Program-made: the position numbers and the translations under genes | Shown here: piece after piece, positions 1 to 64,000 of the stretch | Layout: the number at the start of each line of letters is the position of its first letter | Numbering within the stretch: position 1 is the stretch's first letter | UHGV virus genome: UHGV-1493261 | Reading direction: 5' to 3' (one strand) | Source of the DNA: a virus | DNA length: 64,000 nt | The notes under the pieces: model-generated | Seen by the model: only the letters and a program-made list of their open reading frames with translations | What the model was told of the DNA's origin: nothing | Database searches by the model: none

Positions 1-1
1 A

Positions 2-178
2 CGTCATGCTGCATACAATAACCATATCGGGGGGGATATTAGGATAGAAGATCCGTACGGGAATCCAAGTCAAACAGCTGAAAATGCAGCGTGGGGTAAC
101 AGGGTTACAGGGGAGATAGTTGTCAGCAATCAGATAACCGCTGACTCATTTGGTAATTACAGTGTCGCTGCGATTTAA
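2..178 (+). CDS. 3' end of an upstream gene (partial, frame 2), possibly another tail fibre/tailspike
   Basis: Open frame from window edge to TAA at 176-178 (..GNRVTGEIVVSNQITADSFGNYSVAAI*), followed by a terminator hairpin. Confidence 0.35.
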   Translation, partial: RHAAYNNHIGGDIRIEDPYGNPSQTAENAAWGNRVTGEIVVSNQITADSFGNYSVAAI

Positions 179-184
179 AATATA

Positions 185-209
185 AGCCCCTCAATCGAGG
201 GGCTTTTTC
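185..209 (+). terminator. Rho-independent terminator-like hairpin
   Basis: AGCCCCTC-AATC-GAGGGGCT stem-loop followed by a T-run. Confidence 0.5.
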
Positions 210-360
210 GTTTTGCAGTATTCCATCAGCTTTACCTTCAACACAAACACCTCCTGCTGCCGGGAGACATCGTGGTATTTCCCTGGTCTATGACGTCAAC
301 TACGACTACTGGTGTGTTGTTGGCATGTCTACATCTGACGAGTTGAGCGCTTGAGCACGA

Positions 361-389
361 AAAACCCCGCCGAAGCGGGGTTTTCTTTT
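361..389 (+). terminator. Rho-independent terminator-like hairpin
   Basis: CCCCGC-CGAA-GCGGGG stem-loop followed by TTTTCTTTT. Confidence 0.5.
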
Positions 390-432
390 ACATATTAGTA
401 GTATTTTTTATATAGAGTTTACGGTTTGCATT

Positions 433-458
433 ACCCTAACAGATACTGCTGTTAGGGT
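433..458. promoter_or_regulatory. Perfect 10-bp inverted repeat (candidate operator or RNA hairpin)
   Basis: ACCCTAACAG-atactg-CTGTTAGGGT; no T-run after it, so probably not a terminator. Confidence 0.3.
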
Positions 459-641
459 GATTACTTGCCCTGAGATATTAAGCATACCTAACTATGAAAG
501 GGTCCGTTGATCCAAGTGTGTAAGTAGCCAACGCATTATCTCTGTTAGCAATGTCCGTTTAACACTAGCGTCTCAACCTACTACTATAATTCCATTGGTT
601 CGTCTTGTTATACCTTTGTTCATAAATTTTATTAGTTCAGA

Positions 642-652
642 CTAAATACCCC
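642..652 (+). promoter_or_regulatory. Late-promoter-like motif CTAAATACCCC
   Basis: Analogue of the T4 late -10 element TATAAATA; the same motif recurs upstream of several structural genes in this window. Confidence 0.5.
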
Positions 653-684
653 ATATTGGCAAATCCTCTATGGGGTATCTTCAA

Positions 685-2967
685 ATGACCAGAAACGTCG
701 AGAGCATCTTTGGAGCGGTCGTAACAGCTCCGCACCAGATTCCATACACTTACACAGCAACGGGCGGAGAGAAGTTTATCTCCCTCCCTTTCTACCCTAT
801 CACTGGTATAGTCACAATCAACGGTGGTATGCAAGTTCCGTTAGACAACTTTGAAATCGATGGAAATACGTTGAATCTCGGGCGCGCATTATCCAAAGGT
901 GACGTTGTGTTCTGTCTGTTTGATAAGATTCTGTCTCCAGAAGATTATAAAACCGGGATTCGAATCTATAAGTTTCAGGCTATAGGAGGTGAAACCGAGT
1001 TCACTCCTGATTTCACATCTTATGGAGTCCAATCTCTTTATATCGGTGGTGAGTACAAAACACCCGAAATTGAATATTCCTATGACAGCACGACAGGGAA
1101 AGTGTCTTTACAAACTGCGCTGACTGCAGGCGTTTGGGTAGTCGCTGAAATGTCTGTTAAACAACCGAATATCAGTCCGTTGTTTGACCGAAGTATTCAG
1201 GAAATCGCCCGTTCAGCTAACGTAAAAGATTCTGAAGTGATTCTTAGTTCTGATACTACTCAGTCCCTTAATGGTAAGAAGATTATTTACTCTGTTAGTG
1301 AGCAGAAGACTTATGGTTTGCCAGCATTGCCGCCTAATGTGTACATCAGTTCTGTAACCAATGGACAATTAACCTATAACCCTGGTTCTGTTACAGTACC
1401 TTTAGTTGAAGTGCCTAATTCGGCTGCCAAGTTAAAAAGTGAACTTAATGCCAACACTGGTTCTAGCATGGTGCGTACTAGCTCAGGGATTACTGTTGAA
1501 GAATCCCTAGTTAAATTAAAGGATTCCTTCCAATTAGTAACACCTGAGCAGTTTTATGAGCAGTTCCCTGGTGAAACTGATTGGGCAGTGATGATTAATG
1601 CTGCATACGCTTATGCTCGTGGTCATAACAAAAGCGTATTACTTGCTAATGATTATCCAATCGAAAGTACTATTGTGCATATGGATGGACTTAATGTCAT
1701 ATGTACTGGACGTATTATTGCATCCCCAACTGGTACATATACGCATACCACCGCATCAGGTAATGAAGAGAAGGCTGCTTATGTAATTACTACAGAAAAC
1801 GGGGTGTTCAATAATGCTAAATCGTCTTCAATTATCGGCACTCTTACCTTGACTCACACCACTGACAGAGAGCCTACAGGCTATACAGATCCGCACATCA
1901 ATGCTACGGGTGTTGTTGTTACAGACATTGCCAACGTATACATTTCCAATATTCAAACTTTCGGATTCCTTGATGGTGGAATTGACGTCGGTGGTATCTC
2001 AGGCAACGGTTTTGAAATTGTAATCGACAAAAGTTTGTCATGGATTTACGCATGGGAGGATTCAGAGAAGATTGGTTTCCGTTGTAATGTAACCGATTCA
2101 ACGTTCAAAGACGTAGTAACCGTCGCTTACGGGATTGGAATTCACAACGTAAAAGGTGGTGGTAACGTTTATATCAACCCTCATCCGTGGGGGTACCCTC
2201 TGACTTCCACCAATTCATACCCTAATAGGCAGTGTAAAATTCACTTTGTTTTGACTGGTGGTGGTTCTACTTTTATCAGACCTTACGCGGACACTGTGAC
2301 AAAAATTGACAGTTCACTTAGCTCTAGTAGAGCAAACGGTGGTATAGGCTTTTATGTAGAAAACTGGCGTAATAAAATAATCGCAGGTGAGGCATTGCTT
2401 CATTCAGATGACGTAAACACAAACATGTCTCTGGTGTATCTTAAAGGCGATTCCGCCAGAAATGAGATTGAATTTGTAAATGTAACAAACCCGTCTAAGT
2501 TAATAGCGGAAAGAGTTTCGTATGATTCTGGATACCAAAACGCGTTATTTACTAACCTTGTTAGGGTTCCCGAATATATCGCTGGTAATTTAAGCAATCT
2601 TACAGGAAACATATCATTCAATGGTACAGGGGTTACTTCTTCTGGCACGTACAGTTTACGCAGAAGCGGTGAGTACATAGACATTGCTTTGATTATAAAT
2701 GTGACGTCAATCTCCAGTCCATCCGGTTCGTTATCCGTTACCTTGCCGCGGGGACTTGTTTGCCGTTTTGGTCCTACAGTTGAGCCAAGCCAGAATTCCT
2801 GCTTTGGAAATATCAACCAAAGCAACATTGGGGTGGTGGTGGTGTTGAACGGCAGTTCTATAGAGTTCTATTATAAAACGGCAAATGGCACACGAACTGC
2901 AATTAACGCAGCAGGTGTATCAACTGGTGCTCTTGAATTACATATACGTGGAAAGATTAGTAACTAA
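685..2967 (+). CDS. Tailspike protein (beta-helix, depolymerase-like)
   Basis: Long ORF (track start 670; ATG at 685 has a GGGG Shine-Dalgarno and typical spacing from the late motif). N-terminal anchor-like region and Gly/Asn/Thr-rich beta-helix-like repeats; preceded by the late motif. Confidence 0.8.
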   Translation: MTRNVESIFGAVVTAPHQIPYTYTATGGEKFISLPFYPITGIVTINGGMQVPLDNFEIDGNTLNLGRALSKGDVVFCLFDKILSPEDYKTGIRIYKFQAIGGETEFTPDFTSYGVQSLYIGGEYKTPEIEYSYDSTTGKVSLQTALTAGVWVVAEMSVKQPNISPLFDRSIQEIARSANVKDSEVILSSDTTQSLNGKKIIYSVSEQKTYGLPALPPNVYISSVTNGQLTYNPGSVTVPLVEVPNSAAKLKSELNANTGSSMVRTSSGITVEESLVKLKDSFQLVTPEQFYEQFPGETDWAVMINAAYAYARGHNKSVLLANDYPIESTIVHMDGLNVICTGRIIASPTGTYTHTTASGNEEKAAYVITTENGVFNNAKSSSIIGTLTLTHTTDREPTGYTDPHINATGVVVTDIANVYISNIQTFGFLDGGIDVGGISGNGFEIVIDKSLSWIYAWEDSEKIGFRCNVTDSTFKDVVTVAYGIGIHNVKGGGNVYINPHPWGYPLTSTNSYPNRQCKIHFVLTGGGSTFIRPYADTVTKIDSSLSSSRANGGIGFYVENWRNKIIAGEALLHSDDVNTNMSLVYLKGDSARNEIEFVNVTNPSKLIAERVSYDSGYQNALFTNLVRVPEYIAGNLSNLTGNISFNGTGVTSSGTYSLRRSGEYIDIALIINVTSISSPSGSLSVTLPRGLVCRFGPTVEPSQNSCFGNINQSNIGVVVVLNGSSIEFYYKTANGTRTAINAAGVSTGALELHIRGKISN

Positions 2968-2975
2968 AACATCCA

Positions 2976-2994
2976 CCCCTCTTCGGAGGGGTTT
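2976..2994 (+). terminator. Weak terminator/attenuator hairpin between the tailspike genes
   Basis: CCCCTC-TTCG-GAGGGG followed by a short TTT. Confidence 0.35.
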
Positions 2995-3017
2995 ACTAGA
3001 AAAACGAAGAGGTTGTT

Positions 3018-5126
3018 ATGAACGAAATGTTCTCACAAGGTGGTAAGGGTTCAACTGGAATCCTAACCAATAAACAAGCAGTGGCTCGACACTTTGGGGT
3101 TAAACAATCAGAGGTTGTTTACTTCTCAGCGGGTGCTCTGCTTACTGGTTACAAAGTCATCTATGACAAAGTGTCACAGCGTGCTTATTCCTTACCTGCT
3201 GGCATTGGTTCAGGGGTTACTGCTGTAAGCCTTAGTCCTGCTGGGGTATTAGTTCACTCTGCTGGTAATGTAGACTTAGGTGCACTAGCTGTTGCTCGCG
3301 AAGAATACGTAACCCTACCTGGTTCATTTGATACCGGTGTAACAGTTAATGCTAAGAATGAACTGGTTGTTTTTACTGACGGTAAGTACCGATGGGATGG
3401 TGCGCTTCCTAAAGTCGTTTCTGCTGGGTCTACTCCTATATCAACTGGTGGTATTAGTCTTGGCGCATGGGTTAGCGTTGGTGTTGCGTCATTACTAGCA
3501 AGGCTAAAAAGCAATAGCGCTGGTGAGGGCGCCTCCCTTATTACCTTTGAAAATGGCAATTCTGTTGAGAGTCTTTCCGACAGTGATGGTACTAAAAGCA
3601 TAGGTAGTGGTGAGAGAAGTTTGCAGGAACGTAATAATGATATTAAGCATTCTGGGGATTTCCTTACCTTACAAGCTGCGATAGATGCATCGTTACCGAA
3701 AAATGACTTACTTATTTCCCCTGGTGAATATACTGAAAAAGTTACTATTGGTAACGCACAGTTAAAAGGCGTTGGTGGGGCTGTAGTACTAAAAACACCA
3801 GCAGACTTTACAAACACTGTTCAGGTTAATTCATCTATACCCCATTGGCAATTCCGCCATAGTGGTGGTTTTGCTATAGATGGTTCCGGGACAACCGGGA
3901 GCGTAGGCATTAGTTTTGACCCGTCAGACCAATATTCCGGACGTCATAATTTTAGTGATTTATACATCCACAACATCAACAAGGCCATTCAGAAGCCTTC
4001 CGGGAACATCGGTAATACATGGAGAAATATTGGGATATCTACGTGTGATTGGGGTTACTGGGCGCAGTCTGCTTCTGAGATGCACTTAGGCACCGATACC
4101 CTTCAGAACATGCACTTTGATGGCATTAGTACTTACTGCGTTTATATGAACGCTACAGTAGGTGCAGTGCCGGGTACATTCGGAGGTGGTGTAGGCGGTT
4201 GGTGGATTAAGGATAGTGTCATGGAAGCCTCTGGCGGCGGCGGCATCTATCTCAAGAACAAAGCCGGAGACTGTCCTTCTGCTCCGTGCGGTGTATCCAA
4301 TGTATGGATGGAAGCTATCGCTACTACCCCAGCTGTTAATGTAGATGGTGTAGCTCAGAAGCCTCGTGTGCTTAAGCTCATTGACACTAGCATCTTCTTT
4401 GCAGAGTACACGTATCTGAACAACGTAGAGCTTCAGAACTCCAACCTTGTTGCTTATGGATGTCGTGTAGATAACTCAGATGGCCACATGGATATCTCTG
4501 TAGATGCCAGCAGCAGCTTTGTGGCTGAGCAATTGTACCTGAACGGTAGTTCTGGCAAGGATGTAATGGTGCGCTCTGTAGCGGCTCAGACGGGTATGAT
4601 TGGGCAGGGCTGGACACCTAATATGAGTATGCGTGGTTACCTGCCGGAAGGATACATCTATCGAGTATCGGGTAATAAACTCGTAGCTAAACCATTCGAC
4701 AGCGGTACTGCTGTGTTCGGCGGTACGGCAAGCAGTTCTGGCAGCTTGCAGCCACAAGGCCAGTTATCCCAGAACTGCATGTATTTTGAATTCCAAGGTG
4801 CTGCTGAGTTTGAACTTACTGATGCAGCATGGCAGGTAACCTCCGGTAATTGGTACGTATGGGGCATTAGCACTGAGCTGGTTCAGGGAACTCCTGCGAG
4901 CTTCCGTATTGGTGGGGATATCGGTGTGGGTGAAGTCTTTACTAAGCAGGGTCAGTGGGTGAGTACCTTCGGTGTAGCTCAGGCAAGTGCTTCGGGTGCA
5001 GTGAACCTCAGACTAAGTACTGCTGCAGGTGGTGTAGTAATGCGCTTAGCGGACTACTTCGTTGCTGAGTTCACTACTCAGGCAGAGGCTATGCGCTTCG
5101 TGAACAGTAGGCGTGCTCTGCGTTAA
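3018..5126 (+). CDS. Tailspike protein 2
   Basis: 702-aa ORF with an AAGAGG Shine-Dalgarno; N-terminus MNEMFSQGGKGSTGILTNKQAVARHFGVKQSEVVYF resembles the conserved N-terminal anchor of Vi1-like tailspikes (from memory); Gly-rich beta-helix-like body. Confidence 0.8.
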   Translation: MNEMFSQGGKGSTGILTNKQAVARHFGVKQSEVVYFSAGALLTGYKVIYDKVSQRAYSLPAGIGSGVTAVSLSPAGVLVHSAGNVDLGALAVAREEYVTLPGSFDTGVTVNAKNELVVFTDGKYRWDGALPKVVSAGSTPISTGGISLGAWVSVGVASLLARLKSNSAGEGASLITFENGNSVESLSDSDGTKSIGSGERSLQERNNDIKHSGDFLTLQAAIDASLPKNDLLISPGEYTEKVTIGNAQLKGVGGAVVLKTPADFTNTVQVNSSIPHWQFRHSGGFAIDGSGTTGSVGISFDPSDQYSGRHNFSDLYIHNINKAIQKPSGNIGNTWRNIGISTCDWGYWAQSASEMHLGTDTLQNMHFDGISTYCVYMNATVGAVPGTFGGGVGGWWIKDSVMEASGGGGIYLKNKAGDCPSAPCGVSNVWMEAIATTPAVNVDGVAQKPRVLKLIDTSIFFAEYTYLNNVELQNSNLVAYGCRVDNSDGHMDISVDASSSFVAEQLYLNGSSGKDVMVRSVAAQTGMIGQGWTPNMSMRGYLPEGYIYRVSGNKLVAKPFDSGTAVFGGTASSSGSLQPQGQLSQNCMYFEFQGAAEFELTDAAWQVTSGNWYVWGISTELVQGTPASFRIGGDIGVGEVFTKQGQWVSTFGVAQASASGAVNLRLSTAAGGVVMRLADYFVAEFTTQAEAMRFVNSRRALR

Positions 5127-5132
5127 GTGTAA

Positions 5133-5240
5133 TGGCATTACTATGGGTGGTTCAGGTGTGTGAGTAATTACTTTATCGCTGAGTTTACAACACAATCTCA
5201 GGCTTTGGCTTTCATTAACCCAGGGTTACCACTATCATGA
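5133..5240 (+). pseudogene. Vestigial in-frame duplicate of a tailspike 3' end
   Basis: Just after the TAA-GTG-TAA stops the same frame encodes ..SNYFIAEFTTQSQALAFINPGLPLS*, paralogous to the true C-terminus ..ADYFVAEFTTQAEAMRFVNSRRALR* (about 70% nt identity by eye). Confidence 0.45.
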
Positions 5241-5242
5241 AC

Positions 5243-5271
5243 AAAACCCCGCTTCGGCGGGGTTCTTTTTT
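5243..5271 (+). terminator. Rho-independent terminator
   Basis: CCCCGC-TTCG-GCGGGG hairpin followed by TTCTTTTTT. Confidence 0.6.
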
Positions 5272-5645
5272 ATGTACCTCAAACAAACCATTATGTAGAC
5301 TGTTTTAGTCAATTACGACTTAACTAACCTGAGAAAATCCCTATGGGAAATGAACCAGATAATGTAACTCTAGCCAGACTCGAAGAGAGACTCTGGTAGA
5401 ACTCCGAGATTCAAACAATGACATAGGCAATAGACTAAAGAACGTTGAGGCCAATATGCCAACTTGTGTGTTGTCTGGTAACATCCAGTTGGGCGGTGTA
5501 CGTCGATAGTACTCTGAAACTCTGATTTCTTCGGCGTCAGGCATTAACAGTGTCCGCGTGTACCTGGGAGACCTGAACGAGGGCAAATAATTGATGTTAG
5601 GACACGGCTTCTGCTGAGATCACCACAACCACAGAAAGATAATCA

Positions 5646-5666
5646 AAAGCCCCTTTGGGGTTTATT
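5646..5666 (+). terminator. Small terminator-like hairpin
   Basis: CCCC-TTT-GGGG followed by TTTATT. Confidence 0.35.
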
Positions 5667-5693
5667 CCTTTCTATTCCTCGGTTGGCTGTATA

Positions 5694-5700
5694 CTAAATA
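5694..5700 (+). promoter_or_regulatory. Late-promoter-like motif CTAAATA
   Basis: actaaatatc 35 nt upstream of the ATG at 5735. Confidence 0.4.
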
Positions 5701-5734
5701 TCTCTATAATGGCACCTATCGATGGAGCATCAAA

Positions 5735-8700
5735 ATGCAAGAAATGAACCTCAACCGCCGCCCATATTGGGATGACTGGAATCCAGAGAAGCGCTTTTCG
5801 CGCATCCTATTCCGTCCGGCACCTATCAAAGTTCAGACGCGTGAACTGAACCAGATGCAGACCATCTTCCAGGATCAACTGGAGAAACTTGGCAACCATC
5901 TGTTCAAAGACGGTTCAATGGTTATCCCCGGCGGCCTGACGATCACCAACACTGCAGTTTCCATGAAGTTCACTCTGGCTGGTGGTAGTGAGTTCACTGA
6001 TCTGGAAGGTATCTCCGAACTCTATGTTCTGGGTAAGGACAACAATGCGAAAGCACGCGTCCTGTCTCTGGAACGTTACCCAGCTGAACCGGATACAATG
6101 TATGCCATCTTAGAGATGACTGAGAGTGGTAGTTCAGACGGTTTCGAAGCTGGCGACAACCTATACTTCAACACCTATGACGTGAACGATAACTTCATCC
6201 GTGTCGGCTATGGTGTGGCCGATACTGTTGGCGGTTCGATTGTCGCTCGCATGACAAAGGGTGTTTATTTCGTTCGTGGTATGTTCCTGGATGTTGAACC
6301 AACCACTTTGATCGTAGACAACGCATCGAACTCTACATCTCACCGCATTGGTTTCAAAGTTACAGAAACAATCGTGACTGAAGCAGAAGATGAAAGTCTG
6401 TTCTCCAATGCTCAGGGTACTCCGAACTCTAAAGCCCCTGGTGCGCATCGCCTGCGCGTCGACCTCGTGTTGTCTCGCTACGATTATGATGAAGAAGTGG
6501 CCGACTTCGTTGAACTGGCGAAGGTGAAAGATGGTCGTATTCAGTCTATGGTCGCCCAGTCAACGTACAACATCCTCGAAGACGCGATGGCTCAGCGCAC
6601 CTATGAGACCAATGGTGACTACAATGTCTCTACTCACCAGATCGACCTGCGTGAACATCTGAAAGAGAACAACAACGGCGGCGTTTACGCTCCGGCTGAA
6701 GGTGGTGATGAAAGCAAATTCGTGGCGGTTATGAAGCCAGGGATATCCTACGTTCGTGGTCGTCGTATCGAAAACCTCGGCGAAGAGCTGGTCACAATTG
6801 ACAAAGCCCGTGACACTGATACCCTGAACAACAACCCTGTGGCTGTTTCGACTGGTAACTATCTGGTGTCCAAGAACTCCAAAGGGGTTCCGGTTGTCTC
6901 CCGTACAATCCGCTACAAGTTCCTGAACGCATCCAGCGATGTACAGGCCACCGCCCTGCTGATTTCGGCAGAGCGCTCCGGTACTGAATTCCGTCTGTAT
7001 ATGCGCGACCTCGTTGTCACCGGGGACATGGGCACGGTGACCAAAGTCGCTTATGAAGAAAGCGGTACAACGATGTTCTCTTGCGAACTGGAGTCCAATC
7101 AGTTCAGTCAGAGTTCGGCGATTGACCTGATCTTCCCTCTTCCTGTATTCGGCGTGAAGACCCTAGCACCTACTGGCACCATCGACATCAACTACACCGT
7201 CCTGCGTTCTAACAAAATCACATTGAACGCGGCAGGCACAGGCTCTATCTCTGCTCCTCTGGGATACAGCTTCAGTCCTGAGTTTTCTTTGTACTCAGCA
7301 GCGAAGGCAGACGGCACCACCGCTCAGTTCGATATCTCTTCGGGGCTGTCCCTGGCTGGTACTCCGGTTGGTTCAGCACTACAGATTTCCCTGGGTGCGG
7401 GGTACGCCAACCAGTCTATCAACCTGTTGGCATTGATGGTCCGCACCACAGCGACGATCAAGACCAAGACTGTTACCGAAGTCACCGAGACTGTGACGTT
7501 TACTGTGGCAGCCAGCGTACAACTTGGGAACCACGACGGATACAAGCTGGTCAGCGTGAAGAACGCAAATGGTGCTGACGTCACCTCGAACTTCACTCTG
7601 GACGGCGGTCAACGCGATGCGGCGTACTACCGTTCTAACCTCATATCGTCTACTGGAGCCATCTCAGGCGTGTTCACAGTGGTGTACCAGTACTTCGCTC
7701 ACAGCTCTGGTGATTTCTTCACAGCGGACTCCTATTCGTCCATCAACTACCCAGACATCCCGAACTATGTTTCATCCAGTTCTGGTACTGTGTATGGGTT
7801 GGCCGACAGTCTGGACTTCCGTCCCAAGATCACCAGCGGAGCGTCTGACACGGACATGGTTCGCCCGAACACCGCGATCATCCTAGATGCAGAGTACTAT
7901 CTGCCTCGTATTGATGCCGTGTATCTGGCAGACAACGGCGTGTTCAACGTTGCTCGCGGTGTGAGTTCCAACAACCTGGCTTCCCCTGCGATCCCAGACA
8001 ACGGCATGCGCCTGTATGAATTAATGATCCCACCATACACAGCCAACATTGACGACATCCAGATTCGCACTATCGACAACCGCCGCTACACGATGCGCGA
8101 TATCGGTAAACTGGAGACCCGTATCTCCAATGTCGAATATTACACCTCACTGTCTCAGCTGGAATCCTCGGCGATGGCGCAACAGGTGTTCGATCCAATT
8201 ACTGGCAACCCGCGCTTCAAGAACGGTATCGCAGCAGACCCGTTCAAAGACTTCCGTCTGATCGACGATTTGTCTGCAGACTGGGTGGGTTCAATCGACA
8301 CTGACAATGGTCGCCTGCGTCCGTTTGTTCAGCAGAACGCGATTGACCTGACGCCAGTCGGTTGGAACAACGTTCAGGATGGTATGGTTGTATGCAACTA
8401 CACCCGTGAGATCTCTGTCCGCCAGGACTATGCAACCACGACCATCAACGTGAACCCGTATGCGGTGTTCAACTGGGAAGGTTTCCTGAAACTGAACCCG
8501 ACTACTGATTACTGGTTTGAGAACTACTATGTTACTCCACGTGTGATCAACGAAACGATCAACACCCGTGGTGCGATCAAAGAAGGTTCTGTGTACGGCA
8601 CATGGCGTACTGTGTCCGTGTCTGAGCGTGTGTGGGAACCGCATGGTGCGGGTGGTGTATGGTGGGGCTACCGCTACCGCACGACTGTGTCCACCCGTGA

Positions 8701-10573
8701 CATTACCACGTACACGTACACCGACAGGACGACTACCACCATGACTGGTGAGCAGATCGTTGAAACGCAGGTAATCCCATACATGCGCAAAACGAACATC
8801 AACTTCGAAGCCACAGGCCTGCGTCCGTTCACTCGTGTGTATCCGTTCTTCTCCGGGCGTGATGTGAGCGCGTACTGTACCCCAAACGGTGGTGTACTGG
8901 GTGGTGCGTTGAACACTGATGCCAACGGTAACATCAAAGGTGTGTTTGCGGTTCCTCAGAACGAGACTATCAAGTTTAACACGGGTGACAACGTCTTCCG
9001 TCTGACTGACAGCCCTGTGGACAGCAAGTCTGCTGATGATACCCTGACCAATGCCGAGGCTGTTCATAAGTCCTTCGGCAAGAAACAGGGCATCCAGAAG
9101 ACTTATGTCAACACCCGCGTCCTGGGATACACTGCGACCAAGTCTACGGAAAACAAAACAGAGACGGTTGAAGTCGCGAAGTGGAAAGATCCTATCGCCC
9201 AGTCCTTCATGGTTGCCACCAATATCGGCGGCGAATATATCGAAGGCATCGAAGTGTTCTTCTCTACCAAGTCTCGCGATATTCCAATCACTTTGGAAAT
9301 CCGTGAGATGAGCAATGGTCTGCCAGCGACGACTGTCGTCACTCGTAAGACTCTGAATCCATCAGAAGTTTCCGTCTCCACAGACTCTTCTGTGCCGACG
9401 ATGTTCAAGTTTGATTATCCTGTGTATCTGCAGGCGCAAACCGAGTTCGCGATTGTTCTCTTGGCCAACACTCAGGACTACAACGCATACATCGCAGAGA
9501 TGGGCAAGAAGAACTTGCTGACCAACGAGTTCATTGCCAAACAGCCGTACACTGGCGTGTTCTTCACATCTTCAAATGGTACGACCTGGACTCCAAACCA
9601 GACTGCCGATATGAAGTTCCGTGTGTATCGCTGTAACTTCTCCGCTGGTTCAAACATCGTGACCTTCGATGCTAAAGTCGGTCCGAAGATCCGCCCTCTG
9701 GGTCTGAACACCGTGAAATGTGTCAACGGTTCTTCAACTGTTACTGTGTACGCTCCGGGGCATGGCCTGACTGCGGGTGAAAGTGTTACTCTGTCTGGGT
9801 TGACGGGTGGTTGCGGTTTCACTCCTGAGCAACTGAACGCTCAACACACTGTGACTGATGCGACGTTCACGACGTTCAAATTCGTTCTGAGTTCCAACGC
9901 CGACTCCGACGGTCAGATTGGTGGTGAAGCGGCTTCTTTCCTAGGCAACTACTTGGTAGACATGTTCTACGCAAGCGTCACCAATTCAGCCCTAGAAGGA
10001 TCTGTATTGAAACTGGAATACCGCTATCGCGATGCGACCTCCAACTCATTCTCTGATTGGGTTGAGTTCGAATCCGATACGGACGTGTCTCTACCGACGG
10101 AAGGTATCTATCGTCAGGTGGGCGACTTCCAGGTTCGTGCAACCATGACTCGCAACGAGAGTAATGTCTACACGGCTCCAATGATTGATGGGGATGATTT
10201 CACTATCATCTTCAACACATACGGTGTGGATCCGTTTGAAGACGTGTTCAGCTACGTGACCAAGGATATCGGATTCGATAACCCTTGCACCACTCTGAAA
10301 CAATACTTCGGCGCGATGCTACCTTCTCAGTCTTCAATGACTGTACAGGTTAAACTGCTGCGCGCAGGTCAGGAGATGGATGACGTGGAATGGGAAACTG
10401 TGACACCGACATCCCCTCTGGTCAATGACGGTTCTACATTCTTCGAATATGAGTATGACAAGACTGTAGCCAGTACCAATCCTTTCGTTGGCCTGAAGAT
10501 CCGCCTGCTGGTCAGAGGCAACCGCATAGCACCGCCGTCATTCAAAGATTTCCGTTTGATTGCTCTGGCATAA
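5735..10573 (+). CDS. Large virion structural protein (1612 aa; tail fibre/baseplate-associated candidate)
   Basis: Uninterrupted 4.8 kb ORF with a GGAG Shine-Dalgarno and an upstream late motif; beta-rich Thr/Ser/Gly composition typical of fibre or baseplate proteins. No family recognised. Confidence 0.75.
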   Translation: MQEMNLNRRPYWDDWNPEKRFSRILFRPAPIKVQTRELNQMQTIFQDQLEKLGNHLFKDGSMVIPGGLTITNTAVSMKFTLAGGSEFTDLEGISELYVLGKDNNAKARVLSLERYPAEPDTMYAILEMTESGSSDGFEAGDNLYFNTYDVNDNFIRVGYGVADTVGGSIVARMTKGVYFVRGMFLDVEPTTLIVDNASNSTSHRIGFKVTETIVTEAEDESLFSNAQGTPNSKAPGAHRLRVDLVLSRYDYDEEVADFVELAKVKDGRIQSMVAQSTYNILEDAMAQRTYETNGDYNVSTHQIDLREHLKENNNGGVYAPAEGGDESKFVAVMKPGISYVRGRRIENLGEELVTIDKARDTDTLNNNPVAVSTGNYLVSKNSKGVPVVSRTIRYKFLNASSDVQATALLISAERSGTEFRLYMRDLVVTGDMGTVTKVAYEESGTTMFSCELESNQFSQSSAIDLIFPLPVFGVKTLAPTGTIDINYTVLRSNKITLNAAGTGSISAPLGYSFSPEFSLYSAAKADGTTAQFDISSGLSLAGTPVGSALQISLGAGYANQSINLLALMVRTTATIKTKTVTEVTETVTFTVAASVQLGNHDGYKLVSVKNANGADVTSNFTLDGGQRDAAYYRSNLISSTGAISGVFTVVYQYFAHSSGDFFTADSYSSINYPDIPNYVSSSSGTVYGLADSLDFRPKITSGASDTDMVRPNTAIILDAEYYLPRIDAVYLADNGVFNVARGVSSNNLASPAIPDNGMRLYELMIPPYTANIDDIQIRTIDNRRYTMRDIGKLETRISNVEYYTSLSQLESSAMAQQVFDPITGNPRFKNGIAADPFKDFRLIDDLSADWVGSIDTDNGRLRPFVQQNAIDLTPVGWNNVQDGMVVCNYTREISVRQDYATTTINVNPYAVFNWEGFLKLNPTTDYWFENYYVTPRVINETINTRGAIKEGSVYGTWRTVSVSERVWEPHGAGGVWWGYRYRTTVSTRDITTYTYTDRTTTTMTGEQIVETQVIPYMRKTNINFEATGLRPFTRVYPFFSGRDVSAYCTPNGGVLGGALNTDANGNIKGVFAVPQNETIKFNTGDNVFRLTDSPVDSKSADDTLTNAEAVHKSFGKKQGIQKTYVNTRVLGYTATKSTENKTETVEVAKWKDPIAQSFMVATNIGGEYIEGIEVFFSTKSRDIPITLEIREMSNGLPATTVVTRKTLNPSEVSVSTDSSVPTMFKFDYPVYLQAQTEFAIVLLANTQDYNAYIAEMGKKNLLTNEFIAKQPYTGVFFTSSNGTTWTPNQTADMKFRVYRCNFSAGSNIVTFDAKVGPKIRPLGLNTVKCVNGSSTVTVYAPGHGLTAGESVTLSGLTGGCGFTPEQLNAQHTVTDATFTTFKFVLSSNADSDGQIGGEAASFLGNYLVDMFYASVTNSALEGSVLKLEYRYRDATSNSFSDWVEFESDTDVSLPTEGIYRQVGDFQVRATMTRNESNVYTAPMIDGDDFTIIFNTYGVDPFEDVFSYVTKDIGFDNPCTTLKQYFGAMLPSQSSMTVQVKLLRAGQEMDDVEWETVTPTSPLVNDGSTFFEYEYDKTVASTNPFVGLKIRLLVRGNRIAPPSFKDFRLIALA

Positions 10574-10586
10574 GTAGTATTAACAA

Positions 10587-10603
10587 GGCGGGGTTGCCCC
10601 GCC
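10587..10603 (+). promoter_or_regulatory. GC-rich stem-loop
   Basis: GGCGGGG-TTG-CCCCGCC without a T-run; member of the recurrent intergenic hairpin family. Confidence 0.4.
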
Positions 10604-10622
10604 ATTAACAGAGGATATTATC

Positions 10623-10871
10623 ATGCGTGGTGTAAAAGTACAAGGGCATGCATCGATGATGAGAAGTAGCTCTTGCCCTGGGGCTATCATCTGCACAGAC
10701 AATGCTGCCGGTTTGGCAGCACTGAACGCTCGTCGAAATCAGGAAGAAAAGGACAGAACTATTGCAGCGCAGGCAGCGCAAATAGATCAACTGACAGCGA
10801 TGGTACAACTCATGGCAGAACACCTCGGGATTGAACTCCCGTCAGGAGGCCAAGATGGCAACCCAAACTGA
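10623..10871 (+). CDS. Hypothetical small protein
   Basis: ATG with AGAGGA Shine-Dalgarno; 82 aa. Confidence 0.45.
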   Translation: MRGVKVQGHASMMRSSSCPGAIICTDNAAGLAALNARRNQEEKDRTIAAQAAQIDQLTAMVQLMAEHLGIELPSGGQDGNPN

Positions 10872-11193
10872 CACTGTGATCGATGTGAAAGCGATCCTCA
10901 CCGGGGTGCTGACGGCGACGATAGTCTCTGTTGGCTCGGTTGTTTGGATGATGGGTAAATTTGAGAATCGCCTTGATGTGGTTGAGCGTGACTCCAACAA
11001 GGTCGACCTAATCCTCACCAAGGTGAACGATATGAATGAGAAGATTGCTGTGTTAAACACAGACGTTAACTACGTCAAGCAGAACGTTGCTGAGTTGAAA
11101 CTCAATAGTAACAGTCTATCCGACGACGTTCGCACTTTACGTATCACCGTCGCTGATATCCAGAGCAACAAGGGGAATGGCAATGGCCGTTAA
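10855..11193 (+). CDS. Membrane-anchored coiled-coil protein
   Basis: ATG at 10855 (internal Met of track ORF 10831) with AGGAGG Shine-Dalgarno; N-terminal hydrophobic helix then heptad-like region. Confidence 0.5.
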   Translation: MATQTDTVIDVKAILTGVLTATIVSVGSVVWMMGKFENRLDVVERDSNKVDLILTKVNDMNEKIAVLNTDVNYVKQNVAELKLNSNSLSDDVRTLRITVADIQSNKGNGNGR

Positions 11194-11935
11194 TTCTATT
11201 GTTGATCGTAAAGGATTTATGAATTACATTCTCAAGAAATTGGGGGCACCTGTAATTCAGATCAACCTTGACCCAACGCAAGTTTCGGATGCTGTAGACG
11301 ATGCTCTACAGAAGTTTTGGGAGTATCATCGTGATGGCAGTCAGGACGCATTCTTTGTTCACCAGGTGACTGAAGAAACTATCACCAACGGTTACATCGA
11401 ATTCCCCAAAGACATCGATGACGTGGTTGAAGTCATCGTTGGCCCTCCGATTGAATCGATCGGTAACTGGGCAACCCCTCAATGGCAGATGGCCCAAGCC
11501 ATGTTGGTACCAAAGGCCGCCCTCGTTTCCATCCGCTTGGTCGACTATGTTTCAATGCAACAGCGTTTGTCTGACATCACCAGTGTGCTGAACGTGAAGC
11601 GCACCTTCGTTTACAAGAAATTCCAGCGCAAACTCTACCCACAATTCGCCCTGACAAAGGACGAGGTGTTGGCGTTCAAATGCTTCCAGAACATCGACCC
11701 AGAGGTTGAGGGTAATGAAGAAGCATGGAATGATATGTGGCTGAAGGCATATGCAACTGCGTTGGTCAAGCGCCGCTGGGCAGAAGTGCTCAAGAAGGCA
11801 AGAGGCATCCGTCTCCCTGGCGGTATCGAGCTGGATGGCGATAGTATGTTCAGTGAGGCTGAAGCGGAGATCGAGCGTTTAGAGGAAGAACTGCGCACTG
11901 GTCAGCAGTACCCTATCGACTTCTACATGGGATAA
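11183..11935 (+). CDS. Neck protein (T4 gp13/gp14-like by position)
   Basis: 250-aa ORF with AGGGGA Shine-Dalgarno; position in T4 order upstream of gp15/gp16/gp17. Confidence 0.55.
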   Translation: MAVNSIVDRKGFMNYILKKLGAPVIQINLDPTQVSDAVDDALQKFWEYHRDGSQDAFFVHQVTEETITNGYIEFPKDIDDVVEVIVGPPIESIGNWATPQWQMAQAMLVPKAALVSIRLVDYVSMQQRLSDITSVLNVKRTFVYKKFQRKLYPQFALTKDEVLAFKCFQNIDPEVEGNEEAWNDMWLKAYATALVKRRWAEVLKKARGIRLPGGIELDGDSMFSEAEAEIERLEEELRTGQQYPIDFYMG

Positions 11936-11940
11936 GGAAA

Positions 11941-11965
11941 GGCGGGATTACCCGCCCTTCTTTTA
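11941..11965. terminator. Terminator hairpin between convergent genes
   Basis: GGCGGG-ATTA-CCCGCC followed by CTTCTTTT. Confidence 0.5.
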
Positions 11966-12175
11966 GATTTTCAAATCCAGGTTTCCGTTGCCACTACCAC
12001 GCAGCAGACCGTCTTCTGTCTTGTCTTTGGAGTTCCACCACTCAATGAAGTCTGTGCCGTCTACTTCTTTCACCAGACCGACGATGTCGTAATCACCACC
12101 TCCAATCTTGGCGTCTACACAGATGATTCGGACGCGACGACCACTGCGAACTTCTTTGATGTCTTCCACTTGCAT
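11963..12175 (-). CDS. Small hypothetical protein (70 aa), only minus-strand ORF in the neck module
   Basis: ATG with GAGGAA Shine-Dalgarno; nested between two + strand morphogenesis genes. Confidence 0.35.
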   Translation of the reverse strand: MQVEDIKEVRSGRRVRIICVDAKIGGGDYDIVGLVKEVDGTDFIEWWNSKDKTEDGLLRGSGNGNLDLKI

Positions 12176-12204
12176 GAGCTATTCCTCAAAAGAATAAACT
12201 TCGA

Positions 12205-12213
12205 CTAAATACC
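12205..12213 (+). promoter_or_regulatory. Late-promoter-like motif CTAAATACC
   Basis: 22 nt upstream of the ATG at 12235. Confidence 0.4.
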
Positions 12214-12234
12214 TTCAAAATTGAGGGTATCGAT

Positions 12235-12885
12235 ATGGCCACTTCTAAATATTTCAACGCCACCAATCACCAAGGCACACAGAAGCTGATTGAAGATTTG
12301 GTACAGGAAATGATTGAGTTGCGCGGGATAGACATCAAGTATATACCCCGTTCCATCGTTGAAAAATTTCCTATCACCAACGATGCTAACCACAGGTTCG
12401 ACCAGGCGTTCGACATCGAAGCGTACATGCAGGATTATCAGGGCTTCAACACCCAGATGTGGGAGAAGTTTGGGGGTATCCAATTGCAAGACGAAGTGAC
12501 GTTCTCTATCTCGCGCCGCCGATTTGCCGAGGTGATAGGCAACGGTGTTGGGATTGAACAACAACCTCAGGAAGGTGACCTGATCTATCTACCACTGGCG
12601 AACAAGATCTTCAAGGTCAACAACCCGAACAACGATGAAGACTTCATGCAATTTGGCAAATGGTATACGTTCTCTCTGCCGTGCACGTTGTTCCAGTACG
12701 GCAACGAAAACTTCGATACGGGCGTTCCGGAGATCGACGATATCGACAAACGTCTGTCCATCTTGGACGAAGAGAACGAACCGGACGTGTACAAGGATTC
12801 TTCTCTACAGACCGACAATGCTTTAGCAGATGTTCTTGAGAAGGGGCTTGCAACAGACAAGATGAAGATCGACTTTGGAGAATAA
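12235..12885 (+). CDS. Neck protein (gp14-like by position)
   Basis: 216-aa ORF with GAGGG Shine-Dalgarno. Confidence 0.5.
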   Translation: MATSKYFNATNHQGTQKLIEDLVQEMIELRGIDIKYIPRSIVEKFPITNDANHRFDQAFDIEAYMQDYQGFNTQMWEKFGGIQLQDEVTFSISRRRFAEVIGNGVGIEQQPQEGDLIYLPLANKIFKVNNPNNDEDFMQFGKWYTFSLPCTLFQYGNENFDTGVPEIDDIDKRLSILDEENEPDVYKDSSLQTDNALADVLEKGLATDKMKIDFGE

Positions 12886-12887
12886 TC

Positions 12888-13583
12888 ATGGCCAGACCAT
12901 TTGAAAATTACTTCTACCATGATTCATTGATGAAATACATCAATCTGTTTGCCACCATTATGTCTGACCTGAAGGTGAACACAGAGCGTGGACTTATGGA
13001 AGTCCCATTACACATGGCCATCGGGAGACGCAATGACCTCAACAGGAACGTGCCGTCCAACATGCTTCCATTTGCGACCTTCTCTTTTGGTCAGTTTGAG
13101 ATCAACAAACAGGTGACGAAGACGTACCACAATCGACAATCGACACCAACAGCAGGGGCGAAGCAGCGAATCCCCCTGATTATCGATTTTGAGTACAATA
13201 TCCGAACCAAGAAATTGGTTGAGATGTTACAGGTGCTAGAGCAGGTTTATTCGGTATTCACTCCCTCTCTAGACTGTGGTATCAAGGACAACGATACACT
13301 ACAGCAAGACCAGAAGATCAAGATCCAACTGATCAGCCACCAGATGTCCGATAACTGGGAAGGGGATGCTTCTGATTCACCACACGTCGACTGCTCCTTC
13401 ATGTTCCAGCTGAGCGGCTTCATCTACGGGTATGACTATTGGGTGGACAACGGTGGAGGCGGGGATCCTAACGGGATCAAAGAGATAATTATCGAAATGT
13501 CTAATGATTTGAAAACACCGTGGACGGAACTGCCGGAGTGGTTCCGTGTTGACAAAGACGGTGTACATCATCCTGGAGATTGA
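12888..13583 (+). CDS. Tail completion/sheath stabiliser (gp15-like by position)
   Basis: 231-aa ORF with GGAGAA Shine-Dalgarno, directly upstream of the terminase genes. Confidence 0.5.
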   Translation: MARPFENYFYHDSLMKYINLFATIMSDLKVNTERGLMEVPLHMAIGRRNDLNRNVPSNMLPFATFSFGQFEINKQVTKTYHNRQSTPTAGAKQRIPLIIDFEYNIRTKKLVEMLQVLEQVYSVFTPSLDCGIKDNDTLQQDQKIKIQLISHQMSDNWEGDASDSPHVDCSFMFQLSGFIYGYDYWVDNGGGGDPNGIKEIIIEMSNDLKTPWTELPEWFRVDKDGVHHPGD

Positions 13584-13585
13584 TT

Positions 13586-14302
13586 ATGAGTGCTATGTCA
13601 GAACGCCTATTATCCACCCTCAGTGCTATCCAAGCGCGGGATGAGGTCGCTCAAGAAGTCATGGAGAAGACCTCGCCTATGGCCGGAAAAGATTACGATC
13701 CGGACACAGGCGAATGGTTGGGTGAAAAGCCTGCGGGGTATGAGTCTGCGGGGTATGAGCCTGTGGTGTTTCCTCCTTCATTGGACCCAGAAGAGCTGAA
13801 GCCCAAGGAGTCTAAGGTTCCAGACTTCGAAGACACTGATGCCACCACCGACTACAAACGTATCCGTGACACGACTTATGCCATGCAGGAAGCCACGATG
13901 TTCATGATGGGACAGGCAGCCAAACTTGCGACGACGACTGAAGCACCCCGTGCTTTCACAGTCTTCAAAGAGTTGGGTGAACTCATGCGCGGTCTGAACA
14001 AAGACCTGATGGAGAACCAGAAAACTATCAAGGCGGTCACGGGCGACAGAGAGCCACCTCCTGGAGACGAAACAACCGTCGAGGTCACCACGTCCCCTGA
14101 TGGCACAACCACGGTCAACGTCGGTAAACAGGCCAGGTCTTCTCGTGATCTACTGAAGACCATCGAAGACGCCCGTAAACGTGCTGAAGAACGTACTGCA
14201 GCGAAAGCTGCATCCAAAGGACCTGATCCCGAAGAAGATGTAATCGACGTTCAGGCAGAGCCGAAGGAAGAAGGTGAAGACGATGGCGTATCAGAAGCGT
14301 GA
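13586..14302 (+). CDS. gp16: Terminase small subunit (gp16-like)
   Basis: Segment DYKRIRDTTYAMQEATMFMMGQAAKLATTTEAPRAFTVFKELGELM aligns with remembered T4 gp16; acidic C-terminus; overlaps the large subunit start. Confidence 0.7.
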   Translation: MSAMSERLLSTLSAIQARDEVAQEVMEKTSPMAGKDYDPDTGEWLGEKPAGYESAGYEPVVFPPSLDPEELKPKESKVPDFEDTDATTDYKRIRDTTYAMQEATMFMMGQAAKLATTTEAPRAFTVFKELGELMRGLNKDLMENQKTIKAVTGDREPPPGDETTVEVTTSPDGTTTVNVGKQARSSRDLLKTIEDARKRAEERTAAKAASKGPDPEEDVIDVQAEPKEEGEDDGVSEA

Positions 14303-16493
14303 TGTAGAATATGCCCCGCTCAAGACGGGGTTTAAGACAGAAGACGTCAGACTGCGTATGGACCAAACGTTCATGCGCAAGCCGTCTGTGCGCGCTCCTC
14401 GCGTGGAGTTGATGCTAACAGATGAGCAGGAATCGGAGTTCGTCGAGTGCGCGATGGATGCCCATTACTTCGCCGCCAACTACTACAAGATCACGACCAT
14501 CGATAAAGGCTTCATCCTCTTTGACATGCACGATTACCAGAAGCAGTTGTTCCATGACTTCCAGGACTATCGATTCAATGCGGTCGTCCAGGCTCGTCAG
14601 TCTGGGAAATGTGTAAAAGGTGACACGCTTGTCACAGTTTACGATACTCTCAGCCAAGAGCAGTTGCTCCTGACCATAGGGGAGCTTCACAGCCGCTTCG
14701 AGGACGTCAACCACGCTGTGCCGCTGAATACCATTGGCAACCATGACAAGTTCGTGGACAGCCGCTTCGGCAAACGTTACTTTGTGCAATCCGATAGTGG
14801 CTGGGTTCCGGTTATCGCAGCGCATAAGACGAAGAAATATGCGGAATTCGTTATTGTGACTGTTACTGGGCGGCGAATTAACGTGGCCGACGAACATATA
14901 TTCTTCACTCCGGAAATGAAGGAGATATTTGCCAAAGACCTGAATGCTGGGTCATACATCATGACGTCAGAAGGTCCAGAAGAAATCCGTGAGATTTGGC
15001 AGACTGGTGAGACGCATCACATGTATGACCTACAGGTGAAATCTAGTGATCAGCGCTACTACACCAACGGCTTCCTCAGCCACAACACGACAGTCGTGGC
15101 AGCATTCCTTCTCTGGTATGCCATGTTCCACTCTGACAAAGAGATCGCAGTACTGGCGAACAAAGAGAAGCAGGCGATTGAAATCCTAGATCGTATTCGC
15201 AAAGCATATCAAGATTTGCCATTCTTCCTCCAACAGGGTTGTGAGAAGTTCGGTTCCACGCTGATCGAGTTCGAAAACGGATCAAAGATCTACGCCTATG
15301 CGACATCTTCCGACTCCATCCGTGGTCGATCTGTATCGCTCCTGTATGTGGACGAAGTGGCGTTCATTGAAAACGACTTTGAATTCTGGGAGTCTACATT
15401 CCCGGCGATTGCATCTGCAGAGACTTCACGTTGTATTCTGACCAGTACGCCGAAAGGTCAGCGCGGGTTGTTCTACGACATCGTCACCAAGGCGAACCCA
15501 GAACATCCACAATACAACGACTTCAAACTCACAGAGGTCCCATGGTATCGTGTTCCAACGTACACCAAAGATCCAGACTGGGAATCCAAACAGAGGGCGA
15601 AGCTGGGTGATGCACGTTTCGATCAAGAATTTGGCATTAAGTTCCGTGGTTCTGTGGGATCACTGATACCTGCCAAGTGTCTGGACAAGATGACCTCGAA
15701 GCTGTATCAGGAGCCGAACGAGTTCACCAAGATTTACCACGACTACGATCCGAAGCGCATTTATATGGGTATCGCAGATACAGGCAAGGGTGTCGAGGGG
15801 GATTATTCTGTGCTGACCATTATCGACATCACAGACTATCCTCACAAGATCGCAGCCAAGTATCGAAATAACACGATACCTCCAATGATGTATGCGTACA
15901 CAATCGCCGATATGGGCGAGAAGTATGGAACGTGCCCGATGCTAGTCGAGACTAACAACGACGTGGGTGGTCAGGTAATCACAATTCTATACCAGGAAAT
16001 TGAATATCCCGAGATCATCTTCACCACAACAGATACCAAGGGTACAGGCAAGAGAATCGGTGGTCGCCGCCCTGAACCTGGTATCAATACCAACAAGAAG
16101 GTGCGCACAAACGGCTGTGCCAACCTGAAAGCCCTGATTGAACGTGAAATGCTGGTGATAGATGACCAGGACACGATAGATGAACTCAGTACATTCGTAT
16201 GGACTGGGACAAGGTATGAAGCCGATGATGGTTGTCATGATGACTGTGTAATGCCTCTTGTGCTGTATGCATGGGCGGTGAAACAAGAATGGTTTAGTGA
16301 CCTCACCAACTCCAGTATCTCAGTCGACATGAGAGGACGGTTGTCTGCGATGGAAGAATCACAGATGCTACCATTTGGAGGTATGATGTCGGCGCCAGAT
16401 CCTCACTCTGTGGAGAACATCCCAGGGTTCGGTGGAATTCAGGTTTATGACGACCGCTCTGGTATGTCTATGGAAGAATGGCTGAGACGGTGA
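14283..16493 (+). CDS. gp17: Terminase large subunit (gp17-like), intein-containing
   Basis: Walker A QARQSGK|C..HN|T interrupted by a Hint domain; downstream ATPase/nuclease regions (LLYVDEVAF Walker B-like). ATG at 14283 (track GTG start 14274). Confidence 0.9.
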   Translation: MAYQKRDVEYAPLKTGFKTEDVRLRMDQTFMRKPSVRAPRVELMLTDEQESEFVECAMDAHYFAANYYKITTIDKGFILFDMHDYQKQLFHDFQDYRFNAVVQARQSGKCVKGDTLVTVYDTLSQEQLLLTIGELHSRFEDVNHAVPLNTIGNHDKFVDSRFGKRYFVQSDSGWVPVIAAHKTKKYAEFVIVTVTGRRINVADEHIFFTPEMKEIFAKDLNAGSYIMTSEGPEEIREIWQTGETHHMYDLQVKSSDQRYYTNGFLSHNTTVVAAFLLWYAMFHSDKEIAVLANKEKQAIEILDRIRKAYQDLPFFLQQGCEKFGSTLIEFENGSKIYAYATSSDSIRGRSVSLLYVDEVAFIENDFEFWESTFPAIASAETSRCILTSTPKGQRGLFYDIVTKANPEHPQYNDFKLTEVPWYRVPTYTKDPDWESKQRAKLGDARFDQEFGIKFRGSVGSLIPAKCLDKMTSKLYQEPNEFTKIYHDYDPKRIYMGIADTGKGVEGDYSVLTIIDITDYPHKIAAKYRNNTIPPMMYAYTIADMGEKYGTCPMLVETNNDVGGQVITILYQEIEYPEIIFTTTDTKGTGKRIGGRRPEPGINTNKKVRTNGCANLKALIEREMLVIDDQDTIDELSTFVWTGTRYEADDGCHDDCVMPLVLYAWAVKQEWFSDLTNSSISVDMRGRLSAMEESQMLPFGGMMSAPDPHSVENIPGFGGIQVYDDRSGMSMEEWLRR
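14610..15086 (+). mobile_element. Mini-intein (159 aa, no endonuclease domain) in the terminase P-loop
   Basis: Starts with Cys immediately after QSGK, ends ..MYDLQVKSSDQRYYTNGFLSHN followed by Thr (block F/G signature); removal restores QSGKT. Confidence 0.8.
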
Positions 16494-16496
16494 TCA

Positions 16497-16503
16497 CTAA
16501 ATA
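16497..16503 (+). promoter_or_regulatory. Late-promoter-like motif CTAAATA
   Basis: cactaaatatc upstream of the sheath gene. Confidence 0.4.
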
Positions 16504-16545
16504 TCTTTCAAATTGAGCGAAACTCTACAGAGAAGGAATAAGATT

Positions 16546-18441
16546 ATGGCAACTCAAAGCTTCAGCGTTGCGCCGTCCGTACAGTGGACTGAGCGTGATG
16601 CCACGCTTCAGACGTCTCCATCCGTTGTTGTTCAGGGTGCGACTGTCGGCAAATTCCAATGGGGTGAAGCAGAACTCCCTGTGTTGGTCACTGGTGGCGA
16701 AACTGGTCTGGTGAAGAAATTCTTCAAGCCAAACGATGCAACTGCCACCGACTTCTTGGTGATTGCTGACTTCCTGTCTTACAGCTCCGTTGCATGGGTG
16801 ACCCGTGTGGTCGGTCCGGCGGCACGCAACGCTGTAACCAAAGGTCAGACTGCAATCCTTATCCGCAACAAACTAGACTTCGAAACTGCGTCCCCATCTG
16901 CGTCTATTACCTGGACAGGTCGCTATGCTGGCTCTCTGGGTAACGACATTGCTGTGAACATCTGTGATGCTGCGCTGTTCCCGACCTGGGAATTCCGTAA
17001 CAACTTCGCATATGCTCCGCAGGCTGGCGAGTACCATATCGCCATCGTTGACAAAGTAGGTCGCATTACCGACTCTTCTGGCGCTGTTAGTCAGGTTGAT
17101 CGTATCTCTGTATCCGGTACTGCCTCCGCTTCTGGTTCCATCTCTGTTGCTGGTAAAGCCGTGGCGTACACTGACGCTGACACTCCGGCGACTCTGGCGA
17201 CAAAGATCGGAACCGCGCTGACGTCCCTGTCTGACGTGTATTCTTCTGTTGTCGTGAAGTCCAACACCGTCACCGTCACTCACAAAGCAATCGGTCCTCA
17301 GGCTGCGACTGCGATTGTTCCAGACGCGAATGGTCTGACTGCTACCGCTGCCGTCACCACTGTTGGTGCTTCCGGTACGATCATCGAGAAGTATGAACTG
17401 GTGCAGACCGCTCAGGGTTCTAAGAAATCTGATGGATCCAATGCGTACTTCAAAGACGTGATCAACGGCACCTCAAATTGGGTGTACACCTTCGCCACTA
17501 CCCTGGCTGCTGGTGTCATTGAACTCGAAGGTGGTGTAGACGATTACACTGGGAACCGTGTTGCGGCTATCCAGGCACTGAACAACGCCGAAGCGTATGA
17601 TGCCAAGCCAGTGTTCGGTTTCTGTGAAGAACTGATTGAGCAGCAGGCACTGATAGACCTGTCCACTGAGCGTAAAGACACAGTGTCCTTTGTGTCTCCT
17701 CTTCGCGATACGGTCGTCGGAAACCGTGGCCGTGAGATGGATGATGTTGTGGCCTGGCGTGAAAGCCTTGTTCGCGACTCCTCCTACTTCTTCATGGATG
17801 ACAACTGGGCGTATGTGTACGACAAGTACAACGACAAAATGCGTTGGATTCCGGCTTGTGGCGGCACCGCAGGTGTTTGGGCGCGAAGCATTGAAATCGC
17901 GGGTATCTACAAATCTCCGGCGTTCCACAACCGTGGTAAATACAACAACTATAATCGAATGGCTTGGTCTGCGTCTTCTGATGAGCGTGCTGTGCTGTAT
18001 CGCAACCAGATCAACAGCATTGTCACCTTCTCCAACGAAGGCATCGTGTTGTACGGCGACAAGACTGGCCTGACCCGCCCATCTGCGTTCGACCGCATCA
18101 ACGTTCGTGGTCTGTTCATTATGGCAGAACAGAACATCGCAGCCATCGCCAAATACTACCTTGGTGAGAACAACGATGCATTCACTCGTGGGTTGTTCAG
18201 CAACGCTGTCCGCCCATATATCCGCCAGTTGGCCAACATGGGCGCGATCTATGACGGGATGGTGAAGTGTGACGAGGACAACAACACCGCTGATGTTATC
18301 GCAGCCAACACCATGGTCGCGGGTATCTGGCTGAAACCAGAATACAGCATTAATTGGATTTATCTTGATTTTGCTTCCGTCCGTCCAGACATGGAATTCA
18401 GTGAGATCGAATCCGGCGGTGGTATCGTCGCTGCTTCCTGA
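16546..18441 (+). CDS. gp18: Tail sheath protein (gp18-like)
   Basis: 632-aa ORF, T4 gp18-like size and position after the terminase; ATG at 16546 with AGAAGGAA Shine-Dalgarno. Confidence 0.85.
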   Translation: MATQSFSVAPSVQWTERDATLQTSPSVVVQGATVGKFQWGEAELPVLVTGGETGLVKKFFKPNDATATDFLVIADFLSYSSVAWVTRVVGPAARNAVTKGQTAILIRNKLDFETASPSASITWTGRYAGSLGNDIAVNICDAALFPTWEFRNNFAYAPQAGEYHIAIVDKVGRITDSSGAVSQVDRISVSGTASASGSISVAGKAVAYTDADTPATLATKIGTALTSLSDVYSSVVVKSNTVTVTHKAIGPQAATAIVPDANGLTATAAVTTVGASGTIIEKYELVQTAQGSKKSDGSNAYFKDVINGTSNWVYTFATTLAAGVIELEGGVDDYTGNRVAAIQALNNAEAYDAKPVFGFCEELIEQQALIDLSTERKDTVSFVSPLRDTVVGNRGREMDDVVAWRESLVRDSSYFFMDDNWAYVYDKYNDKMRWIPACGGTAGVWARSIEIAGIYKSPAFHNRGKYNNYNRMAWSASSDERAVLYRNQINSIVTFSNEGIVLYGDKTGLTRPSAFDRINVRGLFIMAEQNIAAIAKYYLGENNDAFTRGLFSNAVRPYIRQLANMGAIYDGMVKCDEDNNTADVIAANTMVAGIWLKPEYSINWIYLDFASVRPDMEFSEIESGGGIVAAS

Positions 18442-18449
18442 TAAACAAA

Positions 18450-18478
18450 CCCCGCTTCGGCGGGGTTTTAAATTTTTT
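18450..18478 (+). terminator. Rho-independent terminator
   Basis: CCCCGC-TTCG-GCGGGG followed by a T-rich run. Confidence 0.6.
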
Positions 18479-18502
18479 CCCAGATTATTTTATTGAATTA
18501 CT

Positions 18503-18529
18503 TTACTTCTTCAATAACTCACGTATAAT
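18503..18529 (+). promoter_or_regulatory. Sigma70-like early promoter candidate
   Basis: TTTACT -35, 15-nt spacer, TATAAT -10; the -10 context TATAATTCTAAA recurs at 26705. Confidence 0.4.
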
Positions 18530-18577
18530 TCTAAACATAAGCAGTACGACACCAACTTGAAACGAAGGATCTATATC

Positions 18578-18934
18578 ATGACCAAGACCGAAATTAACGC
18601 TATCCTGAAAGAAATCGGCCTCTGTAACCTGAAACGCCGCATCAATCCTTACCAGCCTGCAAAGCCAGTACGCGACAGCCAGGGAAAGATGATAAAAGGG
18701 ATCTACTGTGCAGATGTTGGTCCAATGACGGTGACCAGTCCACACATTGACAGATTTAACGCTATCGTTGAGGAGTTTTGTGGTAAGGTTCTGGGTAAAC
18801 TATCTAATGATTTATGCTCCCCAGATACCAAAGTTGTAGCTTTCGGGAGCCACCTCGTCACCTTCCACCTCACCAGCTTCCGTGCCCACGGTGATTATCA
18901 TGTGTATTATGCTCAGGTTGGCATTCGCAAATAG
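18578..18934 (+). CDS. Hypothetical protein (119 aa)
   Basis: ATG with AAGGA Shine-Dalgarno inside a conserved leader (gaaggatctatatcATG) shared with the gene at 28953. Confidence 0.5.
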   Translation: MTKTEINAILKEIGLCNLKRRINPYQPAKPVRDSQGKMIKGIYCADVGPMTVTSPHIDRFNAIVEEFCGKVLGKLSNDLCSPDTKVVAFGSHLVTFHLTSFRAHGDYHVYYAQVGIRK

Positions 18935-18942
18935 TAGTTTAC

Positions 18943-18961
18943 CCCGCTGAGGCGGGGTTTT
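18943..18961. terminator. Bidirectional terminator hairpin between convergent genes
   Basis: CCCCGC-TGAG-GCGGGG followed by TTTTAGTTTT; overlaps the stop of the minus-strand gene. Confidence 0.5.
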
Positions 18962-20744
18962 AGTTTTCCAGTTCATACCGGATAAGACCACACCCCCAGA
19001 TACGCCCCAACCCGGCTTCTATCGCCAGCATATCTTCTGTTTTACCTTCTATATCGTATCCAAGTTTAAGGAATTTCTCTTTCCTGAAATTGAATTTGTG
19101 TATACGTAAGCTATAGTCTGGGGTCACATATTTGTAATCAGGGGGAAGGATTTCCTTTTCAACAAATCCGTTATTCAGGTAAACATTTTTCAGACGACTG
19201 ACAACACAACGATCACCAAAAGAATATACTGTCTCACCCCGATGTCGAGCGATATAATATTTCAGCAAGCGTGAGAATGCGCCATGGCAATTGTTAGAAG
19301 CAAATCTCACCAATTCAATACCATGCACTCGTTTGGTAAACAACATCACAGCCTGGATATTCCCAGTTTTGTCTACAAGGTGTATATAATCTGTCGCCAC
19401 CACACCACCTTGTATATGGAATCGGTCGAGAAAGTCCTTGGACGTCCTATAGGATCCTTCCAAAATGGTATGTTGGCGAGCGTATGACAATGGTTTCCCT
19501 ATCCCCAATTTTGCTTTAAGGAGTGATTTGACCACTTCCTGTTTCTCAACCCACTCATCTTCCCAGATATGGATTAATTGAATGCCCTGGGCTTCACAAT
19601 ACATGGTCTTTTCAAGATGGTAGTCTTTGTATCGATATTTCTCCGAATGCCAGTACAACCCATTAAATTCTATTGCCAACTTATGTTCTGGGCAGTATAT
19701 GTCTATCTGGCGTGTGGTCACCCTACCGTTGAACATTTTACCTCTGAGGACGGAGAAATTACCAGATTCATAAACGACACCCAATGAATCCAGGTATGAA
19801 CATATTTCTATTTCTGGCTGCGTTTGGTTTTGGCTGCTGGGGTACGTGAAAGAGTTCCTATATTCTTCAGAAGAGAAATAGTGAGATACGCCGTATTTTT
19901 CTTTTGAAATGATCCTGGTATTGACCTGGCTTCTATCCCATATAGCCTTTACCTTCAACGGATAATCAACCCCATATTTTAAGACGCATGTTTTCTTTCT
20001 CTTTTCTATAATGGAATTGAGGAACATTGGATGATCCACACCATAGATCTTCCTCCAAGTCTCAATCACCCTTTCCCTCACTTCTGGCATTTTCATGACG
20101 TGTGATACGCCATAGCGTTCCATGACGGAAGCAGCCACTCTGTCCTTTATAACATCAGACTTCATAGGGTGGTCGACCCCATATTTCTTAAGGACAGTTT
20201 CCCGTGACTTTTGTTTTACTTCTTCCAGCTGGAATGTGTTGGCTACGCCATATTTCTCTGATATGGCGTTTTCTAAGTTGGTCCGTTCTGAGCATCCCGC
20301 CTTCATTGATTTTCGTTGGCATTCTTCGGAACAAAACTTTTTGTATCTGGGTGGTTGGGCTTCCATTTCTAAGCCGACGTCAGCACCGCAAGTGACACAC
20401 TGCGACTTCGGAATATCGTACAGCCAAGCAGTTATCGCTTGTGGTTCTTCTAATAGGTCGTTGTGTGACACCACGTATCCAACAACATCAACCCCAGTAT
20501 GGGCTGTGAGTAGGGGATGAGAGATAAGTTTGTAGTTCAACGAACCATCTTTCTTCCTGAGTTTACTATCAACCCAAGAGCGGCATTCAGTTTCGGTCGT
20601 CGGGATGTTATCCAACAAACCCGGATTGCGTTTCATCGTTCCCAGCATGAATGATTTACATTCGTCACTACAATACAACGCAGCCTTCCTGGTTGGGGTG
20701 AACGGTTTGTGGCAGCATGAACAATTTTTATCGGGGAATGACAT
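18960..20744 (-). CDS. Freestanding homing-endonuclease-like protein: two zinc ribbons, tandem KYGV repeats, Vsr/DUF559-like PD-(D/E)xK nuclease domain
   Basis: 594 aa from ATG at 20744 (GAGGA Shine-Dalgarno). CxCC..CxxxC and CxxC..CxxxC motifs; about 33-aa repeats containing KYGV(x)HP; RQIDIYCPEHKLAIEFNGLYWH..IHIWEDEW nuclease core. Inserted on the opposite strand between sheath and tube genes. Confidence 0.8.
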   Translation of the reverse strand: MSFPDKNCSCCHKPFTPTRKAALYCSDECKSFMLGTMKRNPGLLDNIPTTETECRSWVDSKLRKKDGSLNYKLISHPLLTAHTGVDVVGYVVSHNDLLEEPQAITAWLYDIPKSQCVTCGADVGLEMEAQPPRYKKFCSEECQRKSMKAGCSERTNLENAISEKYGVANTFQLEEVKQKSRETVLKKYGVDHPMKSDVIKDRVAASVMERYGVSHVMKMPEVRERVIETWRKIYGVDHPMFLNSIIEKRKKTCVLKYGVDYPLKVKAIWDRSQVNTRIISKEKYGVSHYFSSEEYRNSFTYPSSQNQTQPEIEICSYLDSLGVVYESGNFSVLRGKMFNGRVTTRQIDIYCPEHKLAIEFNGLYWHSEKYRYKDYHLEKTMYCEAQGIQLIHIWEDEWVEKQEVVKSLLKAKLGIGKPLSYARQHTILEGSYRTSKDFLDRFHIQGGVVATDYIHLVDKTGNIQAVMLFTKRVHGIELVRFASNNCHGAFSRLLKYYIARHRGETVYSFGDRCVVSRLKNVYLNNGFVEKEILPPDYKYVTPDYSLRIHKFNFRKEKFLKLGYDIEGKTEDMLAIEAGLGRIWGCGLIRYELEN

Positions 20745-20792
20745 AATAAATATCCTCACTTTGGAGTATTTTAACCCCCATTTATTTCAAAA

Positions 20793-20799
20793 CTAAATA
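20793..20799 (+). promoter_or_regulatory. Late-promoter-like motif CTAAATA
   Basis: aactaaatattta upstream of the tail tube gene. Confidence 0.4.
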
Positions 20800-20825
20800 T
20801 TTACACTATTCAGAGGAGAACAACC

Positions 20826-21359
20826 ATGGCTACAGTTAATGAATTCAGAGCAGCTATGTCACGCGGGGGTGGCGTTCAGCGCCAACACCGTTGGCGTGTG
20901 ACTGTTAACTTCCCTTCCTTCGTGGCTGGAAGCGATACTATCCGTGATGTTTCGCTGTTGGCGGTGACCACAAACACCCCAACAGGCCAGCTCGGGGAAA
21001 TACTCGTCCCATGGGGTGGTCGTGAACTTCCATTCCCAGGCGACCGTCGTTTCGAAGCGCTGCCTGTAACGTTTATCAACGTTGTGGACAACGCCCCGTA
21101 CAACGCATTCGAAGTCTGGCAGCAGTATATCAACGGCAGCAACAACAACCGTGCGTCTGCTAACCCAGATGATTATTTCCGTGATGTAATCATGGAACTG
21201 CTGGATGCGAATGACAACGTCACCAAGACCTGGACCCTTCAGGGCACCTGGCCTCAGAACCTCGGTCAGCTGGAACTGGACATGTCTGCAATGGACTCTT
21301 ATACTCAGTTCACTGTTGACCTGCGTTACTTCCAGGCCATTTCAGACAAGTCTCTCTAA
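20826..21359 (+). CDS. gp19: Tail tube protein (gp19-like)
   Basis: C-terminal TWPQNLGQLELDMSAMDSYTQFTVDLRYF parallels remembered T4 gp19 LWPTNVGELQLDWDSNNEIQTFEVTLALDYW; AGAGGAGAA Shine-Dalgarno. Confidence 0.8.
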   Translation: MATVNEFRAAMSRGGGVQRQHRWRVTVNFPSFVAGSDTIRDVSLLAVTTNTPTGQLGEILVPWGGRELPFPGDRRFEALPVTFINVVDNAPYNAFEVWQQYINGSNNNRASANPDDYFRDVIMELLDANDNVTKTWTLQGTWPQNLGQLELDMSAMDSYTQFTVDLRYFQAISDKSL

Positions 21360-21425
21360 TGTCCTCAGTGCTGGGGGATCTTTATTCCCCCTCACTAATT
21401 ACAAGAAAATGTTGAGGACTTAATC

Positions 21426-23120
21426 ATGGCATTCGGTAATGGTGCATTCGGAAATGGGTTCTTCGGCCTGTTCGGTAGAGGCGGCAAAGTAGAAGCGCCG
21501 ATTGATACCGACAAGATGGTCACGAACCAAGAAGAGAAGTTGCTTTCAAAGGCGACTGTTGTTGCTCTGGACGATTCTCAGGATGGTTCCATCATCCTCC
21601 AGGGCGGCGCGAACACATTCAATTTCGTTGGTGTTGAGAATGAGTTGCTCAACGTCAAACAGCTGGTCGAAGAGTACCAGTCTATGGCTCAGCAGCCTGA
21701 GATTCGTAAGGCTGTGGATATCATTGTCAACGACATCGTCACCTGTGAAGAGGACGAGACTCCTGTAACTATCAACCTGGAAAAGGTAGATGGCATCACA
21801 AACGAAGTCAAAGAGAAGATCACCGACGCATTCAAAGAGATCATGCATCTCCTTGACTTTGACAACACAGCGTATCAGAAGATCCGCAAATGGTATATTG
21901 AAGGCCGTCAGGCATTCCACGTTGTAGTGGACCCGAAGAACAAGAAAGCGGGTATCGCCAAACTCATCATGATGGACTCACGCTGTATCCGTCCTGTATA
22001 CATCGTTCAAAAGGCGATGCGCGACGGTATCGAAGTCATCAATGACGTAAAACTTCAATACTACTACAACCCGAACTACAACCGCAACCAATTCACTGGA
22101 CAGTCCGGTACGTCTCAGAACTTCCAACCGTCACAGCAAGAGCTGGTGTTCGACGATGAGAGCATAGTGTATCTGGACAGTGGTGAAGAGCCTCTGGCGA
22201 ATGGGGTTGTACCCAGCCTGCTGAACCCAGCTATCCGTCCCCTGAACAACCTTGTTACAACTGAAGATGCAACGGTGATCTATGCGATCACACGTGCTCC
22301 TGAGAAGCGAGCGTTCTATCTCGACGTGGGTACGCTGGGTAAGAAGTCGGCCGAAGAATACATGCAAGCCATGATGGGCAAATTCAAGAACCGTCTGGCG
22401 TATGATCGCACCACTGGTAAGGTGGCTGGCAACACTCATTTGATGGGTATCGCTGAGGACTACTGGCTGCCACGTCGTGAAGGGCAGAACGCAACCGAGA
22501 TCTCCAACGTAGGCGGTGGCGATCAACTGGGTCAAATGGATCATGTGGTATACTTCCGCGAGAAGCTCTACGAGGCTCTGATGATCCCTAAGAGCCGCCT
22601 GCAAGAGGAAGGTTCTATCAACATCGGTGGTTCCAATCTTGCTGAAATCACACAGGAAGAACTGCGCTTCAACAAGTTCTGTGCGAGCCTGCGCCGTCGT
22701 TATTCTTCTGGTATCTTCCTGGAACTTCTGCGCCGTCAACTGATATTGAAAGGCATTACAGATCAGGCTGACTGGAATGAGAAGATCAAGCCGTTCGTCA
22801 AGTTCGAATTCACTTCTGACAGCTTCATCCGTGAACAACAAGAGAACGAAATCTTGTCACAGCGTATGGCGGCTCTCGGTCAGATCGAACCATATATCGG
22901 CACTCTCTTCTCTATCGATTTTGCTCAACGCAATTTGCTGCGTATGTCCGATGAAGACATCAAAGACCAGCAAGAGAAGATCGAGAAAGAGAAGAAAGAA
23001 GGCAAATACCCTGAAGTGCAGGCAGATGAGTCCGGCGGCTTCGGCAGCGGGGAAGTCAGTCCACTGAAATTCAGACCTAACGTCATCCCAGCGACTAACC
23101 CTCCTGGTGGTGAAGAATAA
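21426..23120 (+). CDS. gp20: Portal protein (gp20-like)
   Basis: 564-aa ORF directly upstream of the prohead core/protease/scaffold/capsid genes, as in T4; GAGGA Shine-Dalgarno. Confidence 0.85.
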   Translation: MAFGNGAFGNGFFGLFGRGGKVEAPIDTDKMVTNQEEKLLSKATVVALDDSQDGSIILQGGANTFNFVGVENELLNVKQLVEEYQSMAQQPEIRKAVDIIVNDIVTCEEDETPVTINLEKVDGITNEVKEKITDAFKEIMHLLDFDNTAYQKIRKWYIEGRQAFHVVVDPKNKKAGIAKLIMMDSRCIRPVYIVQKAMRDGIEVINDVKLQYYYNPNYNRNQFTGQSGTSQNFQPSQQELVFDDESIVYLDSGEEPLANGVVPSLLNPAIRPLNNLVTTEDATVIYAITRAPEKRAFYLDVGTLGKKSAEEYMQAMMGKFKNRLAYDRTTGKVAGNTHLMGIAEDYWLPRREGQNATEISNVGGGDQLGQMDHVVYFREKLYEALMIPKSRLQEEGSINIGGSNLAEITQEELRFNKFCASLRRRYSSGIFLELLRRQLILKGITDQADWNEKIKPFVKFEFTSDSFIREQQENEILSQRMAALGQIEPYIGTLFSIDFAQRNLLRMSDEDIKDQQEKIEKEKKEGKYPEVQADESGGFGSGEVSPLKFRPNVIPATNPPGGEE

Positions 23121-23157
23121 TTCGACTAAGTATAGAAAACATTTAGAGGATATGAAC

Positions 23158-23328
23158 ATGGCTGCTATCGATCTGGTAAAAGCAATCATCGCTGGTGATA
23201 CTGATGCCGCTGCTGCTGAATGCGAAATGGAGCTGTCCGCTCGCGCCCAAGAACTGGTCCAGCAGGGCACTGAATATGTCTTGAACTCCCTGAGCCAAGA
23301 CATGGGTCCTTTCGGCGACGACCAGTAA
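23158..23328 (+). CDS. Small prohead core protein (gp67-like by position)
   Basis: 56-aa acidic protein between portal and protease; preceded by the degenerate late motif CTAAGTA. Confidence 0.4.
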   Translation: MAAIDLVKAIIAGDTDAAAAECEMELSARAQELVQQGTEYVLNSLSQDMGPFGDDQ

Positions 23329-23340
23329 GAGGAATGTATC

Positions 23341-23646
23341 ATGGAAATCGAAGAAGTTGCAACGTTCGCTGATTTCCTGGCTTCCCGCATGGATGAGCAG
23401 AAAGTCATTGACAAGGTGAACGCAAGAGGCAAACGCCGTCGCCGTCTGCAGTGTGCTCCTGGTTTCAAACTGTCTGCGGATGGTTCCCGTTGTGAGGTGA
23501 TGGTCGCCAGTGAGCGCCGTACTCGCAAGCTGGGCAACCGCAAGGCGATCCGAGCCAAGAAACGCATGGGTATGGGATACCAGCGCAAAATCGAGCGTCG
23601 TAAGAAAAAAGCAATGAAGTTCCGTCGCATGATGGGGCTGAGTTAA
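23341..23646 (+). CDS. Prohead core protein (gp68-like by position)
   Basis: 101 aa with a very basic C-terminus; AGAGGAA Shine-Dalgarno. Confidence 0.45.
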   Translation: MEIEEVATFADFLASRMDEQKVIDKVNARGKRRRRLQCAPGFKLSADGSRCEVMVASERRTRKLGNRKAIRAKKRMGMGYQRKIERRKKKAMKFRRMMGLS

Positions 23647-23653
23647 GGAGCGA

Positions 23654-24322
23654 ATGATGAAACTGTTGCGTGAGATCACTGCGATAGGGAAAGACCTTCA
23701 GATTGGTGAAGCGGCCACGGCTACTGGCGGCAAAGCCATGTACATCGAAGGTCCATTCGTGATGTGTAACCAGGTGAACCGTAATGGTCGCAACTACGAT
23801 CTCCAAAAGGTGGGTATCCCTGCTGTCGAAGCATACGACAAAGAGTATATCCAGGATCGTCGTGCAATCGGTGAACTCAAGCATCCGGATTATCCTTTCC
23901 CCGATATCGAACACGCTGCACTCAAAACCGAATCTTTGCGCTGGGAAGGCACCAACGCTATCGGTCGAGCGCGGATCCTGAATACACCGAAAGGTCAGAT
24001 CATTCGTGCTCTGGCTGAAGCAGACTTCAACCTGGCCGTGTCTACACGTGGCCTTGGTGAGACCAAGTCAGTGAACGGCTATGATGACGTTCAACCCGGC
24101 TTTATGCTCACTGCTGTTGATGCAGTCGACCGTCCTTCTGGACAAGTTTGTTATGTAAAGGCTGTGAGCGAATCTGTGGAATGGCAGCTTGATGAATCTT
24201 CAGGAATTTGGGTTCCTAAGGACATTAAGGGGCATGTGGTCGATTCATTGGTGAAAACCAATATTCAGTTAGAAGACGACTTCCTGCGCCGCCTCGATAT
24301 CGCATTGAAACATCTGGGCTGA
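23654..24322 (+). CDS. gp21: Prohead core protease (gp21-like)
   Basis: 222 aa; GKAMYIEGPFVMCNQVNRNGRNY resembles remembered T4 gp21 around the catalytic region; position upstream of scaffold and capsid genes. Confidence 0.8.
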   Translation: MMKLLREITAIGKDLQIGEAATATGGKAMYIEGPFVMCNQVNRNGRNYDLQKVGIPAVEAYDKEYIQDRRAIGELKHPDYPFPDIEHAALKTESLRWEGTNAIGRARILNTPKGQIIRALAEADFNLAVSTRGLGETKSVNGYDDVQPGFMLTAVDAVDRPSGQVCYVKAVSESVEWQLDESSGIWVPKDIKGHVVDSLVKTNIQLEDDFLRRLDIALKHLG

Positions 24323-24333
24323 ATTCAGCCTCA

Positions 24334-24340
24334 CTAAATA
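24334..24340 (+). promoter_or_regulatory. Late-promoter-like motif CTAAATA
   Basis: cactaaatact upstream of the scaffold gene. Confidence 0.35.
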
Positions 24341-24367
24341 CTGAAAATCGTTCAGAAGGAAACAATC

Positions 24368-25216
24368 ATGAAACCTGAATTGCAAAAACTATTTGAGGGC
24401 GTTAACGGCCTCAGCACCGACTTCCTGGATAAAGTGTCTGGTCTGCTGGAATCTAAAGTAGAAGCCGCTCGCCTGACCGCTATTCAAGAAACCGAAAACG
24501 CTGCCAACGTTGAGCGCCTACGTCTGGTTGAAGCTCATCAGGCTGAGATTGCTCAGCTGAAAGAGTCTCACTTGATGGAAATCGCGACCAAAGTCGATGG
24601 CTTCCTGAACGCGGTTGTAGAAGAGTGGGCTAACAAGAACGCTCCTGCAATCGATGCTCAGATCAAACGTGAAGCGGCTGAAAATCTGCTGACTGGCCTG
24701 ACTGGTGTTCTGAAAGAAGCTGGTATCAACTTTGCCACCGACGAAAACGGCCAGATCGCTGCGCTGACCGCCCGCCTGACCGAAGCAGAACGACGTGCTG
24801 CGATTGCCGAAAACGAAAACCGTCAAATCAAAGAAGCCGCGAATGCGACTCTGCGTGACTCTGTGATCGCCCGTGTCTGTGAAGGTATGGTCGACACCAA
24901 GAAAGCAACGGTTGTCAATCTGCTGGAAGCTGTGCAGTTCACCACCGAAAGCGAATTCGCTTCCCGCGTACACACCTTCCGCAACCTGGTAGAAGGTAAG
25001 TCCGTGAAGAAAGAAGACGATGACGATGACTTCCAGGACAAAGTCGGCGGAAAAGACGGTGATGACGACAACAAAGATGTTAAAGTCGAAGAAGGCAAAA
25101 AGCCTAAGAAAGAAGGCGATGAAGACGACGATGAAGATGAAACAGACAAAGAGCTGAAAGAATCTATCAAGCGTCAGTTGGCCGACTATAATCGTCGCTT
25201 CGGCATCAACGGCTAA
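24368..25216 (+). CDS. gp22: Prohead scaffolding core protein (gp22-like)
   Basis: 282 aa, highly charged/acidic helical protein with a KEDDDDDF..DEDDDEDE tail, immediately upstream of the major capsid gene. Confidence 0.7.
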   Translation: MKPELQKLFEGVNGLSTDFLDKVSGLLESKVEAARLTAIQETENAANVERLRLVEAHQAEIAQLKESHLMEIATKVDGFLNAVVEEWANKNAPAIDAQIKREAAENLLTGLTGVLKEAGINFATDENGQIAALTARLTEAERRAAIAENENRQIKEAANATLRDSVIARVCEGMVDTKKATVVNLLEAVQFTTESEFASRVHTFRNLVEGKSVKKEDDDDDFQDKVGGKDGDDDNKDVKVEEGKKPKKEGDEDDDEDETDKELKESIKRQLADYNRRFGING

Positions 25217-25229
25217 TTTTAGCAGCCAC

Positions 25230-25255
25230 AGCCCTCGAAAGGGGGCTTGATTTTG
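25230..25255 (+). terminator. Terminator-like hairpin
   Basis: AGCCCTC-GAAA-GGGGGCT followed by TGATTTT. Confidence 0.45.
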
Positions 25256-25307
25256 AACTACTAAGTAATTTCAACTTAACTGAATATCAATGTAAGGAAT
25301 GACCATC

Positions 25308-26633
25308 ATGGCTAAGAAACTTGTTACCGAACAAATGCGCGAGCAGTGGCTGCCAGTTCTTCAGAAAGAATCTGAAAGCATCCAGCCGCTTTCTGCCGAA
25401 AACGTTGCCGTCCGTCTGCTGCAAAACCAGGCTGAGTGGAACGCCAAAAACCTGGGCGAATCTGACGCTCCTGGCTCCGTGAACGCCTCTGTTGGCAAAT
25501 GGCAGCCAGTCCTGATCGACATGGCCAAACGTCTGGCTCCGGTCAACATCGCGATGGACTTCTTCGGCGTTCAGCCGCTGTCTGGTCCTGACGGTCAGAT
25601 CTTTGCTCTGCGTGCTCGCCAGGGCATTTCAGACGGTGGATCCAACACCCAACATTCCCGTAAAGAACTGTTCATGCAGGAAGCTGATTCTGGCTACTCT
25701 GGTGACGACACTGCTCAGGCTGGCGACCCATCTGGCTTTACCCAGACTGAGATCGAAGGTTCCGGCGCTGCCACCACCACCATTGGTAAAGGCATGCCAA
25801 CCAAGGACGCTGAACTTCTGGGCACCACCACCAACCCATGGGCACGTGTTGGTATCACCGTTCAGAAAGCAACCGTGACTGCGAAGTCTCGCGGCCTGTA
25901 CGCTGACTACAGCCATGAACTGCGCCAGGACATGATGGCGATCCACGGCGAAGACGTTGACAGCATCCTGTCCGACGTGATGGTAACTGAAATTCAGGCA
26001 GAGATGAACCGTGAGTTTATCCGCACCATGAACTTCAGCGCAGTACGCTTCAAAAAATTCGGCAAGAACGGCATTGTGGACATCTCCACTGACATCTCCG
26101 GTCGTTGGGCGCTGGAAAAATGGAAGTACATGACTTTCATGCTGGAAGTTGAAGCGAACGGCATCGGTGTTGACACCCGTCGTGGTAAAGGCAACCGTGT
26201 TCTGTGCTCCCCGAACGTAGCATCCGCTCTGGCGATGTCTGGCATGCTGGATTATGCTCCGGCGCTGCAGGAAAACACCAAGCTGGCGATTGATCCGACT
26301 GGCCAAACCTTCGCTGGTGTGCTGTCTAACGGTATGCGTGTCTACATCGACCCGTATGCAGTAGCAGAATACATCACCCTGGCATACAAAGGCGCAACCG
26401 CACTGGATGCTGGTATCTTCTTCGCGCCATACGTGCCGCTGGAAATGTACCGCACCCAGGGTGAAACCACCTTCGCACCACGCATGGCGTTTAAAACCCG
26501 CTACGGTATCTGTGCTAACCCATTCGTTCAGATCCCAGCGAACCAGGATCCACAGGTCTATGTGACTGCGGACGGTATCGCCCAGGACAGCAACGTGTAC
26601 TTCCGTAAAGGGCTGATCAAAGGCCTGTTCTAA
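25308..26633 (+). CDS. gp23: Major capsid protein (gp23-like)
   Basis: DFFGVQPLSGPDGQIFALRA, FKTRYGICANPF and C-terminal YFRKGLIKGLF align with remembered T4 gp23 motifs (DICGVQPMNSPTGQVFALRA, FKTRYGIGINPF, YFRRVYVKGI). ATG at 25308 chosen for Shine-Dalgarno spacing (alternative 25299). Confidence 0.9.
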   Translation: MAKKLVTEQMREQWLPVLQKESESIQPLSAENVAVRLLQNQAEWNAKNLGESDAPGSVNASVGKWQPVLIDMAKRLAPVNIAMDFFGVQPLSGPDGQIFALRARQGISDGGSNTQHSRKELFMQEADSGYSGDDTAQAGDPSGFTQTEIEGSGAATTTIGKGMPTKDAELLGTTTNPWARVGITVQKATVTAKSRGLYADYSHELRQDMMAIHGEDVDSILSDVMVTEIQAEMNREFIRTMNFSAVRFKKFGKNGIVDISTDISGRWALEKWKYMTFMLEVEANGIGVDTRRGKGNRVLCSPNVASALAMSGMLDYAPALQENTKLAIDPTGQTFAGVLSNGMRVYIDPYAVAEYITLAYKGATALDAGIFFAPYVPLEMYRTQGETTFAPRMAFKTRYGICANPFVQIPANQDPQVYVTADGIAQDSNVYFRKGLIKGLF

Positions 26634-26661
26634 TCGAACAGTTGTCCTTAACCCTGACAAA

Positions 26662-26688
26662 CCCCGCCAACGTGCGGGGTTTTCTTTT
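26662..26688 (+). terminator. Rho-independent terminator
   Basis: CCCCGC-CAACGT-GCGGGG followed by TTTTCTTTT. Confidence 0.6.
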
Positions 26689-26737
26689 GAAACAAACCAG
26701 CATATAATTCTAAAATAATAACAGGTAGGATTAGATC

Positions 26738-27796
26738 ATGATTCACATATGCCGGACATGCAAAACCTCATTCGTCAATGCCCAGTCAAAGGCAGTCTAC
26801 TGTAGTGTTGATTGCAGAACCTTTTACCAAACAGTTGGCATCAAATTCTCCCCAGAGTTAATGTCGGACGCCAAATTTATTCAAACGGAAGATGACTACA
26901 AAGACTTCATCCGTGAATATTTCTATATGAAGAATGGCAACCTGAATTACCAACTACTGTCTTCACCCCTGTTGGCATCTTACCTTGGCGTAGACCCCCT
27001 CAAATATGCCAACCAGCACAACTCTGAAGAATCCGTGAACGCCCGTGTATTGGTCTGGTTACACGACGTCAAACCAACACCTTGTATCACCTGCGGTGCT
27101 AGAACTTCTGTCGAGATTAAGAAGTCTATCCCATCCTACCGGAAATATTGTTCGGAGGAATGCTATGCCCAATCAATGAAGTTGGGTGGTGAAGCCCGTA
27201 AAGTCTTGGACAAGACAATCCTTGACAAATATGGTGTATCCAACGTATTCCAGAATGAATCTGTAAAGGGCAGGGCAAGGGCTACCTTACTTCGGCGTTT
27301 CGGTGCGGAACATGTTATGCAATCAGAACATGGGCGACAGCTGTTCAAAGATTCCGTGATGGAGAAGTATGGAGTTGAGCATCCGATGCAGGTGGAAGAG
27401 GTCAAACAACGCGCCTGGGAAACCCTCGGTGCTCGGTCTTGGTATGCTACCCCAGAAGGTAAAGCGGCACGAGAGAAGGCATTCGGGGAGTATGAGGGCG
27501 GTCATCCTATGCGTGATGCTGCAGTCTTAAACAAATTGATCAAGACCAATTTAGAAAGATATGGAAAGGAATGGACGGGACAAGTACAAGAAATTCGAGA
27601 TAAGATAGGAAAAACTGTATTCGATCGTTACGGGGTTAAATGCTCTCTAAACACAGAAGTTTGCTTAGAAAATGCCAGGATAAAAAATATTGAGTTATAT
27701 GGCGTTCCGTATGCTATGCAAAACAAATCCGTTTGGGAATACGTTATTTCTTTCCGTAAATTCCAGTCCAAACCAGAAATAGAAATATCCGAGTAG
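26738..27796 (+). CDS. Homing-endonuclease-like paralog, N-terminal part (zinc ribbons + KYGV repeats), ends at an in-frame amber codon
   Basis: Paralogous to the N-terminal half of the minus-strand gene 18960-20744; TAG at 27794-27796 aligns with a Tyr codon of the intact copy. Confidence 0.6.
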   Translation: MIHICRTCKTSFVNAQSKAVYCSVDCRTFYQTVGIKFSPELMSDAKFIQTEDDYKDFIREYFYMKNGNLNYQLLSSPLLASYLGVDPLKYANQHNSEESVNARVLVWLHDVKPTPCITCGARTSVEIKKSIPSYRKYCSEECYAQSMKLGGEARKVLDKTILDKYGVSNVFQNESVKGRARATLLRRFGAEHVMQSEHGRQLFKDSVMEKYGVEHPMQVEEVKQRAWETLGARSWYATPEGKAAREKAFGEYEGGHPMRDAAVLNKLIKTNLERYGKEWTGQVQEIRDKIGKTVFDRYGVKCSLNTEVCLENARIKNIELYGVPYAMQNKSVWEYVISFRKFQSKPEIEISE

Positions 27797-27805
27797 CTCG
27801 CCTCA

Positions 27806-28648
27806 ATGGGTGTTGTACACAAGTGCTCAGACTTCACCCTCCTAAACAATATGAATTGCCAGGACGGTGGAACTCGGCGCCAGATCGACATCTACTGTCC
27901 AGACCACAAACTGGCAATTGAATTTAACGGCCTGTACTGGCATAGTGAGATACACAAATATCGCCGTTATCATCTCGAAAAGACAGAGGCATGTGAAGCA
28001 CAAGGCGTTCAGCTGATACACATCTGGGAAGATGAGTGGCATAACAACCCAGAGATCGTGAAAGGGTTGCTGGCTGCCAAACTCGGGATCAAGAAGCCAT
28101 CCGGGTACGCCCGTCAGTGTTATGTAGAGGAAGGTAAGAAGTCGGACATTCTAGAACTCCTGGCCTCTCAACACATACAGGGCACCATTCATTCGGCCAC
28201 GCATTACCTTCTCCTCAGAGATAAGAGAGACAACCGGGTTCGGGCTGTCATGACCTTTATCAAACGTGTGGTGAAGGGGGAACAGTGTATGGAACTTACG
28301 AGGTTTGCCTCCGACGGCATTCACGGGGCGTTCTCTAAACTGCTGGCGTACTACAAGGAACATCTCTGGGATGGCGTGAAGACTTTCTCCTTTGGCGATA
28401 GGTGTGTTGTTAGTCGGTTGTCCAACATTTATCTTTCTCACGGGTTCGCCGAGGAAGAAATACAAGACCCGGATTACAAATATCACAAACCAGGGACTCT
28501 CATGCGGGAGCACAAGTTTGGATTCAGAAAGACAGACTTTGCTCAGATGGGCTATGACGTAGAAGGTAAGACAGAAGATCAGTTAGCAACCGAAGCCGGG
28601 CTGGTCAGGATTTGGAATTGTGGACTGATCAAATATGTCTTGAACTAA
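27806..28648 (+). CDS. Homing-endonuclease-like paralog, C-terminal part (Vsr/DUF559-like nuclease domain)
   Basis: In frame with 26738-27796 (27806-26738 is divisible by 3); RQIDIYCPDHKLAIEFNGLYWH..IHIWEDEW matches the intact paralog. Confidence 0.6.
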   Translation: MGVVHKCSDFTLLNNMNCQDGGTRRQIDIYCPDHKLAIEFNGLYWHSEIHKYRRYHLEKTEACEAQGVQLIHIWEDEWHNNPEIVKGLLAAKLGIKKPSGYARQCYVEEGKKSDILELLASQHIQGTIHSATHYLLLRDKRDNRVRAVMTFIKRVVKGEQCMELTRFASDGIHGAFSKLLAYYKEHLWDGVKTFSFGDRCVVSRLSNIYLSHGFAEEEIQDPDYKYHKPGTLMREHKFGFRKTDFAQMGYDVEGKTEDQLATEAGLVRIWNCGLIKYVLN

Positions 28649-28710
28649 AAGAACATTTCAATAACGGGGTGAGAGGTATTATTGCCCCGTCTACTACCGA
28701 GGGCTGTGCC

Positions 28711-28935
28711 ATGTATCTGAAAAAGACTGTGAAGAATCCGAAAGGTGAGGTGATTGAAGTGCACCTGGTCGAGGCTTATGTTGACTCGTGGAATAGTGAG
28801 CAGCGTTACTTCATGGTCAATACGATGGTGTATGTGCCAGCCTCTCACCTGAACCGCGATTTCATCACAACCGAGAACATCGTCCGCTGGGAGATTGCAA
28901 CGCAGTCCGATATCGACGAACACAACATTCTTTGA
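28711..28935 (+). CDS. Hypothetical small protein (74 aa)
   Basis: Internal ATG of track ORF 28612 with GAGGG Shine-Dalgarno, just after the endonuclease stop. Confidence 0.35.
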   Translation: MYLKKTVKNPKGEVIEVHLVEAYVDSWNSEQRYFMVNTMVYVPASHLNRDFITTENIVRWEIATQSDIDEHNIL

Positions 28936-28952
28936 AAGGAAGGATCTATATC

Positions 28953-29396
28953 ATGTGTGACAAGAATTTCATTTTCATTAGTCCCGCCAAGAAACAGTTC
29001 TTCCGTAGTTCCGTTGGGGACAAGGTGAAAGGTTTCCGTAAATTCAAAGATTATCGCCTGGCATGCGGTGATGTTGATTTTCAGAGTTTCGACAATGATC
29101 GCCAGGATTTGAACGATGAGGGTTGGACAGAAGTTCCATCCCCACAGTTTATCGACGTCAAGCTGTACTACATGAAGGACAGTGGGAAGTATTATTCAGA
29201 GGGTGTGATCAAAATCAACCGTGGGGAGGCCGAGGCCGAACCTGCTAAGTCCTGGATGGAGACTATGGATAAAATCCGCTATCTGCTTGACTCAGGCAAT
29301 TTGCCTGGTTTGGTTAAAGGTGCCCAGTACGAGGTCTTCGTGACCGGAGAAGGGCATCCAGGTGGGTATCCGGCGGCATTCCGCGTTAACAACTGA
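28953..29396 (+). CDS. Hypothetical protein (147 aa)
   Basis: ATG in the conserved leader gaaggatctatatcATG (same as 18578). Confidence 0.5.
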   Translation: MCDKNFIFISPAKKQFFRSSVGDKVKGFRKFKDYRLACGDVDFQSFDNDRQDLNDEGWTEVPSPQFIDVKLYYMKDSGKYYSEGVIKINRGEAEAEPAKSWMETMDKIRYLLDSGNLPGLVKGAQYEVFVTGEGHPGGYPAAFRVNN

Positions 29397-29404
29397 GGTC
29401 AAAC

Positions 29405-29641
29405 ATGATTATCAAAAAGATCGGCACAAGTCCTCTCACTGGTACTATATTCCAGGGCAGGTTGAACACCAAAACCAGCATGTGGGTTGGTGGGAAGACC
29501 GACGTGACAGATGACTGCGTAGCAGCTGTAGCTGAACACTTGCGTCACATCAAGAAAGACTATTGCTTCCCAACGACGGATGGTAAGTTTCTGGTGCTGA
29601 GCGCCGAGGTTCACGACACCCTTCCTGATCGCTTCAAATAA
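29405..29641 (+). CDS. Hypothetical protein (78 aa)
   Basis: ATG with GAGG Shine-Dalgarno. Confidence 0.45.
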   Translation: MIIKKIGTSPLTGTIFQGRLNTKTSMWVGGKTDVTDDCVAAVAEHLRHIKKDYCFPTTDGKFLVLSAEVHDTLPDRFK

Positions 29642-29661
29642 ATTTTAAATTTATTCAATAA

Positions 29662-29690
29662 ACGGGGTTTAATTCTTCAATAAACCCCGT
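29662..29690 (+). promoter_or_regulatory. 10-bp-stem hairpin overlapping a -10-like TATACT
   Basis: ACGGGGTTTA-attcttcaa-TAAACCCCGT, then TATACT. Confidence 0.4.
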
Positions 29691-29842
29691 ATACTTCATT
29701 CCATAAGCAGCACAACACTGACTTGAAATGAAGGAACTATCACCACTCTCGTTACAAAGTAACATTGCAGCAATTTGTTCTAAACCTTTGAACAGGGTAT
29801 GTTAACCGCATACCCTATCCCCTACAAATAGAGGACTTTATC

Positions 29843-30163
29843 ATGGCTAATAGCATCCCGATTTTAGAAGCGGTCGTAAAAGAGAACCCTCGTGCACGCA
29901 AATCACGTCGCCGCCTGACCACCAAACTGGATATTCTGAAGCAGAAGTTCGGCGACCACAGCGTGTTCACTCGCATTCGCAATGCAATAAAGGAAGGGCG
30001 AACTGAGCTGGAGCTATATCGACCGAACGGTTCGACACGCGCGTATCAGACCACTGACGGCTTACTGGAACTGATCCGCCTGAGCGGGATGACGATCGAA
30101 CCTCGTTCGTCAGGCACTCCTCTGTGCTCCCTGTACGTAATCGGCAATCTTGGGGCGCTGTGA
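29843..30163 (+). CDS. Hypothetical protein (106 aa)
   Basis: ATG with AGAGGA Shine-Dalgarno; basic N-terminus. Confidence 0.5.
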   Translation: MANSIPILEAVVKENPRARKSRRRLTTKLDILKQKFGDHSVFTRIRNAIKEGRTELELYRPNGSTRAYQTTDGLLELIRLSGMTIEPRSSGTPLCSLYVIGNLGAL

Positions 30164-30167
30164 TTCT

Positions 30168-30590
30168 ATGAAGAAGTATATCGTTCTCATTACGGGTTCC
30201 CGCTCAATCACCGAGCGGGATAAGGTATTCGCCAAGCTGGACGAACTCCTCGATCCTCATGAAGTCTATACGTTGATCGAGGGTGAGGCCACGGGTGTCG
30301 ACACGATTTGCCGTGATTGGGCTGAAATCAATTATGTTCATATCACTCCCATGCCGATCCCTCCGAGCTATTATGAAAAGTATGGGAACGGGATGGGCAA
30401 CAAACGCAATCAGGACATGTTAGACAAGGCATTGGATCTCGTCAGGCAGACCAAGCTGGAAGTGTATCCGATTGCGATGTGGGATGGTTCGTCCACTGGC
30501 ACCCTGGACATGATCAACCGTTGCAAGAAAGCTGACCTCCCTGTGGATATCACTCTAATGGGTAAGCCGAAGACCAAGCGTCTTTTGTAA
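30168..30590 (+). CDS. SLOG-superfamily (DUF2493/YspA-like) nucleotide-binding protein
   Basis: IVLITGSRS near the N-terminus, EGEATGVDT, and C-terminal GNKRNQDML match the DUF2493/SLOG pattern (GSR .. G.A.G.D .. RN..M). Confidence 0.55.
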   Translation: MKKYIVLITGSRSITERDKVFAKLDELLDPHEVYTLIEGEATGVDTICRDWAEINYVHITPMPIPPSYYEKYGNGMGNKRNQDMLDKALDLVRQTKLEVYPIAMWDGSSTGTLDMINRCKKADLPVDITLMGKPKTKRLL

Positions 30591-30631
30591 CATATCATAA
30601 ATAATTTGAGTACACACAGCGGAGATACATC

Positions 30632-30802
30632 ATGTTTGTCGTCATCAATCTGTTCTGCTATATCTTCACGGCATACTTCTTGGGCGCGGTAGGGATCGAG
30701 ACCTACAATGACCTGAAGGATGGGGAATACGCCAACCGAATGGTTTATGTCAAGAAGTTTGTTCGTAAGTTCTGGTCCAACTTCGTATACAAACTACCAT
30801 GA
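30632..30802 (+). CDS. Small membrane protein (56 aa)
   Basis: ATG with GGAGAT Shine-Dalgarno; MFVVINLFCYIFTAYFLGAVGI hydrophobic helix; not in the ORF track (under 60 aa). Confidence 0.4.
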   Translation: MFVVINLFCYIFTAYFLGAVGIETYNDLKDGEYANRMVYVKKFVRKFWSNFVYKLP

Positions 30803-30805
30803 TCC

Positions 30806-30816
30806 CTAAATACCCC
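30806..30816 (+). promoter_or_regulatory. Late-promoter-like motif CTAAATACCCC
   Basis: Exact match to the motif at 642 and 34003; 24 nt upstream of the ATG at 30841. Confidence 0.5.
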
Positions 30817-30840
30817 CATCATCCATGGGGGTATTTTCTT

Positions 30841-31569
30841 ATGAACGCACAGATCTATGACGCCCTATCGCAGGGCAACGCCTTTACCAATCCTCTCCCG
30901 TCCCTCAGCAGCGCCTCACAGGGGTTAATCACCAGTGGTAAGGCGACTACAGCGTCACTGGCTAACACCGGAAATACGCAGATTCAGGAAGCGCTGGCGG
31001 CAGGTGGGTTGACTACATCCAAACTCAACGAATCTACAGCAATGTTCAACTCAGCCAACGACAGCATCACTACTTTGAACAACTATGGCTACCAGTCAGT
31101 GAACGAGGCATATTCCCGCATCGGTACATCTGTGTCGTATAAGTCCGCCCTGAAGTCTATAGGTCGAGAACCGAACAACTGTGATCTGATCAATAATGCA
31201 TTTGGGGTTATTCAGAACCTCGGCAAACAGTGGATCAACACAATGCAAAGTGTTCTCACAACTATCACAAACAAGATGAATGAGCTGGCTGAGTTGGTAG
31301 CTCAGGGTGTCAGTGCTGGTCTTGATGCTATTCAGGCACTGGCCGCTGAAGTTACTCAGGCCATCGACACTGCTGTCGCATCAGTAGCCTCTATTGCTCA
31401 GGACATCACGAACGGTATTGCAGCAGAGTTAGCCCATATCCAAGACATGGTTGGTAAGTGTCTTAACTTCTCTTTCGCCAACGTGATCTCAGAGTGGGCG
31501 AAAGATATCTGCGCCGGAGGTGTCATTAACAGCATCGGTTCCGATAATCTGAAGAACGCGCTGAAGTAA
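30841..31569 (+). CDS. Putative late (virion-associated) protein, Ala/Ser/Thr/Asn-rich
   Basis: Internal ATG of track ORF 30799 chosen because the late motif sits just upstream; 242 aa. Confidence 0.5.
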   Translation: MNAQIYDALSQGNAFTNPLPSLSSASQGLITSGKATTASLANTGNTQIQEALAAGGLTTSKLNESTAMFNSANDSITTLNNYGYQSVNEAYSRIGTSVSYKSALKSIGREPNNCDLINNAFGVIQNLGKQWINTMQSVLTTITNKMNELAELVAQGVSAGLDAIQALAAEVTQAIDTAVASVASIAQDITNGIAAELAHIQDMVGKCLNFSFANVISEWAKDICAGGVINSIGSDNLKNALK

Positions 31570-32049
31570 TCAGTGCTCCCGCGCCGGAAGAACTCCCACT
31601 GGTTCGATGCCATCCAACAGCAGGGAGTTCACACCCACATTACTCAGTCTGATTAAGATCGTTCCCCCTGGGTTAACTTCAAAAATACTCATCCCATTTC
31701 CAACCGCGTCGTTGTTAACGAACACACCCTGAGTTGCGATTCGTACTGGTTTATCTGAGTCATTCATGATCTTGAACGTCACGATTATATCTGATGTTGT
31801 ATCCAGTCGCCCAACCATGTGTTGCTTCAGCTTGGCATGGAATGATGGATTAAAGGTGATAATGATGCTGTTGTTCTGAGAGTAATAAATACTTGCTGAT
31901 AGGTACGGAATCTTCCCTTCATCGCCACGCCGCAGGAGAGGAATTGTGGTCTTCCAGTATGGCTTGAGGGTGCTCGTGTTCTCATCAAAGCAACCTAAAG
32001 GTACGAGCTTCTGGAAGGGCTGGAACTCTTGCACGATGATGTCCAGCAT
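31570..32049 (-). CDS. Hypothetical protein (159 aa; possible baseplate component); start uncertain
   Basis: Track ORF extends to 32385 (271 aa) but the N-terminal 112 codons are Arg/Ser/Leu/Cys-rich like antisense shadow and would overlap the divergent gene at 32249; beta-rich C-terminal part looks protein-like. Confidence 0.4.
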   Translation of the reverse strand: MLDIIVQEFQPFQKLVPLGCFDENTSTLKPYWKTTIPLLRRGDEGKIPYLSASIYYSQNNSIIITFNPSFHAKLKQHMVGRLDTTSDIIVTFKIMNDSDKPVRIATQGVFVNNDAVGNGMSIFEVNPGGTILIRLSNVGVNSLLLDGIEPVGVLPAREH

Positions 32050-32248
32050 ACCCTTGTTACAAGTGGGAACGCTGGCCGACAACGTCACAGGTACAGTGCG
32101 CACTTCTGGGTTCCAGAGTTCGGAAACAGAAATTATTGGCGTGACAAAGATGCGACAGCTCGTAAACAAGAGCATCGAGCATGCCAACAACAATCTACTG
32201 ATCCCGCGCATCAGGGTCACAAAATATCTCCACAGTAAAGGTGCTATT

Positions 32249-32761
32249 ATGTCCAACGTACAATTTAAGAACGAAAACCCTAATTTCGCGGCGTCCGATA
32301 AGTGGCGTCTGACTATCGGAGACCTTGTACTCCTAACCCGTAACATCCATGACTTCAGTATACCAGGGGTGTACTCCGAAGGCATCGATGGTCCGTCTCC
32401 TGGCGACGTGTTGGTTTCTATCCCATCAGAGCGTTTAACCTATGATCCCGTCGTATTTACTTTCGTTATCGATGAGGAGTGGAAATCATGGTTACAGATC
32501 CACCAATGGATCACCAGCAACGTCGGCAAGGATTTGCCTGTCAGCAAGGACATTACCATTGAATTGCTGGATAACCTCAATCGACCGATTGGCCTCACTC
32601 TCGTGCTGGAGGAAGCCCGCCCGACTGCTTTGGACAACGTACTGGTGGACGTAGACGCGGCTGTACCTCAGCTGGTGACGACAGTGACCTTCAAGTTCCA
32701 ACAGCTGGTTCCACTATCTGGTGGGAAGGCGATTGATTCTAATCCACGAAATGCGGTATAA
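32249..32761 (+). CDS. Tail-tube-like paralog (gp19 fold; baseplate tube/initiator candidate)
   Basis: 170 aa; DPVVFTFVIDEEWKSWLQIHQWITSNVG resembles ALPVTFINVVDNAPYNAFEVWQQYING of the tube protein at 20826; track ORF starts earlier at 31946. Confidence 0.5.
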   Translation: MSNVQFKNENPNFAASDKWRLTIGDLVLLTRNIHDFSIPGVYSEGIDGPSPGDVLVSIPSERLTYDPVVFTFVIDEEWKSWLQIHQWITSNVGKDLPVSKDITIELLDNLNRPIGLTLVLEEARPTALDNVLVDVDAAVPQLVTTVTFKFQQLVPLSGGKAIDSNPRNAV

Positions 32762-32791
32762 TTCTATGACATTGACAAGCTGGGATATTTT

Positions 32792-33244
32792 ATGAAAGAA
32801 CAACTACAGACAATGGCTACCGAGGACATCATGAACGAACTGGAGCCGCTGATCACAGTGGACCCAGAAGACATGAACCTTGACCAGATCTCGCTGAAAA
32901 TCGGGCGCTCTTGGATGGCTGTACAGCGGCATTATCTGCGCGAGGGGCGTTATCTTGAATTTCTCAACGGGCGCTTCCGCCAGATCGATCTCTATCTGCG
33001 CCGCTACTATGCAGGGGAGTTGCCCCCTAACATCTACGCAGAGCGCCCCCTGAAGGTTCGCCCCCTGAAGTCTGACCTGGATACATGGGTCAAAGCAGAC
33101 GATGACTATGTGGAGTTGTCTGTTCTGTTACAAGAACAAAAAGCAAAAGTCAAGTTCATAGAGACTTGTTTGGATCGCCTGAACAAACTGGGATACGAAG
33201 TGAAAAATGCTATTGAGTGGAGAAAATATATTGATGGTGTATAA
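32792..33244 (+). CDS. uvsY: Recombination mediator UvsY-like
   Basis: RRYYAGELP and KSDLDTWVKADDDYVELSVLLQEQKAKVKFIETCLDRLNKLGYEVKNAIEWRKY align with remembered T4 UvsY (DYYSGRG .. KSEMKTVLSADKDVLKVDTSLQYWGILLDFCSGALDAIKSRGFAIKHIQDMRAF). Confidence 0.7.
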   Translation: MKEQLQTMATEDIMNELEPLITVDPEDMNLDQISLKIGRSWMAVQRHYLREGRYLEFLNGRFRQIDLYLRRYYAGELPPNIYAERPLKVRPLKSDLDTWVKADDDYVELSVLLQEQKAKVKFIETCLDRLNKLGYEVKNAIEWRKYIDGV

Positions 33245-33259
33245 CGAGGATCACACATA

Positions 33260-34006
33260 ATGGCATCTCTCCAGGATCTACGCAAGCTGAATGACTTCGA
33301 AAACCGTCATTACACATTCCAGCAATACGAACTTCCTCATAAGGAACTGGAGTGTGTTACGACGGAGAACGGTCGTCATTACGTTTCACCGTCTGGTGTT
33401 AAACTGACATCCGTCACGACTATGCTGGGACGCACTGGAGATCATGAATGGCTTGAGTCTTGGAGGAAGAAGCTGGGCGCAGAGGCCGCTGACCTTGAGA
33501 CTATGCGCTGTGCTGACCGAGGGGAGAAGCTGCACCTTGCGTGTGAACTGTATCTAAAGAACCGCCCAATGAAAGAAGTGTTGGAAGCGGCTGGCGAATA
33601 CATGTTCATGTTCAAGCAGCTGTTCCCTTACCTGAACAAGATGACAAAGATCTATGCTCAGGAGATCCCATTATATAGCGAGGTGCTTGGTCTTGCAGGT
33701 CGTGTAGACCTTATCGGGGTTTATGAGGGTAAACCTGCTGTCATCGACTTCAAGACATCGAACACCATGAAGACGCGGGGCATGATCGAGGATTACAGTA
33801 TCCAGCTGTGCTTATATTCGGTCATGTTCCAGCAGATGTTCGGCGTCAAGATCACCCGCCTCATCAACGTGATTGCCAACGAGTCTTCCCCTCTACCAAC
33901 CGTCATTGAGTTCAACCGTGATGACATTCTGACTAAGATGTTTGAGCGTGTTCGTCTGTATCATCGCATGGATAAAGAACAAAACGGAGTCTGGCCGGAT
34001 CACTAA
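33260..34006 (+). CDS. PD-(D/E)xK nuclease (RecB/Cas4-like fold)
   Basis: GRVDLIGVYEGKPAVIDFKTSNT and QLCLYSVMF give a D .. (E/D)xK .. QxxxY pattern. Confidence 0.6.
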   Translation: MASLQDLRKLNDFENRHYTFQQYELPHKELECVTTENGRHYVSPSGVKLTSVTTMLGRTGDHEWLESWRKKLGAEAADLETMRCADRGEKLHLACELYLKNRPMKEVLEAAGEYMFMFKQLFPYLNKMTKIYAQEIPLYSEVLGLAGRVDLIGVYEGKPAVIDFKTSNTMKTRGMIEDYSIQLCLYSVMFQQMFGVKITRLINVIANESSPLPTVIEFNRDDILTKMFERVRLYHRMDKEQNGVWPDH

Positions 34007-34013
34007 ATACCCC
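34003..34013 (+). promoter_or_regulatory. Late-promoter-like motif CTAAATACCCC
   Basis: Embedded in the last codons of the upstream gene, 22 nt before the uvsW ATG. Confidence 0.5.
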
Positions 34014-34034
34014 ATAATCCTTGGGAGATTTTGT

Positions 34035-35543
34035 ATGGCAGACATTCAGATTGTTAAGGTTAACGAAGTCCGCATGCGTTGCATCGCAGATCTTTCTATC
34101 AGGGAAGAACTTAATGACTACTTCAAATTCGAAGACCCGAACTTCGTTCCCAACCCCTTCTCTAAATGGGACGGGGTTGTCCGCCTATTTACCAAGTCAT
34201 CTGGTCTAATCGATATCGGTCTGCTGTTTGAGGTATTTAAGTTCTGTAAGAACAACGGATACACCATTGAACTGGATCCGGCACTGAAGTACATTCAGGA
34301 CATCCCAGATGAAGAAATCCGTGACTTCATCGACAGTCTGCATCCAAAGATCCGCACCGAAAATCACGAATATATCGATGCCGAGACTCGTGACTACCAG
34401 TACGACACCATTGCCAAGGCTATGCGTCAAACCAGATGCGTCTGTGAACTGGCTACGAGTGCCGGTAAGTCCTTTATTCTGTATGTCATGGCGCGGTACT
34501 ACAGGCGGCGCAGAGAAGCTCTCGAAAGTCCTCTGAAGACGCTTATCGTGGTGCCGTCAATCCACCTAGTCACTCAGCTGTACGACAACTTCGAAGAGTA
34601 TGCGCATGGCAGTGATTGGAAGCCCGTTGTTAACACCCAGCTGATTTTTGAGGGCGCGACAAAGGATATCAGCAAACCAATCGTCATCAGTACATGGCAA
34701 GGCATTCAAGACCAGCCGAAGGAATGGTTCCACCAGTTCGGTGATATCGTGGTGGACGAAGTGCACACCTCCAAGTCTGAGAAACTGTCTTACATCCTAA
34801 ACAACTGCATCTATGCCGACCAGCGCCTGGGGGTTACAGGTACGCTGGCGAACACCAAAGTTGCCGGGCTTCAGGTGGTGGCTCACTTCGGGGCGTACCA
34901 TAAGATCATCACGGCTCGCGACCTTATCAATCTCGGGTACGCCACTGACATCAAAGTGAAGATGATTCAGCTGAAGCACACTCCGGCGGATGCCGTTGGT
35001 CTGGACGGGGATTATTCCAAGGAAATAGAATACCTTATTACACACCAGTCCCGCAACGAACTGATCGCAAAGATGGCGCTGAATCTGAAAGGAAACGTGG
35101 CCATCATGTTCGAGCGTATTGATGGCCACATGATGGTCGTGTATGATATGCTGAGCGCAGTCAAGCCCAACGTGTTTGTCATCAACGGGGAAGTGAAGAT
35201 CGAAGACCGCCGCCACATACAGAAAGCGATGGAGGACGGAGAGGACATCACCCTGTTAGCATCATACGGAACAATGCAGCAGGGTGTGTCAATCAATAAG
35301 CTGCACCACCTTGTACTGGCACACCCGAGCAAGTCATATATCCGCGTCATACAGACATTGGGTCGTCTGATGCGTCAGCACTCCTCTAAGGACGTTGCGT
35401 GGATATGGGACTTAGTTGATGATGCATCGTATAACGCCAGCACGAACCACGCTCTTAGGCACTCTCATGAGCGTTACAAGTTTTACCTGGCAGAGCGCCA
35501 CCCTGTGGAGTTCATGAAGGTGGCGCTGGGTAATCACGATTAA
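34035..35543 (+). CDS. uvsW: UvsW-like SF2 DNA helicase
   Basis: 502 aa; TSAGKSF Walker A, VVDEVH box, LHHLVLAH, QTLGRLMRQH and WDLVDDA align closely with remembered T4 UvsW. Confidence 0.9.
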   Translation: MADIQIVKVNEVRMRCIADLSIREELNDYFKFEDPNFVPNPFSKWDGVVRLFTKSSGLIDIGLLFEVFKFCKNNGYTIELDPALKYIQDIPDEEIRDFIDSLHPKIRTENHEYIDAETRDYQYDTIAKAMRQTRCVCELATSAGKSFILYVMARYYRRRREALESPLKTLIVVPSIHLVTQLYDNFEEYAHGSDWKPVVNTQLIFEGATKDISKPIVISTWQGIQDQPKEWFHQFGDIVVDEVHTSKSEKLSYILNNCIYADQRLGVTGTLANTKVAGLQVVAHFGAYHKIITARDLINLGYATDIKVKMIQLKHTPADAVGLDGDYSKEIEYLITHQSRNELIAKMALNLKGNVAIMFERIDGHMMVVYDMLSAVKPNVFVINGEVKIEDRRHIQKAMEDGEDITLLASYGTMQQGVSINKLHHLVLAHPSKSYIRVIQTLGRLMRQHSSKDVAWIWDLVDDASYNASTNHALRHSHERYKFYLAERHPVEFMKVALGNHD

Positions 35544-35911
35544 TCTTGATTCACATAGGCGGGGGTGGCCTCGCCTTCATCAGATACTACGCCGAACAAT
35601 TTGTCCAGAGAAGCCAGACATTGTGAGTTCAGGTGTTCACTGATCGTATCCTTCAGCATTTGTTCACTACCCAATTTGAATGGCAGAACCTTCGCTTCGA
35701 TGCCGTTTTCAAACGTCACAACGCCGACATACAGACCAACTTTCAGGCCTGTCATCAAGCCAAGGGGGACAAATCGCGGTTCCGATGGTAAGTTCTTGTC
35801 TGACGCCAGCTGTGTCAGATAAACTGGGGTGCTTGTGACAAATTGCCCTGCGGTGAGGATGGCGTCTGGCTTACTGCATCCGACCGCATATAATCCTACG
35901 AACTGTTTCAT
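35540..35911 (-). CDS. Hypothetical protein (123 aa), possible lipoprotein
   Basis: ATG with GAGAG Shine-Dalgarno; N-terminus MKQFVGLYAVGC is lipobox-like; convergent 4-bp overlap with uvsW. Confidence 0.5.
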   Translation of the reverse strand: MKQFVGLYAVGCSKPDAILTAGQFVTSTPVYLTQLASDKNLPSEPRFVPLGLMTGLKVGLYVGVVTFENGIEAKVLPFKLGSEQMLKDTISEHLNSQCLASLDKLFGVVSDEGEATPAYVNQD

Positions 35912-36006
35912 ATATTACTCTCGTGTGTTGGTTAACATGACATACATATTATTTCGCGTGCATGTTTAGACCAAATAAATTAATTTTGCTGTTGAATAAA
36001 AACTGC

Positions 36007-36036
36007 TTTCTTGTTGAACAATGGCGTGGTATTATA
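36007..36036 (+). promoter_or_regulatory. Extended -10 promoter candidate (TGgTATTAT)
   Basis: TG at 36027-36028 then TATTAT at 36030-36035 in an AT-rich divergent intergenic region. Confidence 0.3.
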
Positions 36037-36102
36037 CGAGTTGTGAGCGTTAGCGAACAACGAGTATTTGTTTTATGAGCGAAGCGAATAGGATTAATAA
36101 AG

Positions 36103-36140
36103 ATTATTATCTTTAATAAAGGTTATTATCTTTAATAAAG
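36103..36140. repeat. Two tandem 19-bp direct repeats (iteron-like)
   Basis: ATTATTATCTTTAATAAAG / GTTATTATCTTTAATAAAG; each unit contains the inverted half-sites TTATTA..TAATAA. Confidence 0.6.
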
Positions 36141-36143
36141 TCC

Positions 36144-36164
36144 ATAAATGCCGAAGGCATTTAT
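36144..36164. promoter_or_regulatory. Perfect palindrome ATAAATGCC-GAA-GGCATTTAT
   Basis: 9-bp arms, directly after the iteron-like repeats, upstream of the replication cluster. Confidence 0.5.
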
Positions 36165-36272
36165 TATAACGCGTAGCGCAATTTGCCACTTGTTCTATAA
36201 GCAAAACACAGCGATACTAGATTGCGTCAAACATGACTTGAATCCCCCACTATATTTTGAGGATACATACAA

Positions 36273-36941
36273 ATGCAAGAGATCACTCTCTCCGAACGTA
36301 CACTTCAGTTGCTGGCCAACTTTGAGACCATCAACCCATCTATCGTTCTGACACCGGGCAAGATGCTGCGCAGTATTAATGATTCTTCTACTGTGATCGC
36401 CGTGGCGCAGATCGAAGAAGACTTCCCGTTTGAGTTCCCGATTCTGGACCTGACCAAACTTCTGGCCATCCAGCGCCTACCTTCCTTCAAAGGTGCCAAA
36501 GCCGAATTTCATCAGGACTACATCCTGTTGAAAGGTGAAAGCTCTCAACTGCAGTTCTGGCGCTCCGCCAAAGAACTGACTGTGGTCCCGGCCGACACCA
36601 TCGAACTGCCTTCCGTCGACTTTGAAGCGATCATCACTCCAGAGAAGATGAAAGAACTGACCCGCGCCTGTTCTACCCTCGGACACAAGACTGTGCGCCT
36701 GGTTGCTCAGGGTGGCAAAACACGCCTGGTTGCAACCACCACTACCCTAGACAACTCCAACAACTACACTGTTGAGCTGGGCGAAACCGCACTGCCGGAC
36801 TTCGTAATGCCGCTGGATGTTGCCAACCTGAAAATGATCGAAGGCAACTACACTCTGCGTGCATGTGCTGATCTACAGATGGTGAACTTCCAATCATCCG
36901 ACGCGACGATCAATTACTTCGTCGGCGCACAGATTGAGTAA
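36273..36941 (+). CDS. gp45: Sliding clamp (gp45-like)
   Basis: 222 aa; N-terminus LSERTLQLLANFETINPSIVL parallels remembered T4 gp45 LSKDTTALLKNFATINSGIML; followed by the clamp loader genes. Confidence 0.85.
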   Translation: MQEITLSERTLQLLANFETINPSIVLTPGKMLRSINDSSTVIAVAQIEEDFPFEFPILDLTKLLAIQRLPSFKGAKAEFHQDYILLKGESSQLQFWRSAKELTVVPADTIELPSVDFEAIITPEKMKELTRACSTLGHKTVRLVAQGGKTRLVATTTTLDNSNNYTVELGETALPDFVMPLDVANLKMIEGNYTLRACADLQMVNFQSSDATINYFVGAQIE

Positions 36942-36960
36942 TCAATCTCCAGCCTGATGC

Positions 36961-36998
36961 TATAATGTGTGGGCGGGGCGTTCCCCGCCTATTTGAAA
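36961..36998 (+). promoter_or_regulatory. Cassette: TATAAT, GC hairpin (GGGCGGGGCG-TT-CCCCGCC), ATTTGAAA
   Basis: One of five similar cassettes placed 15-30 nt upstream of start codons. Confidence 0.4.
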
Positions 36999-37021
36999 TG
37001 ATTCTTCTACACGAGGCTGAA

Positions 37022-38011
37022 ATGTCTAATATCACTATCGTTTCCGACCAGTACGCATGGGAAAACAAGTACCGCCCTGACAACCTGGACGAGATTATCA
37101 TCCCTCAAGACGTCCGCGCTAAAATCCATGGCTACATCACCAGCGGCAACGGCAACATCCCGTCTATGCTGTTCTACTCCCCTCAGCCTGGTACTGGCAA
37201 GACTACCTCTGCTCTGGCCGTGTGTAATGAAATCGGCTGTAAGCAACCACTGATGATCAACGCATCCCTGGACAACAGCATCGACGTTATCCGTGACCGC
37301 GTGATTCAGTACTCTACTGGTGTGAGTGTATTCGGTGGCCGCAAAGTCGTTATTCTCGACGAAGTAGAGCGTCTGTCTATGGCGGCACAGGAGTCGCTGA
37401 AGGGTATTGTGGAGAAAGTCTCCAAGAACTGTTCATTCATCCTGACCACCAACGCCAAGCAACGCGTGAACGAACCTCTGCGCTCTCGTTGCCGTGAAAT
37501 CGACTTTATCTGGAACGAGCAGGAAGCACTGGAAGTTCAGAACAAGTTCTGTTTGCGTTGCGTTGAAATCCTCCGCGCCGAAGGTGTTGAGTTCGTTCCC
37601 CAGGTTCTGGCTGCTATCGTTAAGCGCCATTTCCCCGATAATCGCCGCATTATGGGCACCCTGCAGGATAACGTCACCACCTATGGCAAGATTGACGAAC
37701 GCGCCCTGGCTGTGCTGAAAGCAGGCGATATGGGCACGCTGGTCGGTATGCTGAAGACTGAAGATTGGGCTGGTATGAAGCAATGGGTGACTGACAACCA
37801 GAACTACATCACAGAAGACTTCTATTCTCGCTTCTTCCAATTCTGTGTACCACAGGATAAAGAGAAGCCGACGATGGTTAAGAACGAGTCTATCCCAGAT
37901 CTGGTCTGTGTCTGTGGTCAGTCACAAATCGAACATCGTCAGGTGGGTGATGTGTGGCTTCACGCCGTTTATTTCCTGACCAACGTCATGCTCAACATTA
38001 AGTGGAAGTGA
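37022..38011 (+). CDS. gp44: Clamp loader large subunit (gp44-like AAA+ ATPase)
   Basis: PQPGTGKTT Walker A, VVILDEVE Walker B, SRC motif (PLRSRC); ATG at 37022 is Met20 of track ORF 36965. Confidence 0.9.
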   Translation: MSNITIVSDQYAWENKYRPDNLDEIIIPQDVRAKIHGYITSGNGNIPSMLFYSPQPGTGKTTSALAVCNEIGCKQPLMINASLDNSIDVIRDRVIQYSTGVSVFGGRKVVILDEVERLSMAAQESLKGIVEKVSKNCSFILTTNAKQRVNEPLRSRCREIDFIWNEQEALEVQNKFCLRCVEILRAEGVEFVPQVLAAIVKRHFPDNRRIMGTLQDNVTTYGKIDERALAVLKAGDMGTLVGMLKTEDWAGMKQWVTDNQNYITEDFYSRFFQFCVPQDKEKPTMVKNESIPDLVCVCGQSQIEHRQVGDVWLHAVYFLTNVMLNIKWK

Positions 38012-38015
38012 TACG

Positions 38016-38438
38016 ATGGCCGCTCCTGCACTGTTCGATTTCCGCAACGCGCTCATGGAAACGAAGGAAGATATCCTCCGCACGACTGACCCAGAAGTGT
38101 TGAAGGCATTTGACCCGTTCATGATCCGGCGCTGTTTTGCTCAGAGTAAGGACACACTGGTAACGGCAGAGCAGTTGAATAAACTGCACGCCATCACGCC
38201 ATGGATGCAATGGTCATATGCCTTTTACACCATTCCGGCTCGGAAACGCTACGACAAATGGTCTAAGAAAGGTCCGATTGATCCTGACGTGAAGTTACTC
38301 TCAGAGTACTTCTACATCAGCATGGAGAAGGCATCGGAGTACGTCCGTTTCTTGCCGAAGGAAGTTCTGGCCGAGATACGCGAGAAGATGGGACGTACTG
38401 AGCTGAACGCCAAAGCGAAACCGCGCAAGGCTAAGTAG
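38016..38438 (+). CDS. gp62: Clamp loader small subunit (gp62-like)
   Basis: Position between gp44 and regA as in T4; RKRYDKWSKK resembles T4 gp62 RGKRYGKWAKL. Confidence 0.6.
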   Translation: MAAPALFDFRNALMETKEDILRTTDPEVLKAFDPFMIRRCFAQSKDTLVTAEQLNKLHAITPWMQWSYAFYTIPARKRYDKWSKKGPIDPDVKLLSEYFYISMEKASEYVRFLPKEVLAEIREKMGRTELNAKAKPRKAK

Positions 38439-38467
38439 TTCAAACTATTGTAAAAGGGGAATGAGTC

Positions 38468-38932
38468 ATGGCGCGTAATACGCTAGACATATTGAATATT
38501 TCAGCAGTCAACGATGAGGCCAGCATCGTTGATTGTATGGTTGAAGTTCAATTGAACCAAGATCGGCCAGGTATATTCCTGGGGATCAAGGAAACACTGA
38601 GCCGGATTGGGGTAAACACGCGCCAAGAGCCGAATACTCTGTATCAGACTTGCCATATTCTTCATAAGTGTGGTAAGTATTATATCGTCCACTTTAAGCA
38701 TCTATTTATGCTGGACGGGCATTACAACGGATTTAACCGCGAAGATGTCCTGAGGATGAACCGAATCATCAAGCTGCTGGAGCAGTGGAACATGGTGAAG
38801 GTCATTCATCCCGAGCAGGTCACCGAAGCCGCCGATATGTCACGCATTAAAGTGGTTAAACACGATCAGGTTCCTGAATGGAAGCTGGTCCCAAAATACA
38901 TTATCCGGCCCACAAAGGCCAAAAGCGAATAA
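38468..38932 (+). CDS. regA: Translational repressor RegA-like
   Basis: LYQTCHILHKCGKYYIVHFKHLF and EWKLVPKYIIRP match remembered T4 RegA LYQSCHILQKKGLYYIVHFKEM .. EWKLVPKYTIGN. Confidence 0.8.
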   Translation: MARNTLDILNISAVNDEASIVDCMVEVQLNQDRPGIFLGIKETLSRIGVNTRQEPNTLYQTCHILHKCGKYYIVHFKHLFMLDGHYNGFNREDVLRMNRIIKLLEQWNMVKVIHPEQVTEAADMSRIKVVKHDQVPEWKLVPKYIIRPTKAKSE

Positions 38933-38948
38933 CTGGAGTCTCTAAATC

Positions 38949-39821
38949 ATGACAACTACATTTTCTAAGAACGTGAATCTGAATCTGGCTTTCGGTAATG
39001 CAAAGGGCGACGTCACATCGCCTGACTTTGGTAAGATCCGCAATCAGGCGAAACTGGTGCTGGAAGAGACCCGCGAACTGCTGGAAGCGGCGTTCTTTGA
39101 CCATGATGTGAAGGTGGAATTCACTGCAACTCCACGAGTCCTGAAAGAACCTGTTGTTGTCGACATCAAAGGCATTATGCGCCAGATCATGGATGCCCAT
39201 GGCGACATCACAACAGTCAACGACGGTGTGGCTCATATTGCTGGTTTCGACGGTGACGAATGCCTACAGCGCGTGTATGCCTCTAACATGAGCAAGTTCG
39301 TCCGCAATGAAGGTGAAGTTGTTCCAGCGCTGGAGTATTACTACAACAAAGGCTTCCCACGCGAAAGTCTACGCATCGAAGGGGAATTCCCTCAGGCATG
39401 CATCAAAGTGGTGGACACCATCACCGTCGACGGCAAAGAATACCCGGCTGGCAAGTTCCTGAAGAACATGGCAACCTTCAAAGAGCCTGACTTCTCTGAT
39501 ATGTTGACCACCGAGCCTAAGCGCCAGATCACCGAAATCATTCTGACGGGCACGGCTACCCCAGGTCGACTCAGTTCTAACGAACATGCTGGTGTTGCCT
39601 ACGCGCCGTTCGATTTTATTGACGAGATCGTAGGATACACCAAGATGGGCTTCCAGGCGTTCTCTGGTGAAACAATCGAGAGTTATATTCCTGTGTTTGT
39701 TTTCAATGAAGACAACTTCCCAACTCTGCCGTTGATCTGGGGTGAATGGAAAGCCAACGTTCGTATCTATGTGTCCAGCCCAGTACAATCATCTATCACC
39801 CAACTGACCCGTATCGATTAA
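38949..39821 (+). CDS. Protein with N-terminal MazG-like (all-alpha NTP pyrophosphohydrolase) signature; candidate dNTPase
   Basis: LVLEETRELLEAAF carries the EExxE motif; sits where T4 has the DNA polymerase gene after regA. Remaining about 170 aa unassigned. Confidence 0.4.
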   Translation: MTTTFSKNVNLNLAFGNAKGDVTSPDFGKIRNQAKLVLEETRELLEAAFFDHDVKVEFTATPRVLKEPVVVDIKGIMRQIMDAHGDITTVNDGVAHIAGFDGDECLQRVYASNMSKFVRNEGEVVPALEYYYNKGFPRESLRIEGEFPQACIKVVDTITVDGKEYPAGKFLKNMATFKEPDFSDMLTTEPKRQITEIILTGTATPGRLSSNEHAGVAYAPFDFIDEIVGYTKMGFQAFSGETIESYIPVFVFNEDNFPTLPLIWGEWKANVRIYVSSPVQSSITQLTRID

Positions 39822-39843
39822 GATATACAGTTATTCACTAAAC

Positions 39844-39875
39844 AACAGAGGCTATAATGGCCTCTGTTTTCTTAT
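39844..39875 (+). terminator. Rho-independent terminator
   Basis: AACAGAGGC-TATAATG-GCCTCTGTT followed by TTTTCTT; the track ATG at 39857 lies in the loop. Confidence 0.6.
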
Positions 39876-39889
39876 TCTGTGAGGATACC

Positions 39890-41086
39890 ATGAAAGACAA
39901 AGCCCTGGACGTCCCGTACTGCGGTGTCCGCGAAGAAAAGATAAAGTCGGCCAAACCGGTTCTCAGTCCGACCCATACCCGCCTGTCTTACGAATGGATG
40001 CGCGATCGTTATCAGATCCACGTCAAGAAGGACGTCCAGCGCCTTCCTGCTCCTTGGACTGATAATCCCATATTACGCCAGGTTAAATTCTGTAACGTCC
40101 GGAGAGAGCACGACAGGCAGTCTCTCAACCTGATCAATAACATTGTCAAGAACGATGCTCTGGGCATGGCAGACAAGATGTTCAACTGCGTGTTGTTCCG
40201 CATGTTCAACCTCTGGGATCCGATCCAGGCTATCGGCGGCGCGATGACGATCAAAGAATTCGCCAAGATCAACCTCGATGCAACCCGCGAACGACTTCAG
40301 AAGTTCGAGGCCGACGGCGGTAAAGTATTCACCAATGCCTTCAACACGGGCGGTCTGAAGCAATGCCTGGCTTTCCCTGAGATGGTTGTCAACCACAAGG
40401 AGCAGCGCTTCGGTGGGATGATGGTGAATCTGATCTGTAAAGACGGTTCAACCCAGAACATGGATTATAAAGAAGCCAAGGCGATAGCCGAAGCAGAGCC
40501 GGACTTCTACACCATCGAAGGTTGGGAACCGTACATGCCAATGCGTGTCATCCGCTCCCTGAAGGCATTCGTCAACAAGTATCCAAATTATTTCCATGAC
40601 CTGCTGCGCCTTGATACGCCTTTGGAAGTATACCAGCGCATGTACGACGACATCGAAGGGCTTGGTCCATTCCTGGCCTATCAGATCTGGGTTGATTTCA
40701 CGTACATTCCTGGATATCCTTTCAGTGAGAACCACTTCACGGTTGCTGGACCAGGCTGTCGCGCAGGGATTGATCTTCTGTTCCTGAACAAAGACGGTAT
40801 GACCCACGAAGAATGCATCTTCTGGTTGCGGGACAATCAGGACGCAGTTTATGGTCCTCTTGGGTATAACAGGGAAGAATTTTGGTCTGAGGAAGAGCCT
40901 TGGGATCGCCATTTAAATATAATGGCAGGAGAAAATATGTTTTGTGAACTTCAGAAATATACCCGTTGTGTAGAGGCCATACAGCAAGGTAAAAAACCGC
41001 GCGGGAAGGTTGGATACGATGGGGAAGGACGACCTAAAGCGACGACATCTGGTTCTAAAAACCTACTAAATTTATTTAAAAAGTAA
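39890..41086 (+). CDS. Hypothetical protein (398 aa), enzyme-like
   Basis: ATG with GAGGA Shine-Dalgarno after the terminator; no family recognised. Confidence 0.6.
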   Translation: MKDKALDVPYCGVREEKIKSAKPVLSPTHTRLSYEWMRDRYQIHVKKDVQRLPAPWTDNPILRQVKFCNVRREHDRQSLNLINNIVKNDALGMADKMFNCVLFRMFNLWDPIQAIGGAMTIKEFAKINLDATRERLQKFEADGGKVFTNAFNTGGLKQCLAFPEMVVNHKEQRFGGMMVNLICKDGSTQNMDYKEAKAIAEAEPDFYTIEGWEPYMPMRVIRSLKAFVNKYPNYFHDLLRLDTPLEVYQRMYDDIEGLGPFLAYQIWVDFTYIPGYPFSENHFTVAGPGCRAGIDLLFLNKDGMTHEECIFWLRDNQDAVYGPLGYNREEFWSEEEPWDRHLNIMAGENMFCELQKYTRCVEAIQQGKKPRGKVGYDGEGRPKATTSGSKNLLNLFKK

Positions 41087-41145
41087 CTTACTTTGTGAGT
41101 TAATAAAGTATATTATAACAGGAACTTTCATTTGGAGTTCCTGTT

Positions 41146-42075
41146 ATGTTTTACGAATTATTGATTTCTAAAGGCGGTAAACCGCATTTTATCAAGAAGT
41201 ATTTGAGGATGATTCAATCTTTCAAATATTCTGATGGTGACTACACTGAATTACACCACATCCTTCCCAAGAGCATGTTCCCTGAATATTCTAAAGATAA
41301 GATCAATTTGGCAAGACTTACTGGCAGGCAACATTATCTTGCCCATGTGTGTTTGGCCTTGGCTTTCCCGAATTCTGATATGGTATATGCTGTTATTTTG
41401 ATGAGCCGTGGGGGTAGGTATACACCAACGGGTATAAAATTTAATTCTCACCTTTACGAAAAGTTAAGGAAAGAATTTGGACAAAGAATATCCAAACTCA
41501 CAAAGGGTGTCTCTAAATGCGTCGGGGCAAACAACCCAATGTATGGGAGAAGAGGAAAGAATAATCCCCAATATAGATATAAGAGAACTCCAGAGCAAGT
41601 CAAGAAAATTACCAAAGGATTGATGAAAATCCATGAAAGGATGGCTTCTGATCCTGAATATAAAAGGCGGGTTTTAGAGAAACGCCGCGCCAACATGGAT
41701 TTAGAACAATTTTCTGAACGTGCCAGGAAAGCTAAACTTGGGGAACTTAATCCAAATCATGGCAAAGATATTACCAACACGTTTACCCCTGAACAACGAC
41801 AGAAACAAATAGAAGGTATTAGAAAAGCCCATTTATCAAAAATGCCCTGGGAGAAACCGCGTTGGTCTGATGAAAAGGACATGTATTGGGCGAAAGCTGA
41901 TAAATTCCTTGAAGCAATGAAAACAATGAAAAGAGCGGAAGCCCTCATGCATGTGTACGGAACAAAGGATTTGAAGGCTTTTAATGCGACAAACAGCATT
42001 ATCGAACGTTTCAATAGAGGGTGGGAACCTTTGAAATGTCCTAAATGGACAGAACGATACGGTTCTTCTGAATAA
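41146..42075 (+). CDS. HNH homing endonuclease with NUMOD3-like motifs
   Basis: TELHHILPKSMFPEY .. NLARLTGRQHYLAHV HNH core; NPMYGRRGKNNP and GELNPNHGKD NUMOD3-like; AT-rich coding sequence; hairpin CAGGAACT..AGTTCCTG immediately upstream. Confidence 0.8.
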   Translation: MFYELLISKGGKPHFIKKYLRMIQSFKYSDGDYTELHHILPKSMFPEYSKDKINLARLTGRQHYLAHVCLALAFPNSDMVYAVILMSRGGRYTPTGIKFNSHLYEKLRKEFGQRISKLTKGVSKCVGANNPMYGRRGKNNPQYRYKRTPEQVKKITKGLMKIHERMASDPEYKRRVLEKRRANMDLEQFSERARKAKLGELNPNHGKDITNTFTPEQRQKQIEGIRKAHLSKMPWEKPRWSDEKDMYWAKADKFLEAMKTMKRAEALMHVYGTKDLKAFNATNSIIERFNRGWEPLKCPKWTERYGSSE

Positions 42076-42115
42076 AGATTCCCTTTACTTCGTTCTTCAA
42101 TAACTCAATCCAGCG

Positions 42116-42169
42116 TATATTGACCTCACTTAAACGAAGCGCCCTGGCAAACGGGGCGCACATTTGAAC
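42116..42169 (+). promoter_or_regulatory. Cassette: TATATT, GC hairpin (GCGCCC..GGGCGC), CATTTGAAC
   Basis: Same architecture as the cassette at 36961. Confidence 0.35.
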
Positions 42170-42189
42170 TGAAACAGGAAGATTACATC

Positions 42190-44208
42190 ATGTCAGATTT
42201 TAAGTCCTTCGCAGTAGCTGTCAACAATAACGTGCTGGCCATGTCAGCAACTGGTCTGTTCATGACCAACATCGATAAAGATGCTCTGTGGGATCTGTAT
42301 CTGTCTTCTTTCCCTGCTGGCACTAACCCGCTTTATCGTGAGCGTACCGAGCACGACTGCACCTGCTGTAAACAATTCATCCGTAACATTGGCGGTGTGG
42401 TCACCATCGACTCCGACCTGAACGTGATCTCTATCTGGGATAACATTCAGCTGGGTAACGAATACGACGTTGTCTCTGCGGCGCTGTCAGCGTATGTTAA
42501 GCAGCACGCAATCGTCGACGTGTACTTCAACGACACCAAGAAAGTTGGTGTTGAGTCGAATCACGAAATGAAAGACGGTATTGTCCGCACCTACAACCAC
42601 TTCCACACCGACCTGCTGGGTAGCTATGTTCTGCGGGCAGATACCATCGCTTCTAAGAAGGGTGAAATCCGCCAGGCGATTGAAGTGTTTGAGCGCGGCC
42701 TGCGCGAACTGTCTCTGGAATCGGCTGAAATCGTCCTGGAACTGATCGATCAGAATTCTCTGTATCGCGGTGAAGAGCACAAAGCGGCAGTGCAGGCGTT
42801 CGTGGTGAACAAGACCATGTACGAACAAACTGCAGAAGAGAAACGCGCTCTGTGGGCTTGGCGCACTGGCTACCGTGCAAACGGTCATACCCCTCACGGC
42901 ATTCGTAATACCGTGATTGGCTCTCTGCTGGTAGACCTCAATGAAGGCCGGGATCTGGAAACCGCCGTGAAGTCCTTTGAAGCCAAAGTCGCTCCGACGA
43001 ACTACAAGCGCCCGACTGCGCTGGTGACAAAGTCGATGATCGAAAACGCGCAGAAAGAAGTCGAAGCGCTGGGTCTGACTGATTCGCTGGGTCGCCGTTA
43101 TGCCGTGTATGACGATCTGACCATCAACAACGTTCTGTTCGCCGATCTGGCAGCGCAGAAGAAGATGGACCCGTTTGCTCAACTGGCGTCTGAAGTGAAG
43201 ACTCCGACCAAGTCCCTGGATAAGGTTGAAGAGATCACCATCGACGACTTCCTGGCCAACGTGTTGCCAAAGGCGCATTCCATGGAAGTGCTGGTTGAGA
43301 ACTCTCACATTGGCAACCTGATGTCTCTGATCGCTCCGGCGAACCCAGATGCACCTAACCTGTTCAAGTGGAACAACGGCTTCAGCTGGTCATACAACGG
43401 TGAAGTGGCAGACTCCATCAAAGAGCGCGTGAAGACCGCTGGTGGCAACGTTGACAGCTTCCTCCGTGTGTCACTGGCTTGGCATAACAACGACGACCTG
43501 GATCTGAGCCTGAACGATCCTCTTCACAACCACGTGTACTTCCGCAACCGTCGTTCGTCAACAGGTGCAACCCTGGACATCGATATGAACGGTATGGATG
43601 GCATTGACCCAAATCGCCGTCCGGTGGAGAACATCTTCTTCAGCGATGAACGCAAGCTACGTGACGGGAATTATGAGTTCTATGTCACCAACTACAACAA
43701 GCGTGAAACCTGTGACGTTGGCTTCGAAATCGAAGTCGAATACAAAGGCCAGACCAAGCGCTTCTCACATCCTGGTCTGGGTAACAAAGATCGCACGTTG
43801 GCTGTTGTGGTTCAGGTTCGCGCTGGTCAGGTAGTAGACATCCGTTCCACCCTGAAAGACGACGAACGCTCTCAGGAAATCTGGGGTATCAAGACTGCTA
43901 CCTTCCAGAAAGTACAGCTGGTCCTGAATTCACCAAACCATTGGGACGGCGAGCAGACGGGCAACAAGCACGTGTTCTTCATCCTGGAAGGTTGCGCCAA
44001 CCCTGTGGGCACCCGTGGCTTCTACAACGAATATCTGAAGCCGGAACTGGATAAACACCGCAAGGTTTTTGAAATGTTAGGTGGTAAGATTAAAGTACAG
44101 CCAAGCACTGAGCAGCTGTCCGGTCTGGGCTTCTCTACCACCCAACGCAACCACGTGTTCGTGAAGGTGAGCGGCTCGTTCAACCGCACTGTGAAAGTTG
44201 TGTTCTAA
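42190..44208 (+). CDS. Hypothetical protein (672 aa)
   Basis: Uninterrupted ORF with AGGAAG Shine-Dalgarno; contains HDCTCC and EMKDG motifs but no family recognised. Confidence 0.7.
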   Translation: MSDFKSFAVAVNNNVLAMSATGLFMTNIDKDALWDLYLSSFPAGTNPLYRERTEHDCTCCKQFIRNIGGVVTIDSDLNVISIWDNIQLGNEYDVVSAALSAYVKQHAIVDVYFNDTKKVGVESNHEMKDGIVRTYNHFHTDLLGSYVLRADTIASKKGEIRQAIEVFERGLRELSLESAEIVLELIDQNSLYRGEEHKAAVQAFVVNKTMYEQTAEEKRALWAWRTGYRANGHTPHGIRNTVIGSLLVDLNEGRDLETAVKSFEAKVAPTNYKRPTALVTKSMIENAQKEVEALGLTDSLGRRYAVYDDLTINNVLFADLAAQKKMDPFAQLASEVKTPTKSLDKVEEITIDDFLANVLPKAHSMEVLVENSHIGNLMSLIAPANPDAPNLFKWNNGFSWSYNGEVADSIKERVKTAGGNVDSFLRVSLAWHNNDDLDLSLNDPLHNHVYFRNRRSSTGATLDIDMNGMDGIDPNRRPVENIFFSDERKLRDGNYEFYVTNYNKRETCDVGFEIEVEYKGQTKRFSHPGLGNKDRTLAVVVQVRAGQVVDIRSTLKDDERSQEIWGIKTATFQKVQLVLNSPNHWDGEQTGNKHVFFILEGCANPVGTRGFYNEYLKPELDKHRKVFEMLGGKIKVQPSTEQLSGLGFSTTQRNHVFVKVSGSFNRTVKVVF

Positions 44209-44252
44209 ACCTGATTTGAAATTGTGTCCCATTCATCATTGAGGATAGTAAA

Positions 44253-44624
44253 ATGTTTGATAAAGTAACCCGTCTGAAACTGCGCTTCGAGTCTAACAAA
44301 GGTCTGCTGTCTGTTGAGCAGGTCTGGGACCTGAGCCTGACCGCTCTGAACGAAATGGCGAAAAGCCTGAGCCGTCAGGTGAAGGCAGCGGAAACCGATG
44401 AAGAAGATTTCATTGGCACCAAAAGCAACGTTGACTCCGAACTGCAGCTGCGCTTCGACGTTGTCAAGCACATCATCGGCGTTAAGCTGAAAGAACGTGA
44501 CGACAGCAGAGACGCGGCAGAGCGTAAGGCGAACAACCAGGTTATCCTGGAGCTGATCCAGCGTAAGAAACAGCAAGAGCTGGAAAGCAAATCTGTTGAA
44601 GAACTGGAAGCGCTGCTGAAATAA
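44253..44624 (+). CDS. Hypothetical protein (123 aa), charged helical
   Basis: ATG with GAGGATAG Shine-Dalgarno. Confidence 0.55.
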   Translation: MFDKVTRLKLRFESNKGLLSVEQVWDLSLTALNEMAKSLSRQVKAAETDEEDFIGTKSNVDSELQLRFDVVKHIIGVKLKERDDSRDAAERKANNQVILELIQRKKQQELESKSVEELEALLK

Positions 44625-44645
44625 CCCTGTTGGCCTCGGCCTGAG

Positions 44646-44673
44646 CAACCCCGCCATGTGCGGGGTTTCTTTT
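44646..44673 (+). terminator. Rho-independent terminator
   Basis: CCCCGC-CATGT-GCGGGG followed by TTTCTTTT. Confidence 0.6.
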
Positions 44674-44684
44674 GGACAAAGAAT

Positions 44685-45059
44685 ATGAAACCTGTTATAT
44701 GTGATTACTGTGGCCTCCCAGCCGAATTCGTCGGTGGTGATGTTCTCTACCCTCATCGCCCTGACCTCCGTAATCTGAAGTTCTGGGTTTGCACCCCGTG
44801 TGATGCCCGTGTCGGTTGCCATGCCCATGGCGGCGGCAGACAACCTTTGGGAAGGATGGCGAATGCCGCTCTCCGTGCCGAGAAGCAAAATGCCCATAGA
44901 TCGTTTGACCCATTGTGGAAAAGCGGAGAGAGGAGCAGGAGCGACGCTTACAGTTGGCTGGCGCATAAGCTGGGGATAAAGAAGCGTGAGTGTCATATTG
45001 GTTTGTTCGATATCGACATGTGCCGTAAAGTAGTGGAGGTCTGTAAACAAATATCATAG
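44685..45059 (+). CDS. Zinc-ribbon protein (124 aa)
   Basis: CDYCG .. CTPCD cysteine pairs; internal ATG of track ORF 44658, whose GTG start lies in the terminator. Confidence 0.5.
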   Translation: MKPVICDYCGLPAEFVGGDVLYPHRPDLRNLKFWVCTPCDARVGCHAHGGGRQPLGRMANAALRAEKQNAHRSFDPLWKSGERSRSDAYSWLAHKLGIKKRECHIGLFDIDMCRKVVEVCKQIS

Positions 45060-45067
45060 GATAACAC

Positions 45068-45940
45068 ATGACAAATCGTACTGGCATAAAACTCACTCCT
45101 GAAGTCCTGAAGTCACATATCGCTGAGGTGATTTACGAAGACCGCGAAGTCGGCGGTCACCGGGCTATCACTTGTCATTTCAAGATGGATAACGGCTTCG
45201 TCGTTCACGGCACCAAGCCCAGCACATCCATAGACCCGGCCAACTTCGATGAAGCCCTGGGCAAAGAGATTTCCTACAATAACACCTTCGACCAGCTGTG
45301 GCAGCTGGAGGCGTACCGGGCGCTTGTTGAACAAGATCTGTTGGCCAAAGCCACGGAAACGGCAGAGATACAGATCGATCAATACGCTGTTGAACGTAGC
45401 GCCCTCTGTCCGGCCTATCACCTCGGCTTCAATGTGATGGTTCAGGAAGTGATGTTCAAAGCGGAAAATGGTGAGCGCTTCTTGGCATCTTTCGTTTGTG
45501 GGCCGGATGACATGGAACTTGTTGTTGAATCTCACAACGCCAAATCTCGTAAGGCTGTTAGTGATTTCCTGCGCGCCAACTCCAAACTCGATCTCACTTA
45601 TTCGCCATTGGTTCTGCGCATCGCCAAGATTTGTCATGAAGCCAACCGCGCATACTGCAAGTCTATTGGTGACGACTCTCAACTGCCTTGGGAACAATCT
45701 CCGGCCTGGCAGCGTGAGAGCGCTTGCAAAGGTGTTATCTTCCATCTCACTGGTGATCGTAAGCCCAGCGAATCGCATGAGAGATGGATGGCGGAGAAGG
45801 AGTCTGAGGGATGGGTGTATGGCCCAGTCAAAGACCCTCAGACCAAGCAACACCCTTGCATGGTTCCGTATGGAGAACTCCCGGTACAACAACGCTCCAA
45901 AGATTATATTTTCAAATCCATTGTAGACTCCTTTAAATAA
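45068..45940 (+). CDS. RyR-domain-containing protein
   Basis: C-terminal ESHERWMAEKESEGWVYGPVKDPQTKQHPCMVPYGELPVQQRSKD matches the RyR repeat pattern (W..GW.YG .. K.HP.LVPY.EL). Confidence 0.6.
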   Translation: MTNRTGIKLTPEVLKSHIAEVIYEDREVGGHRAITCHFKMDNGFVVHGTKPSTSIDPANFDEALGKEISYNNTFDQLWQLEAYRALVEQDLLAKATETAEIQIDQYAVERSALCPAYHLGFNVMVQEVMFKAENGERFLASFVCGPDDMELVVESHNAKSRKAVSDFLRANSKLDLTYSPLVLRIAKICHEANRAYCKSIGDDSQLPWEQSPAWQRESACKGVIFHLTGDRKPSESHERWMAEKESEGWVYGPVKDPQTKQHPCMVPYGELPVQQRSKDYIFKSIVDSFK

Positions 45941-45974
45941 GCTCTGAATAATATTTCAACCTGTCAATAATATA

Positions 45975-46006
45975 ATGCCCGGTTATATTCAATCGGGCAT
46001 TTTTAT
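45975..46006 (+). terminator. Rho-independent terminator
   Basis: ATGCCCG-gttatattcaat-CGGGCAT followed by TTTTT. Confidence 0.55.
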
Positions 46007-46014
46007 TATATTAA

Positions 46015-46045
46015 TTGGCATCAATACCGCCTGTCGTAATATAAT
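46015..46045 (+). promoter_or_regulatory. Sigma70-like promoter candidate
   Basis: TTGGCA -35, 16-19 nt spacer, TAATAT/TATAAT -10. Confidence 0.4.
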
Positions 46046-46090
46046 AGTCCCATGTTGAAATAGTTGGGAAATATAACTCACGAGAGCCTG

Positions 46091-46267
46091 ATGACCGACA
46101 ACAAATTAAAACGCGCCGGACTTGATTGTCTTGACAATTCATTCCGCCCCAGTGATGTTCTGGTCGCCCAAATGGAAAACAACCGGGATTTCATTGAAAC
46201 TATGCTGGAGAACGCCGACGCGAACTCCAAACACTCCAAAGCCCAAAAAGGTCAAAACGATGATTGA
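46091..46267 (+). CDS. Small hypothetical protein (58 aa)
   Basis: ATG overlapping the vWA gene start. Confidence 0.35.
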   Translation: MTDNKLKRAGLDCLDNSFRPSDVLVAQMENNRDFIETMLENADANSKHSKAQKGQNDD

Positions 46268-48461
46268 GTCATTAACATTTAAGAATGCGGTTGCGACCGT
46301 CGCGCCGTCTAACCATGTAATCGTTGTGGATATCTCCGGTTCCATGTATCGTTCACTTCCAGAAGTCCGTAAGCATCTGAAGGAGAACCTGCCTTCCCTG
46401 GTGAAACCCGAAGATACTGTGAGCATCCTTTACTTTTCATCTCGCGGTGATTTCGGAACGGTATTTGCCGGACGTCAGATCGGTGTCGCATCTGACCTGA
46501 GCGAGCTGAATAAGCTGATCGACCGTTTCCTGCAACCATCCGGCTGTACTGGTTTTGTTGAGCCATTGAAACTGGCGATGGATACTGCGCGCGGCCTGAA
46601 GAAACCCGGCTACGTCAACAACCTGGCATTCATGACCGATGGTTATGACAACTGCTGGCGCTCCAATGAAATCCTGGATACCGCCGAAAAACTTCCTTCC
46701 GCGTTCGACAACGTTACATTCATCGAATACGGCTGGCACTGTAACCGTGAACTGCTGGCGCAGATGGCCGAACGCTCTGGTGCAACCCACGTTTTCGCCG
46801 AAGGTCAGACTGAATATCAGACCGAGCTGGAAAACGTGCTGAAGTCATCAGTGCCGAAGGTGAAAGTTGATGTCCCAGTCATCTACACCCATGCCATCTA
46901 CGTCGAAAACGGTGTGGCAACAGTACTGGCGGTGCAGGACGATGACGCTCACCCGGTCGGTTATGTGAGCATCCCTGAGAGCGTCACCAAGCTGTGGGTT
47001 GTAAACCCTAACATGATCGACCAGATGGATAGCCTGACGGACATCCAGGCGGCATACGTGCTGGCGTTCTACGGCGTACACACTATGGACGCAGATCTGG
47101 TTTGGGCTGCGCTGAAGAAGACGGGCGACGTTCGCTTCATCAAACAGTACAGCAACTGCTTCACCAAGCAGGACTACTCCAACATCAAGAACGATCTGAC
47201 CCAGGCCATCGTTGATGACCAGCTGCGCGGCGTTGACGGTATTGACTATGACCTGGTTCCAGCTGAAGATGCGACCACCGTCGTTGATGTGCTGACGTAC
47301 CTGGCTGAAGCTGGTGTGCCTGTTGCTACCAAGCATCCGATGTTCTCCTATAAGAGTATCGGGCGCGGTACGGTTCAGAAAACCGACGACACCGAAGACA
47401 AGCTGGCAGAACAGATCGCGAATGCTCAGTCCAAAGAAGAGCGTAAAGCCCTGGCTCTCAAGCTGGCAGAACACGAAGAGTGGAACCCGACGTTCGAACC
47501 TACCAACGACCTGGGTGTTGTGCCAATCAGCGATTTGGTCTATAATTCCGAACGCCCGAACATCAGTGTGCGTACAATTCAACACGGTACTGTGGCTGTG
47601 CCTGAATTCGCACAGAAGAAGTTTGGCCTGCCTGAAGAACTGGATACTTTCCAGTGGCGCAACTACACCATCGTCAAAGATGGTATCATCAACGTGAAGA
47701 CCCTGCCGTTCAAGGCTGATATCGAAGTTGTACAGAAGCTGATCGAAATGGGCGTCCACGTGTTTGGTGGTCCGGAAGTGTTCATCTTGAACCTGGAAAG
47801 CGTACCGCTGGTCAACCGCGCCATGGTCAAGAACATCAGTGCTGCTCAGTTCTTTGCGGATAATGTCCGTCTGGAAGCCCTGAAAGGCAAGCAGAAGGTG
47901 CTGAAGTTCTATCGAGACGCCCTGGTTGGTAAGGGTAACGCCAAAGGCCTGGCAGTACAGTACGGCGCTGAGGCGGCCGAGTTCCTGTCCTCCTATGGCA
48001 TCCGCGATTACGGCTTCTCACCGAAGACTGAGACCAAAGAGTCTACCGACTTCTACATGAGCCGTGAGCTGAACGTGAAGATCGCTGGCGCTTCTTCTCT
48101 ACCGTCTATCGCAGCGGTACAGAAGAAGATAGCCGAGAACAAGAAACTCAATGCTGGTGACTTGTTCATCGCCAATGCGCTGAAGGAGTACGAAGCATTC
48201 GTGAAGTCTCCTATGATCACTGCCGTGCCTGAAGCCTTACAGAAACATCTGATCGAAAACTGGATCGACGCTGCTGCCAAGGCGGCCATCACCGAAGTCC
48301 GTGCTCTGAACAAGACGCTGTCTAAAGTGGTGTATGGTATCGTTGCTGGTCATGGCTGGTTCACCGACCTCGACCTGGAAGAGTCCACCATGGAAGTTGA
48401 AGTGGATGGGGTGAAGTACAAGGTCACTGCCGAACTGGCAGAGAAAGAAATCAAAATCTAA
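46260..48461 (+). CDS. von Willebrand factor A (vWA) domain protein (733 aa)
   Basis: MIDAS motif VIVVDISGSM (DxSxS) near the N-terminus; AAAGG Shine-Dalgarno; long C-terminal region of unknown fold. Confidence 0.7.
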   Translation: MIESLTFKNAVATVAPSNHVIVVDISGSMYRSLPEVRKHLKENLPSLVKPEDTVSILYFSSRGDFGTVFAGRQIGVASDLSELNKLIDRFLQPSGCTGFVEPLKLAMDTARGLKKPGYVNNLAFMTDGYDNCWRSNEILDTAEKLPSAFDNVTFIEYGWHCNRELLAQMAERSGATHVFAEGQTEYQTELENVLKSSVPKVKVDVPVIYTHAIYVENGVATVLAVQDDDAHPVGYVSIPESVTKLWVVNPNMIDQMDSLTDIQAAYVLAFYGVHTMDADLVWAALKKTGDVRFIKQYSNCFTKQDYSNIKNDLTQAIVDDQLRGVDGIDYDLVPAEDATTVVDVLTYLAEAGVPVATKHPMFSYKSIGRGTVQKTDDTEDKLAEQIANAQSKEERKALALKLAEHEEWNPTFEPTNDLGVVPISDLVYNSERPNISVRTIQHGTVAVPEFAQKKFGLPEELDTFQWRNYTIVKDGIINVKTLPFKADIEVVQKLIEMGVHVFGGPEVFILNLESVPLVNRAMVKNISAAQFFADNVRLEALKGKQKVLKFYRDALVGKGNAKGLAVQYGAEAAEFLSSYGIRDYGFSPKTETKESTDFYMSRELNVKIAGASSLPSIAAVQKKIAENKKLNAGDLFIANALKEYEAFVKSPMITAVPEALQKHLIENWIDAAAKAAITEVRALNKTLSKVVYGIVAGHGWFTDLDLEESTMEVEVDGVKYKVTAELAEKEIKI

Positions 48462-48468
48462 TCCAACG

Positions 48469-48490
48469 GGCGGGTTGCCCCGCCTTTCTT
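48469..48490 (+). terminator. Terminator hairpin
   Basis: GGCGGG-TTG-CCCCGCC followed by TTTCTTT. Confidence 0.5.
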
Positions 48491-48503
48491 TGGGAGAAGT
48501 AGC

Positions 48504-48830
48504 ATGAGCAGTAAACCAACATATGTTGAAGTCATGCGTCATCTGGCTCAGTACGCCACTGACAATTTGAACTTAGATGCAGATGAGGTGAAATACCCAG
48601 ACGTCAAGAAAATGATTGACGGCGAAGTTGTCATAGACGATGCGTTGGACAAGTTTGCAGGCCTCCGCACCAAGAAAGATCTGGGTGGTGACGAACTCGA
48701 TACCATCGAAATCGTGATGGACCTGGAAGAAGAGTTCAACGTCGAAATCGACGACGGTTGGCTAGGTAGTAAAGGCGATGACCCGACCATGGGTGAACTC
48801 GCTGAACTCGTGGTTGCCCTGCGCAAATAA
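48504..48830 (+). CDS. Acyl carrier protein-like protein lacking the phosphopantetheine-attachment serine
   Basis: DLGGDELDTIEIVMDLEEEFNVEIDD versus E. coli ACP [26 protein letters not shown]: 19 of 26 identical, with the conserved Ser replaced by Glu (GAA at 48693-48695). GGGAGAAG Shine-Dalgarno. Confidence 0.7.
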   Translation: MSSKPTYVEVMRHLAQYATDNLNLDADEVKYPDVKKMIDGEVVIDDALDKFAGLRTKKDLGGDELDTIEIVMDLEEEFNVEIDDGWLGSKGDDPTMGELAELVVALRK

Positions 48831-48836
48831 CAGAAG

Positions 48837-48862
48837 TCCCCAACAAACGTTGGGGATTTTTA
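48837..48862 (+). terminator. Rho-independent terminator
   Basis: TCCCCAAC-aaac-GTTGGGGA followed by TTTTT. Confidence 0.6.
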
Positions 48863-48872
48863 CTTTTAGGGG

Positions 48873-48902
48873 GTTTACTTCCTCTAAGGAATGTCCTATT
48901 AT
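48873..48902 (+). promoter_or_regulatory. Sigma70-like early promoter candidate
   Basis: GTTTAC -35 (T4 early-like), 18-nt spacer, TATTAT -10. Confidence 0.45.
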
Positions 48903-48953
48903 TCAATAACTGGCGAACGATGGGTTCACCGGGTTGAAAGGTAAGATTATATC

Positions 48954-49193
48954 ATGAAGAACAAAATGGTCGAAACTTCAGTAGAGATTGATCGCAATTG
49001 GGGATTGCTCCGCGCTAAAGGGTTCCGTCGTGTGTATGCGACCAAAGAAGTCTACGCACAGCGCCGTGACGTTATCATCAGCAAGAAAGGCAAAGAGTGG
49101 GTTGCTGAAGAAGTTGATGTCGAGACAGGCATCGTAGGAAAGGTAAAGGCCAAGGCCGTGATCCTCTTCGCTCTTCTGAAGCACATCAGTTAA
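48954..49193 (+). CDS. Hypothetical protein (79 aa)
   Basis: ATG with AAGGTAAGA Shine-Dalgarno. Confidence 0.5.
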   Translation: MKNKMVETSVEIDRNWGLLRAKGFRRVYATKEVYAQRRDVIISKKGKEWVAEEVDVETGIVGKVKAKAVILFALLKHIS

Positions 49194-49196
49194 TTC

Positions 49197-49238
49197 TATA
49201 ACTTTGGGCGGGGTATGATTACCCCGTCTATTTGAAAT
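49197..49238 (+). promoter_or_regulatory. Cassette: TATAAC, hairpin CGGGGTATGATTACCCCG, TATTTGAAAT
   Basis: Hairpin core identical to the copy at 49765-49786. Confidence 0.45.
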
Positions 49239-49252
49239 GCAGGAACTATACC

Positions 49253-49759
49253 ATGACCGATCAACAAATTCAAGATTTATTTTACCTCGTCCATGATAAG
49301 TCCCACATCATGCGCCCCGGTACTGTTTCCCCTGCCGTCCGTGATCTGGTGCAAGAATTGCGCGAACCACAGACGACCACACTTTATCGCGGGTTGCCTA
49401 AAGAGGACGTTGCGCGTTTAGAGATGATGTTTGAACGAGGCGACATGTTCCAGACATGGGATTCTTGCCTTAGCTTCAGTGAACTGAAGCATGTGGCCAA
49501 AAAATTTTCTAAATCGTACGGAACCCAAGCTGTTGCCCGCATTTGTTACAAACATCGAAACAGACTCCCGGAGGGGCTTAATGTCTATGGTTCTCTAGAA
49601 AAATTTGTGAACAAAGGCGATGAATCAGAAATGGATATGCTGGACTTGGCGTCCATGGAGAAAGAATGGATATTCTGCCAGCCTCGCGTCATACCAGTTT
49701 CAAGAAAAATGGCAACAGACGGGACGATGGTTTTTACCGTATCACTTGTTACTCTATAA
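49253..49759 (+). CDS. Hypothetical protein (168 aa), candidate mono-ADP-ribosyltransferase
   Basis: Possible R-S-E triad: YRG, SxS in WDSCLSFSE, ExE in MEKEWIF. Assignment is speculative. Confidence 0.5.
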   Translation: MTDQQIQDLFYLVHDKSHIMRPGTVSPAVRDLVQELREPQTTTLYRGLPKEDVARLEMMFERGDMFQTWDSCLSFSELKHVAKKFSKSYGTQAVARICYKHRNRLPEGLNVYGSLEKFVNKGDESEMDMLDLASMEKEWIFCQPRVIPVSRKMATDGTMVFTVSLVTL

Positions 49760-49796
49760 CCCACGGCGGGGTATGATTACCCCGCCCATTTGAAAC
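49755..49796 (+). promoter_or_regulatory. Cassette: TATAAC, hairpin GGCGGGGTATGATTACCCCGCC, CATTTGAAAC
   Basis: Near-identical repeat of the cassette at 49197. Confidence 0.45.
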
Positions 49797-49810
49797 CAAG
49801 AGACTATATC

Positions 49811-50185
49811 ATGAAAAAGTTAATCCTCGCTGTTGCCCTGCTGGGCGCTTCCTTTGCTGCTGTTTCCGCTCCTCCTGTCATTACCGGGGTGTCTACCAAC
49901 GGTGTTTATGCTTTCAAGGCGTATGGTCAAGACCTCGTTCTGTATAAGAACGGGAAGATGATTGAGCGCTGCGTATCAGAAGACGTGAATCGTGGGATCG
50001 ACAATCAGGGTAGCCCATACGTCCTGGACATCTATGCCTGCTCCAACGGGACGAAGTCCTTTGGTGTCAAGACCTTTGGCAACGTCGCCGTCGGCGGCTG
50101 GGGCTTCATGATCGAAACCCGCAACCACCAACCGGTCAAGACCATGCAAGAAGAGTTCTTGATCTCTGTCGGGGGTACGTTATGA
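49811..50185 (+). CDS. Secreted small protein (Sec signal peptide)
   Basis: MKKLILAVALLGASFAAVSA then a mature domain with two Cys. Confidence 0.6.
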   Translation: MKKLILAVALLGASFAAVSAPPVITGVSTNGVYAFKAYGQDLVLYKNGKMIERCVSEDVNRGIDNQGSPYVLDIYACSNGTKSFGVKTFGNVAVGGWGFMIETRNHQPVKTMQEEFLISVGGTL

Positions 50186-50469
50186 CACCATCAGAGAGAA
50201 GTTCTATCAAGGAGATGATCAGAGACAAGGCGTGTGTTGGCCATACTCAGTCAGAGAACATCTTGCGCCTGATGGTAATAAAGAACGATATCGATAACAG
50301 CCGATTCCAAACAGCGTTGTATGGCATGCTGGAGTTTATATCGCGGTCATCTGATCTTGGCACGGTCCGATATCTTGATGATCTAACCAAGCTGTTGAAC
50401 ACGGGCGGGGAAACTTTCGACACCGCTCGTATCCTGATTGACGGTGGACCTGAAGAAGACGAGGTATAA
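50182..50469 (+). CDS. Hypothetical protein (95 aa)
   Basis: ATGA overlap with the upstream gene. Confidence 0.5.
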   Translation: MTPSERSSIKEMIRDKACVGHTQSENILRLMVIKNDIDNSRFQTALYGMLEFISRSSDLGTVRYLDDLTKLLNTGGETFDTARILIDGGPEEDEV

Positions 50470-50470
50470 T

Positions 50471-50629
50471 TTGGATAAAGAATTGGTTTGGGAAATTGTG
50501 AAGGGTGTCCTAGTGATAATTGCGGTGGTTTTCATCTTGGGTGGGAACTTCTTCTATTGGTTATTCCGATCCGACCAGAAACGTCGCGAACGCAAGGAGA
50601 AAGAGAGAAAGGATCGATGGATGCGCTAA
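50471..50629 (+). CDS. Tiny single-pass membrane protein (TTG start), tentative
   Basis: GAGGT Shine-Dalgarno 5 nt before TTG; VKGVLVIIAVVFILGGNFFYWLF helix then a basic tail. No ATG available. Confidence 0.25.
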   Translation: MDKELVWEIVKGVLVIIAVVFILGGNFFYWLFRSDQKRRERKEKERKDRWMR

Positions 50630-50661
50630 CTAAGGGATAACCCTATATCCCGAGGTGTGTC

Positions 50662-51111
50662 ATGTTCCTTACATCCTTTATTGACTGGTTGAACATCATT
50701 AACGGCCTGAGGATCCCTGTTGGGAACCTCGGGCTTTCTCGTTCTTCTATGCCGCAAATCGATGCCGACAAACAAGAAGATTTTCACAAATATCTTGAAG
50801 ACAACGGCGTGTCCATAGATGCTGCGCAAGTGCCCATCAAAATGCTTCGTCTTACCCAGAACGAAATCAACAAGATGAAGGTCTGGAAGATTATGAAGCA
50901 GATCAGAAATAAGAAACCTATGGGTCGAGTTTGGGTGTCTTCTGACAATTACGTTGTTGACGGTTCTCACCGATTTGTCGCTGCGTTGAACATGGACGGC
51001 AAACAGCGCATGAAGGTCTACAAAGTTGATTTACCAGCGATGGAATTTGTTAAACTCGCTAAACAGTTTCAGGGTGTGCGATACAGAACGGTCAGCGATA
51101 CCCGTTTCTGA
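50662..51111 (+). CDS. ParB/Srx-fold (ParB-like nuclease domain) protein
   Basis: VVDGSHRFVAAL matches the ParB N-terminal DGxHR motif; GAGGTG Shine-Dalgarno. Confidence 0.55.
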   Translation: MFLTSFIDWLNIINGLRIPVGNLGLSRSSMPQIDADKQEDFHKYLEDNGVSIDAAQVPIKMLRLTQNEINKMKVWKIMKQIRNKKPMGRVWVSSDNYVVDGSHRFVAALNMDGKQRMKVYKVDLPAMEFVKLAKQFQGVRYRTVSDTRF

Positions 51112-51190
51112 ATACGATAGTTTATTGAATCCCTTTACTCATCATGGTGAGCCGCCTATCATTTCATCCAATGAAATAAGGAGAATCACC

Positions 51191-51877
51191 ATGAAACGTT
51201 TAATCCTCGGGGTTGTGCTGGCTGGTCTGGCATTACCCGCCGCTGCCAAGCTGAACTCCACAGGTGATAAACTGTGGTCCGACCTTTCCTATTGTGCTGG
51301 GTTCTCCCAGGCGGTTGCTATCGACAAGTCTGGTTCCATAGAGAACTTCGCTGAACTCTGGAACACAGGCAACGTCTCCACCGCTGTCATCAATGCCGGA
51401 ATTGAGTTCAACCGTTACAAACAGGGAGCCTATAACCTCAAGGGCTACCTCAATGACGACGAATTTAACCGTGGAGGCATGGAGGCTGGCGATTTGATCA
51501 TGACTGGGCGTATGGGCACCCAAGGCCGAATGACCGTAAGACAGTGCCGTTCGCTCCCTTCTCCGGCATTACAGAAGGGTGTGCAGATAGGCCGCCGTCA
51601 CCTGAACCTCATCAACGATGGCAACCAGTGCATCAAAGTATTCGAATACAGCGCTACGCAGACCTCTGATCGCGTCCTGAAGAAGGAATGGCGCACTCGC
51701 GCTCTCGGTCTCAGAGCCTGGCTGGTTGAGAACGATTATTACTTTGAAGACAGGGTTCAGAACGGTCTGAAAGACCTGGCCACGAATCTGAGCGTGAACC
51801 TTGATGATCCTCGCATGTCGCGCGAACTCCAGCAGACTCGTGTTGACTGCGACAATATGATGAAGGAGAACGAGTGA
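51191..51877 (+). CDS. Secreted protein (228 aa, Sec signal peptide)
   Basis: MKRLILGVVLAGLALPAAA; AGGAG Shine-Dalgarno; internal ATG of track ORF 51026. Confidence 0.6.
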   Translation: MKRLILGVVLAGLALPAAAKLNSTGDKLWSDLSYCAGFSQAVAIDKSGSIENFAELWNTGNVSTAVINAGIEFNRYKQGAYNLKGYLNDDEFNRGGMEAGDLIMTGRMGTQGRMTVRQCRSLPSPALQKGVQIGRRHLNLINDGNQCIKVFEYSATQTSDRVLKKEWRTRALGLRAWLVENDYYFEDRVQNGLKDLATNLSVNLDDPRMSRELQQTRVDCDNMMKENE

Positions 51878-52203
51878 TGAAATGTAAAATCCTGCTCTTG
51901 TTGGTACTGATAGCCGGGTGTGTAAACGCCGCGCCACCGTCCAAACTGAACACATGTGTGGCATGGATGGAGACGTATCAGCAGTTCCACCCAGATGACA
52001 AAGATACATCTATCCTCTTGTCTGACTTCGAGGGAGAGCTGAAGCGCCTTGATCTGTTCAGTGTTGATCAGATAGAGAATGCGCTGGATCTTCCCATGAT
52101 GCTGACTGCGGCTGACAACAGTTCACAAACGAAGAAAGACCTGATGTATTGCCGGGGGATTGCCCAGGACTTTGTCGGATTTCAAAATAAAGTTTCGGGT
52201 TAA
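51877..52203 (+). CDS. Lipoprotein (108 aa)
   Basis: MKCKILLLLVLIAGC with lipobox LIAGC; GAAGGAGAA Shine-Dalgarno; several mature-domain Cys. Confidence 0.6.
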   Translation: MKCKILLLLVLIAGCVNAAPPSKLNTCVAWMETYQQFHPDDKDTSILLSDFEGELKRLDLFSVDQIENALDLPMMLTAADNSSQTKKDLMYCRGIAQDFVGFQNKVSG

Positions 52204-52243
52204 AATTTTAGCTCTACATTGTGAACTGAAGGAATACACTGTG

Positions 52244-53110
52244 ATGCTCCTGACCAAAACAATCGCTGCAGCGATTATCGAAAAGAATAAGGCTTTTGCC
52301 CCCAACGCAGCCAAAGTTATGTTGGTACACGAAGACGCTCGCGTGATCTTCGCCGAGAAGTTCGAGATGGGCGCGAAGTTCTGGTATGCCGACAACTTAC
52401 GTGAGAGCAAACTTCAGGGTATCATCCACAAACTGACTCTGGTCGCCAAGCGTAATGACCAGGGTGACTGGGTCGGCGTTTCTGACTTCAGTACGAAGAT
52501 CACCCCAAAGGCTCCACTTTCTCGTCAAGAGCGCATTCTGGAAGCCCAGGAAAAGCTGCGTGCGGCTCGGAGTACCCCAAAGGCGAAACCAGATGCAAGC
52601 CCTGTCATCAAGCCAGCGGTTGTTCCTAAGTCCAAATACCTCCCGCCCGTGAGTCAAAAGGCTGTGGAGCAATTGGTTGAGAAGCGCAAGGGTGACGTTG
52701 TGATGAAGTCTGACTCTTCAGTGGAGCCGTTCAAGCCGGATCCAGCAGAAGTACAGGCGCTGGCAGAAAAGGTAAAGAATTCACAATTCATTTCCCTGCG
52801 TGAACTTGAACCGCCTACTCGCCGTCGTATCGCCAACGAGCTGTTTGTGTCGTTCAGGTCGGATGGCAAGATCGTCCTGTGCAAAGCCCTGCGCGATGCA
52901 ATCCCTTGGACAACTCTGAACATGATGGTCACTCGCGACTTCAAGCGTTTTGGTATCATGCAAGGCAAGGACTACAACGTGAACCAGAGTGGGACTTATG
53001 TTAATCGCGCCATGTGTGACAAACTGACCTTCCCAGAAGATACTGGAACGATCCGTGTCGTTCTGAATTGGGACGACAAGCTGAACATGTATGTTGGCGA
53101 TTTCCAATAA
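52244..53110 (+). CDS. Hypothetical protein (288 aa) with a basic Pro/Lys-rich linker
   Basis: ATG with GAAGGAA Shine-Dalgarno (track ORF 52160). Confidence 0.55.
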   Translation: MLLTKTIAAAIIEKNKAFAPNAAKVMLVHEDARVIFAEKFEMGAKFWYADNLRESKLQGIIHKLTLVAKRNDQGDWVGVSDFSTKITPKAPLSRQERILEAQEKLRAARSTPKAKPDASPVIKPAVVPKSKYLPPVSQKAVEQLVEKRKGDVVMKSDSSVEPFKPDPAEVQALAEKVKNSQFISLRELEPPTRRRIANELFVSFRSDGKIVLCKALRDAIPWTTLNMMVTRDFKRFGIMQGKDYNVNQSGTYVNRAMCDKLTFPEDTGTIRVVLNWDDKLNMYVGDFQ

Positions 53111-53121
53111 TCAATAACCTC

Positions 53122-53157
53122 GGGCGGCTTATCATAAAGCTGCCCTTTCATTTGAGT
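53122..53157 (+). promoter_or_regulatory. Cassette: GC hairpin (GGGCGGCTT..AAGCTGCCC), CATTTGAG
   Basis: Same architecture as the cassettes at 36961, 42116, 49197 and 49755. Confidence 0.3.
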
Positions 53158-53166
53158 GACTATATC

Positions 53167-53829
53167 ATGGAAAAACTTTATTCTATTATCGTCGGTCCTG
53201 ATCCTGACGGATTATTCTTCGCCCCGTTGTCTTATATTGCCCACGCCCGTATCGGCAGCCATTACGCATATTGCACACGTGGCCACGACGGTTCCAATAT
53301 CCTCCATTATAGCCGCCTGAACGATTTCCTGGCACTTCAACCAGAAGATGTTGTGCTGGCGCGTCGCGTGTTCATCGACTTCAACGCTATGCACAACAAC
53401 GAAATTGACGCTCGCTATCATGCCATGCGTTCTATGGAAGGGGGAGACTGCATTTATCGTATCGACCATTTTAGTGAGTTTACCCAATCTATTGATTGGT
53501 TCGTTTCAGAAAAGACGTTGGGTGAAAGAATCGTCACAACTCCGTGGGCACATGCGGAACAACTTCGTGTGTCTACCGATGCGTACAAAGAAGTCGACAA
53601 TCTGTGCAACAAGTTCCGCATCTCTGTGACCTGTAATCAAGACCCGGGCGAAGAGATACAATGGACAGCCGAGTCTCCTCATTTCAGTGGCCTGGTGATG
53701 ACGGCCGAAACCCGTTCCCGTGCTGTTGTCCAGTTAGTACTCTGGGCGTTCTACCAGCGCACCCCGTTCTCATACATGGGACAGAAAGAGATTGATGAAC
53801 TCCTGAAGTCTCACGCGGTGGAGGTGTGA
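53167..53829 (+). CDS. Hypothetical protein (220 aa)
   Basis: ATG in a ctatatcATG leader. Confidence 0.55.
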   Translation: MEKLYSIIVGPDPDGLFFAPLSYIAHARIGSHYAYCTRGHDGSNILHYSRLNDFLALQPEDVVLARRVFIDFNAMHNNEIDARYHAMRSMEGGDCIYRIDHFSEFTQSIDWFVSEKTLGERIVTTPWAHAEQLRVSTDAYKEVDNLCNKFRISVTCNQDPGEEIQWTAESPHFSGLVMTAETRSRAVVQLVLWAFYQRTPFSYMGQKEIDELLKSHAVEV

Positions 53830-53830
53830 T

Positions 53831-54268
53831 ATGGCTGGCGTATGGTGTGATGTCTTGCTGGTTCGTTACAGCGTAAATGGGAGCACGCAAGTGTGTTCTG
53901 CTTTCTATCCGGTCCCGTTCTCTTCCGGTGGCCTGACGGTTCAGCGAGTTCTTGATATTGAGGCAGATCTGAACACGAAGCCATATATCGGTGATACACA
54001 AGTGTTGGGATACGATCTTCTGAACGAAATGTTGATCGATGAAGATCGTGTAGAAACCATTGTTAGCCGTCAAGAAATGGAGGTCTTGATGAAACCGGAA
54101 GGCACCGAAAAGACTGAAGTTCAAACGATGTCTGTGCCTGTCGCGCCAACACAGGAACGCCTTGATGCCATTGCTGGATTATTCACGTATGGATTTTGTG
54201 ATGATCGCATGGCTCGTGGTATCTATGCCGCCGCACTGGGCGTTGAGAAACAAACGGAGCAAATATGA
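53831..54268 (+). CDS. Hypothetical protein (145 aa)
   Basis: Tightly packed after the upstream stop. Confidence 0.5.
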   Translation: MAGVWCDVLLVRYSVNGSTQVCSAFYPVPFSSGGLTVQRVLDIEADLNTKPYIGDTQVLGYDLLNEMLIDEDRVETIVSRQEMEVLMKPEGTEKTEVQTMSVPVAPTQERLDAIAGLFTYGFCDDRMARGIYAAALGVEKQTEQI

Positions 54269-54534
54269 GCACAAAGACTGTAATCGTGTGGGGAGTCGGT
54301 ATGGGGCGTTGTTGTCCTCACAAGACGATCACATTCACACAGGATGACCGTGTAGAAATCTCTCGCATCGAGACAGCCGAAGCACCTGTTGGGGATTCAA
54401 TGATCAGAACTCCGGTGTCCCGTGTGCAGGTATTGCGCCCAGTAGTTGAGGTCATTTGCGAAGATTGCGGACAGCGCGGCACCATGATGTTGGAAGAGAA
54501 TTCTGATGAAGAAATCGTGGTGAAAGGCTATTAA
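54265..54534 (+). CDS. Small Cys-containing protein (89 aa)
   Basis: RCCPH .. CEDC; ATGA overlap with the upstream gene. Confidence 0.4.
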   Translation: MSTKTVIVWGVGMGRCCPHKTITFTQDDRVEISRIETAEAPVGDSMIRTPVSRVQVLRPVVEVICEDCGQRGTMMLEENSDEEIVVKGY

Positions 54535-54624
54535 TTCCGCTTTATTCAATATGTTTTGTTAGTTAAACTGTAGTCCTCTTGTAGTGAACATGAAAGTAAA
54601 CATTAACCCAACGGAGAAATCCAG

Positions 54625-54903
54625 ATGAATCGTACTGAATTTGTTGCCCACATTGCTTCGACCCAGAATATCACCAAAGGCGAAGCGGAGAAAGTGGTGG
54701 CATCCTTTATCGACGGTGTTAAAACTGCAGTTGCTGCAGGCGCATCTGTACAGCTGGTCGGCTTCGGTGCGTTCGAAGTGAAACACCAAGAAGCGCGTGA
54801 AGGTCGCAACCCTCTGAACGGCCAGACCATTCAGATCGCGGCGAAAAACGTTGTGAAATTCAAAGTGGGCGAAGGTCTGAAGAACGCTGCCAACGGCAAG
54901 TAA
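54625..54903 (+). CDS. HU/IHF-family DNA-binding protein
   Basis: GFGAFEVKHQEAREGRNPLNGQTIQIAAKNVVKFKVGEGLK matches the HU beta-arm signature. Confidence 0.85.
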   Translation: MNRTEFVAHIASTQNITKGEAEKVVASFIDGVKTAVAAGASVQLVGFGAFEVKHQEAREGRNPLNGQTIQIAAKNVVKFKVGEGLKNAANGK

Positions 54904-54954
54904 TTCTATCTGACGCGCGGCCAGGCTCTGCAATCAGGGCATGGCAAAAGAGAA

Positions 54955-54983
54955 AGCCGGAGTACAATGCTCCGGCTTTTTCG
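54955..54983 (+). terminator. Rho-independent terminator
   Basis: AGCCGGAG-tacaatg-CTCCGGCT followed by TTTTT. Confidence 0.65.
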
Positions 54984-55031
54984 TTCTTGGGGATCGGGTA
55001 AACTATAGGCAAATCCCATAGGAGGAAGAAA

Positions 55032-56750
55032 GTGACAGCATTCAACCAATATACCAAGGCGCTTGACGGCGTCGGACCAGTCAGCATAGACCGCATCAAG
55101 TCTCTTGCCACTGAGTTCTTCCCGTATGACACCGCCAACCCCGGCCAGATGGAATGCATCGTTGAAGCCATTGATGCCCTTGTGAATAAGAAATTCAAAC
55201 ACGTGATCATCGAGGCTCCGACTGGTGTAGGTAAATCCCTCATCGGCACTACCATCCATAACGTGCTTCGCCATTTGGTTCTTGAGCACAACCCGTATGG
55301 TCAGTTCCGCACGTCTATCACGACGCCGACCAAAGGTTTACAGGATCAGTATGCAGCAGAGAAAGCCGTGGCGATAGACATCCTGAAGGGCAAGAAGAAC
55401 TACCGTTGCCACATCAGTCCCGACCTATACTACAACGCCATTCAGTGCCGTATGGCATGCCGTGATGGCCACTGTAGTAAGAATCGTTGCCCATATGTTC
55501 AGGCGCGTCGACAGTGGACCGACGTCTCCTCCTTGCGCTGCACCAACGCCGCCATGATGGTGGAGATGTGCACGACGATCTGTATGAAGCCGGAAAACCG
55601 CGCCGATATGCTGATCCTTGACGAGTGTCATAAGATGCCCTCTACGCTCCTAGAGCATACTATCATGGAATACAACACAAAGGCTGTGGAAGGGCTGCTT
55701 ACGATCCCCGAGGGAGTGCCTATCGTGGAGACCATCAAGGATATCATCATCCGCACAGAGAACTATGAATTGGGCAAGCTGTATTCCCTGTCTGGTGAGA
55801 TGCATGCGATATTTGATGAACTGCACGGCAAGGTTGAAGCCCTGTTGGAAACTCTTGAGGAACTGGTAGAGGACGAGCGCCTGACTGAAGCCCAGGTGAT
55901 GAAGCTGTCTGATATTATTGATACTCTTCACAACCTCAGCGACTACTGTGGTATCATGGGGCAGACCAACGCCAGCACTTTCATCGTACAGGAGAAGGAC
56001 AAGGGTATGATTCAGTTCAAGCCTGTCATCGCCTCTGATGTATCCCAGTTCGGTCTGTTCCGCAAGGGTGACTACCACGTCCACATGTCGGCGACCATTT
56101 GTGGGATTGACTCGTACGCCCGGTCACTGGGTATCCGTGAGGGTGAGTACCACAAGATACAGATCGGCAACCCTATCCCGATTGAGAACCGGAAAGTCAA
56201 CTACATGCCCATCATGAAGATGACGGCGAACATGGGTGACTACGAGATGAAGAAGCTGGCTGAATACGTGGATGAGATTATCGCGTTCCACCCTGGACAG
56301 TCTGGCATCATTCACACAGTCAGTTATGACCGCGCCCTGGCTCTACAGAAGTTCAGTAAGTACCGGAATATGATTCACGTTCCTCGTACTCGTAAGGCTC
56401 TGATGGACATCATGGAACACGCGTTCAGGACGAAGACGCCTTGTGTCATCGCCAGTCCGGCCATGGAAGAGGGGTATGACTTCAAAGGCGATTATAGTCG
56501 ATTTCAGATCTTGATCAAGGTGCCATACGATTACCTTGGTGATCCTCTGGTGGCCCACGTCAACAGTGTGGACCCATCGGCGTACTTCAGGATGGCGGTA
56601 CTGCGTATCGTTCAGATGTGTGGGCGTTCTGTCAGGGGCGTGAATGACTGGGCTGCGACATACATCCTTGATTCTTCTTTTGAATCACTGATGATGCGCA
56701 ACCCAGAGTTCTTCCCCGCTTGGTTCACTGATGCCGTGTTTGAGGTTTAG
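55032..56750 (+). CDS. DinG/XPD-family (Rad3-like) Fe-S helicase
   Basis: GTG start with GGAGGAAG Shine-Dalgarno; APTGVGKS Walker A, LILDECHK DEAH-like box, four-Cys cluster CHISPDLYYNAIQCRMACRDGHCSKNRC. Confidence 0.8.
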   Translation: MTAFNQYTKALDGVGPVSIDRIKSLATEFFPYDTANPGQMECIVEAIDALVNKKFKHVIIEAPTGVGKSLIGTTIHNVLRHLVLEHNPYGQFRTSITTPTKGLQDQYAAEKAVAIDILKGKKNYRCHISPDLYYNAIQCRMACRDGHCSKNRCPYVQARRQWTDVSSLRCTNAAMMVEMCTTICMKPENRADMLILDECHKMPSTLLEHTIMEYNTKAVEGLLTIPEGVPIVETIKDIIIRTENYELGKLYSLSGEMHAIFDELHGKVEALLETLEELVEDERLTEAQVMKLSDIIDTLHNLSDYCGIMGQTNASTFIVQEKDKGMIQFKPVIASDVSQFGLFRKGDYHVHMSATICGIDSYARSLGIREGEYHKIQIGNPIPIENRKVNYMPIMKMTANMGDYEMKKLAEYVDEIIAFHPGQSGIIHTVSYDRALALQKFSKYRNMIHVPRTRKALMDIMEHAFRTKTPCVIASPAMEEGYDFKGDYSRFQILIKVPYDYLGDPLVAHVNSVDPSAYFRMAVLRIVQMCGRSVRGVNDWAATYILDSSFESLMMRNPEFFPAWFTDAVFEV

Positions 56751-57514
56751 TAACCCGCAACGAAGGACAGATGGCACTTGACATTCGGTTCCAACGACGT
56801 CACAGAAACCGTCATATTGTCCGTATCTTGGCTGAAGTCAATGGTGGCGAGAGGTTTGGTCTGAATATGGTTATAGACACTGTAGATCAGATCCTCGCCA
56901 CGATACCCTACCTTCCCATCGGTGTCTTGCCAATGACCCAGTGTCTCATCGTAGACATGCACTCTGAACTCGATCATATGGAAGAGTGCCTTGGGGATGT
57001 CCTTGAGTACGCTGGTGCCAACCACGGGAATCTCTATACTGGAATCATTGGAGTTCCCTTCATAGACCGAAGCCCATGCAAAGGTAGGATCACCCCCAGC
57101 AACAGGGGTTCGCTTCCAGTATTGGAATTCTGGGTTGCCCGAAGCGTTCTTCTGAAGTAGAATGACCTCACCACCTTTGAAGTTCGAGGTATCGATGTCG
57201 CCTCGCTGAAGTTCATCTGCTGGAGATCCAATAAATTTCCAACCTTCGCGATCCAGTAAAGACTTATAATAGTCGGTGAACACGTTGCTGTCTTCTGCAT
57301 CGTTGATGGCATCTTTGAGACCTTGGCCTGTCACCATCTCGTTGAGCTTCAACCACATGTTCTTGACAGCAGACGCTGCTGCGACTTGTCCAGCAGTCCC
57401 ACCTGCAGCATAATCATAGATGATATCTTCTGACTTGATAGCATCATAGATAGAGAGGAGCAATTGCTCAATCTGCGGGGCGGTGAGACTGAAACGATAT
57501 GCGCGGGGTGCCAT
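56747..57514 (-). CDS. Hypothetical protein (255 aa); start uncertain
   Basis: ATG at 57514 with AGAGGAA Shine-Dalgarno; track ORF extends to 57673 but would overlap the divergent RNase H gene. Confidence 0.5.
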   Translation of the reverse strand: MAPRAYRFSLTAPQIEQLLLSIYDAIKSEDIIYDYAAGGTAGQVAAASAVKNMWLKLNEMVTGQGLKDAINDAEDSNVFTDYYKSLLDREGWKFIGSPADELQRGDIDTSNFKGGEVILLQKNASGNPEFQYWKRTPVAGGDPTFAWASVYEGNSNDSSIEIPVVGTSVLKDIPKALFHMIEFRVHVYDETLGHWQDTDGKVGYRGEDLIYSVYNHIQTKPLATIDFSQDTDNMTVSVTSLEPNVKCHLSFVAGY

Positions 57515-57559
57515 AGTTTCATTCCTCTTTCTATAAAACCAGTTTGGGATATTTATATC

Positions 57560-58087
57560 ATGATAGAAATTTATTCTGACGGGGGTTCTAACCCGAAGAC
57601 CAACCAGGCCGCAGGCTGGGCATTTGTCATCAGGCCAATAACGGGTATGCAATGGAAGGTGTTCTTCGGCCATCTACCTCCCCCGTCCACCAACAATATC
57701 GCCGAGTTGTTGGGCGTGACCAACGCATTGAAGCTACTGTGGGCATTCTCAGGAAAGGGTGAGCGCAGAATACCAAAGGCAACAATTTGGTCTGACAGCC
57801 AATACACCATCAAGAGTGTCACCGAATGGCGAACGAAGTGGGAGTATCAGGGGTTCCCAGAAAAGAACGTTGAACTCATCAAAGATCTGTTCAGAATCTA
57901 TGATCTCGTTTGTTCAATCTGTGAAGTTGAACTAAAATGGGTTAAGGGTCATGCGGGGCACGAAGGCAACGAACTTGCCGATGACTGGGCCACAGCAGCC
58001 AAAAACGACAGCAACTTCCTGATTGAGAATGACAATATCTCGGTGAAGAAGGTTGTTGGATCTTTTGATGAATTTATCGGTATCTGA
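57560..58087 (+). CDS. rnhA: Ribonuclease HI (bacterial-type RNase H)
   Basis: IYSDGGSNPKTNQAAGWAFVI, NNIAELLGVTNALK, IWSDSQYTI and KGHAGHEGNELADDWA match the RNase HI DEDD fold. Confidence 0.85.
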   Translation: MIEIYSDGGSNPKTNQAAGWAFVIRPITGMQWKVFFGHLPPPSTNNIAELLGVTNALKLLWAFSGKGERRIPKATIWSDSQYTIKSVTEWRTKWEYQGFPEKNVELIKDLFRIYDLVCSICEVELKWVKGHAGHEGNELADDWATAAKNDSNFLIENDNISVKKVVGSFDEFIGI

Positions 58088-58098
58088 GGGCTATCATA

Positions 58099-58890
58099 AT
58101 GGGAATGAACTTCGTGGACAGAGGGGAGAATGTCGTCAAATATTTCACAGACGAAGATAACGAGCGTGTCATCAGCATCCTGCGTGATTGGATCCCTGCT
58201 CGTAAGAAGGCTCTGGCTGAAGGCACCAGGCTTCCAAAGATCCCCAACTATGTTGCTCTACAGGTCCAGCGCATCATCACCAAGATGAGCACCCGCTACA
58301 ACTATCGCGACTATCCCTTCCGTGAAGACATGGTCTCTGAAGCAATAGTCAACATATTGCGCTACCTCCACACATTTGACGTCGAACACATTGGAAAGAA
58401 AGGGAAGATCAACTTCTTCTCTTGGGTGACCATGTGTGCTGATCGATCATTTGCTCGTAAACTGAACATCGAAGAAGAGCACACGTACATTAAATTGCGC
58501 TCATTTGAAGAGGCGGGTGGGTTCGCAGGCCTGGCAGACGACCCCGACTTCCAACAAGAGATCTTTGTTGACGCGACAGGGATTGGTATGGACTTCCGTG
58601 AGCGTATCGGCAACTTTGAGAACAAAAAGGACGCTCAAAGACAGAAGGAGCGAGAGAAGGTGGAGGCAGCTCGTCTCGCAGAATCGAATAAAAAGATTGC
58701 GAAAGGCATACTTCAATACATGGCGCAGGCTAAGAATACGGTAACAGCGCAGGCCGAAGACAATTCAGATCAGGACTTTGGCAAAACCCAATTCAATCTG
58801 GAAGATGATATCTGTGCGATGGAACCAGATTGGGAAGCCCTCAAACAAAGATTAGAAGAACGGGAGAAAAAGAATAATGGCGATTGCTAA
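58099..58890 (+). CDS. Late-transcription sigma factor (gp55-like), tentative
   Basis: Directly upstream of gp47/gp46 as in T4; FFSWVTMCADRSFARKLNIEEE resembles T4 gp55 ITQACFNAFVQRIKKERKE. Longer than T4 gp55 (263 vs 185 aa). Confidence 0.5.
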   Translation: MGMNFVDRGENVVKYFTDEDNERVISILRDWIPARKKALAEGTRLPKIPNYVALQVQRIITKMSTRYNYRDYPFREDMVSEAIVNILRYLHTFDVEHIGKKGKINFFSWVTMCADRSFARKLNIEEEHTYIKLRSFEEAGGFAGLADDPDFQQEIFVDATGIGMDFRERIGNFENKKDAQRQKEREKVEAARLAESNKKIAKGILQYMAQAKNTVTAQAEDNSDQDFGKTQFNLEDDICAMEPDWEALKQRLEEREKKNNGDC

Positions 58891-59992
58891 AATCGGCGAT
58901 CTGCATATCGGGAGCCGTAATGGTTCCCGTTACGTTCGCGACTTCATCAAGAACTACCTCATCAATTATTTCATCCCTGAACTTGCCGACTCTGATATCA
59001 AAGAGGTCTGGCAGTTCGGTGATACGTTTGATGTCCGCAAATTCATGTACGGTCGTGACAAAGACTGGCTGAAGGATGAACTCACCCCTGCGTTGAAAGC
59101 GGCTGGTATCAAGTGGAATGGCATCGTGGGCAACCATGACATCACCCTGGAAGAGTCCAACCGCATCAACTGGCCATCCTACCTGAACGAACTCGACCCG
59201 GATGTGTACTGCTATTACAGCGAACCGACCGAAGTGATGATCGAGGGTGTCAAGACTCTGCTGCTGCCTTGGATCAACAAGGAGAACTATGATGCGTCTA
59301 TTAAAGCGATACAGGATACAGACGCCGAGTACTGTTTTGCGCATCTGGAGCTGGCGGGGTTCAAAATGTACCAGTCTTCTACTTGTGATCACGGTCAGAT
59401 CGACGTTGCGCTGCTTTCCAAGTTTACCAGGGTCGACACGGGGCATTTCCATACCCGTTCGATGGAAGGTAACATTCAATATATTGGGACTCCGTATCAC
59501 CTGAACTGGGAAGACTACAAAGACGGGACCAATCGTGGCTTCTATGTAGACGACATGCGTGGTGGTGAGATCTTTATCCCGAACGCCGAGCACCAGACGC
59601 TGTTCCGCTATGTGGAATATGATTACACCAAGTTGTCCTCTGATGAAGAAGGTAATTGGATCGACCCGGAATGGTTGAACACAGGCTTGGGTATTGAAGG
59701 GCAAATCGTTAAGGTTATTGTACAGAACCGTGACAATGCTAAGCATTATGAAAAGTTCTGTGATGCCATGAAGCGATGCAAGTGTATTGACTACAACTTC
59801 ATCGACCGGACGATTACTGTTGCTGCCGAGAAGGTTGAGGTCACCGAAGAGATGGTGGCGACCGATGCGGTGGAAGTCCTGAAGAAGGATATCCGCGCCG
59901 GGAACAACATTCAGCGCCCCGACAACGTCTGTAAACTGGCAGAGCACTTCTATAATGCTGCCCAACAACGCCTGAACAAACTGGATGCATAA
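58877..59992 (+). CDS. gp47: Mre11/SbcD-like recombination nuclease subunit (gp47-like)
   Basis: GDLHIG and GNHD calcineurin-like phosphoesterase motifs; GGGAGAA Shine-Dalgarno. Confidence 0.85.
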   Translation: MAIAKIGDLHIGSRNGSRYVRDFIKNYLINYFIPELADSDIKEVWQFGDTFDVRKFMYGRDKDWLKDELTPALKAAGIKWNGIVGNHDITLEESNRINWPSYLNELDPDVYCYYSEPTEVMIEGVKTLLLPWINKENYDASIKAIQDTDAEYCFAHLELAGFKMYQSSTCDHGQIDVALLSKFTRVDTGHFHTRSMEGNIQYIGTPYHLNWEDYKDGTNRGFYVDDMRGGEIFIPNAEHQTLFRYVEYDYTKLSSDEEGNWIDPEWLNTGLGIEGQIVKVIVQNRDNAKHYEKFCDAMKRCKCIDYNFIDRTITVAAEKVEVTEEMVATDAVEVLKKDIRAGNNIQRPDNVCKLAEHFYNAAQQRLNKLDA

Positions 59993-59993
59993 C

Positions 59994-62330
59994 ATGACTC
60001 AGAGCACAGATATCTTGACCAAATTTGGTAATCTTTTGAAGGAAGCCGACGCCCCGGTCGAGGTTGAAGTCCCATTTGAAGTGCGTAACGTTGTTACACA
60101 CAAACTGACCTTCCGCAAAGGCCGCGCCAAGAACTTCCGCTCCATCGGCAATCAGTTCATGGAGATTGATTATCAGCGCAACCCGGCCACCCTTGTCACT
60201 TCTGATGACAACGGCGCGGGTAAATCCACTATGCTGGTATGGCTGCTGTTTTTCGTACTGTACAACGACACGTACAGTAAGAAGGAGAAGAAGGCAGGCC
60301 TGGTTAACTCACAAAGCCGCAAGGAATGTGTGGGTGAGGTGGAGTTTGCCTGCCGTGGTAGCGAATGGAAGGTTCGCCGTGGCATTAAACCTGACTTTGT
60401 TGAAGTCTACCAGATGGTGGACGGCAAGTGGTTGAAGATCGATAACGAAGCAGCCAAGGCCGACATGAACAAGTACATCGTGAACCTCATCGGTGTAGAC
60501 CAGAAGATGTTTGAGAACTCTCTGGTGCTGGGTAAAGAGAAGTTCATTCCGTTTACGGAGATGTACACTGCCGACCGTCGCGCCATGGTGGAGACAATTT
60601 GGGACTTGGGCTTCTTCAGCCTGATGAACGAAGATGTCAAGGCCGCCATCAAAAAGGCAAATGCAACGCTGGACTCCATATCTAACGAATGCGCACTGAA
60701 GGTTATTGACCACACCAACAAGAAGACGCAGCTTCAGCAGATCGAGCAATCCAACGCCCTGATCCAACAGCAGTCGGCCGATATCCTTGTACAGCAACAG
60801 GAAGCCCTGAATTCCCTGGATGCTGACATCGCTTCCCAGAACGAAGAGCGCACCCGCCTCACTGCGGTTGAGTTAGAAGCCACCCAGGAAATGAAGACGG
60901 TAGAAAACCGCCTGCATGATGAATCCATGGTGGAGATCGAGGCTGTCAAGAAAGACTTTGATACCAAGATCCAGGCGGTGAAGGACGCCGCGCAGGACAA
61001 GGCTGACGATTATGAGCGCATCGAAGTGTCTACTGCGGAGCATGATCTTCAGGTCTTGCGTGACCGCGCCTTTACAGTGGCCGAACGCAAGAACACCCTG
61101 CTGACCGAGCGCAACACAAACCTGGACGCTCTGAACGCTGCTATTCAGCGCCGCCAGCAGGGTGAGAACTTCCGCATCAAGTTCCAGACCGAAATGGATG
61201 GCCACCAGTCGGCCATCAAGCGCTTCCACGACATGGGGACTTGCCCAACATGTACCCAACTGGTGTCTGATGACACCAAGGCGCGGATTGAGAGTGAGTA
61301 CAATCCTCAGATCCAGGAACTACAGTCGAAGTTAGATCAACTGGACAAAGTTACCGCCGATATCAATGTCCTGATCGATGACCACAAAGCCCAGGACGAC
61401 AAGTTGGTTGCTGACATTGCTGTGTTGGATGCTGAACTGGATGCAATGCGCAAGCAGGCCGACGAAATCGTTGACAACATCAAGCAGCTGCGCCGTGATA
61501 TTCAAGGTTTTCATGATGCCGCCACGATTGAGTGTAATTCGCTGAACCGTGAATGCCAACAGAAGATCCTTGACATCCGTAAGGCACTGAACGTTCGTTT
61601 TGAAGACATCACTGCGTCACTACAACAAACGCGAGAGAATGCCGTCAGCGGGATTAAAGCCGTCGATGATAAGATCGCCGAGCTGAAAGCCCGTCGTGCT
61701 CCTCTCGTGGCGTCTATTGCCGATCTGGAGCGTAAACTGGCTGTACAGCCAACACCTACCACCGACCTAGAGAACTCTATCGCTGCGTTGGAGGGTGAAC
61801 TGGAGGATCTATACCAGCGCCGCGAGGATGCCGACCAGGAACTCCAGGACTTACAGCACCTGCTGTTCTTCTTGAAAGATGACCAGACCAAGGCGCGTAT
61901 CATCGCCCTGTATCTGCCATTCCTCAATAGCAAGATCAACGAGTATCTTGAAGCCCTCAACATGTTCTTGGACATCGTTGTTGACGATACCTTTGAGATC
62001 ACCATGAGCGCAGCAGGCCGCAAAGGACAGAGTATCTTCTCCCTGTCTACTGGTCAGCGCAGTCGTCTGAACCTGGCTGTGACATTAGCCCTGCGCGATG
62101 TGGCTAACCTCAAGGCGTCTGTACAATGTAACCTGTTCGTGCTGGACGAGATCCTTGAGAACATGAGCGAGCGCGGGGTGCAGGAATCGGTTGAGATGTT
62201 GAAGCATAAGTTCGGCGGGAACAACCTGTTTGTCATCAGCCAGCGTGAGCAGGAGTTCCAGGAATACTTCCAACACAATATTCGCTATGGCCTGCGCAAC
62301 GGCCTGACCGAAGTTATCAAGAAGGATTGA
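59994..62330 (+). CDS. gp46: Rad50/SbcC-like recombination ATPase (gp46-like)
   Basis: DDNGAGKST Walker A, long coiled coil with CPTC zinc hook, LSTGQRSRLNLA signature, LFVLDEIL Walker B. ATG at 59994 (track 59985). Confidence 0.85.
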   Translation: MTQSTDILTKFGNLLKEADAPVEVEVPFEVRNVVTHKLTFRKGRAKNFRSIGNQFMEIDYQRNPATLVTSDDNGAGKSTMLVWLLFFVLYNDTYSKKEKKAGLVNSQSRKECVGEVEFACRGSEWKVRRGIKPDFVEVYQMVDGKWLKIDNEAAKADMNKYIVNLIGVDQKMFENSLVLGKEKFIPFTEMYTADRRAMVETIWDLGFFSLMNEDVKAAIKKANATLDSISNECALKVIDHTNKKTQLQQIEQSNALIQQQSADILVQQQEALNSLDADIASQNEERTRLTAVELEATQEMKTVENRLHDESMVEIEAVKKDFDTKIQAVKDAAQDKADDYERIEVSTAEHDLQVLRDRAFTVAERKNTLLTERNTNLDALNAAIQRRQQGENFRIKFQTEMDGHQSAIKRFHDMGTCPTCTQLVSDDTKARIESEYNPQIQELQSKLDQLDKVTADINVLIDDHKAQDDKLVADIAVLDAELDAMRKQADEIVDNIKQLRRDIQGFHDAATIECNSLNRECQQKILDIRKALNVRFEDITASLQQTRENAVSGIKAVDDKIAELKARRAPLVASIADLERKLAVQPTPTTDLENSIAALEGELEDLYQRREDADQELQDLQHLLFFLKDDQTKARIIALYLPFLNSKINEYLEALNMFLDIVVDDTFEITMSAAGRKGQSIFSLSTGQRSRLNLAVTLALRDVANLKASVQCNLFVLDEILENMSERGVQESVEMLKHKFGGNNLFVISQREQEFQEYFQHNIRYGLRNGLTEVIKKD

Positions 62331-62332
62331 TC

Positions 62333-62497
62333 ATGAACTACGAACAAATTAAACTCGCAATCCTGGTCTTTGCATGCATCATTGACATCGTTGCGTTTTC
62401 TCGTGAAGTCGAAAGGAAAAACTACCTGAAAGCACTGGGGTATCTCGGGTTCTCTGTCTGGTTCTGTTATCTACTTGCAGGTCAAATCCTGAAATGA
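62333..62497 (+). CDS. Small membrane protein (54 aa)
   Basis: GAAGGA Shine-Dalgarno; hydrophobic helices; stop overlaps the next start; not in the ORF track. Confidence 0.4.
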   Translation: MNYEQIKLAILVFACIIDIVAFSREVERKNYLKALGYLGFSVWFCYLLAGQILK

Positions 62498-62823
62498 AAG
62501 TCGTCCACTTCAAGAAGGAGCCATATGACGTCTACATTGGTCGGCCTGGTAAATGGGGGAACCCGTTTGAGGTCAAAGACCATGGACGAGGCGTCTGTAT
62601 CGAACTGTTTGAGGACGACCTGTATGTGCGCCTGATTGAAGGGGATATCACTGAGGATGAACTCCTTGATCTTGACGGGAAGGTATTGGGGTGCTGGTGT
62701 AAGCCGCGCCCCTGTCACGGAGATGTTTACGTCAAAGTCATTGGTCGTATTAAACTATTCCGCAAGCTGGGTAAATCCTTTACCGAACACCTGAGACAAA
62801 CGTATGTCAGAAAACAAAGATGA
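62494..62823 (+). CDS. DUF4326-family protein
   Basis: GCWCKPRPCHGDV matches the DUF4326 signature. Confidence 0.6.
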   Translation: MKVVHFKKEPYDVYIGRPGKWGNPFEVKDHGRGVCIELFEDDLYVRLIEGDITEDELLDLDGKVLGCWCKPRPCHGDVYVKVIGRIKLFRKLGKSFTEHLRQTYVRKQR

Positions 62824-63088
62824 AATTCAGGAATCCTGTGACATTGCTGTGGAGATATGGAATCGCAGGAATCCTCATTACCAAGTGACCGTCACTCTGA
62901 ATCGTTATCTTGAGCAGGGCGGCCTGATTGTGGTTGATGCTGTACTCGCTTTCAACAAGTACCAAGATATGCAGATCCTGGACGGCAACTTTACCGTCGC
63001 GACCAAGACGGCATGGGATGACCCTCTACAGTTCGTCTATGGCTGGCTGGAGTGTATCGAGGAATCCTACCACCTCATCTACGAATGA
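62804..63088 (+). CDS. Hypothetical protein (94 aa)
   Basis: Overlapping start. Confidence 0.5.
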   Translation: MSENKDEIQESCDIAVEIWNRRNPHYQVTVTLNRYLEQGGLIVVDAVLAFNKYQDMQILDGNFTVATKTAWDDPLQFVYGWLECIEESYHLIYE

Positions 63089-63094
63089 GGCTGA

Positions 63095-63127
63095 AGGGCA
63101 CTAAATATCACGTGCCCTTTATCTTTT
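63095..63127 (+). terminator. Terminator hairpin whose loop carries CTAAATAT
   Basis: AGGGCAC-taaatatcac-GTGCCCT followed by TTATCTTTT. Confidence 0.5.
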
Positions 63128-63184
63128 AACCCCTGTCAGGAGGCTCAATCGAGCTGCAAGTCGACAAACATAAGGAACGCCATC

Positions 63185-63799
63185 ATGACGATGACAACGT
63201 TGAAGGCCATGGCCTTGTCCGTGACCTTTACCATTGCCAGCGGGAATGTGCACGCTTCCCAAAATACAAGTCAATGTGGTTATAATTTCTCCGAGCAACA
63301 ACTTAATACGATGGCAACCGCCTATCACGTAGGCAAGACACAAGATCTTGGCTACACTCTGGCCGCCATATCTTGGCGAGAGAGCCGCGCTGGTGAAGAT
63401 GTAGTGTCAATGCGATACGGCCTCAAGGCGGCCAACATGGGAGCCTTTCAGAACAAGGTGAAGACAGTTGGTGATCGCGAAGGTTGTAAGAATCGCAAGT
63501 GCTATGCCAATGTCGCCATAAAGTTGCTGACCGACCAAGAATATGCCGCGCAAGCCGCCCTCGATGAGATGCAGTTCTGGCTGACCTATCACAATCAGAA
63601 TATCCGCAAATCCCTCTCCTCTTACAATGCTGGCTTCGCCCGTAATCCTGCATCGAACGCTTATGCTGCCGACGTCGTGAAGAAAGCTAAATATCTTCAG
63701 AAATGTGTGTCTTTCGAAGGCCGGACCATCTCCGAGGTAGATCCTCAGGTGATCGCCATGAACAAGCACACAATAGAGAAACTGAAGAGGACAAGATAA
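63185..63799 (+). CDS. Secreted lytic transglycosylase (SLT domain)
   Basis: Signal-peptide-like N-terminus; ISWRESRAG (catalytic ES), GAFQ and YNAGF match SLT-domain motifs. Confidence 0.7.
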   Translation: MTMTTLKAMALSVTFTIASGNVHASQNTSQCGYNFSEQQLNTMATAYHVGKTQDLGYTLAAISWRESRAGEDVVSMRYGLKAANMGAFQNKVKTVGDREGCKNRKCYANVAIKLLTDQEYAAQAALDEMQFWLTYHNQNIRKSLSSYNAGFARNPASNAYAADVVKKAKYLQKCVSFEGRTISEVDPQVIAMNKHTIEKLKRTR

Positions 63800-64000
63800 T
63801 GAACATCACTCCATCTCAGGCCGGATATGAACATATCTTGGTCTTCATTGCTCTACAGGGTGCGAAGGAAGGCATCATCGTATCCGAGTACTCAGGCACG
63901 GTTCGCCTTGCTGATTATGTCGCACCGGAGGCATTTATCAAGAAGTGTATTGACGCATGGTGCCTCTATGCCCTCAGCACATACCCTGCTCCTCCTGATG
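63799..64000 (+). CDS. Hypothetical protein, 5' partial at window end
   Basis: TAATG stop/start overlap with the transglycosylase gene; open to the window edge. Confidence 0.4.
   Translation, partial: MNITPSQAGYEHILVFIALQGAKEGIIVSEYSGTVRLADYVAPEAFIKKCIDAWCLYALSTYPAPPD

Follow-up and report, generated by a model that had tools for sequence, protein, structure and literature searches.

The stretch of DNA analysed here, referred to as the window, comprises 64,000 nucleotides of the virus genome UHGV-1493261. On its plus strand, at positions 48504-48830 (stop codon included), it carries a gene for an acidic 108-aa protein (pI 4.2) that resembles acyl carrier proteins (ACPs). The open reading frame starts with ATG and is preceded by the ribosome-binding site GGGAG at 48492-48496. 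As the original prediction had stated, it lies directly downstream of a gene for a vWA protein (46260-48461, plus strand; Pfam VWA), and this adjacency is constant within the Ackermannviridae loci examined. The vWA protein has 733 aa and an intact MIDAS motif, of which residues D24, S26, S28, T97, and D127 are invariant or nearly so; its real start is probably the ATG at 46260, the listed 779-aa ORF with a TTG start being too long. A small ORF at 46064-46267 (plus strand; 57-70 aa in relatives) runs a few bases into the vWA gene in every locus examined, suggesting that the two are translationally coupled. Further upstream, the window encodes a 290-aa protein combining an N4 gp49/Sf6 gp66 domain with a RyR domain (45068-45940, plus strand) and, adjacent to it, a 133-aa DUF3268 zinc-finger protein (44658-45059, plus strand), both of which are kept upstream of the vWA gene in Ackermannviridae. 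Two genes downstream of the ACP-like gene, a 175-aa ORF (49232-49759, plus strand) matches phrog_832, 'RNA polymerase ADP-ribosylase' (Alt-like), with an E-value of 1e-15 over the C-terminal part of the profile.

The ACP-like gene is flanked by two hairpins. The first, a GC-rich, terminator-like hairpin followed by a T-run (48468-48492, plus strand), is located between the vWA stop and the ACP-like start. It is found at the same place in seven divergent loci (the window, L001-L005, and L008), its stem sequences differ among them, and the annotations of phages Marshall and Menlow record it as a terminator. The second hairpin with a T-run, likewise GC-rich and terminator-like (48832-48861, plus strand), follows directly after the ACP-like stop and is present in six of the seven loci compared. 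The position of the gene and its ribosome-binding site are kept across the compared loci along with the flanking hairpins, and the gap 5' of the ACP-like gene spans only 41-52 nt, which leaves no space for a promoter. Given that differing stems occupy the same place, we infer that selection acts on the hairpin structure, and that the gene is expressed by terminator read-through or RNA processing. Past the downstream hairpin, within 48862-48902, there is a conserved, promoter-like motif 'GTTTACTTC' (TTTACT-17-TATTAT, site 48874-48902), which Vi01, Marshall, Menlow, L004, and L008 have at the equivalent position and L005 has there in degenerate form; it probably drives the gene that follows (48954-49193). 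The vWA stop and the ACP-like ATG of the window share one frame, and the 42-nt gap between the genes (48462-48503) contains no other stop. A read-through fusion of the two proteins was considered and rejected, since the frame relation is lost in Vi01 and a conserved hairpin separates the genes; the shared frame is probably coincidental.

An ortholog with an intact ORF is present in 272 phage records from several genera. These phages have genomes of ~150-160 kb, infect Salmonella, Klebsiella, Escherichia, Dickeya, Shigella, Serratia, Enterobacter, and Yersinia, and include Kuttervirus Vi01, Taipeivirus Menlow, and their relatives (Ackermannviridae). Nearest among the records are Shigella phage MK-13 (95%) and Salmonella phage Marshall (94%). 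The source phage is a Vi01-like member of the Ackermannviridae, and not a T4-like phage as had been supposed; the placement of the gene in an accessory region was also incorrect. A profile search run exhaustively over 1.84 billion cluster representatives yielded only about 11 clusters at E<=1e-10, and the three divergent members that we looked up occupy the same position in Ackermannviridae-type contigs, where the order is DUF8224 protein, 123-aa protein, gp49-like protein, small ORF, vWA protein of ~740 aa, and ACP-like gene. Most of the 272 records label the gene 'acyl carrier protein'.

Several searches bear on this label. The 108-aa protein matches the Pfam family PP-binding (PF00550) with 23.7 bits, over the gathering score of 20.8, and PF14573 with 29.3 bits, under the gathering score of 32. 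It also matches the PHROG phrog_4154, 'acyl carrier protein', end to end (E-value 1.9e-54, residues 1-108 on profile positions 1-108), a family that PHROGs places in the category 'moron, auxiliary metabolic gene and host takeover'. A phmmer search against all PDB sequences returned acyl carrier proteins only, and BLASTP aligned residues 58-84 with E. coli AcpP at 18 of 27 identities, in agreement with the earlier observation that the helix II region resembles that of ACP. At the level of sequence, this resemblance is real and far beyond chance. All ten NCBIfam ACP models matched by the protein scored under their cut-offs: the best was the AcpP equivalog model TIGR00517 (36.4 bits, cut-off 70.45), and the score for the PRK00982 equivalog also fell below its cut-off. 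NCBIfam returned nothing beyond these sub-threshold ACP matches, and PADLOC yielded no meaningful match. An AlphaFold2 model built from a 23-sequence family alignment was of moderate confidence (pLDDT 70) and places helices at residues 7-21, 32-38, 45-52, 64-78, 84-87, and 96-106. When this model was compared with the PDB using Foldseek, nearly all matches were ACPs, with probabilities of ~1 and TM-scores of up to 0.78 (target-normalised), while the E-values were weak. The protein is thus predicted to consist of a four-helix carrier core and an extra N-terminal helix, in line with the fold that had been anticipated for it.

The N-terminal extension of ~30 aa noted previously is borne out, as alignments to ACP HMMs begin only at residues 31-34. 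For the same reason, the helix formed by residues 7-21 (48522-48566, plus strand), which canonical ACPs do not have, is a family-specific addition; within it and directly after it, Y7, V10, L14, A18, N21, and L22 are invariant in the family alignment. Residues 60-84 (LGGDELDTIEIVMDLEEEFNVEIDD; 48681-48755, plus strand) correspond to AcpP residues 32-56 and comprise the helix II recognition surface and the start of helix III. They are followed by residues 85-99 (GWLGSKGDDPTMGEL; 48756-48800, plus strand), which contain a family-specific insert marked by W86, G88, D92, D93, and P94, and then Thr95. This C-terminal insert is common to the family and to its nearest serine-bearing relatives, the proteins P0039 and P0042. 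Compared to AcpP, the phage protein therefore carries both the extra N-terminal part and a nine-residue insert before helix IV. By fold it belongs to the carrier-protein superfamily, but it is no functional ACP.

The latter conclusion follows from the residue at the attachment site. The codon GAA at 48693-48695 (plus strand) places Glu64 where the D-S-L motif has its phosphopantetheine-attachment serine, and Glu64 aligns opposite this serine in the phmmer alignments to ACPs of the PDB; codon and alignments thus agree with the replacement that the original prediction reported. All of the ~30 distinct homologs that we read, which come from the genera of Ackermannviridae and from metagenomic relatives and go down to 36% identity, have Glu or Asp at this site and never Ser. 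Clustering at 90% identity gave 23 clusters, 20 with Glu, two with Asp, and one that is truncated and lacks the motif. The site column of a 21-sequence alignment (36-94% identity) holds 14 Glu and seven Asp, the residue being Asp in Vi01 and Glu in Menlow. Glu is found in eight of eight IMG/VR loci, and either Asp or Glu occupies the site in the distant members P0024-P0029, P0032, and P0044. The loss of serine is, by these alignments, not a strain-specific mutation. Homologs with serine, which would have refuted the original prediction, were not found, and Glu alternates with Asp across the family. What the earlier reading did not contain is that the replacement is strictly acidic, and not just any residue other than serine: Ser, Ala, Gly, Asn, and Thr were all absent from this position among the family sequences read. 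Because Ala, Gly, Asn, and Thr never occur instead, the acidic residue itself would seem to matter, and the pattern suggests that the carboxylate at the site is functional in its own right.

Phosphopantetheine is attached to ACPs only at the DSL serine. Without it, the phage protein would not be converted to holo-ACP and would not carry thioester-linked acyl groups in the known way. While E. coli AcpP has Ser36, and its apo form is only a transient precursor, the phage protein has Glu or Asp at this position and would never become holo. The proposal of a non-modifiable protein with an ACP fold and a preserved docking helix is therefore supported, as serine is missing from all homologs read, the predicted structure is an ACP fold, helix II is the best conserved part of the protein, and the gene is under purifying selection. 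The nearest relatives outside the family that share its C-terminal insert, P0039 and P0042, retain the serine, and P0039 is encoded on a bacterial contig.

The family is under purifying selection, with dN/dS values of 0.10-0.25 against orthologs in comparisons with unsaturated dS. In the 21-sequence alignment, mean pairwise identity is highest in helix II (0.66, residues 60-78), followed by helix IV (0.57, residues 94-108), the insert (0.52, residues 85-93), the N-terminal helix (0.48, residues 1-23), and the linker (0.22, residues 24-52). D63, L65, I68, E69, and E75 are invariant in this alignment, D66, M72, I82, and D84 are kept in 20 of 21 sequences, position 76 is Glu or Asp in 18 of 21, and E77 is among the invariant or near-invariant residues. 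Helix II is the surface by which AcpP docks on its partner enzymes, and the conserved positions can be matched to it: D63, L65, D66, I68, and E69 correspond to AcpP D35, L37, D38, V40, and E41, and M72, E75, E77, I82, and D84 to AcpP M44, E47, E49, I54, and D56. The acidic equivalents of AcpP D35, D38, E41, E47, E48, and D56 are all retained. Judged from these alignments, selection keeps the docking surface, the acidic site residue, the N-terminal helix, and the W86/G88/D92-D93-P94 residues of the insert.

How might a carrier protein that cannot be loaded serve a phage? It is probably a decoy or adaptor that works by binding, and not the lipid carrier of the databases. We give about even odds to the protein being a non-loadable surrogate of host AcpP that acts by protein-protein binding. 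Helix II would dock at basic ACP-binding sites, which would then be taken up with no substrate being delivered, and the likeliest targets would be host proteins that bind ACP regardless of its prosthetic group, namely PlsB, AcpS, and the MukB neck. Apo-ACP is the substrate of AcpS. The AcpP residues that form ion pairs with this enzyme are D35, E41, and E47/E48 (bioRxiv 10.1101/2025.01.28.635281), and the contact positions D35, E41, E47, and E48 are retained in the phage protein. Apo-ACP strongly inhibits the glycerol-3-phosphate acyltransferase PlsB as well as growth (reviewed in PMC3896788), and the ATPase of MukB is stimulated equally by apo- and holo-AcpP (PMC8602292). From the list of clients drawn up in the original prediction, PlsB and AcpS are hence plausible, whereas SpoT, which does not bind apo-ACP (PMC3896788), is an unlikely one. 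Such binding would change how the infected host makes its membrane lipids or handles its chromosome.

Two considerations speak against simple competition. AcpP is among the most abundant proteins of E. coli, accounting for 0.25% of soluble protein (PMC3896788), and a simple competitor would therefore need either high expression or higher affinity. Very high expression is argued against by the position of the gene behind a conserved terminator-like hairpin and without promoter space of its own. In addition, simple mimicry of AcpP does not account for the conserved N-terminal helix and the W86/G88/DDP insert, which suggest a family-specific partner. More specifically, and more tentatively, the protein could be a permanently unloaded AcpP mimic in which Glu or Asp imitates the phosphate of phosphopantetheine, allowing it to bind ACP-docking sites more tightly than apo-AcpP. 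The acidic residue at position 64 could supply a negative charge at the place that the prosthetic group's phosphodiester takes up in holo-ACP; alternatively, it could ligate a metal in the site of the partner. If the mimicry is true, the protein would halt or divert the synthesis of membrane lipids or the organisation of the chromosome in the infected host, with PlsB, AcpS, MukB, or lipid A acyltransferases as candidate docking sites, and it would, to our knowledge, be without precedent among viruses as a demonstrated mimic of a carrier-protein cofactor.

A partner encoded by the phage itself is a less probable reading, although the best of the alternatives. Here, the protein would be an adaptor or subunit, and its acidic residue might, for example, serve as the metal ligand of the MIDAS site in the vWA protein. 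The ligands of MIDAS sites contribute an acidic side chain, as those of integrin I-domains do, and the motif of the vWA protein is intact. The adjacency of the two genes, however, is observed within one fully syntenic phage family and therefore counts for little. Of the 504 phage records with the vWA family, many do not have the ACP-like gene, which occurs in 272. Its carriers include Ackermannviridae, Straboviridae (RB43, RB16, and Miro), Shewanella phage Thanatos-1, Pseudomonas phage pf16, and Aeromonas phage TSW001, and it is also found on contigs of more than 400 kb. No ACP-like ORF was present within 3 kb of the vWA gene in RB43, Thanatos-1, pf16, or TSW001, so that co-occurrence of the two was not seen beyond the one syntenic lineage. 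Further points against such a pair are the conserved hairpin between the genes and their levels of conservation (72-83% for the vWA protein versus 36-63% for the ACP-like protein), which are unlike those of tightly co-evolving partners. The AlphaFold2 model of the vWA protein is confident (pLDDT 88), but a fold search with it recovered only generic vWA plus beta-sandwich matches (4fx5, ArnB, and ITIH1), so that just this part resembles known structures, and no domain resembling those of ACP clients; a search of PDB sequences gave no match. We therefore rejected the vWA protein as an obligatory partner and regard it as a weak candidate, linked to the ACP-like protein by adjacency in a single syntenic lineage.

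The acidity of the ACP-like protein might instead point to a generic mimic of DNA or other polyanions, comparable to Ocr, ArdA, or gp5.9, for which the ACP scaffold would be no more than a compact acidic surface that blocks DNA-binding host defences, and we consider this improbable. The protein contains 27 Asp and Glu among its 108 residues, its gene forms a small cassette of its own in a region of early/middle type in a virulent phage, and the category assigned by PHROGs includes host takeover. Moreover, gp5.9 of phage T7, an acidic mimic, targets MukBEF, which also binds AcpP (PMC7617805). T7 Ocr and gp5.9 are likewise small, very acidic, single-gene products of the host-takeover type that occupy a binding site (PMC7617805), but they mimic DNA, while the ACP-like protein would mimic a protein cofactor-carrier. 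Its acidity is also no greater than that of AcpP (computed pI of 4.19 and 4.05, respectively), its conserved positions are the helix II contacts of AcpP and not an array resembling DNA phosphates, and no known anti-restriction family was matched in Pfam, PHROGs, or PADLOC.

It is very improbable that the protein is still a carrier, with another residue or unconventional chemistry (e.g. at Glu/Asp64 or Thr95) attaching a prosthetic group or substrate. An invariant acidic residue does occupy the canonical site, Thr95 is invariant at a helix N-cap, and the Alt-like ADP-ribosyltransferase homolog is encoded two genes downstream. We examined Thr95, in 'DDPTMGEL', as an alternative modification site and rejected it, since ordinary ACPs have their canonical helix IV N-cap Thr at this place in the alignment ('TTVQAAIDYI' in E. 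coli). We know of no phosphopantetheinylation on Glu, Asp, or Thr, and in phage Marshall the annotation of the 40 kb surrounding the ortholog contains no gene for lipid or polyketide synthesis or for a PPTase. Finally, although the defining catalytic-site residue has been lost, the idea that an ACP gene captured from a host or phage is now decaying and functionless is effectively refuted by the selection data, that is, by the low dN/dS, the ORF being intact across the 272 records and several genera, the conserved position, ribosome-binding site, and flanking hairpins, and the concentration of conservation on the functional surface.

The protein can be compared with bona fide phage ACPs and with ACP-fold subunits. 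The Pseudomonas jumbo phage HRDY3 has two ACP genes, which are likewise phage-borne, share a near-identical helix II (DLGGDSLDMIEIVMSLEEEF), and carry the same annotation. These proteins keep the DSL serine and could be loaded, while the Ackermannviridae family lacks it in all members examined. Structural subunits with an ACP fold are also known, such as SDAP/NDUFAB1 of mitochondrial complex I, the trypanosomal mt-SAF32, and an ACP-like subunit of Tetrahymena complex IV. Mitochondrial ACP subunits normally keep the serine and bind LYR partners through the acyl-phosphopantetheine arm; the phage protein, in contrast, has no evident partner of the LYR type.

Numerous ACP-like proteins without the serine also turned up outside the family in the profile search of cluster representatives. 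In the metagenomic proteins P0034, P0037, and P0043, D-[E/D]-L-D replaces D-S-L-D within an otherwise AcpP-like helix II; they are of canonical length (86-98 aa) and share the motif 'DLGGDELD'. The corresponding loci, L006 and L007, are short, phage-like contigs of small, tightly packed ORFs with no vWA gene directly upstream, and no close relatives of P0034 or P0037 were found among isolated phages. In a second set (P0094, P0102, P0068, P0089, P0107, P0110, P0122, P0152, and P0158), D-[E/D]-L-D is combined with an N-terminal lipoprotein signal peptide. Genes of this type (loci L024-L027) stand alone on bacterial metagenome contigs, for instance beside a PPIase and an MR_MLE enzyme, and an exported ACP fold would have no role in cytoplasmic lipid synthesis. 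P0034, P0037, P0043, P0094, P0102, and others of the lipoprotein type do not have the N-terminal helix of the Ackermannviridae family. These 'pseudo-ACPs' may form a broader, undescribed class, the frequency of which is not to be read from our search, as a query profile with Glu at the site favours the recovery of serine-less proteins.

Searches of PubMed Central and bioRxiv revealed no paper that notes the missing serine or gives the family a function. Nor did they return anything specific on serine-less phage ACPs, on the timing of Kuttervirus expression, or on AcpP in phage defence, and they yielded no expression-timing, toxicity, or knockout data for the gene. The sole trace that they returned is a single peptide retrieval listed under 'putative acyl carrier protein' among the mass-spectrometry results for phage Sajous1 (PMC10892097). 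In Klebsiella NCTC8172, the escape mutation after exposure to the phages cp34 and mtp5 was a non-synonymous point mutation in the host acpP gene (PMC10433977); mtp5 is a Slopekvirus, a group with a vWA homolog and without the ACP-like gene.

The family is thus already represented in GenBank and PHROGs, under a name, 'acyl carrier protein', that its sequence marks as functionally misleading: several hundred annotations in these resources imply a role as lipid carrier that the sequence rules out. It is a pseudo-carrier within the ACP superfamily and not categorically new, given that phage decoys and pseudo-enzymes are common and that the ACP fold is used structurally elsewhere. Correct functional labels matter in these phages, as Ackermannviridae such as CBA120, Vi01, and LIMEstone serve, or have been put forward, as agents of biocontrol and therapy. 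That the serine is replaced by strictly acidic residues provides a sharp and cheap experimental handle, and a protein that proves to be a mimic would offer a natural scaffold for inhibitors of ACP-dependent enzymes, themselves targets of antibiotics. AcpP is an essential hub that connects fatty-acid, phospholipid, lipid A, biotin, and lipoate synthesis as well as MukBEF. A natural, non-loadable protein that fits the docking sites of AcpP would show how a large family of virulent phages manipulates this hub.

Follow-up and report, generated by a model that had tools for sequence, protein, structure and literature searches.

The window, that is, the whole stretch of 64,000 nucleotides analyzed here, is by its sequence an Ackermannviridae phage genome of the Agtrevirus/Kuttervirus-like type. 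The 2-kb stretch around its putative ADP-ribosyltransferase (ART) gene shares 95.6% identity with Escherichia phage AV101 and 94.6% with Shigella phage MK-13 (Agtrevirus). The locus matches about 200 records, nearly all of which come from phages infecting Salmonella, Escherichia, Dickeya, Klebsiella, and Shigella. The gene and its immediate surroundings comprise the following features:

48837..48902, + strand: hairpin and T-run resembling an intrinsic terminator (48837-48868), with a sigma-70-like TTTACT-17-TATTAT (48874-48902) behind it
48954..49193, + strand: upstream neighbor, 79-aa protein, phrog_804, conserved with or without the ART gene
49195..49256, + strand: left copy of a 62-nt direct repeat, consisting of TCTATAAC, a GC-rich hairpin (49205-49230), ATTTGAAA, AGGA, and ATG
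49253..49759, + strand: ART gene (open reading frame and translation), 168 aa, predicted Mod-family (ModA/ModB-like) mono-ADP-ribosyltransferase
within 49253..49759, + strand: putative catalytic motif residues R46-G47, S74-x-S76, and E136-x-E138
49753..49814, + strand: right copy of the 62-nt direct repeat, with a hairpin at 49765-49786, overlapping the last codons and the stop of the ART gene
49811..50185, + strand: downstream neighbor, 124-aa protein, phrog_5474, with the N-terminal signal peptide MKKLILAVALLGASFAAVSA

The preliminary description placed a reading frame of 168 amino acids at 49253-49759, and start, stop, and length agree with it exactly. The gene begins with the ATG at 49253 and ends with the TAA stop codon at 49757-49759 on the + strand, with an AGGA Shine-Dalgarno sequence (49241-49244) located 8 nt upstream of the ATG. 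All close homologs begin with MTDQQ or a near variant, which identifies ATG 49253 as the true start; a TTG at 49232 was dropped on the same ground. Opposite-strand reading frames across the gene reach at most 59 aa and were disregarded. Compared to its orthologs in MK-13, Cba120, and "barely", the gene shows dN/dS values of 0.12-0.28; it is a real gene under purifying selection.

Within the protein, the motifs are arranged in the order Y45-R46-G47, S74-F-S76 (inside SCLSFS, residues 71-76), and E136-K-E138, the last followed by WIF. The loose ordered pattern [YFW]RG..Sx[ST]..ExE recurred in 27 of 20,000 composition-preserving shuffles of the protein, a rarity that, taken alone, is suggestive only. 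The decisive evidence for the R-S-ExE motif is conservation. A search for close relatives, covering 5.8 billion proteins, yielded nine relatives with 56-93% identity, in all of which R46, G47, S74, E136, and E138 are invariant, and 58 proteins at E <=1e-3 were retrieved when 1.84 billion cluster representatives were searched exhaustively with an HMM. In an alignment of 48 homologs with a mean column identity of about 25%, G47, S/T76, and E138 are retained in every sequence, R46 and E136 in 47 of 48, and S74 in 46 of 48. Motif conservation in homologs had been named beforehand as the point at which the proposed YRG..SxS..ExE triad could fail, and R-S-ExE is nearly invariant across the 48. The triad stands, with its three motifs conserved and in the order proposed, and with S74 rather than S71 as the conserved serine.

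Profile comparison relates the protein to the small ADP-ribosyltransferases of phage T4. Against the 48-sequence profile, T4 ModB was matched by hhalign with a probability of 99.1% (E 1.3e-18, 163 columns) and T4 ModA with a probability of 97.6% (E 4.1e-12, 157 columns). The catalytic residues are in register: R46 corresponds to ModB R73 and ModA R72, S74-F-S76 to ModB S99-F-T101 and likewise to the S-x-S of ModA, and E136-K-E138-W to ModB E171-Q-E173-W and ModA E163-Q-E165. T4 Alt gave no significant profile match (hhalign probability 0.4%), so that, of the Alt/ModA/ModB class suggested initially, the ModA/ModB part is retained and Alt drops out. Identity to both ModA and ModB is only about 18%, for which reason their targets are not transferable to the window protein. 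PHROG 832, "RNA polymerase ADP-ribosylase", is matched at E 5.8e-15, and Pfam PF26816 (Mod_ADP_RT) is precomputed on the homologs P0003 (81% identical), P0006, and P0011.

A local Pfam scan of the window protein returned nothing above the cut-off; this result is uninformative, as PF26816 is absent from the local set and T4 ModA and ModB were also unmatched there. A RavZ_cat match below the cut-off (E 0.041) was rejected as a chance match. The NCBIfam search and a single-sequence search of PDB sequences gave no match. With the profile, the PDB sequences yielded two arginine-specific toxins, Vis (E 6.4e-5) and ExoT (E 1e-3), with YRG, STS, and ExE aligned, and individual family members matched Pfam DRAT, ADPrib_exo_Tox, and ART weakly. 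For ModA and ModB, the R-S-ExE motif has been described as characteristic of Arg-specific ARTs, and R73 of ModB is catalytically essential, as its mutation abolishes activity (PMC10468400). The Mod family is among the most frequent viral ART families, and a reported 30% of myoviruses encode an ART (PMC9503650). On this sequence evidence, we assign the window protein to the Mod family within the R-S-E clade. As the ExE form of the motif is intact, arginine is the most likely acceptor, and the enzyme is predicted to be arginine-specific.

Structure prediction had been proposed earlier as a check, with the lack of an ART fold counting against the idea; an ART fold was found. AlphaFold2 reached a pLDDT of 81.7 and a pTM of 0.74 with a 10-sequence alignment, and a pLDDT of 93.8 and a pTM of 0.88 with the 48-sequence alignment. 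In the model, R46 lies in the first core strand, S74-S76 are located in the next strand, leading into a helix, and E138 opens a later strand; this predicted layout of strands and motifs is the usual ART arrangement. When the better model was compared to the PDB with Foldseek, the best 50 matches were all of the ART kind. VIP2-type enzymes are found among the structural matches, and Scabin matches far less well than the enzymes C3, Vis, and HopU1, which target proteins. Among the viral structures of BFVD, the best named matches after the protein's own ortholog are T4-like ModA and ModB (E ~1e-10, TM ~0.7). A small single-domain ART fold of ~170-210 aa is one of the marks of the Mod family, and the window protein has this build.

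Two further positions are of note in the alignment. The N-terminal motif H14-D15-K16-x-H18 (49292-49306) is kept in 46, 43, 47, and 41 of the 48 homologs, respectively, and distinguishes the subfamily of the window protein from T4 ModA and ModB, in which the lysine alone has a counterpart. This segment was mostly of very low confidence in the first AlphaFold model and attained a mean pLDDT of ~86-89 with the deeper alignment; it is possibly a binding surface for the substrate or for an NAD cap. In the clade of the window protein, L109 and V111 occupy the place where most relatives carry an aromatic pair (G-F-x-Y). We take this region to correspond to F127/F129 of ModA, residues that Tiemann et al. 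in 2004 reportedly found to be important. The change could alter NAD+ binding or activity.

The three T4 enzymes differ in size and role. ModB (207 aa) ADP-ribosylates and RNAylates the ribosomal proteins S1 and L2, with EF-Tu and trigger factor as further targets, ModA (200 aa) attaches ADP-ribose to Arg265 in each of the two alpha subunits of RNA polymerase, and Alt (682 aa) is a capsid-packaged virion protein of the Alt/VIP2 family. The window protein resembles ModB in being a small, single-domain protein with full-length homology, the R-S-ExE motif in register, a common fold, and a dispensable phage gene. In contrast to ModB, it is 39 residues shorter, mostly at the N-terminus, shares only ~18% identity with it, and belongs to an Ackermannviridae rather than a Straboviridae phage, with another genomic context. 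Homology to ModA likewise spans the full length, the WRG, S-x-S, and EQE motifs of ModA are in register, and proteins annotated as ModA belong to the best named matches among viral structures. However, the ModA match is weaker than that of ModB, and L109/V111 stand where ModA presumably has F127/F129. Alt belongs to the same R-S-E clade of ARTs, but is four times larger and resides in the virion, whereas the window protein, at 168 aa, lies outside the Alt/VIP2 family.

The bacterial enzymes, comprising arginine-specific R-S-ExE toxins and effectors as well as C3 exoenzymes, are more distant, with Vis, ExoS/ExoT, HopU1, Tre1, iota/CDTa/VIP2, and C3 showing 6-19% identity. Unlike bacterial ART toxins and effectors, the window protein is without secretion, translocation, or immunity partners. 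C3 exoenzymes carry QxE and modify Asn, whereas the window protein carries ExE. ART toxin-immunity modules (Tre1/Tri1, DarT/DarG, ART-ARH) are recognized by an adjacent immunity gene or a defense-model match, neither of which was found at the window locus.

The ART gene occupies a defined slot in the genome. The gene order is vWA-domain protein (733 aa), acyl carrier protein, 79-aa protein, ART gene, variable small genes, 149-aa protein, and spanins, and the slot is identical in MK-13, Cba120, and "barely". The genes for the vWA-domain protein (46260-48461) and the acyl carrier protein (48504-48830) are always upstream of the slot. A 42%-identical metagenomic relative (L009:625-3825) keeps the order, with a 757-aa gene without a Pfam match followed by an acyl carrier protein and the ART. 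Downstream, the 149-aa protein (50662-51111) matches only the middle (316-467) of the 740-position phrog_2859 profile, and its ortholog in the "barely" record is named putative structural protein.

By tblastn, the ART gene is present in 78 phage records. In 67 of these the phages infect Salmonella, Escherichia, Shigella, or Enterobacter, and those examined are Kuttervirus or Agtrevirus; the remaining 11 records belong to Erwinia phages, whose genomes measure ~265 kb and whose proteins show ~28-30% identity. These 78 records compare to the ~200 matching the locus as a whole, and in phage Maynard the 79-aa gene is followed directly by the next gene, without an ART gene. The location in an accessory region, as described previously, is upheld by these counts; the ART gene is dispensable and accessory. 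In Kuttervirus and Agtrevirus phages, two alleles occur in the same slot, with ~95% and ~57% identity to the window protein, respectively; identity of the flanking genes is 61-98%. The 57% allele (at the protein level) is found in "barely" (L005:3001-3513), PhiSH19, and others. The two allele types imply either allele replacement or fast evolution at the slot.

An HMM search of all six-frame reading frames of the window for a second Mod-like gene found the ART gene alone. Pfam gave no match for the neighbors of the ART gene, among which no ARH, macrodomain, or other immunity partner was found, and PADLOC gave no match for the ART protein and three neighbors. In MK-13, a nicotinamide phosphoribosyltransferase gene (NAD+ salvage; L001:1-1194) lies ~3.5 kb upstream of the ART gene. 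A link to NAD+ salvage was dropped, as tblastn found no nicotinamide phosphoribosyltransferase in the 64-kb window.

The ART gene is bracketed by the two copies of the 62-nt direct repeat, which are 81% identical and 558 bp apart. The exact 17-mer GGGGTATGATTACCCCG occurs in the repeats twice, compared to 0.08 matches (<=3 mismatches) expected by chance. Each copy contains the hairpin CGGGGTA-TGAT-TACCCCG, with folding energies of -18.9 kcal/mol (z -2.4) for the left and -20 kcal/mol (z -3.3) for the right hairpin, followed by ATTTGAAA, a Shine-Dalgarno sequence, and an ATG. The right copy provides the ribosome-binding site and the ATG (49811) of the next gene. The consensus of the element reads (C)TATAA(C/T), GC-rich hairpin, YATTTGA, ACTATAYC-ATG. 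Weaker copies are located at 36957-37000 and 53111-53166, resulting in two strong and two weak copies in the window. Maynard carries a single hybrid copy, whose left half resembles the left repeat and whose right half resembles the right repeat, as recombination between both repeat copies would leave it. The 558-bp ART cassette was probably gained, lost, or replaced via recombination between copies of the hairpin element.

A similar arrangement is known from T4-type phages, whose PeSL cassettes (promoter-early stem-loops) contain near-consensus sigma-70 promoters and mediate modular shuffling (PMC2839356). As in a PeSL, the intergenic repeat reaches from the stop codon of the preceding gene across a GC-rich stem-loop as far as a Shine-Dalgarno sequence and start codon. 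The gene between the repeats is non-essential and lies in a variable region, and in a related phage (Maynard) a single repeat copy stands without this gene. In contrast to a PeSL, the consensus scan detected no sigma-70 promoter in the repeat. The preliminary description had given the gene its own promoter/hairpin cassette. Of this, the hairpin is borne out by the 62-nt repeat and its folding energies, and the promoter is not, as the sigma-70 consensus scan found no promoter-like site on the + strand of either repeat copy. The only -10-like hexamers, TATAAC (49197-49202) and TATGAT (49214-49219) in the left copy, were recognized by eye; the best -35 partner of either agrees at no more than 3 of 6 positions, and a sigma-70 promoter inside the repeat was rejected. 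The hairpin was also rejected as a canonical intrinsic terminator: its T-tract is poor (ATTTGAAA), and the scan does not list it.

The element at 48837..48902 is a likely start of a transcription unit with the 79-aa gene, the ART gene, and downstream genes, judging from its sequence. The fold of 48828-48956 has an energy of -46.1 kcal/mol (z -5.4), and the subsequent TTTACT-17-TATTAT, located 350 nt upstream of the ART gene and ahead of the 79-aa gene, matches the consensus at 9 of 12 positions; the promoter scan of the region gave 4 promoter-like sites compared to a mean of 4.4 in shuffles. As no sigma-70-like promoter was detected in the repeat and the nearest promoter-like site precedes the 79-aa gene, the ART gene is probably co-transcribed with the latter. 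The same weak consensus match would be consistent with early expression. A search for transcriptome data in the literature on Ackermannviridae found nothing specific.

Assignment of these proteins to the Mod family is already established by PHROG 832, Pfam PF26816, and RefSeq, which names the 93-97%-identical orthologs "RNA polymerase ADP-ribosylase"; within the 90%-identity cluster of the window protein, the members from Cba120, Det7, MK-13, Mutine, and SeF6a bear this name. The identical protein in NCBI, WP_242244004.1, is listed as "hypothetical protein [Escherichia coli]". It is seen on contigs up to 154,887 bp, suggesting a complete Ackermannviridae phage genome within a bacterial assembly. 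A literature search for Ackermannviridae ARTs found nothing specific for the window protein or its orthologs. Our analysis adds a check that the annotation is backed by genuine homology, by catalytic residues that are all in place, and by an ART fold, and it advises caution about the target implied by the RefSeq name. In the T4 record, ModB bears the same product name, yet the accompanying note lists S1, EF-Tu, and trigger factor as its targets. The RefSeq name says more than has been shown.

The product of the gene is very probably a Mod-family mono-ADP-ribosyltransferase (R-S-E clade) that consists of one domain and is catalytically competent. Its homology and fold and the retention of its catalytic residues are what the analysis shows; enzymatic activity, arginine specificity, target identity, and timing of expression are what we infer from its sequence. 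We postulate that, after infection, NAD+ would be bound in a cleft formed by R46 (strand 1), S74-F-S76 (strand 2 and the following helix), and E136-x-E138 (start of the fifth strand). ADP-ribose would then be transferred, most likely to arginine side chains, of one or a few host gene-expression proteins, and this modification would shift the cell in favor of phage production. Among R-S-E enzymes, some act mainly as NAD+ glycohydrolases and others modify nucleic acids, and the same is possible for the window protein.

As to the target, roles resembling those of ModA and ModB are about equally plausible, and each is put forward here tentatively. A functional equivalent of T4 ModA, which would ADP-ribosylate the RNA polymerase alpha subunit at Arg265, is suggested by the RefSeq name of the orthologs (MK-13, Cba120, Det7, and others), by the match to PHROG 832, and by full-length homology to ModA. 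However, the name was passed on from a PHROG family in which enzymes acting on different targets are grouped together, and it is shared by T4 ModB, for which other targets (S1, EF-Tu, trigger factor) are noted. Moreover, the profile is nearer to ModB (E 1e-18) than to ModA (4e-12) at ~18% identity, and no supporting experiment was found in the literature. The profile slightly favors a ModB-like enzyme, whose targets would lie in the translation apparatus (S1, L2, EF-Tu) and which may use NAD-capped RNA for RNAylation. ModB RNAylates S1 and L2 and needs R73 for this (PMC10468400), the residue with which R46 aligns. Yet RNAylation is not predictable from sequence, as its determinants are not established (PMC10468400), and at 18% identity the margin of ModB over ModA is modest.

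Other functions appear less probable. The accessory status and divergent alleles would be explained by a counter-defense or host-range factor that ADP-ribosylates an immunity protein specific to certain host strains, or some other target outside the core: presence of the gene varies among close relatives, and the 57% allele sits between far more conserved flanks. We regard such a role as unlikely, since no known defense or anti-defense family was matched (PADLOC gave none), and T4 ModA and ModB are likewise non-essential accessory genes, yet not anti-defense proteins. It is highly improbable that the protein is the toxin in a module for toxin-immunity or superinfection exclusion, or a nucleic-acid-targeting ART of the DarT, pierisin, or Scabin type. 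The adjacent genes, encoding the 79-aa protein (phrog_804) and the signal-peptide protein, have no Pfam or PADLOC match and include nothing found to suggest ART immunity, with no ARH or macrodomain partner; the lack of both an immunity-type neighbor and a defense-system match argues against a toxin-immunity module. Against a nucleic-acid target, the match to Scabin is far weaker than those to C3, Vis, and HopU1, and the sequence homology is to ModA/ModB. An inactive ART-fold relic or structural protein would fit the replacement of the F/Y pair of most relatives by L109/V111. It is scarcely credible given that the triad is invariant in the ten close homologs and 96-100% conserved in distant ones, and that the gene is under strong purifying selection (dN/dS 0.12-0.28).

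More speculatively, and in our view doubtful, the protein may represent a distinct Mod subfamily, marked by the N-terminal H-D-K-x-H and by a conserved linkage to the vWA-domain and acyl carrier proteins, whose substrate would be neither RNA polymerase alpha nor one of the known ModB targets. Such a substrate could be a strain-specific host defense protein or a phage-encoded partner, or the reaction could consist in the attachment of NAD-capped RNA. If this were true, gain, loss, and allele replacement of the cassette would reflect an ongoing arms race between host and phage.

Returning to the Mod-family enzyme as such, phages employ ADP-ribosyltransferases to reprogram transcription and translation in the host, and protein RNAylation became known through ModB. 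Phages of the genera Kuttervirus and Agtrevirus find wide use in biocontrol and therapy of Salmonella and E. coli. A Mod-like enzyme that is present in only about one third of these phages, and in two divergent alleles, could affect host takeover or host range.

Further observations concern other parts of the window and a distant relative. A 5-hydroxymethyl-dU DNA kinase is encoded at 39857-41086 (Pfam PF18723, E 1e-78), which we take to belong to the thymidine hypermodification pathway typical of ViI-like phages. Its gene is directly followed by a homing endonuclease gene at 41146-42075 (phrog_655, E 2e-60), whose product has an HNH-type N-terminus. We know of no description of a Mod-like ART fused to a type IB topoisomerase; this combination is found in the 763-aa metagenomic protein P0013 (L010:1755-4046), where the Mod-like ART domain comprises residues 10-146.

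Follow-up and report, generated by a model that had tools for sequence, protein, structure and literature searches.

The two-component spanins of phages lambda (Rz/Rz1), P2 (LysB/LysC) and T4 (PseT.3/PseT.2) are encoded by adjacent genes on the same strand, of which the first specifies a protein with an N-terminal hydrophobic segment and the second a protein with a canonical lipobox, and the periplasmic parts of both products contain cysteines. T4 also encodes the holin T, a protein of 218 aa with a large periplasmic domain that carries cysteines, and RI, a small helical protein secreted to the periplasm (97 aa) whose gene lies apart from the other lysis genes. The Ackermannviridae (Kuttervirus, Agtrevirus, Limestonevirus and Taipeivirus) are widely used as biocontrol and therapy phages, and their lysis machinery is largely unidentified. 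One of them, CBA120, shows T4-like lysis inhibition, with no holin or antiholin reported (PMC3184105, published in 2011), and a 2018 spanin survey scored the family as spanin-less (PMC6139136). We examined a locus of this family in a 64,000-nucleotide stretch of the virus genome UHGV-1493261, referred to here as the window. We think it rather probable that two of its genes, for p228 and p108, which many records name spanins, specify a secreted, cysteine-containing periplasmic pair and not a membrane-fusing spanin, with p108 tethered by lipid only in the lineage of the window.

Escherichia phage AV101 (Ackermannviridae) is 98% identical to the window in this region, for which 274 phage records gave matches. 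AV101, Salmonella phages Marshall and Maynard and Shigella phage Ag3 have the same gene order with 90-98% identical DNA and do not differ substantively from the window; their records name the same proteins hypothetical protein, lipoprotein or i-/o-spanin. The features of the locus, with export and topology as predicted, are the following.

49765..49786, + strand: GC-rich stem-loop read from the sequence (GGCGGGG, 8-nt loop, CCCCGCC)
49811..50185, + strand: p124, a 124-aa exported protein (open reading frame with a Sec-type signal)
50182..50469, + strand: p95, a 95-aa cytoplasmic protein (PHROG 4458, no function assigned there)
50471..50629, + strand: p52, a 52-aa bitopic membrane protein (TTG start, GAGG 6 nt upstream)
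50662..51111, + strand: p149, a 149-aa ParB-N-terminal-like protein (PHROG 2859, with a weak match to the ParB-like PHROG 1033)
51125..51162, + strand: sigma70-type promoter-like element, TTGAATCCC-TTTACT-17 nt-TATCAT, before the p228 and p108 genes
51191..51877, + strand: p228, a 228-aa exported protein annotated elsewhere as "i-spanin" (AAGGAG upstream)
51877..52203, + strand: p108, a 108-aa exported protein, elsewhere "o-spanin" or "Rz-like spanin" (PHROG 3843)

A preliminary description of this DNA had singled out four of these reading frames (starting at 49811, 50471, 51191 and 51877), and all four were found where it placed them, on the + strand. Judged by their conservation, p124, p52, p228 and p108 are real genes: they belong to PHROG families 5474, 14464, 4260 and 3843, respectively (E about 1e-22 to 1e-154), and more than 270 phage records annotate them. 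The N-termini that had been claimed for them, namely two Sec-type signals, a LIAG↓C lipobox and one bitopic membrane protein, were borne out by n-h-c anatomy and conservation patterns, the sequence-based prediction by which we judged signal classes. So was the view of an envelope-targeted, non-structural region of replication or early type, as the flanking genes encode clamp loader, RegA, HU, helicase and gp55; the p228/p108 pair sits among replication genes, approximately 20 kb from the endolysin gene. The stem-loop lies directly 3' of the stop codon that ends a 168-aa Alt-like gene. It may be a terminator or an RNA-stability element separating transcription units, with a weak T-tail; our terminator scan did not call it because its T run is shorter than 5. 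In the Sajous1 tables, spanin-labelled genes appear as genome features and, in the table fragments covered, apparently not among the mass-spectrometry hits.

The four genes had also been presented as one cluster and as a concentration of signal peptides in the window. Four exported products in six consecutive genes is indeed what we find, but the excess is modest. A hydrophobicity scan of the approximately 70 window genes gave about eight or nine exported or membrane candidates, comprising those at 10831, 30632, 62327 and 63185 together with these four. The hypergeometric probability of four in six is approximately 1e-3, or about 0.07 when corrected for window position, and since p228 and p108 make up one operon the four genes are not independent; the clustering thus exceeds chance only modestly. 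The interval also contains two genes without export signals, those for p95 (50182-50469) and p149 (50662-51111). The notion of a single functional module had to be given up: in a census of 24 related loci (by BLAST for p52), p124 and p52 are accessory, being present in about half, whereas p228 and p108 are a family-wide pair with a putative promoter of their own. Profile-profile comparison of the three exported families revealed only signal-peptide resemblance and no paralogy.

The accessory genes may be treated briefly. We recognized Sec/SPase I signals by K or R in the n-region, an h-region of 7-15 residues and small residues at -3/-1, and the N-terminus of p124 (MKKLILAVALLGASFAAVSA↓PPVITG) has each of these (MKK / LILAVALLGASFA / AVSA↓PP). 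The n-h-c signal is conserved in alignment A3, where distant homologues have AxA↓D and the window has VSA↓PP; with Pro at +1 of the aligned site, the signal may be cut at SFA↓AV instead or not at all. The mature part of p124 is beta-rich with two invariant cysteines (C54 and C77). The protein belongs to PHROG 5474 (E = 9e-52), where no function is assigned, matched nothing in Pfam, NCBIfam or PDB, and was found in 12 of the 24 loci. The start codon of p95 overlaps the p124 stop (ATGA), which argues for translational coupling of the two. p95 lacks a hydrophobic segment, is not exported and occurs in 21 of the 24 loci. A secreted, beta-rich accessory p124 coupled to cytoplasmic p95 would be a second, independent unit of the interval, beside the p228/p108 pair.

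A third would be p52, accessory as well, with a predicted N-out/C-in topology and a polybasic cytoplasmic tail. It has a 21-residue transmembrane domain (GVLVIIAVVFILGGNFFYWLF), an 11-residue N-terminus of net charge -1 and a C-tail in which basic residues outnumber acidic ones by 11 to 5; its start codon is ATG in one relative. It matches PHROG 14464, "membrane protein" (E = 7e-22), and BLAST found it in 11 of the 24 loci, the same slot being held elsewhere by other small transmembrane proteins with basic tails. We considered p52 as a holin and rejected it because it is accessory and matched holin models below threshold only: in Pfam, Phage_holin_2_4 scored 13.7 bits against a cut-off of 30, and a YajC-like match was likewise sub-threshold. 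The neighboring p149 is cytoplasmic, stands outside the exported set and was present in all 24 loci at 69-99% identity.

The N-terminus of p228 (MKRLILGVVLAGLALPAAA↓KLN) has the same Sec/SPase I anatomy (MKR / LILGVVLAGLAL / PAAA↓K), with a 12-residue h-region followed by P16-A17-x-A19 and then K20. Alignment A1 shows no variation at P16, A17 and A19, whereas A, S, T or H is found at position 18, as expected of the -3/-1 residues of an SPase I site; L002, a relative not included in that alignment, has Val at -3. The only distant homologues (P0068, P0069 and P0075) likewise begin with signal peptides of the classical kind, with sites reading AWS↓E, ASA↓A and ANA↓G, and we infer that the p228 signal is cleaved. 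Its helix-compatible apolar run extends over no more than 12 residues (11-13 in 30 of 32 homologues). The anchors of lambda Rz (20 residues) and P2 LysB (19) are longer and differ from this short segment with its P-A-x-A motif. Sequence prediction therefore gives p228 no stable N-terminal transmembrane anchor of type II, as an i-spanin would have. Four cysteines are invariant (C35, C119, C147 and C220) and the C-terminal half is helical; in MAM1-like phages the protein is reduced to a 125-aa N-terminal domain. p228 belongs to PHROG 4260 (E = 1e-154), to which no function is assigned, and a profile search of 1.84e9 representative proteins returned 11 matches only, all of Ackermannviridae type. 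The AF2 model was poor (pLDDT 38.6, from a 22-sequence alignment).

The p108 family is likewise restricted to Ackermannviridae. In the window the N-terminus reads MKCKILLLLVLIAG↓CVNAAP, so that a lipobox, L-I-A-G↓C15, closes the signal; it fits [LVI][ASTVI][GAS]C and has Val (V16) at +2; the p108 of the window lineage is accordingly predicted to be an outer-membrane lipoprotein. The Cys stands where relatives have a glycine codon, and the ancestral SPase I site (VNA↓AP) follows three residues downstream. This lipobox is a minority allele. Clustering at 90% identity placed the Cys in 6 of 37 p108 clusters (49 of 205 member sequences), the other 31 having (V/A)xA↓(A/T/V/E)P and no Cys. Only 6 of the 24 census loci have it, those at least 93% identical to the window, and at most 28 of the 274 phage records carry the Cys-type allele, which reads LIAGC in AV101, Marshall and Maynard and LMAGC in Ag3. 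CBA120, Vi01, PhaxI, ECML-4 and SJ2 have the Cys-less allele, and the lipobox is also absent from LIMEstone-type, Taipeivirus-like and MAM1-like phages and from the two most distant relatives; the distant relatives L021, L030 and L031 have no lipobox Cys. On our reading, it was in the window lineage only that the p108 signal was shortened and a Gly-to-Cys change created the lipobox. p108 would then probably be anchored in the outer membrane, at its inner leaflet, in the window lineage and be free in the periplasm in approximately 90% of relatives. The mature part forms a compact five-helix domain with two invariant cysteines (C27 and C92). This compact helical fold is predicted by an AF2 model (pLDDT 84.6, above 90 for residues 21-100) that gave no informative fold match, and residues 33-59 are almost invariant.

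The two genes appear to be expressed together. The promoter-like element before p228 scored 9 of 12 consensus matches in our scan, and its -35 (TTTACT) and -10 (TAnnAT) hexamers are kept in Kuttervirus-, Agtrevirus- and Taipeivirus-like loci, with a diverging spacer. The pattern occurs three times on the + strand of the window, compared to 0.12 expected. By consensus and conservation, then, p228 and p108 have a conserved, putative sigma70-like promoter of their own. The T4 late promoter (TATAAATA) gave a single chance-level match in the window and none near the exported genes, and a literature search for Ackermannviridae transcriptomes found nothing relevant. The pair may be expressed at early or middle times. 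The p108 ATG overlaps the p228 TGA by one nucleotide (TGATG), and the arrangement is the same in all census loci. Because the two genes are strictly adjacent and coupled in all the relatives covered, we infer that the two proteins act together and may form a complex. They would thus constitute the core two-gene operon of the interval (51191-52203), with its own promoter and coupled by the stop/start overlap, and supply periplasmic effectors made by host RNA polymerase during infection.

Against this background the spanin annotation can be weighed. The Center for Phage Technology annotated the Marshall pair as i-/o-spanin, SpaninDB includes it under the separated type, and more than 100 of the listed GenBank/RefSeq records label the pair "Rz-like spanin" or "i-spanin", including genomes without the lipobox. 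The name "Rz-like spanin" given to PHROG 3843 is the p108 family's own name, propagated. The preliminary description had listed spanins among its options. That the pair is so annotated in Marshall and many RefSeq records agrees with it, but the lack of a stable inner-membrane anchor and of a conserved lipobox does not. If the pair were a genuine, non-canonical two-component spanin, p228 would stay uncleaved as an anchor, p108 would be its lipoprotein partner, and the two would bind each other across the periplasm and, as infection ends, fuse the membranes or disrupt them. There is a good deal that agrees with this. A gene with a hydrophobic N-terminus directly before a lipobox gene is the definition of "separated" spanins, and the adjacent, overlapping genes have a spanin-like arrangement. 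The window lipobox is canonical, with a non-Asp residue at +2 as in an o-spanin. It is also the only convincing one in AV101: a scan of every ORF of at least 25 aa, with any start codon and in all frames, found no other credible lipoprotein in the full genome and no lipobox ORF embedded in or overlapping p228. The pair has six periplasmic cysteines that could form disulfides (four in p228, two in mature p108), and such cysteines occur in 507 of 528 catalogued spanins, although the feature is not specific. Like the T4 spanins, the pair does not lie beside holin or endolysin genes, and the Ackermannviridae offer no other spanin candidate. Nor is the length of the hydrophobic segment decisive by itself, since some catalogued T4-like i-spanin candidates, as in Aeromonas phage 25, have hydrophobic cores of approximately 14 residues only. 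A signal-peptide-like N-terminus may also stay uncleaved, the precedent being T4 RI, in which it can be a signal-anchor-release (SAR) domain (cited in PMC3184105).

Nevertheless, we hold a spanin to be unlikely. The lipobox Cys is missing from the 31 clusters mentioned above and from all distant relatives, and overall from about 90% of orthologues, whereas conservation of the lipoprotein signal would be expected if anchoring were essential; and p228 combines its 12-residue h-region with the conserved P-A-x-A. The pair has no predicted coiled coil. The compact globular bundle of p108 also contrasts with proteins of the Rz1 type, which are short and Pro-rich. Within SpaninDB, Marshall is an extreme outlier: its 300 periplasmic residues are the largest number, it has 0 coiled coils, and 56% of its o-spanin is helical. 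The authors of that database themselves list CBA120, Vi01, PhaxI, ECML-4, SJ2, Ag3 and Maynard as spanin-less (Table 10 of PMC6139136). The Maynard pair equals that of Marshall in the relevant features, yet Marshall alone was scored as having spanins, while Maynard and nine other Ackermannviridae were not. Homology to a validated spanin was not found either, there being no Pfam or NCBIfam match at E ≤ 0.1-1. More broadly, searches of Pfam, NCBIfam and PDB with all the proteins of the locus and with distant homologues gave nothing above threshold and no spanin, holin or antiholin. Nor did the literature covered yield an experiment in which any Ackermannviridae pair was required for outer-membrane disruption or complemented lambda Rz-am Rz1-am. 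The widely copied annotation is probably wrong.

A resemblance to the T4 lysis-inhibition proteins has to be considered as well. p228 could be a type II membrane protein comparable to T, and p108 an antiholin comparable to RI, which would explain the lysis inhibition of CBA120. The sizes and topologies run parallel, p108 being helical and approximately 90 aa when mature, the phages are T4-related myoviruses, and lysis inhibition at high MOI is common to T4 and the Ackermannviridae, where it was seen in CBA120 without an identified holin or antiholin (PMC3184105). However, such a holin-antiholin unit is highly improbable. Neither protein resembles T (Pfam Phage_holin_T) or RI in sequence or fold, and no T-type holin target for p108 was identified; p228, which has no counterpart in T4 as a pairing partner, has three cytoplasmic residues only in addition to a cleavage motif, and in MAM1-like phages it is cut down to its N-terminal domain. 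A late promoter would also be expected for a holin.

The pair could instead act in superinfection exclusion by receptor masking, in the manner of T5 Llp or phi80 Cor, with p108 blocking the entry of further phage from the inner face of the outer membrane or through an outer-membrane protein, and p228 serving as chaperone or co-factor. As with Llp and the Cor proteins of phi80 and N15, p108 is a small phage protein with a probable host-type promoter and, in the window allele only, a lipoprotein predicted to be sorted to the outer membrane. The predicted periplasmic or outer-membrane location of both products suits such a role, the conserved surface stretch of p108 (residues 33-59) suggests a specific, conserved binding partner, and tethering to the outer membrane that is tolerated and not required fits a protein working near that membrane. 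But known receptor-masking proteins need the lipid anchor that most p108 homologues lack, p108 always occurs with a larger secreted partner, and no resemblance to Llp, Cor, Imm or Sp was seen in sequence or fold. Moreover, Ackermannviridae adsorb by tailspikes to O-antigen or capsule, and we know of no protein receptor established for them. We regard receptor masking as very unlikely.

A secreted periplasmic pair is therefore the reading we retain. p228 and p108 would most likely be exported by Sec and act together as soluble periplasmic proteins, with their cysteines probably disulfide-bonded. As to what they do, superinfection exclusion or lysis inhibition, functions named in the preliminary description, are possible, although neither sequence searches nor a fold search with p108 revealed a relationship to T4 Imm, Sp or RI, or indeed to any solved structure. 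With a weaker commitment than to the periplasmic location, we find most plausible a role in envelope or lysis-timing control in which superinfecting phage is sensed or excluded, of the T4 lysis-inhibition type, because Ackermannviridae show T4-like lysis inhibition and no holin, antiholin or spanin has been identified in them. A bolder proposal is that the pair is the missing device for lysis control or outer-membrane disruption of these "spanin-less" phages, operating through soluble periplasmic proteins and with no tether from inner to outer membrane. This is distinctly unlikely; if true, it would be a mechanism outside the holin, antiholin, spanin and disruptin classes, and the lipobox allele of the window would capture a soluble factor of the periplasm in the course of evolving a membrane tether.

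A finding of this kind is ordinary; its value lies in an annotation correction and in candidate lysis-control genes. A wrong spanin label would mean that genome reports claim more knowledge of lysis in these phages than exists, and that automated pipelines go on propagating the mistake. The pair also provides family-specific secreted proteins with a natural lipobox-plus/minus polymorphism, which bears on how the Ackermannviridae breach the outer membrane and time lysis.

Four open reading frames (ORFs) with the N-termini of exported proteins lie at 49811-52203, as the preliminary description had observed, and two genes for cytoplasmic proteins are interspersed among them. The predicted proteins are named here by their length in residues, with a slash marking the end of the signal:

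49765-49786, GC hairpin 5' of the p124 gene
49811-50185, p124, N-terminus MKKLILAVALLGASFAAVSA/PP
50182-50469, p95, cytoplasmic, intervening gene
50471-50629, p52, TTG start with GAGG Shine-Dalgarno, single 21-residue hydrophobic segment
50662-51111, p149, cytoplasmic and ParB-N-like, intervening gene
51191-51877, p228, N-terminus MKRLILGVVLAGLALPAAA/KLN
51877-52203, p108, N-terminus MKCKILLLLVLIAG/CVNAAP, canonical lipobox

Since p124, p52, p228 and p108 were each assigned to a PHROG family with very low E-values, they are real genes. Scanning the whole window for hydrophobicity gave about 8-9 membrane or exported candidates among about 70 genes, for which four in six consecutive genes has a hypergeometric p of approximately 1e-3. 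The concentration of signal peptides claimed earlier is real, though its excess over chance is modest (p of about 0.07 with window position allowed for), and two of the four genes belong to one operon. PHROGs give no function for the candidates found elsewhere:

10831-11193, 120-aa protein with one transmembrane domain, within the structural module
30632-30802 and 62327-62497, 56-aa proteins with a single transmembrane domain each
63185-63799, Vs.1-like secreted protein, PHROG 600

A 123-aa ORF of PHROG 4255 (35540-35911, - strand) starts MKQFVGLYAVGC; its lipobox-like motif is weak and atypical and its h-region very short, which makes a lipoprotein improbable. Large T4-related phages encode many small exported proteins, and the set described here is ordinary in kind, its genes being already in databases.

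Across 2.6 kb, the region shares 98% identity with Escherichia phage AV101 and matches 274 phage records, every one of Ackermannviridae type, spanning Kuttervirus, Agtrevirus, Limestonevirus and Klebsiella and Serratia relatives. Its neighbours are replication or early-type genes (sliding clamp, clamp loader, RegA, NAPRTase, a vWA protein, acyl carrier protein, HU, helicase, RNase H, gp55 and gp46). An endolysin-type gene lies about 20 kb away, adjoining phoH, an order likewise found in PMC10892097. Our comparison covered 24 related loci: Marshall, CECAV_050 and AV101, plus 21 from IMG/VR. The four exported genes are not one module: p149, p228 and p108 were present in all 24 loci, p95 in 21, p124 in 12 and p52 in 11. 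The p124 and p95 genes overlap by ATGA, and 1 nt separates the end of p95 from the start of p52. Just 5' of p124, a 168-aa protein (49253-49759) matches the C-terminal part of PHROG 832 (E = 6e-15), the Alt-like "RNA polymerase ADP-ribosylase"; this gene was found in only 7 of the 24 loci, which marks the stretch as a variable accessory-gene region.

p124 is an accessory secreted protein, beta-rich and with two invariant cysteines. Its aligned signal peptidase (SPase) site (AVSA/PP, 49811-49876) has proline at +1, which blocks SPase I, so processing may shift to SFA/AV or be inefficient, or the protein may be signal-anchored; distant homologues have AHA/D or AQA/D at the aligned site. The accessory protein p52 is bitopic in the membrane; its C-terminal tail holds 11 basic and 5 acidic residues, so that by the positive-inside rule it should be oriented N-out/C-in. 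We rejected p52 as the holin, since matches to holin models were sub-threshold only and its patchy distribution argues against this role. At loci without BLAST-detectable p52, the slot is often filled by another small basic-tailed membrane protein. In most relatives the gene after p95 encodes a small membrane protein that has a single pass and a polybasic tail (window 50182-50629; loci L014 and L019). Since this order holds even for membrane proteins without homology to p52, a conserved arrangement of two genes is suggested.

The remaining two proteins, p228 and p108, carry an existing label. The Center for Phage Technology annotation names Marshall_94 an i-spanin and Marshall_95 an o-spanin, PHROG 3843 is named "Rz-like spanin", and "Rz-like spanin" or "i-spanin" is repeated for many genomes in RefSeq and newer submissions. 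SpaninDataBase lists the Marshall pair as a "separated" system (Kongari et al. 2018, PMC6139136), the i-spanin with 35% helix and no predicted coiled coil and the o-spanin 56% helical; the combined periplasmic length of 300 residues is the maximum of its 528 systems. Table 10 of the same paper scores CBA120, PhaxI, ECML-4, Vi01, SFP10, SJ2, SJ3, Maynard, Ag3 and Dickeya RC-2014 as spanin-less. However, the Maynard pair (locus L028, 1748-2760) equals the Marshall pair (locus L001, 5379-6391) in every relevant feature, including LIAGC, so that one survey scores Marshall as having a two-component spanin and Maynard as having none despite the same pair. GenBank calls the Maynard protein only a "conserved hypothetical lipoprotein". 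Therefore, the Marshall call is a judgement from gene architecture, not from experiment or homology.

Under comparative test, the spanin label fails on two defining features of the predicted topology. The first is the membrane anchor of p228. In an alignment of 22 homologues (77-96% identity), P16, A17 and A19 are invariant and residue 18 is A, S, T or H, as expected for an SPase I -3/-1 site that follows a helix breaker. A relative outside the alignment (L002) has valine at -3. For 30 of the 32 family members, the longest apolar stretch measures 11-13 residues, against 20 for lambda Rz and 19 for P2 LysB (sequences from Table S1 of PMC6139136); in some T4-like i-spanin candidates of the catalogue the core spans only about 14 residues. 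A profile search run exhaustively against 1.84 billion representative proteins returned only 11 matches. Two distant full-length relatives and a short form of 126 aa have classical signal peptides (AWS/E, ASA/A and ANA/G); all four cysteines are kept in the full-length relatives and two in the short form. A comparable N-terminus in T4 RI can act as an uncleaved signal-anchor-release (SAR) domain (cited in PMC3184105). Whether cleaved or SAR-type, p228 is predicted to be periplasmic and not stably anchored. In the MAM1-like loci L021 and L022 (3624-4004 / 4001-4306), the p228 homologue of only about 125 aa corresponds to the N-terminal domain, with two cysteines, and precedes a p108 homologue of 101 aa that lacks a lipobox; two genes further 3' in L021 (4622-4921), an unrelated ORF has a lipobox-like FLAS/C.

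The second feature is the lipid anchor of p108. Residue +2 governs lipoprotein sorting (the Asp+2 rule), and the window protein, with valine there, is predicted to go to the outer membrane. With the sequences clustered at 90% identity, only 6 of 37 clusters, holding 49 of the 205 members, show the lipobox. In the remaining 31 the signal lacks cysteine and ends (V/A)xA/(A/T/V/E)P, and a sequence with 92% identity to the window has LMAGS. Among the 24 loci, the Cys-type is confined to the six with at least 93% identity to the window, and it accounts for at most 28 of the 274 phage records. The allele of CBA120, Vi01, PhaxI, ECML-4 and SJ2 lacks the cysteine, as does a different one in more than 100 Salmonella Kuttervirus records; L021 and L022 have AQA/AG, and the most distant relatives have VLA/TP and ARA/DE. 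In relatives the cysteine position is Gly or Ser, and the signal peptide of the window protein is 4-5 residues shorter than theirs; the ancestral VNA/AP site persists in the window protein three residues downstream of the cysteine. Since the lipobox is not conserved, the function that the family has in common cannot be one that depends on the predicted lipid anchor in the outer membrane. p108 would have become lipid-tethered recently, in the window lineage only, so its function would tolerate an anchor without needing one. Residues 33-59 are near-invariant, which suggests contact with one specific partner.

A non-canonical spanin seems unlikely to us, and would apply mainly to the lipobox-bearing lineage. 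The gene architecture, the cysteines and a T4-like distance from other lysis genes are all spanin-compatible, and when every frame of the complete AV101 genome was searched for lipobox ORFs, embedded ones too, p108 was the sole convincing candidate; however, the short apolar run and SPase I-like site of p228, predicted to leave it no stable anchor, and the poor conservation of the p108 lipid anchor argue against this reading. A 38-aa annotated membrane protein of AV101 (46072-46188, - strand; MNLIEFVLKSFAFGLIAC-GMITAMLLIIALVIPF-KRKR) has a lipobox-like LIAC with a transmembrane segment immediately after, and is far too short for a unimolecular spanin. In a distant Ackermannviridae-like contig from a food metagenome (L030), the p228 and p108 homologues are followed directly on the 3' side by an SPFH/Band_7 lipoprotein (6237-7028, lipobox LLTG/C) with a 69-aa membrane protein before it; an SPFH lipoprotein is also reported among the virion-associated proteins of phage Sajous1 (PMC10892097).

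The pair is preceded by a promoter-like element whose -35 and -10 hexamers are conserved across genera while the spacer diverges. The motif TTTACT-N16-18-TAYNAT has three + strand matches in the window versus 0.12 expected:

18502-18529, + strand, motif copy
48874-48902, + strand, motif copy
51134-51162, + strand, motif copy and promoter-like element of the pair, TTTACT-17 nt-TATCAT

Hexamer conservation and motif recurrence suggest that the pair is transcribed by host sigma70 RNA polymerase. Two copies share an upstream extension, TTGAAT..CTTTACT (18493 and 51125), and the recurrent motif may represent a phage-specific early/middle promoter class. The early promoters of the Ackermannviridae are said not to have been identified.

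The earlier reading of the cluster as exclusion factors, lysis-inhibition components or spanins holds as regards envelope-targeted proteins, but its spanin option does not survive the two topological tests. Most likely, p228 and p108 are instead Ackermannviridae-specific, co-translated, Sec-exported periplasmic proteins with conserved cysteines, probably expressed from a host-type promoter and probably acting as a complex. T4 lysis inhibition relies on a small secreted periplasmic protein; p228 and p108 lack similarity to either RI or T of T4, and the likeness is one of analogy, not membership. At high MOI, CBA120 undergoes lysis inhibition of the T4 kind, and neither holin nor antiholin had been identified in it as of 2011 (PMC3184105). 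Our best guess, by analogy, is that the pair may serve envelope or lysis-timing control, or superinfection handling. The useful outcome is negative, in that a widely propagated "spanin" label is undermined, and p228/p108 can be put forward as a defined candidate in the so far unexplained lysis of Ackermannviridae hosts.

Follow-up and report, generated by a model that had tools for sequence, protein, structure and literature searches.

The described proteins closest to the one considered here are the bacterial HU proteins, represented by E. coli HU-alpha and HU-beta and by B. subtilis HBsu, together with IHF and the SPO1 protein TF1 (PDB 1WTU/1EXE). Proteins of the HU type touch the minor groove of DNA, and 5-substituents on modified bases project into the major groove. 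Thus, any preference of such a protein for modified DNA would be indirect, arising from flexibility or charge, as has been argued for TF1. The residues through which HBsu contacts DNA, a set with an experimental basis, are located in its arms (R53, R55, and R58) and in a "pit" (K41, K80, K83, and K86) (PMC8892312). In HUs that occupy short sites, a salt bridge to D26 ties up K3, as summarized in two reports (PMC2528193, PMC9900698). The first of these also states that in TF1, which is without D26, residue 3 contacts the DNA 8 to 9 bp from the kink and the binding site is 37 bp long (PMC2528193).

SPO1 is one of several phages, along with SP8 and SP-10, that are documented to be hmdU based (PMC5889632). 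In ViI-like phages, approximately 40% of T is replaced by 5-(2-aminoethoxy)methyl-dU (5-NeOmdU) (PMC5889632, PMC11721090). This base is made on the DNA from 5-hmdU in a process wherein the enzyme class of 5-hmdU DNA kinase takes part (PMC5889632), and the genes of the pathway are reported to be conserved across the phage family (PMC5889632, PMC11721090).

In the 64,000-nucleotide stretch of viral DNA that we analyzed (hereafter the window), an ATG codon opens an ORF of 92 amino acids that spans exactly 54625..54903 on the plus strand. An earlier note on this DNA had proposed that a phage-encoded protein with the HU/IHF fold is specified here, and this family assignment is secure. The PF00216 (Bac_DNA_binding) profile covers the protein end to end (residues 1–90 align with profile positions 1–90 of 90) with a score of 103.8 bits and an E value of 6e-30 (cutoff, 22.4 bits), and PHROG 379, annotated as "DNA binding protein", matches it with an E value of 4e-36. 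An AlphaFold2 model of the monomer, computed from 61 homologs, has a pLDDT of 96.4 and displays the HU topology, in which two helices are followed by a beta-sheet bearing an extended arm and by a helix at the C terminus (helices at residues 3–14, 18–37, and 83–89, along with five strands). When this model was compared with the PDB by Foldseek, the top 50 matches were all HU, IHF, Hbb, or pA104R (TM 0.85–0.91). The arm carries the motif R58-x-G60-R61-N62-P63 plus G66, wherein R61, N62, P63, and G66 are invariant across all 19 representatives of the Ackermannviridae HU clade that were compared.

An antisense ORF of 124 amino acids (54559..54933, minus strand) overlaps the HU gene completely and exceeds its length, such that a naive longest-ORF gene caller takes it instead of HU. 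We ruled out this candidate as the coding frame. Because the plus frame has both a Pfam match and a dN/dS of 0.10 to 0.19 between genera, which reflects purifying selection, the plus frame is the coding one.

The phage protein is like bacterial HU in its length class (90–92 amino acids) and fold, and has in common with it the R58-x-G-R61-N-P63 motif, G66, K80, K86, and the core residues G46, F47, G48, and F79. It differs in being only 40 to 41% identical to HU-alpha and HU-beta of E. coli, in carrying the clade-fixed changes K41S, R55Q, K83E, and K3R along with the loss of an acidic residue 26, and in being the product of a core gene of a lytic phage. The NCBIfam equivalogs for HU-alpha and HU-beta (NF008023 and NF007945) were not reached (67.3 bits versus a cutoff of 162, and 69.7 versus 157), nor were those for IHF (NF001401, NF001222, TIGR00987, and TIGR00988, with 72.9, 67.9, 55.3, and 62.7 bits versus cutoffs of 111, 115, 120, and 120, respectively). 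Because none of these cutoffs is reached, the protein belongs to the superfamily but is orthologous neither to HU-alpha or HU-beta nor to IHF-alpha or IHF-beta of enterobacteria. IHF has the same fold, and the best single NCBIfam and PDB scores are of the IHF-alpha type. However, the identity to IHF is 29 to 30%, the IHF-alpha score of 72.9 bits stands against a cutoff of 111, and IHF consists of two subunits, alpha and beta, whereas the phage protein is encoded by a single gene and is presumably a homodimer. Among PDB sequences, IHF and HU proteins are the best matches (E 1e-21 to 1e-15), and SPO1 TF1 is found far down the ranking (E 4e-11).

TF1, whose sequence we checked against PDB 1WTU, is likewise an HU homolog from a phage whose DNA is built from hmdU, and it also is without Asp26 and has Glu83 in place of Lys83. 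The two proteins are 38% identical. Residue 61 is Phe in TF1 (and in CP-51; Tyr in SP-10) versus Arg in the window protein. TF1 keeps R55, which is Q55 here, and is 99 amino acids long with a nine-residue C-terminal extension, whereas the 92-residue window protein ends in NAANGK and has nothing that corresponds to LKYEDFAK of TF1. The DNA differs as well, since that of SPO1 is fully substituted with hmdU, whereas that of the window phage contains the cationic base 5-NeOmdU plus T. The nearest cellular relatives are HU proteins of Bacteroidota (Flavobacteriia), which are 52 to 53% identical and have in common with the phage protein the stretch IxIAAKNVVKFKxG. These proteins keep K3, E26, K/R41, and R55, and are much more positive in residues 41–86. 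Given an identity of 40 to 41% to E. coli HU and the location of the nearest cellular relatives among Bacteroidota, the phage HU represents an old phage lineage and was not recently acquired from the host.

The proposal that the gene is phage encoded is confirmed by the surrounding DNA, which is 97 to 98% identical to that of the Escherichia/Enterobacter phages ZQ1, fGh-Ecl02, A221, and AV101 (Ackermannviridae, Aglimvirinae; Agtrevirus-like). Judging by an annotated relative, the window contains a tailspike gene, a head/tail module, and genes for a clamp, a clamp loader, UvsW, UvsY, and RegA, followed by a block of small genes. After this block come HU, a DinG/XPD-like helicase (55032..56750, plus strand; PF13307, PF04851, and PF00270; PHROG 2488), a gene on the minus strand, RNase H, a gp55-type late sigma factor, and gp46/47-type recombination nucleases. 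Directly upstream of the HU region is a gene for a DUF7425 protein (53831..54268), and just upstream of HU itself is an ORF for an 89-amino-acid, Cys-containing product (54265..54534; PHROG 31251, no Pfam match). Its counterpart in Salmonella phage P46FS4 has 97% identity, and those in a small number of other Agtrevirus-like phages have 41 to 53%. The same ORF is cut in AV101 to a 12-codon remnant, apparently by a deletion between 7-nt direct repeats (AATCGTG). Elsewhere in the window, an N4 Gp49/Sf6 gp66-family domain and a RyR domain are combined in one protein (45068..45940), and a 779-amino-acid protein with a VWA domain is encoded at 46122..48461.

The order HU-helicase-minus-strand gene is conserved in Agtrevirus, Limestonevirus, Kuttervirus, Taipeivirus, and Miltonvirus, and the genes upstream of HU vary among these five genera. 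Identity to the window protein is 100% in ZQ1, Marshall, and AV101, and is 97% in Dickeya Limestonevirus, 85% in Kuttervirus, 75% in Klebsiella Taipeivirus, and 50% in Serratia Miltonvirus. A PF00216 protein that is 37 to 40% identical is present in Acinetobacter phage SH-Ab 15599, another member of the Ackermannviridae. Vibrio phage 1.244.A does not share the gene order, and its PF00216 protein (30% identity, 42.7 bits) is encoded elsewhere in the genome. Match lists had pointed to Vibrio Ackermannviridae without HU, a conclusion that was overturned by the whole genome of 1.244.A, as the divergent protein is missed by tblastn at E 1e-5. Thus, an HU-family gene was found in seven of the seven Ackermannviridae branches examined, the Acinetobacter and Vibrio phages included. 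The pace at which HU diverges is approximately that of the neighboring core helicase. A "putative DNA binding protein" beside a helicase, a ribonuclease, and a late sigma factor appears in the published core gene set for about 150 Vi01-like phages (PMC10892097). The gene is therefore already known, both from this core gene set and through the identical protein annotated in ZQ1, Marshall, and AV101. These phages also carry a second gene outside the region covered by the window (AV101 24960..25460), a core gene annotated as a "putative histone-like protein" that adjoins topoisomerase II genes. We rejected it as a relative of HU because it has neither a Pfam match nor tblastn similarity to HU.

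The HU gene would constitute a short transcription unit of its own, bounded upstream by a conserved promoter-like element and downstream by an intrinsic terminator. A Shine-Dalgarno sequence, GGAG (54613-54616, plus strand), is positioned 8 nt before the ATG and is kept in six of six orthologous loci. The promoter-like element (54539..54573, plus strand) is composed of GCTTTATTCAATA, 12 nt, and TAAACTGTAG, wherein TAAACT resembles a -10 hexamer and the -35 region is poor. Across five genera this element hardly varies, and this holds even for Serratia phage 3M, in which the identity of the HU protein is only 50%. Indeed, the 90-nt spacer upstream of HU is strongly conserved, and reads CGCTTTATTCAATA, approximately 12 nt, TAAnCTGTA(G/A)T, CCTCT, TGTAGTGAAC, and, farther on, GGAG. 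The HU leader also contains a direct repeat of TGTAGT with an 11-nt period (approximately 54568-54590).

The GCTTT...TAAACTATAG arrangement is present a second time at 54975..55008 (plus strand), where it overlaps the U-tract of the terminator and precedes the helicase gene, and HU and the helicase are each preceded by GCTTT-N19/20-TAAACT(G/A)TAG. The composite GCTTT-N16-22-TAANCTNTA occurs twice in the 64-kb window, where 0.02 occurrences are expected, and in the 146 kb of AV101 it is found only at the same two places, before HU and before the helicase. This restriction to the regions upstream of the two genes suggests that HU and the helicase are co-regulated via a dedicated shared element, which would be a locus-specific promoter or operator. 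Sigma-70 and T4-type late promoter calls were also set aside, as a consensus scan called no promoter upstream of HU. Given its weak resemblance to a sigma-70 promoter and its restriction to this locus, the element may instead serve as an operator or a leader. The same restriction in the window and in AV101 led us to reject the motif as a general promoter class, and thus it is of no use for assigning HU to early, middle, or late expression. A search of the literature yielded no Ackermannviridae transcriptome, promoter study, late-promoter consensus, or data on the timing of HU expression. Three other recurrent intergenic sequences are possible phage promoter motifs: TTCAATAACT precedes the genes that start at 18557, 42190, and 48954, TATAATTCTAAA precedes those at 18557 and 26738, and ACTAAATAT precedes structural genes at 5735 and 20826.

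That the gene has its own terminator, as the earlier note had also claimed, is evident from the 3′ region. A first GC-rich hairpin without a U-tract (54920..54945, plus strand) appears in both the MFE and centroid folds, and an alignment of six phages likewise predicts a hairpin at this position, with some compensatory pairs. The intrinsic terminator follows (54950..54988, plus strand) and consists of a stem-loop (54950-54982; core GCCGGAG / CTCCGGC) and then the U-tract UUUUUCGUUCUU. The fold of the HU 3′ region is more stable than that of all shuffled sequences (z = -4.1, 0 of 200), and the terminator hairpin was also picked up by a consensus scan. Its stem is retained in six phages of five genera, where it takes the forms GCCGGAG, GCCGAGG, GCCGGGG, and ACCCCGG, with both sides changed at three stem pairs. 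The loop (54953-54979) is inverted between relatives, such that the window and Dickeya phage XF4 have GCCGGAG-TACAATG-CTCCGGC and AV101 (approximately 13727-13753) has GCCGGAG-CATTGTA-CTCCGGC. The hairpin has been flipped as a unit between these relatives, with the stem and its function retained. A search for Rfam families in the HU leader and 3′ UTR gave nothing near gathering scores.

The window also encodes a 5-hmdU DNA kinase (39857..41086, plus strand; PF18723 HMUDK_hel, E 1e-78, 264.9 bits), an enzyme that is the hallmark of phages with hypermodified thymidine and thus direct evidence within the window that this phage hypermodifies thymidine. This gene, called only "hypothetical protein" in related records, is flanked by genes for a MazG-like pyrophosphatase (PHROG 2144; 38949..39821) and a homing endonuclease (PHROG 655; 41146..42075). 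In Vibrio phage 1.244.A (MG592609, 4881..8238), the divergent HU-like gene adjoins a gene for a tryptophan-synthase-beta-like PLP enzyme, whose AV101 ortholog is 50% identical, and a gene for a 604-amino-acid protein of the sigma-70 family adjoins these two. The arm of the HU-like protein of 1.244.A reads ERAYPIPGKPG; close to its tip is an aromatic residue, a feature also of TF1 and the SP-10 protein. We rejected the placement of HU beside a hypermodification gene as a general feature, since it is seen in the Vibrio phage only and the PLP ortholog of AV101 is located approximately 86 kb from HU.

At the positions through which HBsu contacts DNA, the window protein has K53, Q55, and R58 in the arms and S41, K80, E83, and K86 in the pit. 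Three of the seven canonical basic contacts (S41, Q55, and E83) are therefore neutralized or reversed. We compared the 19 clade representatives with the 42 nearest cellular HUs and found that the former carry R3 (19 of 19), A26 (18 of 19), S41 (19 of 19), Q55 (19 of 19), and E83 (18 of 19). The cellular proteins instead have K3 (41 of 42), E or D at 26 (30 of 42), K or R at 41 (39 of 42), R55 (41 of 42), and K, A, or S at 83. Residue 26 is non-acidic in all seven Ackermannviridae proteins examined and is acidic in both E. coli HU-alpha and HU-beta. The mean net charge of residues 41–86 is +2.7 in the clade versus +6.8 in the nearest cellular HUs; counted by hand, it is +6 for each of the two E. 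coli proteins and +4 for TF1. A globally lower charge was rejected, as the net charge and pI of the whole protein (9.7) match those of E. coli HU (9.6–9.7). The lower charge is confined to the DNA-binding half, and holds mainly relative to what is a biased sample of nearest (Bacteroidota) relatives.

The changes at positions 41, 55, and 83 hint at altered DNA binding. More specifically, the loss of these basic contacts predicts binding that would depend less on charge than that of host HU. Because residue 26 is not acidic, the salt-bridge rule (PMC2528193) leads us to expect that the combination of R3 and A26 would favor a long, wrapped binding site as in TF1. Binding that is less electrostatic and extends over a longer site would suit DNA carrying tethered amines. 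One could therefore envision the Ackermannviridae clade as an HU that has been re-tuned for partly cationic, hypermodified DNA via K41S, R55Q, K83E, and a freed R3, a proposal that we regard as rather unlikely in this full form.

Our search of the literature found no functional study of this protein or experiment on any Ackermannviridae ortholog, and thus statements about function rest on homology, with dimerization, DNA bending, an intracellular role, site size, and a preference for modified DNA all treated here as predicted properties. By analogy with characterized family members, it is highly probable that the gene encodes a homodimeric architectural protein of the HU type (DNABII) with which the phage serves its own DNA. 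The dimer would use its two beta-ribbon arms to clamp the DNA in the minor groove, and at the tip of each arm, Pro63 would wedge between base pairs and thereby kink the DNA. It would most likely act in the infected cell, on replicating phage DNA that is hypermodified from hmdU, where it may assist replication, recombination, and transcription, and it probably is not a component of the virion. In a contrary arrangement, HU would be packaged with the genome as a DNA-condensing protein that aids compaction or ejection; a link to packaging had been raised in the earlier note. This reading could draw on the minus-strand gene after the helicase (56747..57673), which is annotated as "unknown structural protein" in phage XF4. 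However, HU is not among the proteins detected by LC-MS/MS in CsCl-purified Sajous1 virions, in which other DNA-associated proteins were detected (PMC10892097), and its gene sits among replication, recombination, and nucleotide-metabolism genes and not in the head module. The proteomic result, which concerns a single proteome and a 10-kDa protein, is weak as negative evidence, and taken together these observations make a packaging role very improbable. A role in late transcription, also raised earlier, likewise found no support, as the only tie is the gp55 gene approximately 3.5 kb downstream of HU.

Of the two remaining alternatives, one is that the protein resembles TF1 in preferring phage hmdU/5-NeOmdU DNA over host DNA and selectively marks or regulates the phage DNA, for example by switching transcription classes or by shaping which thymidines become hypermodified. 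The link to modified DNA had been suggested in the earlier note by reference to TF1, and the part of it that concerns context has held up: the phage makes hmdU-derived DNA, and HU genes are retained both throughout the Ackermannviridae and in the Herelleviridae SPO1, SP8, and CP-51 (all of the TF1 type) and SP-10. In both families, DNA is built from hmdU and an HU homolog is retained throughout, which is suggestive only. The count, however, is of two families only. A tally of four independent hmdU groups with HU was rejected because SH-Ab 15599 belongs to the Ackermannviridae and SP-10 and CP-51 both belong to the Herelleviridae. HU genes also are common in phages for which no modification has been reported (SPbeta, Burkholderia KS10, and many Ralstonia phages among them), and the 5-HMUDK phages of Pseudomonas and Microbacterium are absent among the main HU-bearing groups, as judged from match lists of the kind that misled us for Vibrio. 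Residues argue in both directions. TF1, the CP-51 protein, and the Ackermannviridae proteins are all without an acidic residue 26 and have an acidic residue 83, but the window protein has R61 rather than an aromatic residue, has no C-terminal tail, and is no more similar to TF1 (38%) than to host HU. The adjacency of the HU-like gene to the pathway PLP enzyme in Vibrio phage 1.244.A is consistent with such a specialist but is specific to that lineage, and minor-groove contact leaves room only for an indirect preference. We therefore consider this selective role possible, although doubtful. It is more improbable still that the protein is directed at the host, either replacing or poisoning host HU (for example through heterodimers), or that it stays active while a phage-encoded DNA-mimic inhibitor blocks host HU. 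SPO1 does provide a precedent, as it encodes both the HU inhibitor Gp46, which needs the charges of the pit residues K80, K83, and K86 (PMC8892312), and TF1 with its E83, and the window protein has E83 plus S41. No Gp46-like inhibitor is known in the Ackermannviridae, however, 40% identity to host HU makes heterodimers uncertain, and the locus gives no hint of host-takeover genes.

The general architectural role is thus the reading we favor, and the identification of the gene at 54625..54903 is a correct but routine annotation, since the identical protein has already been deposited and named in many phage genomes. The wider interest of the protein comes from its setting. Ackermannviridae are widely used as candidates for biocontrol and therapy, and approximately 40% of the T in their DNA bears a positively charged side chain. 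A specialization comparable to that of TF1 is a possibility suggested by the sequence comparisons, though an unlikely one. If this HU is tuned to hypermodified DNA, it would extend the single classical case, that of SPO1 TF1 and hmU, to hypermodified bases, and would offer a handle on how phage and host DNA are distinguished during infection. If the specific re-tuning via K41S, R55Q, K83E, and R3 is real, 5-NeOmdU/hmdU phage DNA would be bound in a long-site, less electrostatic mode, and the protein could tell phage from host DNA or stay active despite a DNA-mimic inhibitor of HU. It would then constitute the first adaptation of an HU to a hypermodified base, and the principle established by TF1 would have its second example.
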